Positions 1 through 64,000 of a stretch of 64,000 nt of DNA are shown here, in pieces (the stretch's first letter is position 1; every line of letters starts with the position of its first letter). The translations under genes and the position numbers were made by a program. Origin of the DNA: Trypanosoma brucei (lineage: Eukaryota). Location of the stretch: NCBI GenBank assembly GCA_000002445.1, contig CM000208.1, positions 3,904,001 to 3,968,000 of the forward strand, given 5' to 3'. Below the pieces are notes generated by a model, which saw only the letters and a list, made by a program, of their open reading frames with translations, did no database searches and had not been told where the DNA came from.

Positions 1-22400: not shown

Positions 22401-24672
22401 ATGTCAAAAGGGAGGCTTCCGAAAAGTGGATTGCACGGCATTTTTCACGGAGGGGGAAGGAGCCACCGCGACGAGAGCACTACGAATTGTGAACTGATGG
22501 ATCCGTGTCCCTCGGTGAGGAGTCCGGAGCAGCTGCCCTGCTCTATAGAAACAATGCACTGATTTGTGCACCCAAGACCGGAGCAGGGGAACTCTCATGC
22601 AGTTACAGAGCGGAATGCGTAGCATTAGAGATAGAACTGCAACGGCTGCTGAAATGGCTTCCGGCATACAGAAGAACACCGAGCAGGTTGTCCATATTCT
22701 CTGACTCGCTGTCAATGTTAACAGCACTGCAGACAGGCCCCCTAGCCGTAACGGACCAAATTCTGAGACGACTGTGGAGGCTTCTGCTTCAAGTTCAGAG
22801 AAGGAAGGTGCATATCCGATTACGATTTTTGTTTGGCCATTGTGGCGTGAAACGGAATGAGGTTTGTGATGAAATGGCCAAAAAGGCCGCAGATTTACAA
22901 CAGTTGCGAGACACATGGATCCCCGACATCATTGCTTATGCGAAGCGAGTGCTTAGGTTGGAAGAAGTCCATGAGAACACTCATAGGTTTGGTATCACGG
23001 GCAACCACTTTCCAACAAAACATAAAGAAGAACTGCCGAGGGAAGAAGAAACGGCACTGGCACGCTTTCGGGTTGGGTCTTCAAGACACTATGGATGGAT
23101 GTTGCGAAAGATCAACCCGAGTGTGCCCTCACAGTGCCGATGGTGTAACCAGAAACATGCAGCGATAGGACCAACAATACAATACAAACAACCCCACCTG
23201 TTGCGACATGCACTCTTCAGAAAACCTCCGAACCGACCAAATGTACGGAATGTGATGCCACATACCAATGCCGCTCGAGTGCTGTAACGCACATGGTAAA
23301 CAAACATGGGTTTGTGCGAGCTGATGCCCTCCGGAGGATCAAATACGGCGATGCAACACCTGCAGTGGACATCCCCCCGGAACCCTCTCCAGTGGTGGCG
23401 ATCGTTCCTCTACCATCGAGCACACGAGTCCCGATGAGACTGCAGGTGCTTCATTGTACCATCTGTGCCTCCAAATTCGCAGTGCCAGGCCGACTATTAC
23501 ACCACCTTAGAACAATACATGGCATAGGCAGTGGTATTTGCCGCGTGAAAAGGGGGCGAGAGAACGAAAACTCATTGCAAGGAGATGGTAGAGCCCCAGC
23601 AGCGCCAGCCTCTCAGGATACACGGAAGCTGCCGTTTCAATGTGACCTGTGTGAGGCGAGCTTCGGTACACGCTCTTCCCTGTCACTACACAAGAAATTC
23701 AAACATAAGAGCATAGCGATGGAGGACGGTACCGTGGTGGTGGTGCAATTCCCTCGTAAGCGTGCCCGTGAGGGAAACGTTGACGTCCCGGGGAAGGGCG
23801 AGGTGCAGTGTGGTGTGTGCCAAAAAGTGCTCAGTTGCAGGGACTCCTTCATCAGACATTGTAAGGCTTTCCACAAAGGTGAGGGAGTCGAGCTTAAATG
23901 CAGCAAAAGCACAAAATTGTGTGCCACTGATTCCCCGCATACAAACGCATCCATGTTGGTGTGTCAGACATGCGGAAGGCAGTGTGCTAGCAAAACTGGC
24001 CTCACCCTACATCAAAAGAAGATGAACGGTATGAAGGTAGAGCGCGCTGTTACCAGCCAACGCGGCGACTGCGAAGAAACGTCGCTGCACTTAATGAGCT
24101 GTCCCGGTTTGAAGGAGTTACGTGTCAGGTTTGCGGTAGAAGGTGTGTGTGTGTGTGCAGGATGTATGCTTCTCTAAAAGGCTGGCGCAATTTCTCATTG
24201 CGGTTGAACGGAGCCGGCCGCAGGTGAAGTCCTCACCTAATGTAACAGTCATACAACTCACTCTCCCTTCTGCAACTTCCCCCCTTATTTCCGAGAGTGG
24301 AGCTAGCAGGAAAAGCACCGGACGCAGGAATAGTCCAGACACCCTCAGAGACAGAGAGGGGTATGCAGTCAACAAGCAACAGAAACAGAAAGAGGGAGAG
24401 AGAATAATAAACGAATAACAAAAATCAAAACAAAAGGATTGCTAATTGACATCTTTTGGAGAGTCCGGGGTGGGTGGCTTCTCGCCCGATCTGCTGTATT
24501 CCATTCAAATGCGGAGTTACAACAAAAATTATAGAGGGTGTGTTAGGCTTAATAAAAAAGGGAGACTCTGCCACAGTCGACAGATCGATAGCATCTCAGG
24601 GCTCTACAGTGATGGCTGATGGCCGCGCCAGTGGGGGGAAACTCCCACGAAGGCACGAAGAAAAATTAAATA
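19415..24672 (+). mobile_element. ingi retrotransposon, copy 2 (head-to-tail with copy 1)
   Basis: Same 5' hallmark 'CCCTGGCGATGCCAGCCACCTCAACG'. Near-identical to copy 1 along the entire length. 3' end is '...GGCACGAAGAAAAATTAAATAAATAT'. Confidence 0.9.
19423..24177 (+). pseudogene. ingi polyprotein, copy 2, with several frameshifts
   Basis: ORF pieces 19423–22005, 22160–22492, 22505–23287 and 23293–24177. A 1-nt insertion (catgttatggc vs catgtatggc) truncates the RT piece at 22005. The same in-frame TGA as copy 1 occurs at 22490–22492. 2A-like DVEENPGP at 19654–19677. Confidence 0.85.
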
Positions 24673-25699
24673 AATATGCGCTACGTTCATGATTATTTTG
24701 AGCATTGAATAATAATCGCTGCTTTTGGTCCTTTTCTATCATTCCCTTTTATTTGTTACTTAAATACTTGTATCTTTTTAAAATGTACGACCTATTTTCT
24801 ATCTATGTTGCTACTTTTTGATTTCCCTTACAAATAACTGAAACAGTAAGATGCATGGTTGGTTGTAGGCTTATAGGGAGACGCTGCGTCTCACAGTTTT
24901 TGTTGGACTTGGACAGGATAGAGGATACGTTTTTGGGGTGTGTATTTTCAAATTAACTAAATTCGCCATTCAAGGTACTTTTTCCCACCATTAATTTCTT
25001 TCATTCTCGAAAACATGAAAAACCTAGTTTTTCTAACTACATTATCAATGCACCAGTGTGTAAAAGGCACTACACCTCACCGTTTCTTCACAGGATTTTG
25101 ATGAACTGAAAGTTTTGTTTCTGCTTTCACTTTGATGTTTTCCACATTTTTATGGTTTCTCCTAACCTTTCCATAATTGGTTGTTACCCTCTTTTTTGGC
25201 GCAAGGTTTGATTCAATCTTCGGCTGGGTTCTTTGGGAATATTTTTTGTTACGCTTCGTTAACTCTTGTAACAAACACAGTTTTAGTTGACTTGTAGGCC
25301 TTTGTCAGCTAAATTCTCTTCAATATATTGCTCCGGATATATTATTATACTTTAAGCAGAATAACACATGCTTCAAAGATTATTTGAAGATATTGTCAGT
25401 TATCATTTTACATGCTTTTCGCTTGCACTTCCTCTTTGTATTAGTTTTTGCACTCCACTTTGTCTATTTACTGCGCTCTCTATCTCCATCTCATTATTCC
25501 TCAAGTTATCTCCTTGTTTATGATGATGCACACAGTAATATCTGTATTTTACATAGAGCATATTCCATTTTCTTATATATTTTTCTGTTGGTGTCTCACT
25601 TAAAAATAATATTTCTTTTTGTCTCTAATTTACCTATTATCGTTCTACAGCTTCCGGTTTTGGATTATATTTTTTTACCTATCCATGTTTTTCTTTACT

Positions 25700-25790
25700 A
25701 CCATTCTCTTATTACAACAATAGTATATACGCACTCACAACACACTGCTACAATCATGTCTTTTACTAATACATACCCCTAAAATATACA
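25700..25790 (-). repeat. 70-bp repeat (VSG upstream recombination repeat), minus orientation; orphaned, with no VSG to its left because ingi copy 2 lies there
   Basis: '...acaatagtatatacgcactcacaacacactgctacaatcatg' is the reverse complement of the 70-bp core GTTGTGAGTG(TG)nTATATAC...ATTAT. Confidence 0.6.
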
Positions 25791-26058
25791 ATAAACATAA
25801 TAAACCACAATAGAAAAGCACACATTTTTTATGCCATATCATCCTACTACTTTACAACGGTAAACACTATCATATACAGGCCACTACAATATCATATTTT
25901 TTATATTTTATAAAATTTTTAACAGCTTGCGCATTTCCACCAAAAGGTCTAAAAATATGTCAATTTAAGTAAATTTTATAAAATTCTCTTAAAATAGCAA
26001 ATTATATAAGTTTCACAAATTTTCAATATTGAGCAACAATTTTTAGAATTTTAGAATT

Positions 26059-27592
26059 TTAAAATGCTATCAAACTGATAAAAGCAGCGGCCATGAGAAC
26101 CAAATTCTTGTTGACAATAATACTGGAATCCTGACATTTGCCTTCGATCCAACCGCAAACTTCTTTCTTTTCTTCGGGTATTTTGCCCTCAACCTTTTTG
26201 CATTCGTCTTCTGTTTTCGCCTCGCCACATTTTCATTCATTTTTTTCTTATTGTTTTTCTGTTTCTTCTACTGCTTGTTTGCCCTTTTCACTTAACACGC
26301 ATTTCTGTTTGTCTTAATTATAAGTGCAGTTTTCATTTTTGCCGCAATCTTTTTCTTTTTTTATTTCGTTGCAAATTTGTTCGGTTGTCTTCGTCACCAC
26401 TTTTGTGGTGCCTTGTGCTTTCTTCAGCTCTTTTTCTGTGTCTTCTAACTGCTTTTCCGTTTTTGTTTCGTAGTAGCTTAACACACTGATTAGAATATGT
26501 AGATCGTTTAATGACTCTAGTTTTGGTTTGTTCGTTTCGCCGTGCGACGGCTCACCAACTTCTGTGCTCTGCAACTTTGTCCAAAAATCCTGAATAACTG
26601 CTCCGGTTGGCGCAAAGGTATTCTTTAGAGAGTCTGTTGCTTCTTTCAGTTCTTTGGAACCTTCCGTTTTAACTTTTGTAGCCCCTAGATATGTTGCAAG
26701 TCTCTCAGCGCTTTTTGGGTTGGTGGCTGCTGTTTTAATTATGGTTGTCGCGTCGGTTGTGAATTCTGTTAGCTTTTTGTTGTTAATTATGTGTGCGTCG
26801 TATTGCGCCGCTTCCGGCAGCTTTTGGGTTGGCCGCGGTCCGTTTGCATTCAGTACCGAAGATTTTTGCGCGCTGACCGTGTCTGTGTTTGTTCCTTGTA
26901 TAAGGTCCGCTGCTAGTTTCGCCGTTGCTGAGGTTACAAATGGACCCGTTTGCCCGCCAGCCCAGACATGCAACGGTCATTTGTTTTCGTTGCTGCCCCC
27001 TGTTGCGGTGAATAAGGTACCTGCTGGATGTGCCTTGAGCCCTTCAGTGTCAAGTATGCTGGCGTCCACTTGGTCTCCGTCCGGTGAGAAACTTAAAGTT
27101 GGCGCTGTACATGTTTCAAGGCCTGTTGTAGCTGCCGTTGCAGAGTTCTCGTCACCGTTGCTTAGGCAGTAAATGCTTCCGCCGTCGTGTGCGTGACCTT
27201 TCAGTAGTGCTGGTGCCTCCGCTATCGCTCCTTTTAACTGCATCGTTGTCGCCGTCACCTCGATGGCATTGTGGGTGAATGATTGCCGTTGCCTTTGTAA
27301 CGAAAAGCGCGTTTCTGTTATTGTTTCTGCTAACGCTCTCAGTACTGCTTTAGCTTTGCGTGATGTCTGTTGCTTGCTGTATACTAGTAACTTAAGCGCT
27401 ATTTCCTCGTGCTTTTGTTCCGCTGTGGACATTGCACTTAGTTTGTGCTCTGCTATTTTGGGTATTTTGGCTAGTTCGGCACCGGTGCTACAGATGGGTT
27501 GCCATACCGATTTTTTATCGGATTTTTTGTCGCCCTTGGCTGCTTTGGGAGATGCACCAATGTAAATACTATCAAAGCCACCGCAAATGCAT
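26059..27592 (-). pseudogene. VSG pseudogene A (frameshifted)
   Basis: ORF pieces 26314–26973 and 26977–27432 show VSG N-domain-like sequence. N-terminal signal peptide MKQKHAFAVALIVFTLVHL at 27592. C-terminus is '...GKCQDSSIIVNKNLVLMAAAFISLIAF*' (GPI signal) in another frame. Confidence 0.75.
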
Positions 27593-28439
27593 GTTTTTGT
27601 TTCATTTTGATGGTTCTACTTGGTGAGAAGTGCACTTCGGCTGGCAGGGGAAGATCTGCTTCACGGTTGAGGGGTTAAGTTTATCATGGTTCTCCATGGT
27701 TTATAGGTTGGGAGACCAGCTGCACCGTTCGCTTGAGCCATAGATGTCTCTTATAGGTGAAAAACGCTGCTATAAGAGCATTTGTTATATAAGTTTACTC
27801 CGCGGTAGCTGTAATTTCTTTCTGTCTCACACATAACACTCTACAATGCTGTTTTATAGCCACATAAACAAATACAAGCTATTTTTATTCCTTATTTATC
27901 AAACCTTCTATATGGTCCACATATTCTTCTTTTAAAATAAAACCACACACCCCCTACTATGTAAAAACCAAGGATAATAGTACTTAACATTAGGAGCCGC
28001 CCTTAGATTAAAAACTAACAGTGGCAAACATTTCCGCAGCACTATCTGCCCCATTTTTGGGTCAAAAGAGCACACCATCCTCCTCCTAATGTATCGTTCT
28101 CTCCTATGTTGTGCTATTGCGCATCCAGTTGTTTCCTTCTGAATTTTCTTTCCTTCTTTTCATCTTCACTCGCTGCTTCCAGGGATCGCACAGCGGCTTC
28201 ACCTCTTTTGCATACTGCACTTTGTCTCCCCCTCATTGTCCTACCCATCATCTTGTGTTCGATGGTGGTCATAGTCATATTTTTTTTGAAACTGTGCATA
28301 TTTCATCTCTCTCATTCTTTCTGTTTTTTACGTTTCCTATAATAAGTGTAATATTTGTGCTCTCTCACTCTCAGTCATTCACTTACTATCACACCAACCT
28401 TGCCATTGTTTCAAGCGCTCCCAAGTCATTCGCACATTT

Positions 28440-28540
28440 ATTATTATAATTATAGTATTCGTATATACGTACTCACAAGAGTATCCTATGATAACCATTA
28501 TTATCATCATAACCCTAACTATTATTATCCATAAAAAAAA
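28440..28540 (-). repeat. 70-bp repeat upstream of VSG A
   Basis: 'tcgtatatacgtactcacaagagtatcctatgataaccattattatcatcat' is the reverse complement of the 70-bp core with TRR runs. Confidence 0.7.
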
Positions 28541-28784
28541 GAAAGTTAAAATAACACTTACTTTTCATACCCCATCGCACTATTACTTTACTTTATCACT
28601 ATACCACTTGACACACATAATACACTTTCACACTGCAATTTTTTCAGATTCAAAAAATTTACTAACTTTCAATTTCCATCAGAAAGCGTTAAAATATATT
28701 AAATTTTATAATATTTAAAAAATATCTTAAAATAGCAAGTTTCATAAATTTCATAAATTTGAACAAAAAACCTTTTAGAAAAAT

Positions 28785-30200
28785 TCATTTTAAGAACCCA
28801 AATTCTAGCAAAAGAAGAGCATTAATTGCAAAAGATTTGATCCATGTGGCGTTTCCTGTGGACCACGTTGTAGTGGCAACCTTAACCTTGAACTCCCCAT
28901 CCGTAAATTTAAATCCATCTCTTTCGTTGCATCTATCTTTGTTGTTTTCCTCTTTGAATTTACTTTCCTTTGCTTCAGTCACTACTGTGGGGTTATTTGC
29001 ATTCGCTTTTGTCTTTGTTAGAATCCACCGTGCTGCGTTTTCTTGTTCGCATATACTAAAAGCACGTCCGTAGTTGCTGGAACCACTTGCTAAAGCGCCC
29101 AGTGTCTCGCCGTTTTGGTTTGTGTTCGTGTCGTAAATCAGTTTTTCATTTTTTAGGGCCTCAAAAAAATACCTGTTCTATTGTTTTGGAGCCTGTCCCG
29201 AGCAATTCCTTTACTGCTGCCTCCTGTTTGTCTTTGTTACTTTTATTTGTTTTGCCTTGTGTTATTTTTACTGCAAGTTCGCCTATTTCTGTGTCACCCT
29301 TTAGATCATCGAGGGTGCATTGCCAGACGCTGGTTTCAGTTGCGATGGTCGTTTCCTGCACTACACAAAGAGCATATGCTATGGCTTTTGTGGTTATTAT
29401 GTGCTGCTTTTCCGGGTTCTCTTGTGGGATGCATGTCGCTCCCCCATGTGCTCCTTTTATGTGCACCTGTTCTGTTAGGTCTGCTTTGGTGTTATGTTTT
29501 ATTGTGTCAAGCGCCATGCCGGCTGATATGCTCCCTATATTTGGTTTCGCATTTTTTGCCGCATCCATTTTCCGCTGTTGTTTTTGATTGCATGTTGCTT
29601 CCTACGTCTTCCTTACCGAGTATTTGGACTTTGAGTTCTAGTAGCACAAAGGCTCTCTCTTACGTCAACTTCAGTGATTTTGTCAACAATAGTGCATTTG
29701 CATCTGCTAGGAGCTGCACATCTTTGGAGGCGTCTACTGGAGAGTAATCATCCTTTGGTAAAGCTTCTGTTAAGGTTAATTTGCACCTCCAGCTGTCGCC
29801 CTCTTTGGGTGATGCTGACGTAGAAGGTTCTGCGTTGCTCGCTTTAGCCTTGACAGCATTTAGTTCTGAGAGGGTTCCCACCTAGCCGACCCTCCTTGAA
29901 ATTATTGATGTGCTGTCATGGGCTGCCTCTTTGGTGTCTTTTAGTGTTGTAAGTTACAGGTTAAGTTTTATTTCTGTAATTTTCTCTAGAACCTTATAAA
30001 ATGCTTTCGCTTCGGGTCTGTTAGCTTGCAGCATGCAGCTTGCAAGTTGATGGGACCTTACTTGGCGTGTTAGTGTTTCAGCCGCAGCAGCTGCTTCTTC
30101 TAATTTGCTTTTGAAATTTGCTAAAACATGTTTGAGATACTTATGCTCATCTCACGAAAATTTTATTGTGTTTTTGCCTCATTTTGCAAGAATGCTAGCC
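28785..30200 (-). pseudogene. VSG pseudogene B (degenerate; 5' boundary uncertain)
   Basis: ORF pieces 29161–29568 and 29660–29881 are VSG N-domain-like. ORF 28785–28982 has a hydrophobic C-terminal tail '...KSFAINALLLLEFGFLK'. Confidence 0.45.
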
Positions 30201-32559
30201 GTCAAGTAAAAAAAATGTATTTTATTTGATTGGAAAGAATTTTTTGTTGTTTAATTACTTTTAAAAGGTTCTGTACTATGTGGGCACCTAATCTTGGTGT
30301 TTGCAGAGGAAGGAGAGTTTTGGTGCTATGTGTCGGTGGTGTACAACACACCATGTACTGCACACCGTAGATCACCTTGTGTTTACAAGTTTAGTAGCTG
30401 AATATCTTCAAGAACATACCTAAGGACCCTTATTCCAATCTCCCATTCCTCGTCTTGGTATTTATCTGCGCCTGTCTCTCTTCATACAATCCAATAATAC
30501 ATATTTACTTTATCAATCGCTTTTGTGTCATTTTTTAAGCACCGTTCGTTGCCGTAGAGAGCTGTCATTTTTCTCAGAGTTGCGAGCAGCTTTGTTTATT
30601 TTCTTTGTGTATCAACAGCTGTATTCCCTATCACCCGCTCTTCTTTGTAGGCCGAGCTTTTTAGAAATGAGTCCGGTGCCTACCACTTTTCTTGTTTGTA
30701 CCCTTTGCAGTCTTTGCTCCGATCCTCGCTACCATTTTATCTGTCTCATAAAACATGTGGATCCGGCACAAGTTGCGTTTTTCCTGAGTCCTCTTTTTTT
30801 CTTAGAGATGTTTGGGCGTTCCGCAGTGTCGTCTCGTTTCTCTCATTATCAGCTGTAGCATCTGTGCGACGCCTTGTGTGCTTTCTCCGCATGGCAAGTC
30901 TAGTGTCTGCTGCCGGTCTTTTATTTTCTATACGCTTAAAGGTGTGTTTGACGCTCCTTTGCGGTCCCAAAGGCGAGTCACGAGGAGGGACTAAAGCATA
31001 TATCAAGTTCTGGCTGTCTTCACTACCGCCAATTGTTTGCACATTGATCTAAAGTAGAGGTTTTCCTATTGGAGTTCTTTGTGCTGCCGTTCTTGCAAAC
31101 GATGGAGCCCCAAATTGCTCATTCGACTTAACGGTTTGCGCCATTTGTTTAGCTCATTGCTTATATTGGCGAAACTTCCCCTCCTTTCTCGTTTCATACA
31201 GATTTAGGTTGTGTTACTTGGTTTCAGCTGGTAAGACGCTGCGCCCGAAAGTAGAAAACTCCGGCGTATGTGTCGTACTGGCTCTTCCCACTTTCCGTAA
31301 CTTCTACTTGCTGTTTCCCATGCTGAGTCCTCTGCAGAGGGTAGGTGTGCCTGATGCAGCAGGCCAATGCGAAGTAGCTCTTGTCTACTTGTACTACAAA
31401 TTGCACTTAAGGTCTGCTTTCTGGTTGCTGTCTGTTGTCCTTGGCTTCAGCATCGGTTGACTGTGACACTTAAAATTTAGCGCGCGCAGTTTTGTCCTGT
31501 TGGACGCTCCTTTGTGCAGCTTTTCCCTTCACCTATGTTTGATTTGCATATTTAGCTGTCTGTCACGCGTGGCTGTTTAGAATGCACTCCATCTAGTTGT
31601 TTAGTACAGGACATGTCCACTGAATGTGGAAGAAAAGGTAGATAACTTCAACCTCTGCTTCTTTAATTTTTACTACTTCAATCATTCCATAATTTTTCTT
31701 AACCCCACTACCTTTTCGGTATATCGCAGTTGTTTCTAGCTTAGATGGCCACACTTCAGGTTTCTTTACTACTGGTTAATCTTCCGGAAACATTAATAAG
31801 AAGCACGTCGTTTAACCAAAGGATATTCATCTTTTAAAATCCAATCTATATTATTCTATATCTGTGTCTAAAACGATTAAGATTTATAGTCCTTACTACT
31901 CCATGTTAGATGTTGATTTACAGGCTTTGTTTTTACTCGAAATAAAGAGGAAATGTTGGTTTTTCTGCCATAAATGGTTGCTATTTTGTTTGTGATTTAG
32001 ATCATCTGCCGTAGATTTTGGCAGAAGACATATATGGGTAAGAACAATGTGTGACTGAAAGTGCCTTTTTTCGCCTTAGTTTTATCAATTCGCTCCGTCA
32101 GTTTTGCGTTATCGACAGCCCTGATGGTAATCACTGGTTTTTAGACATCATATTGCTTTTCCAGTGTAACAACGCGTAAATCGTATGGTATCACTATACT
32201 TTTTCTCTTCATAGGAATTCTCTGATAGTTCATGTGTTCTTTTCTCATCCCTTTTTCTTCTATATTACATTGCGTTTTGATAAGTAGTATCTCCTTACGC
32301 TATTGCGGTGAACAGCGCATTTGTGACATTTCCTCCGTCTTCTATGCTGCGCCTCTTACTGATTGAGGACTCGAAATTCTTTCGTATGATGCTCTCCTGT
32401 TCATTTCTGCTCTTGAAACTGCTGATAATCCATTTCACTTTCCCCATTTTCTTTTATTAAAATTTCATAATCGCTCACATGAATTGTTTTTTAACCGACT
32501 TATTTCACTGAACATTTTCATTGTTTCCATCGCATCCATTTTACCTGCACTAACGGTCT

Positions 32560-32650
32560 CCAAAACTGTTATTATTATAATATTATTATATACACGCTAA
32601 CAACACACTTCTATCATTATTATTATTATAAAGTCCCTAATATTTGTTTT
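32560..32650 (-). repeat. 70-bp repeat, minus orientation
   Basis: 'tatatacacgctaacaacacacttctatcattattattat' is the reverse complement of the 70-bp core. Confidence 0.65.
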
Positions 32651-32817
32651 TATTATAAATTTACTTAATATCTATAATTAAAAAAACAAAACAAATTAGA
32701 ATATCACACATTTTTATATCCTATCATTCTTCTGCTTAACAACGACATGCCACTTTAATTCCAAATTTTAGATTTTATAATCCTTAAATTTCATTAATTT
32801 ATTATTATTTAAAACAG

Positions 32818-32835
32818 TGGTAAAATATATCAAAT
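32818..32835 (-). promoter_or_regulatory. VSG 3'UTR 16-mer-like element (1 mismatch) downstream of VSG C
   Basis: + strand 'gtggtaaaatatatcaaa' is approximately the reverse complement of TGATATATTTTAACAC. Confidence 0.4.
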
Positions 32836-32920
32836 CTTAGAAAATTTATTAATTATAGGAAATTCAATCCAAATAATAATATTTAATAACTTTCATCAAA
32901 TTGCACAAGAATCCTTAGAA

Positions 32921-34446
32921 TCATTTAAATGCTACAAAACTCACAAATGCAATCATCAGGGAAATTTTCTTATTGACAAGAAAACTGGAATCTTTGCAAG
33001 TTTCGCCCTCCCATTTACAATCCGGTGATTTGCAGTCTTTGTCTCCTTTACCTGCACATTTATCCTCTTTTTTGTTCTCTCCTCTGGCTTTTGTCTGGGT
33101 TTCTTGTTTTTCTACTGCTGTCGTATTCAATTTGCAGTGGGGACCATCTTTGTCATCGCTGCCTTTCCATTCGCAGGTCGGCTTTGCTTGCTTTCATGCC
33201 GCTGCTGTTTGTATTGTTTCGCAGTTTTTCTGCGCCTTTTTAGCCTCTGAATTTTTGTCTCCGCTCGCTGTGTTGCTTGGGGTCGGGACACTGGGGATCA
33301 GCTTCGATAGCTTGGCGTGTGCTTCATCTAGATTTGTAAGTTTTGTCAATTTTTCTGTGGTGACTGTAGCTTGCTGATTGTATTCGCTACGACTCCTCAG
33401 TTGCATCGCTACTGCACTTAGCTTCGCGATCCGTTTAACTTTTTCATCCGTTAGTTTGCTGTCTGTTGCTGCAGTTGCTATTTTTTCGCAGGCGCCGCTG
33501 CTGTTGCCGTTGCAACCAGTGCTGTCATATGGTCCAATATAGGCGTCCGTGCCTTGAACATATATGGCTGCTTTAGTTGAATCTAGTGCCGCGTAGATCC
33601 GCGCTGCTGTTATTGGCTCGTTTTCGATTACCGGACAATTTATTCAGACGTTTTTCCAGTTGACCGTTGAAACTATGCCGCCCGCCTGCCATTTAGGTTG
33701 CGTCGTCGTGTCGGCGGCGCAGGGGTGGACAGAACTTTTGGCGTTCGCTACTCTGCACACTCACGCGAAAGTTGCTGATACAGTTAATGTGGGATTTCTC
33801 GCAGCGCCACAGCCGCACACCGTGCTGTAGCCTGCTTTTGCTCGTATGTAGAGCTTGCCGCTTTCGCCGGAGTCGTCATAATCGGCGGTGCCGCCATAGA
33901 GTGCTGTTAAAAGCTCACCTTTTATCTTGGTGTCGTCGGCTGGGGTCTGCTTGTTGACTTTTTCAAAGTTTGAGTAGATCTCGAATGCTGCTTCCGCGTA
34001 TGCTGCAACTGCTGTCCGGAGCTGTGCTTTTGTCGCTTCGGTAACGTATTGAAGTGCGAGGCGCTCTTTGAGTGTCCTTTCTTCGTTGTTTTCCTGCAGT
34101 GCCTTTTCTGCTTCGGTCCAGACTTGCCATTTGTCTTTCCACTCAACCGGAAAGTTTTCGGTTGGTTTGGCTTTTGGTTTTTTGGCGCCTCCTTCGCCTT
34201 CTGGTGTGAAAAGTCTCCGCCATGCTGGGTCCGCTAGCGACATGTTTAACTTGTATAGTTCTAGTGGCGGCTTCGGTGAGTCAGTCAGTTTGGGTTCGAA
34301 TATTAAGGTGCATCGCCTAGCCAGAGGGCCTGGCAAAGTAGCGAGCCGTACACGACGTTGTCGCCCTCACTTACGGCGGCTGCTTGTTTTGACAGCTTTT
34401 CAGCTGCTACGAAAAACGCTATAGCCAAGATCGCTACTTTTTGCAT
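32921..34446 (-). pseudogene. VSG pseudogene C (frameshift near the N-terminus)
   Basis: ATG at 34446 gives signal peptide MQKVAILAIAFFVAAEKL. ORF piece 33761–34336 is N-domain. C-terminus 'CKWEGETCKDSSFLVNKKISLMIAFVSFVAFK*' (32921–33130) is the canonical T. brucei VSG C-terminus plus GPI signal. Confidence 0.8.
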
Positions 34447-47900: not shown

Positions 47901-48538
47901 CATGCTGTGTAAAACTAAGTGGATAAGTAAATGAAAGCACATAAAACAATGTAAATGGGGTTTTGAGAGCAAGTAAGTGAGTCGAACTATGGAAGACACG
48001 GAACGAAAAAGAGTATTACGAATTTTATTACAAAAACACACAGAAAGAATGAAAGCAAATGATGTGAATTATGCGGAATTTTAAACCTATCGTCACGGTG
48101 GACGTGATGAAACGGAAGCAGAAATGGTGGAGACTGTGGTCTTTTATTTATGACAGCGGAAAAGTTCTTTATAAACGAAAAATTGTCAGTTTGTACATTT
48201 GAATTATAGTATTCGGAAAAAATATAAAGAAATAACTGTAGAAGGAAATGGCTAGCTTTTTCTGAACATATAATGACGCAGCATATGCCGTCGGCTGAAC
48301 AGCCATGAATTTCAACACCGAAAGAATAACAAAATGCAGAGACAATGGGTAAAAGAGAGTTCAGTATTTTTTAACACAATCTGCAACTTATGTTTTTCCA
48401 GAAAAATTGCCGACAACAAAGTTGTATTGCCTCATGAGTGAGGACATAACGCGAGATACCTGTAAAAACAAGCAGAACCCCTGAAAAAAAATGCCAATAA
48501 ACAACGCCTACCATAACCAACTTAAGTGTTAGCAAAAG

Positions 48539-49899
48539 ATGCGGAAAAGCAATCTGACAACATTATTTCGAGTGTTGTTATTAACCGGTGTCTATCCTAT
48601 AACAAATGTACACGCCACGAACGAACACAAAGGGTTAACGGTAGAAACGGCAGTAAAGGTCTGCCTTTTCAGCAACAGGATGAAGGAAACGGCAGGTTAT
48701 GTCGCAGATAAAACAAGAGAGTTTGTCAGCAACACAGACCGACTACGACAGCTAGCAAGTGACATAACAGCGGCGGCACACGGCGACAGCAGCCAATGGA
48801 CACCAGGAGCGAAGTTCACGGCACTTCTTGCAGCAAAGACAGCGACGGACCGGCAGACCGTTACGGAACAACTCACAACAGAAGCGACAAAAGCGGCGGC
48901 AACATACGGAATGTTAGCCGGGCGCATTGAAGAGTTTGTCCAAGTTTTTTATCAAGCGCACAGACAGCAAGGCACAAGGTGCTGGTACAAAACCGGCAGC
49001 GAACGGACAGCAGCCAACGTCCCATGCCTAGATGCCAATGACAAGCTCAAAAAGGCGGCATCACTAGAAAACAAGGCAAGGCCCGACCTAAATACGCCGT
49101 ACAAAGCGCTTGGAAACCTGCAGAGCGGCGGAGCCCACACCAGCGAAACTAACTGCAAACTTCAGAACGGAGCCGCTGACAAAAATGTATACCTTAACAG
49201 CCAAACCAACAATCCGCAAATTAAATGGGGAGGCGGACTCTTTACAACCCCCAACAGCGACCGCGTGATAGCAAGCACAGACTGGGGGCCCAATGGCAAA
49301 GCAGGTGTAACAGCGGGCACATAAAAGGAGTGCGAAAACAACATAGCAGCATTTGACAGAACCGCCGCAACTGTAGAAGCCGATACGCAAATGCAAATCA
49401 AACTGGAAGGTGACGAGACCCCAACACCCGACCCAAAAGATATAGCAAAGGACGAATTCCACAAAGATATCCCCAAAAATAAACTAACGATAACGGCGGC
49501 AGACCTCAAAACAGTGCATGCCAAACTACAGCGATTCATAAAAAGCCACAACAAGGAGGAAGAGAATCTGCGAGGAGCACAGCTGCAGTTTTTGCAACAG
49601 CAGCTGCAATTAAACAAAACGACATGCGAACTAGGGGCAAAACACACCCCGAAAGATTATTGTCAAGTCACTGATACAGAACCACCAAAGTGCAACGACA
49701 AGGAACAGGAAGAATGCAGCACCACTAAAGGTTTCGAATGGAAAAACGACACTTGCAAGATCATCGAAAAAAGACAAAAAGAGGTAGCAGAAAAAGCAGA
49801 CCAAGAAAAGGAGGGAAGGATGGACAAACAAACATCACAGGAAGCAATTCTTTTGTCATTAAAGCTTCCACTCTTTTTCTTGCATTTTTGCCTCTGTAA
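48539..49899 (+). pseudogene. VSG V2 (premature in-frame TAA at 49322–49324 and frame-shifted GPI tail)
   Basis: ORF 48539–49324 has signal peptide MRKSNLTTLFRVLLLTGVYPITNVHA plus N-domain. C-domain piece 49391– has '...KCNDKEQEECSTTKGFEWKNDTCK'. Tail in another frame is 'GSNSFVIKASTLFLAFLPL*'. Confidence 0.8.
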
Positions 49900-49920
49900 A
49901 ACTCTTAGGAGCTTTTCTGT

Positions 49921-49936
49921 TTGATATATTTTAACA
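49921..49936 (+). promoter_or_regulatory. VSG 3'UTR 16-mer
   Basis: 'tgatatattttaacac' exact. Confidence 0.8.
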
Positions 49937-50329
49937 CGTAAAAGTTATCCTGAATAATAATGTGTGTTTCTGTAAAGTTTCTGACTCTAGCTGTTATTTT
50001 TTCCTGATGGAAGAAATTCTCTTTCTTTCATCTTTTTAAAAATTTTTAGGGTTAGGTTTTTTAACCATTTTTAATTTTATTTTTGCGTATTTTGGCGTTT
50101 TTATTGCCAATTTTTTAATTTTCGAAACTTACAATTTTAGAAAGTTTGCTATACTTTAATAAACATAGATATATTTTAAAACTTTGAAAAAAACATAAAT
50201 TGAAGAAATGAGAAAATTTTTAAAAATACGAAAATTTTATTAAAATATGTACAGTAGTTGCCTATAGGTGTAATGTATTATAATGATATTGTATTAACAA
50301 TGAATGTTATTCTAATACGGTTCATTTTT

Positions 50330-50425
50330 TATGGATATTAGTTAGGATTATGATAGTAATGATAACAGTTATAATGATAATGATAGGAGAGAGTTGTGAG
50401 AGTGTATCATTTTTGTAACGATAGT
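50330..50425 (+). repeat. 70-bp repeat upstream of VSG V3
   Basis: 'gatagtaatgataacagttataatgataatgataggagagagttgtgagagtgtatcatttttgtaacgatagtg'. Confidence 0.65.
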
Positions 50426-51188
50426 GATTCAAATCCAGGACTAACAGGCGAATTGTAGGTGATAGAAACTGTTGAATCACACTTTAATGACACTCATAGT
50501 ATTTGGAAAGTTGTACCTACTGCTCTTTCAGAAAACACAGTAACAAAATCATATGCACCCAAAACTCAGCGAAGAAACTAGAAGTGTTGGAAGCGACTTT
50601 GGAGGATAGATTAATAGCGCCAAACCCGCTGTAATATGAAAAAACTAAAAATATGGGCACAGATAGCGGACAAAACAGCAATATTAGAGCAAAAAAGCCA
50701 GAACCTACTACAGACTCAACAATAGAATGTGTTTATGCGGATATAATGTGACTATAGTGTTGGCTGTCAAAACTGCTGGGATTTCCAGCAGAATTAGGCA
50801 ATGTCTATGATGTTTCAAGAAGATGACAGTAGAAAAGCATAGAGGGGAACGGCAAATGCAGCAGAGTTTATTTTGTGAATTTGTTTGTGGAAGCGTAAGA
50901 AGTTCCATGAAAACTAATAGCAGCAGACACCAAGGGCAGTTCAAGCAGGCGGAGGCATCACAGCACAGCACGGAGATCAAGCTTCCTGCATGAAAAAGCA
51001 ACACCCTCTTTTTTGCCTAAAAATCTTCAACAAAGCAGCCCAACGTTCGCTGTTGACCCCAGACACCAAACAGCATTGATGGGAAATTGCTAAACGACCA
51101 GGGAGCACAAAATCTTGGTGCAACCCCTTCTTTCTGATCAACAGGCAACCTTCTGTACATGTTCATTCAAAAAGAAAGAGCAGAAGAG

Positions 51189-52594
51189 ATGGACAAGCTC
51201 ATGTACCTAACGGCGGCAGCAGCCACAATAATGTTCCACGGAGCGAGCATTGGCGATGCAGCCGATGACCAATAGGCCGAAAACGCACAAGAGTTTGGAG
51301 CGCTCTGTAACTTAATTCGGCTAGCCTCTAAGGGCTTCGATAGTACAGAGATAAAAGTTGCAGACAAAGCAACGCAGCTAGAGGCCGACATACAGCGAGC
51401 GGAGATACTAGCTTACGACAACAAAACAGAGGTAGAAAAACGAGCAAAGGAAGGCACAGAAGGACTTAACAAAGGTGACAAGGCGCTGCCAAAAACTCCA
51501 GTGGGCATAGCAGCAGCAAAGAAAATAAACGAAACAGCGAAGGCGGCAGCAGCCTTGATATCGGCGCTGAAGGACAAGATCAAAAAGGTCGAAGCTGCCA
51601 CGGCCACGGCAAACAAACTCCTTTTCAAAGCAGTGTGGGGAAAAGAAGAAAAGCCGCCGGAGTTAAGCGCAGGTGCCACCTTGCTAGCAGAGGCCAACGT
51701 GCAAGCGATTTTCGGCGACGCGGCTTCAAGCGACAGGACAAAAAACTGCGGAGGCGCCAGGTTCACGCCGATGGCAGACACAAACGTCGGAAAAACGCTA
51801 ATTAACGACTTATTCTGTCTTTGCCTAGATGGAGTTGCCACTATGAAAAACTGCGGCACCAGCAACCATGGCACGGACACAGCAGCTGCCAACTTTCGCA
51901 CACCGCATACCACCATAAACAGCAAATGGGATACTTTGATGACGGAGTGTCCAGCACCACCAACGAAAGTCACAGCAGCAGCTCTACAGGCGGCGCTTAC
52001 AAGCCTCGTCTCGCTCATTGGAGAAAACAAACACAAAACCACGACCAGGACAGAAAACAACAAATACTTTCTCGGTTGGGCAGATACGACAGCTACAGGC
52101 TGCAGCGGCGCGACCAAACAGATTTGTGTAAACTATGCCCCATGGACAAAATCAGCAGCAAACACCGAAATCCGCTGGTAAACAGAAGTGCGGCAGGCAA
52201 TCGAAACAGCGCCAACAGCAGCAACCGAATCAGACATTACTGCCACCATCAACACGCTAACGACAATGAACCTAAGTGTTTGGCACCTATATGAAGCTGG
52301 TTTTTCAGCAAACACAAAAAAAGACAGTGAACCAACAAACGACAAATTAGCACCTGTAGCACAAGTAAATGCAAGAAGCACAAATTAAAGAAGACCTGTG
52401 AAGAAAAGGGTTGCATATGGGAAGGAAAAGGTGATACATATTGGGAGTGCAAACCTAAAGATGGGGAAGGACAGACAAATGAAGCAGGGACACAGGGAGC
52501 TGAAGCATATGGTAAAACCACAAACACCACAGGAAGCAATTCTTTTACCATTAATAAGGCCCCTCTTTTGCTTGCATTTTTTGTTCTAGCATAA
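51189..52594 (+). pseudogene. VSG V3 (multiple frameshifts or stops)
   Basis: Signal peptide MDKLMYLTAAAATIMFHGASIG, then a stop. ORF 51501–52181 carries N-domain 'DLFCLCLDGVATMKNCG'. C-terminal domain 'TCEEKGCIWEGKGDTYWECKPKDGEGQ' with tail 'GSNSFTINKAPLLLAFFVLA*'. Confidence 0.8.
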
Positions 52595-52617
52595 TCTCCC
52601 TCTCAACTCTCCTTTCT

Positions 52618-52633
52618 ACTTGATATATTTTAA
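52618..52633 (+). promoter_or_regulatory. VSG 3'UTR 16-mer
   Basis: 'tgatatattttaacac' exact. Confidence 0.8.
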
Positions 52634-52865
52634 CACGTAAAAGTTCACCGAAAAGTTATTAATATTTTTTTGTAAAAATTGTGAATGCGCGTGTGAATTT
52701 TTATACTAAATTAAAATTTATTCCTTTTCTCTTGTTAAGTTTTTAAATTTTTTGCTCTGGTTTTTTACAAGTGCTTAGGCATAGGATTTTTAAGCTTTGT
52801 TTTTCATTTAAAATTTATTTAAAATTTTTATGTTCTCAGTTTTATTTTTTGTTGTTGGGTACTAT

Positions 52866-53065
<200 letters not shown>

Positions 53066-55031
53066 TGATGCTAAAGACTAAATGCACGGTCAAGGATAGA
53101 AACACTTACACTCATTAAAAGGGGTTAATGAGAGTAAGTGAGTGAGATAGATCGGTGTATATTTTTATTAAAATAAATGAAAAGAAGATAATTTAGTATG
53201 GCGATCCAAAAAATAAACATGATGCTGGGCATAATGATACACAAGAAGAAGGATGGGACAACATGTGATACAAAATACAGTGTGTAGACCGATTGGGGTC
53301 GGTACGTTACAGCAGTGATAGCTGCAGGAGATGAAAAATAAGAAAAGAAAAAGCGGAATGAAAAGACGTGACACTTAGCAAGCTAATTCAAAGAATGCAG
53401 CAGGTAAATGGCACATAATTTCTCTAAACTTCCCTCTTTGACAAGTAATAACACAAGCAAACGATAAACGGCATAAAGCCAGCTAAAAATGCTTTTAACC
53501 TTACAAAAGGTGCAAAAACCAAAAGCACATTTAGAAAAAACAGCAAGTCGAAGAATGCACCAAACCTACATAAGAAAACAAGAAATAAAAAATATTTCAT
53601 CGTAATATAGTGTAGAAAGAATAAAAACTAATGGCGCTTTCGGAGAGACCAATTGTCGAAGTTATTCGATAAAAGAAAGCATTTCATTGTTTTATATGTT
53701 ACAAAGTGCAAACGCTTGCCAATATAAGGCAAATAGAAAACGTATAGTATTAGAATAGAGGTGACTTACAAGAGTGAAATTGATTTAATTTTATAAAATC
53801 GAAAATAAAAATTCCATCCATTTATACACAGTATTTCATTACCCTGAAAGTTTTATATATCGAGAAGTTTAAAATAAAGAAAGGTAGAGTGGAATGAAAC
53901 TGACAGTGGCGGAAAGATTGCACTTAGAGGTCACTATATAGAACTCAGAAGATACAGCTGCATGTGGTGTTGCATCTTGGGTGGCAAGGGCAGATGCACT
54001 TTAGCGTCCGCAAAGTCAGGCAGTAATGTCCAGCCCTGATGTAACACCAAGTTTACAAGTGGCAACATCCCGGTCAGCAAACCACAAGCTTCATCCATAC
54101 TGTTTTGCGAACAAAACGGATTAAAAAAGCAACCAGTAGCAGAGTTTGTGTATTGGAACACATTTCTGTGGGTGTTAATTTAAAAATAAGCCTGTGGTTG
54201 TCACTCTAGATCATCGACAAGCATGAGATATTAGGAGGAAATGGCGACAGAGAGGCGTAGAAAGACAATGGGAAAAAATTTTTGTGTTGCAACCTGAAAT
54301 GAGATAGGGAATAGAAAAGGAATTTTAAGAGGGGAAAACACAAGGAATATGAAAGAGAAGATATGGGACAGAACTCAATTCACTAGTCAAGCCTCAAATG
54401 TGTGGCCGAGACTGCCACACAACATGGCAATGTAATAACAGAATTGCAACCACCAACCAACAACAAGAAGCGAAAACTTATGCTGCATGCCCAGCTATTT
54501 CCGCCGCATATTTCACGGATCACTCAACAGCTGCTCCGCGCTAGCAATCTGTAGGCTGATGGAGACAACAACAAGGCGCAGAGACTTACTTTCCAACTAA
54601 AATACGCACTGCAGGATATATAACCAACAACCGTCGCAAGGCATCGTGACGTGACAGTGGAAGCAGGCTACACAACATACACAGAATCTAAGCAGCTTCC
54701 CCCCAAAGGTCAGAAGACCCTACCACTTATGTCTTCTGGCAGCGACAGCAAGAAAAAGTCGCTGCAGAGGGGTTATATAAAGCGGCTCAAAACACCGCAG
54801 CTTACAACACAAAATACTAAAGACCAGCACCACCATGTTCCTCAAAAGAGTATTTTTTTTGCAACACAGTGCAGGAAGCAGGAGAGAAAATGTGCTGGAA
54901 CAGGGAACTTGAAACACCAAGCAACACTGGATACGCAGCTTTTTTACTCCTTGCATTTTTCAAAATAAGTCCCAGTGTTGACAGACTAACCTAAGACACC
55001 CGTGTCCCTCAAAACAAACAGCTAAGCCGGC

Positions 55032-56572
55032 ATGCAGACCAAAAGCCAAATAAAGGTAACCATTTTTCTTCTCTGCGTAGTGGCGAACATCGGCCAAGCA
55101 GCGATAAGCGGCGGAGAAAGCGAGGAGGACTTTGCCACACTCTGTATGCTCATAAATATAGCAAAACGTACGATCACCATCCCAACGACAGAATCAGACG
55201 CCGACGCACTAGCCGCCAATATAGGTGCCATAAACATGTCGGTAGCGGAAGATGGACTGCAGGCCAGAGTAGACAAGGCCAAAAAAATAGATCAGCTAAC
55301 AGGAGAAGCGGCTTCAGCAGCCAAAGGACTGGAGGACAAGTGGGATTTTATACAAAAAGCAAAACAACAAATTGAAGGAAACAAAAAAGCAGAGTACGAG
55401 AGGTGGAAGCAAGCACAATTGGCAACTAAAGCAAGGCGACAGATTTCTATGGTCGCAGAAGAAGCGTACAAACTGCACCAAAAGCTAGTGGCCGCCCGAG
55501 CTAAACTAAATGCCGACAAAATCAACGCCAAGCTCAAGGAGGCCTTTTACGGGCCTAAAATGAGCGCAACTGAAGTCAAAACGAGCGCCGGCAGCAGAGA
55601 AGCAGCATGCGGGCCAACTAACGGCGAAGGCGTGGCAGACGCAGGCAGCTCGCTTGCGATGGACCTACTTTGTATCTGCGGCAAGCACGCCTCAGACGTA
55701 TCCGGCCATAAAGCCTGCGGTAAAGACTGGAGCGGCGGCGCAGTAGCGACCACAAATTGGGACCCGACAAGTAACGCAACGCCGATAATATCGGCCTTGC
55801 TCACAAAATGCCAGCTGCAAACAACGAAGGCAACACTTTCAACAGCGGAATTAAATGCAGCCATGAACAAGTTTTTAATGCGCATATCAGTCGCAAGGGG
55901 CACCAGCGGCGCAAAGAGGCGGATGCTAGGGACTCTAGACGGCACAGGTGCTGGAAAGTGCAGCGGACATCACGACAGCACCAACGGCCCTTGTGTTCAA
56001 TACAAGGAAGCCCACCTAACAGGGCCGGACATTTCGATCCCATGGTACGTCGCGCTAAAGGAAGCCCACGACAGCTGGGAAGCGGCAACGCAAACGAAAG
56101 GAGACATCAGAAGACTTGAAGCGCAGTTAAAAGCACTAAACCTAACGGCAAATAGTTTACATCTGGAGACGGAAACAGCTCACAAAAAAGAAGTCACAGT
56201 ATAAGCGGAAGCGGAAACTCTGACAAGTAAACAAAAAGAATGTGAAGCGATACAAGCAGCGGCTGACTGCAGAAAGAATGAAAACTGCAAGTGGGAAGGC
56301 TCTGATGACAAAGATGGTCCCCACTGCAAATTGAATACAACAGCAGTAGAACAACAAACAACACAAGCAGGAAAAGATGGAGCAACAAGCGGAGCAGACC
56401 CTAATTGTAAGCAACATGGGGATAAAACTAGTTGCGAAAAGCGCAATACTGCTGGCCTAAACCCTGTTTGTGGCTGGAAAAAGGCAAAGATAATGAGCCT
56501 GATCTAGAAAAAGAAATGTGCAGAAATGGTAGTTTTCTAGTCAATAAGAGATTGGCTCTTATGGCTGCATAG
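55032..56572 (+). pseudogene. VSG V4 (in-frame TAA at 56202–56204 and a frame-shifted tail)
   Basis: 390-aa ORF with signal peptide MQTKSQIKVTIFLLCVVANIGQA and N-domain (B-type-like '...IGAINMSVAEDGLQ', 'LLCICGKHAS'). Continues in frame after the stop as 'AEAETLTSKQKECEAIQAAADCRKNENCKWEGSDDKDGPHCKLN'. Tail is 'SFLVNKRLALMAA*'. Confidence 0.8.
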
Positions 56573-56839
56573 TTTGACAGTTATATATAATTTTAAGTAT
56601 GTATAAGCATATTTTCTCAATTTTATGGAATTTGTAAAATTGCTTAAATTTTATATATTTGAACGCCTTTGTAAAACTTTTGCAACTGGTTAAAAATTTT
56701 TAAAAGCTCAAAGATATAAAAACTTGAAATTTTTGTAAATTCTTCTTAATATATATCTATTGCTGCGGAGCTTTATGGTGATAGAATATGGAGAGTGTAT
56801 TCTGTTATAAGTATGTATATACTTACGTTTAATAAGAGC

Positions 56840-56925
56840 AACAACAATAATAATAGTAATAATGATAATAATAATAATAATAGAAGAGTGTTATGAGTGT
56901 GTGTATACGAATATTATAATAAGGG
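56840..56925 (+). repeat. 70-bp repeat
   Basis: 'aataatagtaataatgataataataataataatagaagagtgttatgagtgtgtgtatacgaatattataataagggtagtgg'. Confidence 0.75.
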
Positions 56926-57612
56926 TAGTGGTTGAAGGGCAATACACGGCCAAAATAGAGACACTTGCAAGTATAAAAAACGCAATGTTTGTAAGTGAGT
57001 AGGCGAACACTGTGGATTACATTGAACGAAGTGCAGAAATACAAAGACAGTTAGATATGGAATATGTGTGGGCTCAAACGAAACCACGAAGGTCAGCATC
57101 ATTATACATGTGGTGGTTGTGCCGAGGCCAATTTAGGAACAGGAAGACTCTAGTGTACAGACCAAATTTATATCGGCACGGGATACGCAACAACATTGGA
57201 TTTGGTGAGGAAGTTACACCACTGCGAAATTTAGGAAAGCAGATAGTCGGCATATTTACAGCACAAAGGCTTAAAATTTATAGTAAACGTGAGGACAACT
57301 AGTGTATCTGGCTATTTAATTTTTATCATAATGTACATAGGGGTTCATGTAGCGTCTAGCAGCAGTTGTCCTTGAATATAAATTAAAAAAACAAAAAAGG
57401 CAGGTCCTTGATGAGATATAATCTTAAAACACTGAGAACACACTGTTTGTCAGCTACATCATAAAAATATCAGAGCGCTGCATATATATATATATTTGTA
57501 AACATTACTTCATAACTAATCATATTTTCTGCACAACTGCCTTCTTCTATCAAAATATTCTATCATTTTATAAGAATTTTAAAGTCTTTCCTTAGTATAG
57601 AAGTATTGTCTT

Positions 57613-58715
57613 ATGAAATATATAGAAAGAATTCATGCAATAATAGGCTGTTTATCCTTTATTGTTATGGGGATTAATTTATTTACGTCACTATATAACT
57701 TGTTTTGTGAGGATTATCCTATTTCACTTGAAATAATAGAAAATGACTATATGAGATTTGTTACGCAGGATGTAAGGAGGATTTGGAAAAGCAAAGATTA
57801 TTTGGTTGTAGCTCTAATACCTTTAATAGATAATAACGAGATTTTAGAAGAAGGAATATTCAAAGAGAAACGTGTTGGAGTTATCCTGAAGTGGCAAGAA
57901 AGTCAAATAATTTTACAGGGAAGTTGCTTGTAGTATATGCTCTTTCACCTTACACAAATAACAATTGCAAACTCAGAGAAATTGCTGCAACAGAGGGTTA
58001 TGTAAATCAGGATATTATTATTTTACCCGTTTGCGATGTCGACCCTACAACAAATAAGAAAGTGGGAGAAGCTGGTAATTGGGGTTGGGAAGCAGAACTC
58101 ACGATGAGTAGAAAAACGTATCTGTGGTTCAAATTTTCAGTAGAGATATTCAAGAAAACTAATCCCTATATAATAAAAGCAGATAACGATATATTTATGA
58201 GAGTGCCATTGTATCTAAAATATCTAGAGCTGCTTCCAAGAGAAAAATTAAATATGGGGAGAGCAGTTGGATATTATAAAGATTTTAGTGATGAAATTAC
58301 ATGGCACACCATTGGTTATGCATCGACACTATCTAGGGATGTAGTTAAGAAAATTGTTGATTATGACCCTCTGAAAAAATTAGTAAAAGCACCAATTAAG
58401 TTCAGAAATTTTGAATCATATATGGATTTTAGAGCACTTAATGAAGATACTATGGTTGGAGAGGTAATAAGGAGTAAATTGAAATTTGAGGGTTTATTAA
58501 CTGTGGATATGCAGGACTGTCATTTTGTAATGCATGCGCAAACTCGGGGACCAACCGAGGCCAAAAGTAGTTGCAACATCATAGCATTTCATCATATCTT
58601 GCCTTACCAGTATCAACAGCTGCCCCTAACATCGAACACATCAATTTGTGCAGGCAAACGAAACCCAGTGTTACGCACCATAAACGATCAATGGGCAGAG
58701 TTCACTTGTCAATGA
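57613..58715 (+). pseudogene. Beta-1,3-glycosyltransferase-like (GT31/GT67, 'UDP-Gal/UDP-GlcNAc-dependent glycosyltransferase' family); type II membrane protein, frameshifted at ~57890
   Basis: ORF 57613–57933 has N-terminal signal anchor IIGCLSFIVMGINLFTSLYNLF. ORF 57891–58715 carries 'LLVVYALSPYTNNNCKLREIAATEGY' (B3GT motif I-like) and 'YIIKADNDIFMRVP' (DxD motif, like KADDDVFV of beta-3-GalT/GnT). The two ORFs overlap in different frames. Sequence is strongly AT-rich. Confidence 0.6.
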
Positions 58716-59199
58716 CAGTTATTCCAAGCCAAAGCAAGCAACGAAAAACCGAGCAAATAAGGTGGGAACCGGCAAGTCTCCGCATGCAATGTAACTATGA
58801 CCTGGTAGGCACAACAAAAAAAGGAATAAAAAAGCATGCACCGCAATTCGGTATTTTCAAGAGACGGCAGCAAACTCAAGCCACAAAAGCTCCAACTCAA
58901 AGCTATTTCCCCGCACCGACCATAGCATGTAGGTGACAAATAAGAAACGACTATGTAAAAGGCAGTAAACAGAAACGACACAAGCTGCGTGATCCAGGAC
59001 CAAACAAGTGTTGTTTTTCTTTGCCGACGCGGTGGCTCGCTACTGGCTAGCAACTAAAAAACAAAGATAATCTAAACAAATTTTTTTCGTTTTCACACAG
59101 AGGTATAAACACCATGTCCACACACACGATAATCAAAACCAGCAGCCTGCAGCAATTCTCAAAACACTAGGTCGCCATTCAAGAGGAAATTTAGTTAAA

Positions 59200-60741
59200 A
59201 TGGTCAAACAACTCATGACAAGCGCCATCTTAGTGCTACTTGTAGCAACAAAAGGTGATGCAATAGTGGCAGCAGGTGACAATGCAGCAGCAGCAGGCGC
59301 CCTTTGTGAAGTTCTGGCATTAGGCGCCGGGCGGAGTTTGCTAACTCAACCTAAAGAAAACGCTGACACAGCGCACCACAGCCTCCTAGACTTGAACATG
59401 TCGCTTGCAGGTGAAAGTTGGAGGTCTGTCTTTGAGGAATCAGGCAAAAAGGGAACATATCCGGCAGCGAAGCCACAGCGCTACGACACCAACAAAGATT
59501 GGGATACAAAATGGAAGGAATGGTCGCAAACGGCTCAAAGGCTAAAGGACGCTGATGGCATACAGCAGAAACTCAAAGAACACAAACTCCATTCCAGAAC
59601 AGTCCAGCATTTGGCAGTAGCCAAGCAAGCGGTCCTACAGCTAGCCGATGAACAATCAAAACTTGCAGCGGAACTTCAAAGGATAAAGGACACAAAGAAA
59701 ATCCTAGCTAACGATCAGCTAAGAGAAAAGATAAATACAGCTCTCTATGGCGAAAACGTCGCCACAGAAAACACACTATCACCTAACAAGGTATTTGACG
59801 CAACAGCCGGCAGCGACAGGAAAGCCAACTGCGACGGCACAGCCAAAGACAACAAAGCGAAAACAGTGATGGCAGCGCTGGTGTGCGTATGCAGCGAGGA
59901 TTCATCCAGCGGCCTAGACCAAGCGTGAAACAAGCATCTAACCCTAAATCAGCAATGGACATCGAGCAGTCAACCAACAAACGATGTGATGCAAGAGCTA
60001 AGAAACCTCTGCCCGACAGCAAAGCCGACAACCATAACGGCAGCCAGACTGGCGAGCATAATAAGCAATGTTAAGACTCACTTCATCGCAAGCTCATCAG
60101 CAACGGTATTAGGAAAACTGGATACGGGAGCAGCCTGCAGTGGTTCTGCCAACAGCGGGCTCTGCTTAAAATACACGGACGTCCACCAAGTGGCAGCAAA
60201 CACGATAGACGACATCAGTTGGATAGCTGCTCTAAACCAGATAGTAAACGACATAAAAGACCACGAAGAGAGCGTAGCGGCAGTAGACAGCATCGGCCGC
60301 CAGCTAAGCGCAAACACTGAAAAAGCAGGAGCCTTTATCGCCAGCATAGAGCAGTACACGCAGGCACAAGCAGCAGTATCACCAACAACGAATCCCAACC
60401 CCGCACAGGCTCAGAAAAACGATCAAAATGCAAAAAATGCTTGCGCCCAACACAGGTCTAACACAAGCTGCACAGATGAAGGCTGCAAATGGGATGGGAC
60501 TGAAGAAACCAAAGGAAAGTGCAAACCTAAAGATGGGGAAGTACAGAAAACTCAAGGAACAGGAGAGGGAGCTGCAGAAACAAATGCCGAAGGCAAAAAG
60601 TGCTCCGAAAAGACAAAGCAAGAGGAATGAAAAGATGACTGCAAATGGGAAAATAATGCTTGCATAAATTCCAGTTTTCTTGTAAACAAACACTTCGCCC
60701 TCAGCATGGTTTCTGCTGCATTTGTGGCCTTGCTTTTTTAA
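59200..60741 (+). pseudogene. VSG V5 (frameshifted)
   Basis: ORF 59200–59928 has signal peptide MVKQLMTSAILVLLVATKGDA plus N-domain. ORF 59986–60630 ends in C-domain 'CTDEGCKWDGTEETKGKCKPKDGE'. Tail is '[33 protein letters not shown]'. Confidence 0.8.
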
Positions 60742-60792
60742 TTAACCCCCCCTTTTATAAAAATTTTCCCCCTGCTAAAATTTTGCTACACT

Positions 60793-60808
60793 GATATATT
60801 TTAACACC
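60793..60808 (+). promoter_or_regulatory. VSG 3'UTR 16-mer
   Basis: 'tgatatattttaacac' exact, ~50 nt after the V5 stop. Confidence 0.8.
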
Positions 60809-60954
60809 TAAAACCAGCTGAGATTTTTTGTTTGTTGTTTGTAAAAATGGTGATTCTGTAAAAAATATTTTCTGGCAACTAAAATTTTTTTCTCTTTTTC
60901 CCGTTTTTTTTTGAGTTTTTGTAGGTAGGTAGGAGGGGGGTAGTTAGGTTAGTT

Positions 60955-61080
60955 GGGTTAGGGTTAGGGTTAGGGTTAGGGTTAGGGTTAGGGTTAGGGT
61001 TAGGGTTAGGGTTAGGGTATTGAGGGTTAAGGTGGTGAGGGTTAGGGTATTGAGGGTTAAGGTGGTGAGGGTTAGGGTTT
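60955..61080 (+). repeat. Interstitial telomere tract: (TTAGGG)10 followed by two ~30-bp degenerate subtelomeric-type repeats (GGGTATTGAGGGTTAAGGTGGTGAGGGTTA)
   Basis: Perfect ttaggg x10 from ~60957 to 61017, preceded by degenerate 'tagttaggttagttgg'. Two tandem copies of the 30-mer follow, at 61015–61074. Confidence 0.9.
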
Positions 61081-61536
61081 TTACTTTTTGGATCATTTTT
61101 TATTTCACTTCTTATTAATTTTTTATTTTTTTATAATTCGTTAATTTTTCATTGTAAGTGATGCAGAGGCCTTTTTTGATGCGCAATCTCAAACACATTC
61201 GTACAGTATTCATCTTGGTCTTCATTTTTTTCGCATGAAGCATCAACGTGGTTTATTACGCTTTTGCTTATTTTTCTCGTGTCAATTTTACCTCTGCGTT
61301 TTGCGCTGCGCGAGGCTTCAATTTTTTAAAACGCTAGCGCGTGGCAATTTCGCTAGGAGAAACGATTTGCTATTCAGGTGCCCTAAAAATTTTTTTATTA
61401 TTTGAAACTGGCATAATATGGAGTTTGGCAGCTAAAGCCAGCCGACATAGCAGCTTGGACAGGTCGTACCTTGGCACAGCAACCCAACAAATGCGAGCGG
61501 AGCTCTCAAACAAATAGCTGAAGCAGCAGAAGGACA

Positions 61537-62036
61537 ATGCAGGTGCATCTCCATGCCCTAACAGATCCGTCGGAAGTCGTCAAAAATCTTAACGAAGAGT
61601 CCCATAATCACTACGGACATAAATACACAGCAAAAAAAAACAATCCAACAATAGAAGAACAGAATAAATGCAAACTAAAAAACACAACTGCTGAAGAATA
61701 CGCAAACGAGGACTGCGAATATAATGCTGCCAAAAACACAAGAATGCAAACCTAAACCAGGAAGAGAAAACACAGCAGCAGGAACAAGAGAGACAATTAC
61801 CGTGGTAGATTAAAATAAACACCGATCCCAGAAAGCATGTGAAGCGGAAAACAAGGATGTCAAACCTAGTTACAAAAAAGTATGTAGATGAATTGACTGT
61901 GTTGATGGTACGGGAAAGCTTCTCAAGCCCGAGTGCCGCTATTCCAGCTCTCTCATCAATAAGAAATTGGCTCTGGGTATAGCTGCTGCTTTGACGGGTT
62001 TGGCTACACTCTATAATTATAAAATTATAGTACTTT
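61537..62036 (+). pseudogene. VSG V6, C-terminal fragment
   Basis: '...NEDCEYNAAKNT', 'CEAENKDVKPSYKKVCR', '...SSLINKKLALGIAAALTGLATL' (GPI-signal-like). Confidence 0.5.
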
Positions 62037-62299
62037 AAGGATTTTTTAAATTTCATGAATTTTGTGAAACTCTTCTATGTTGAGAGGATTTGGTAAAATT
62101 TTATGAAATTTAACATATTATATCACTTTTTTAAAACCTTTGCGAAATATGAAAAATAATAAATTGTTTTCAAAAGAATACGTAATTTTTATACGAAAGC
62201 GACCTCTAGGAGCAAAGATGTAACAAAGTAAGGTAATGTGGTTTGAAAATGAGTGCTATTCTAATTTAGTTAATTTTTGTTTATTCTTCTTCATTTTAT

Positions 62300-62375
62300 A
62301 GATGTCAATGGAGACTATAATAAAGATGATAACAATAGGAGTGTATTGTGAGTGTGTCTTTACTAATATTATAGT
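62300..62375 (+). repeat. 70-bp repeat upstream of VSG V7
   Basis: 'ataaagatgataacaataggagtgtattgtgagtgtgtctttactaatattatagtaagg'. Confidence 0.65.
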
Positions 62376-63736
62376 AAGGTTAGTGGTAGAAACTAAATAG
62401 ATGAAAAATATAGAAGGGCTTCAGACAATGACAATAGTGCAATGTGAGTGGGGCAGCGGATGAGTGAGAGAGCGCGGGGAATATTTTTATGAAAGGGAAT
62501 GCAGAAAGACAAAGGGAAAAAGATGGAATATGCGAAGTTTCAAACACATTAAAGGCAATGTACATCATTGCACACAAAAGAAGGGTACGGAGATCATTAA
62601 TGAAAAAAGTAAACCTTACAAAAGTAGTTGAGTTACTTTTTTATCAGAAACTGACAAGGAATGAAGCAACAAAAACAGCTGACTAAAGATCCAGTAAAGA
62701 CCGGCGATAAAAGAATAAGAACACGCTTATATGAAATGATGAAAGATCTATATTAAGTAAAGACAATCAATACTGATACTCCACAAATTTAAGACATGTA
62801 TAAAGGCCAGACATTAAGACATCTAAAGAAACGAATAATTAACATAAGAGTTGTGACTGATGCAAAAATAATGTATCGTATTAACAAGGTGGAAGCAGTA
62901 AGGAAAGCACTTTCTTTCTCCAAAATTCCAGGTCTTAAGGAAAAGTGAACCATATCCATACTACAATATCTAAAAAAGAAGCACAACACCATCTTTGTGA
63001 GAGATAAGCAACAGCGGTATCTGGTCATTCGGAGTCATGAGGATACATTGAAACTGCTAGATGGTAGAAGACATTTAAAAACACAAATATAAAATGTCTT
63101 GGGTATACCAAAATCTGCGGTATTTTAAAGAATGACAGAAAGAAAATTCTAGTCGTGTATGAAAGAACTATATAAATGAACACAGTATGATATAGGTTGA
63201 AATTAGCAAGAGACATTAGCAAAAAACAAAATTTACGTTAAACGTTTTTAGAATTTTTAACTCTTTCTACGGTAGAACTAACTTTTTCACAAGTTAAACA
63301 CGTAAAAAACGCTACCATTTAGTGTGGTAATTTACATATTTATGTATATCTTTATGCCAATTTTTTTAATTTGCGTTTTTTTCTTTTAACACATGCTTTT
63401 CGCTTGTTTGCCGTGGTTTTCTCATTTTATTTTGTGCTCTCAATGGCCTGACAGCGATATAGAGGCCGATCCTTTGTTGAAATTTTTTTTTACTGGAGTG
63501 GCGGAATTTAACGTCGCCACAGCATAGAAAGGAAGAACACCACGACCACATAACCAAATGTTGCTTTAAAACCTAAAGATCCAGACATATGACAACGATG
63601 TGAAGTCTACGAACTATTTCCTGTAACTGACATAGGGAAGCAACCAAATAAATCGCTGCAACGCTAAGACTAGTCGCATAACTGTTTCCTCACTTACATG
63701 ATTAAAGAAGACACAAGGATTCAACCAATTTATTCT

Positions 63737-64000
63737 ATGCTAAAAGTTGCGGTATTTGTATTACCAGCGGCGGCTTCCAACACACCACGGCAGACAGCGG
63801 CAAATTCGCAAGCCGACGAAAACGCTCAAGAGTTCGCTCTGCTATGCGACACCTTTCACATAGAAACAACAGAGCCCAAACTACCGCCTGCATCAGACAC
63901 CGCGAGCACAATAGCAATTAACATAGGGGCCATAAACATGTCAATTGCAGCCAGCACTTTTAAAGCCGACATCGACCACACAAAGTATTTAAGTGAACTG
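63737..64000 (+). CDS. VSG V7, N-terminal part (runs off the window end)
   Basis: ATG 63737 gives 'MLKVAVFVLPAAASNTPRQTAANSQADENAQEFALLCDTFHIETTEPKLPPASDTASTIAINIGAINMSIAASTF...', a signal peptide plus B-type VSG N-terminus similar to V4 (IGAINMS). Confidence 0.6.
   Translation, partial: MLKVAVFVLPAAASNTPRQTAANSQADENAQEFALLCDTFHIETTEPKLPPASDTASTIAINIGAINMSIAASTFKADIDHTKYLSEL

Follow-up and report, generated by a model that had tools for sequence, protein, structure and literature searches.

A probable GT67 glycosyltransferase pseudogene within a silent subtelomeric VSG cassette of Trypanosoma brucei brucei TREU927

The GT67 glycosyltransferases of kinetoplastids are UDP-Gal/UDP-GlcNAc-dependent, beta3-GT-like type II membrane enzymes of the Golgi with a GT-A fold. 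Their motif set consists of WG, Y-x-x-K-x-DDD and ED-x-M-x-G, the first of these being the counterpart of the (I/L)RxxWG motif of the beta3-GTs (PMC9472816). UGT lineages 1-7 of Pereira and Jackson (2018) are GT67 lineages; two of them, 1 and 7, are expanded in the subtelomeres, and within the expanded lineages T. brucei and T. congolense each have clades of their own (PMC5853035). Of the subtelomeric genes, 1.1-1.5% are glycosyltransferases (PMC2854126), glycosyltransferase (GT) pseudogenes occur in multiple copies that vary between strains (PMC4288722), and GT67 gene counts leave out predicted pseudogenes (PMC8477195).

The present analysis concerns one locus in a stretch of 64,000 nucleotides of T. 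brucei DNA (contig CM000208.1, positions 3,904,001 to 3,968,000; hereafter the window, with positions counted from its first letter). This locus is very probably a GT67 pseudogene within a silent subtelomeric VSG cassette of T. brucei brucei TREU927; by analogy with characterised members, the ancestral gene would have encoded an enzyme of ~367-377 aa extending N-glycans or GPI side chains.

Coding signal and family assignment

An earlier note on this DNA had described two overlapping open reading frames (ORFs) of 106 and 274 aa, together encoding a type II beta3-GT-like membrane glycosyltransferase split by a frameshift. Indeed, the two ORFs lie on the plus strand at 57613..57933 and 57891..58715, the peptide strings quoted are found in their translations, and the gene proves to be of the proposed kind, with GT67 as its family. 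When the ORFs are joined, the result is a type II membrane protein of 367 aa whose N-terminal hydrophobic segment (residues 9-27) has a mean Kyte-Doolittle value of 2.04; the 106-aa ORF continues out of frame past 57840 to its stop at 57933. The features of the gene are the following:

57613..57840, plus strand: GT67 coding part A, codons 1-76, frame 1, with the tail, signal anchor, stem and strand beta1
57637-57693, plus strand: signal-anchor helix AIIGCLSFIVMGINLFTSL, preceded by a short cytoplasmic tail
57796-57840, plus strand: strand beta1 block DYLVVALIPLIDNNE, at the end of part A
57841..57846, plus strand: frameshift site, an A-TTTT run, with a net loss of one base after codon 76
57843..58715, plus strand: GT67 coding part B, the rest of the catalytic domain, window frame 3
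57912-57944, plus strand: strand beta2 block FTGKLLVVYAL, part B
58077-58091, plus strand: WG motif NWGWE, part B
58167-58190, plus strand: DxD block YIIKADND, part B, with DDD changed to DND
58440-58460, plus strand: third motif NEDTMVG, part B, with I changed to T
58500..58530, plus strand: break in composition and divergence inside the gene, from segment-wise BLASTP and 60-nt G+C windows
58590-58613, plus strand: HHILPYQY, part B
58692-58715, plus strand: C-terminal WAEFTCQ and stop, part B

That these are chance open frames of AT-rich spacer DNA, with no gene at all, is untenable: the Pfam score of the lone ORF falls below threshold, as this idea would have it, but the best match of the window protein to annotated GT67 proteins has E=1e-131, and the open frame runs for 292 codons without a stop, whereas 5000 first-order Markov simulations gave stop-free runs of 61 codons on average and 152 at most. 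The probability of no stop in 274 codons is ~8e-11, in keeping with the earlier opinion that the longer ORF is beyond chance; apart from the single frameshift, the frame is fully open over 367 codons at 32% G+C. A Pfam scan of the flanking ORFs (57012-57302, 58571-58936 and, on the minus strand, 58709-59053) gave no match.

The family assignment follows from homology to annotated trypanosome glycosyltransferases, not from a Pfam match. Comparison with the trypanosome GT family, one of the checks that had been proposed, gave a clear answer, with 57-72% identity to TREU927 members and 35-41% to members from T. congolense, T. theileri and T. cruzi. By tblastn, residues 1-76 of P0004 align to 57613-57840 (71% identity), residues 61-345 of P0001 to 57858-58709 (E=1e-118) and residues 2-203 of P0006 to 58104-58709, and the homology is full-length, collinear and significant over 57613-58709. 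The family profile search returned 156 members; all 14 invariant columns of alignment A1 are retained, the K-x-D-x-D core included. Another check, a search of the repaired protein against PF01762 (Galactosyl_T), came out below threshold: the profile gave 15.1-15.5 bits (E=0.015-0.021; 15.5 bits for the repaired protein) against a gathering cutoff of 23, and at E<=0.01 there was no match. This weak match spans the DxD segment (profile positions 64-105), and PF01762 is matched at E<=0.1 by 14 of the 14 aligned relatives, the best at 1.8e-10.

Searches against PDB sequences with phmmer and hmmsearch found nothing, and the AlphaFold model of the 274-aa ORF is of low confidence (pLDDT 60-60.5), with no significant Foldseek match in the PDB; the fold was judged by proxy on the closest intact relative, P0005, whose model (pLDDT 88) matches human B3GalT5, B3GNT2 and B3GalT6 with E-values of 2e-13 to 4e-11. 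In a neighbour-joining tree the window copy groups with P0002 and P0004; their T. brucei-only clade has as its sister a clade confined to T. congolense, whose genes are intact and 377-380 aa long. Paralogues specific to one species, with co-orthologues in T. congolense, are what is expected for the subtelomeric UGT expansion.

The frameshift and the signature motifs

Homology in frame 1 stops at 57840, and FRRRNIQRETCW is read in another frame from 57843; the addition of one T restores IDNNEIFRRRNIQRETCW and with it the 367-codon frame. The codon concerned is that of a conserved Arg in the family block D-x-R-x-RRR-x-LQR-x-TCW (family alignment), and in the P0005 model the position lies between strand 80-85 and helix 90-101. 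This is the only change of frame, homology being otherwise collinear over 57613-57840 and 57858-58709. The loss of one base after codon 76 parts the signal anchor, the stem and the first beta strand from the remaining catalytic domain; neither ORF can then yield a membrane-targeted, complete GT-A domain, and since the hydrophobic segment and the catalytic domain stand in different frames, the locus lacks the type II topology of GT67 as it is read. The frame being open over 367 codons bar one shift, either the inactivation is recent, or the shift could be an error or a strain polymorphism.

The earlier note had attributed the frameshift to a local tandem duplication, on the ground that motif I appears twice, at 57787-57838 and at 57918-57974. 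Apart from a superficial likeness of the two peptides (a hydrophobic run, then x-P-x-x-x-N-N), nothing speaks for this origin, which is next to impossible: the two stretches have no DNA similarity, their alignment scoring 15 against a shuffle mean of 14.97, and the repeat search finds no direct repeat pairing them; compared with the family, the window protein carries no additional residues. Nor is the string called motif I the family motif I, which is WG. Each string is a conserved block of its own, and all the GT67 relatives aligned, from T. cruzi to T. congolense, have the two in unchanged order and spacing. Judged by the P0005 model (strands 80-85 and 120-126), they represent the beta1 and beta2 strands of a GT-A fold, so that the frameshift was not made by duplication; reading the two strings as a duplication is to be avoided.

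As for the signature motifs, the WG motif is present (GNWGWE at 58077-58091). The second, Y(I,V,F)xKxDDD, departs from the consensus as YIIKADND, with its middle Asp replaced by Asn (D99N) and the outer two, which form the minimal DxD, retained; the third, ED(A/V/I/L/M)(M/L)x(G/A), departs from it as EDTMVG, with Thr in third position. DDD occurs in all paralogues and in other species and EDIMVG in the paralogues, and both changes (DDD to DND, EDIMVG to EDTMVG) are private to the window copy.

It is improbable that the gene is functional, in the sense that the frameshift arose as an error of sequencing or assembly, is polymorphic between strains in a short T run or is bypassed by ribosomal frameshifting, and that an active AT-rich GT67 enzyme is made. 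The lone frame change in a frame otherwise open, its location in a homopolymer-type run where one extra T restores collinearity, the conservation of all family-invariant residues and the compatibility of DND with a minimal DxD are in line with such an enzyme. However, the window agrees with the TREU927 reference, its ORF 2132-5896 being identical to XP_828088.1, and in a genome sequenced from clones and finished by the Sanger method, as that of TREU927 was, homopolymer errors are unlikely. Furthermore, two of the three signature motifs (as defined in PMC9472816) bear copy-specific changes, all other sampled members of the clade are truncated, the adjoining VSG is likewise a pseudogene, the position belongs to a silent array, and no recorded protein is identical to the 274-aa ORF.

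Base composition and the divergent 3' end

As had been noticed by eye, the gene is markedly AT-rich with respect to its surroundings: G+C is 32.1% at 57613-58500 and 45% at 58501-58715, compared to 44.6% for the whole window and 49-54% for the neighbouring VSG, ESAG4-like and ingi ORFs, while GC3 is 0.26 in the body and 0.44 in the tail. The suggestion that this composition is unusual holds in relation to the core TbGT paralogue P0111, a member of a tandem array (48% G+C, 35% identical); it does not hold in relation to the five closest TREU927 paralogues, which are AT-rich as well at codon positions 1-2 according to hard, protein-derived GC12 bounds, their G+C and GC3 being inferred from protein composition only (amino-acid bias and GC12 bounds); by the standard for refutation set in the earlier note, this counts in part against it. 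The closest T. congolense relative has 52% G+C. Judged from these compositions, AT-richness is a trait of the T. brucei-only clade and is not special to the window locus; the other TREU927 members of this AT-rich clade sampled here are all truncated. Upstream of the gene lies the following segment:

57300..57612, plus strand: 5' flank of the GT relic, 25-31% G+C

This flank carries a pyrimidine run, CTGCCTTCTTCT, at ~57537-57548, with AG dinucleotides downstream, an arrangement that would suit a candidate trans-splice acceptor.

The C-terminal switch in composition reported for the gene is real, the last ~65 codons having normal G+C with a sharp step at ~58510, but the tail is not an unrelated replacement. 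Upstream of the break, G+C is 27-35% and identity to the paralogues 63-82%; downstream, the values are 43-50% and 32-41%, with collinearity kept as far as the terminal Cys of the family, so that the C-terminus is still GT67 and not foreign. Compensating frameshifts in the divergent tail were considered and dropped, since its other two frames bear no resemblance to family tails.

A mosaic origin, in which a breakpoint near 58510 would join the AT-rich GT67 body to the 3' end and flank of a GT67 copy of normal G+C, is possible, though doubtful. The step in G+C and the drop in identity coincide; P0002, the closest relative in the body (81.5% identity just before the breakpoint), is missing among the tail matches, which are headed by P0001 and P0006; the downstream flank is also of normal G+C; and recombination breakpoints were described by Pereira and Jackson in the T. 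congolense UGT set (PMC5853035). The top tail matches, however, remain inside the T. brucei-only clade, and in T. brucei members of the expanded lineage are reported to recombine rarely (PMC5853035). Moreover, conservation across the family is lowest in the C-terminal ~60 residues and the tails of P0001 and P0006 show a like but weaker drop in AT-type residues, so that a fast-evolving tail combined with an ancestral step in composition explains the data equally well.

The VSG cassette and comparison with known systems

The cassette is delimited by the following features:

56811..56937, plus strand: single 70-bp-type repeat unit, a TRR-rich run and GAGTGTTATGAGTGTGTGTATACGAATATTATAATAAG, at the 5' edge of the VSG cassette
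59200..60741, plus strand: B-type VSG pseudogene (Pfam VSG_B and Trypan_glycop_C)
60955..61079, plus strand: interstitial telomere-type tract, ~10 perfect (TTAGGG) units followed by degenerate ones (TRF)

The position previously given for the GT gene, between a 70-bp repeat and a VSG, is correct: the repeat ends at 56937, the gene occupies 57613-58715 and the ATG of the VSG is at 59200. The repeat unit, which contains (AAT)12 at 56846-56882, has blastn matches to further units of its kind elsewhere in the window (40671-40923, 52868-53143, 47807-47899, 32572-32629 and 62317-62391). The VSG pseudogene keeps a single reading frame, interrupted by in-frame stops at 59926-59928 and 60628-60630, and the VSG 3'UTR 16-mer TGATATATTTTAACAC is found at 60792-60807. 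The telomere-type tract, in which a TTAGGG pattern search gave 8 overlapping matches against 0 expected, closes the cassette, its G-strand directed away from the VSG. Among the VSG cassettes of the window, only this one bears a GT relic, and no other relic was detected in the window at E<=1e-3, the AT-rich block at 62500-63400 included; the surroundings, with several VSG genes or fragments, an ESAG4-like cyclase, ingi ORFs and 70-bp repeats, are those of the arrays in which GT67 has expanded.

Given its location between the 70-bp repeat and the VSG, the GT copy would be carried along passively with the cassette by gene conversion initiated in the repeat. The idea of a glycosyltransferase hitch-hiking in the VSG array is not new and agrees with the published subtelomeric GT copies.

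A different course of events, which we consider unlikely, is that, once T. brucei and T. congolense had separated, the whole T. brucei-only clade shifted to ~32% G+C (GC3 ~26%) while its long open frames persisted, under selection rather than through mere decay; the cause would be a mutational or expression regime peculiar to the segments that separate 70-bp repeats from telomeric VSGs. The GT copies would have moved with VSG cassettes, and the window copy, short of an intact ORF by one T, would be either a recently silenced gene or a strain-polymorphic functional one. The fossil TTAGGG tract at the end of the cassette suggests, on this account, that GT copies were moved and reshuffled with VSG cassettes; if it were true, turnover of the glycosyltransferase repertoire would be linked to the antigenic-variation machinery. 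The favoured interpretation remains that of a GT67 pseudogene, and as such the locus alone is of little importance, because copies of this sort are documented and the window corresponds to DNA already annotated in the TREU927 reference.

With respect to the VSG co-transposed region, the segment from the 70-bp repeats to a VSG that is duplicated together with it, the position fits, the relic lying within the 2.26 kb from the repeat (56937) to the VSG (59200), and the VSG of this GT-bearing cassette is itself a pseudogene. The mammalian GT31 enzymes (B3GalT5, B3GNT2, B3GalT6 and Fringe) are matched by the P0005 model with Foldseek E-values of 2e-13 to 9e-6 at a sequence identity of ~16%; the CAZy class of the trypanosome enzymes is GT67, however, and not GT31 (PMC8477195). 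The topology of the GT67 expansion described in PMC5853035 agrees with the tree obtained here.

GT67 loci of TREU927 include XP_803396.1, XP_844696.1, XP_827740.1, CAJ16295.1, CAJ16899.1 and, on chromosome 10, the one described here. The five TREU927 paralogues are collinear with the window protein and all incomplete, each being truncated differently (203-345 aa), and the N-terminus of P0001 is an out-of-frame reading of homologous DNA; the window copy shares with them clade-specific substitutions, namely KGDDD to KADDD and, at columns conserved in the family, G to K, Y to N, Y to I and L to I, together with a bias towards AT-type amino acids and low GC12 bounds. Among the copies sampled here, only that of the window is full length, from signal anchor to terminal Cys; it is the most complete member of the clade seen here and the best template for the question of the ancestral enzyme.

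The GT67 members TbGT3, TbGT8, TbGT10, TbGT11/GnTI and TbGT15/GnTII have a type II topology, a GT-A fold related to that of the beta3-GTs and the set of three motifs; those that have been characterised are intact and expressed and have a normal G+C, whereas the window copy is frameshifted, has 32% G+C and carries two altered motifs. As a pseudogene it is of a type already known: the occurrence of GT67 copies and pseudogenes in T. brucei subtelomeres is documented (PMC2854126, PMC5853035, PMC4288722, PMC8477195).

Family membership and fold of the glycosyltransferase copy

The two overlapping plus-strand ORFs from which a glycosyltransferase gene had been recognised (57613..57933, 106 aa, and 57891..58715, 274 aa) are present as the earlier note claimed, together with the peptides it cited, and the longer is indeed, at this base composition, very unlikely to be a product of chance: the analytic probability of no stop in 274 codons is ~8e-11, and the longest stop-free run is 292 codons, whereas 5000 first-order Markov simulations gave 61 on average and never more than 152. 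By tblastn, the window has a single GT locus, which runs collinear with the family at 57613-57840 and then, in another frame, at 57858-58709. The repaired protein, in which the two frames are fused where the homology switches frame, is matched at 35-41% identity by members from T. congolense, T. theileri and T. cruzi; a profile built from GT67 relatives found 156 family members, with Trypanosoma only among the 120 matches listed. GT67 descent is established, and on these alignments the gene is a member of the kinetoplastid family named GT67 by CAZy.

Taken directly, Pfam support for the window protein is weak, PF01762 (Galactosyl_T) matching it over the DxD segment at 15.1-15.5 bits, under the 23-bit cutoff; all 14 of the 14 aligned relatives match PF01762 too. 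PDB sequence searches with the window protein gave no match, and the predicted model of the 274-aa ORF is poor (pLDDT 60), with no significant structural match. The predicted model of P0005, the closest intact relative, from T. congolense (41% identical), is good (pLDDT 88, pTM 0.82); its best PDB matches are the human GT31 enzymes B3GalT5, B3GNT2 and B3GalT6 (E 2e-13 to 4e-11), with chondroitin synthases and Manic Fringe ranking next, and the description "beta-3-glycosyltransferase-like" is therefore correct for fold and descent. The ancestral enzyme would have been a Golgi transferase that adds sugar from UDP-Gal/UDP-GlcNAc to N-glycan or GPI side chains.

Frameshift, signature motifs and C-terminal tail

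The frame 1 homology stops with LIDNNE at 57840, and FRRRNIQRETCW is read in the other frame from 57843; since the family alignment has SIDxDxR-x-RRRxLQRxTCW at this position, the lesion is, on the alignment, a net one-base loss inside GAG-A-TTTT-AGA (57841-57846), and one extra T restores a collinear 367-codon frame. A homopolymer error is unlikely at this site, because the window is TREU927 sequence, from a genome finished clone by clone with Sanger sequencing. As a single lesion is found in 367 codons of very AT-rich DNA, either inactivation was probably recent or the copies have been homogenised by conversion. The frameshift had been tentatively ascribed to a local tandem duplication of "motif I", the two alleged copies being:

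57796-57840, first alleged copy, DYLVVALIPLIDNNE
57912 onward, second alleged copy, FTGKLLVVYALSPYTNNN

The duplication is refuted: the two stretches are unrelated as DNA (local alignment score 15, with shuffled sequence averaging 14.97), a repeat search found no direct repeat pairing them, and both blocks recur in the same arrangement and at the same distance in all relatives, T. cruzi and T. congolense included, their counterparts in the P0005 model being strands 80-85 and 120-126 of a Rossmann-like GT-A core. The origin proposed for the frameshift falls with it.

The motifs published for T. brucei GT67 proteins are WG, the first of the family, Y(I,V,F)xKxDDD and ED(A/V/I/L/M)(M/L)x(G/A) (PMC9472816). 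WG is unbroken in the window copy (NWGWE, 58077-58091); the other two bear copy-specific damage, the second reading YIIKADND (middle Asp to Asn, where the paralogues keep DDD) and the third EDTMVG (Thr for Ile, where the paralogues keep EDIMVG). Of the 62 columns with at least 90% conservation in the other species, the window copy departs from consensus at 16, the paralogues being similar (21-33%); most departures are common to the whole T. brucei clade, those specific to the window copy being H21Y, P89K, A83S, D99N and E238P. The hydrophobic N-terminal segment (residues 9-27, KD 2.04), plausibly a signal anchor, is cut off by the frameshift from the catalytic domain, and the 274-aa ORF by itself contains neither the anchor nor strand beta1. 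With this single frame break the catalytic domain loses its link to membrane targeting, and the product would be non-functional.

Near 58510 (58500-58530) the G+C steps sharply from 0.27-0.35 upstream to 0.43-0.50 downstream. The C-terminal switch described in the earlier note is present, but not the replacement of the true C-terminus suggested along with it: the protein is collinear to the last residue with the TREU927 paralogues P0001 (XP_803396.1) and P0006, ending before the stop in WAEFTCQ against WHEFTC and WHEASC, respectively, and the GT67 family as a whole keeps the terminal Cys. The step falls within the GT coding sequence, at the point where identity to clade members drops from 63-82% to 32-41%, and the paralogue P0002, the best relative just before it, is missing among the tail's matches, as would be expected had gene conversion fused two GT67 copies here; on that reading, considered rather improbable, 58500-58530 would be an old point of recombination between GT67 copies. 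The tails of P0001 and P0006 display the same compositional shift, more weakly, which points to a second reading, that the tail may be a fast-evolving part of the family with an old composition step.

The VSG cassette and the surrounding array

The gene does lie, as had been claimed, between a 70-bp repeat and a VSG, in the following order:

56811-56937, single 70-bp-type repeat unit
spacer of ~0.7 kb, between the 70-bp-type unit and the GT relic
57613-58715, plus strand, GT relic
0.5 kb of normal-G+C DNA, between the GT relic and the VSG
59200-60741, B-type VSG pseudogene, in-frame stops at 59926-59928 and 60628-60630
60792, VSG 3'UTR 16-mer
60955-61079, TTAGGG tract, ~10 perfect units then degenerate ones, G-strand pointing away from the VSG

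The VSG is broken by its two in-frame stops, with no frameshifts, and its hydrophobic GPI-signal tail is in frame. The TTAGGG tract, ~215 bp past the natural stop (60739-60741) and ~150 bp past the 16-mer, has its G-strand set as for a chromosome end at the right; the sequence runs on 3 kb further, with a further VSG remnant and a further 70-bp unit. The arrangement has the look of a telomeric VSG cassette that was internalised and is now a fossil; a join in the assembly is less likely. The relic would be copied passively with any conversion tract from the 70-bp repeat through the VSG.

Elsewhere the window carries more VSGs, a receptor-type adenylate cyclase (ESAG4-like, 2132-5896, 1254 aa) identical to T. 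b. brucei TREU927 XP_828088.1, which shows the window to be TREU927 reference sequence, and three ingi-type non-LTR retroelements, two in tandem orientation and one inverted (13169-18189, 19423-24177 and, on the minus strand, 41868-46669); endonuclease, reverse-transcriptase and C2H2 zinc-finger domains were found by domain scan in the first, the others being inferred from a like ORF layout. Further 16-mer copies occur at 47619, 49922 and 52621, and the 70-bp-repeat/TRR-type arrays at 52868-53143 (52868-52993 being a long run of triplet repeats) and 40671-40923 are longer than the single unit upstream of the relic.

Base composition, clade and known subtelomeric families

The AT-richness of the gene against VSG and ingi sequence is confirmed, with 32.1% G+C at 57613-58500 (gene body GC3 0.26) versus 49-54% in the adjoining VSG, ESAG4-like and ingi ORFs and 44.6% in the whole window. 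The DNA of two relatives was compared: P0005 has 52.0% G+C (GC3 0.64) and P0111, a core GT67 paralogue from T. b. equiperdum, 48.0% (GC3 0.48). In the five closest TREU927 paralogues (P0001-P0004 and P0006) the FYMINK fraction is 0.32-0.36, versus 0.21-0.30 in other species, and the G+C at codon positions 1-2, as bounds derived from protein sequence alone, is 0.35-0.44, in agreement with the window copy (bounds 0.35-0.42, actual 0.37) and under the actual values of the core paralogue (0.48) and of the VSG, ESAG4 and ingi ORFs (0.50-0.52). Judged from these bounds, AT-richness is a property of the clade and not peculiar to the locus; the proviso of the earlier note, that a G+C like that of other TbGT paralogues would leave nothing unusual, thus applies to the clade paralogues and not to P0111. 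Many clade-wide changes at conserved columns are AT-directed (e.g., G to K, Y to N, L to I). P0111 itself is one of three or more tandem copies (648-1664, 3001-4173 and ~5730-6241 in a stretch of CM010679.1), of which the two complete ones are identical over 338 aa; the array, of normal G+C (48%), is on a 1.57-Mb chromosome, ~140 kb from its end.

In an NJ tree, the window copy groups first with P0002 and P0004; P0001, P0003 and P0006 join next, completing a T. brucei-only clade. Its sister clade is T. congolense-only, and the proteins there are intact (377-380 aa). The entire T. brucei clade may be decaying, because none of the five TREU927 members is complete (203-345 aa); the annotated N-terminus of P0001, MYFCLYTACLVRVTLFHLKLLK, comes from the wrong frame of DNA that corresponds by homology to window 57692-57751, and P0001 is therefore itself frameshifted at the N-terminus and has no signal anchor. 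Among the protein database matches listed, a core GT from T. b. equiperdum is present and no clade member from T. b. gambiense, T. evansi or T. equiperdum.

The locus, part of the reference genome, is of an already known kind: glycosyltransferase genes are known to make up 1.1-1.5% of the genes in T. brucei subtelomeres (PMC2854126) and to be variable and often pseudogenic (PMC4288722), a phylogenetic analysis of them is published (PMC5853035), and GT67 family counts explicitly leave out predicted pseudogenes (PMC8477195). The residual interest lies in a change of composition throughout the clade, to about one-third G+C and with long ORFs kept, of which no explicit statement was found in the literature searched; composition bias was already recognised, since LogDet distances were used in PMC5853035. 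In that work, Pereira and Jackson described two UGT lineages that have expanded in T. brucei and T. congolense subtelomeres as species-specific clades, with "unusual branch lengths... particularly in T. brucei", and the pattern of the window clade agrees with the species-specific clades of these expanded lineages (1 or 7).
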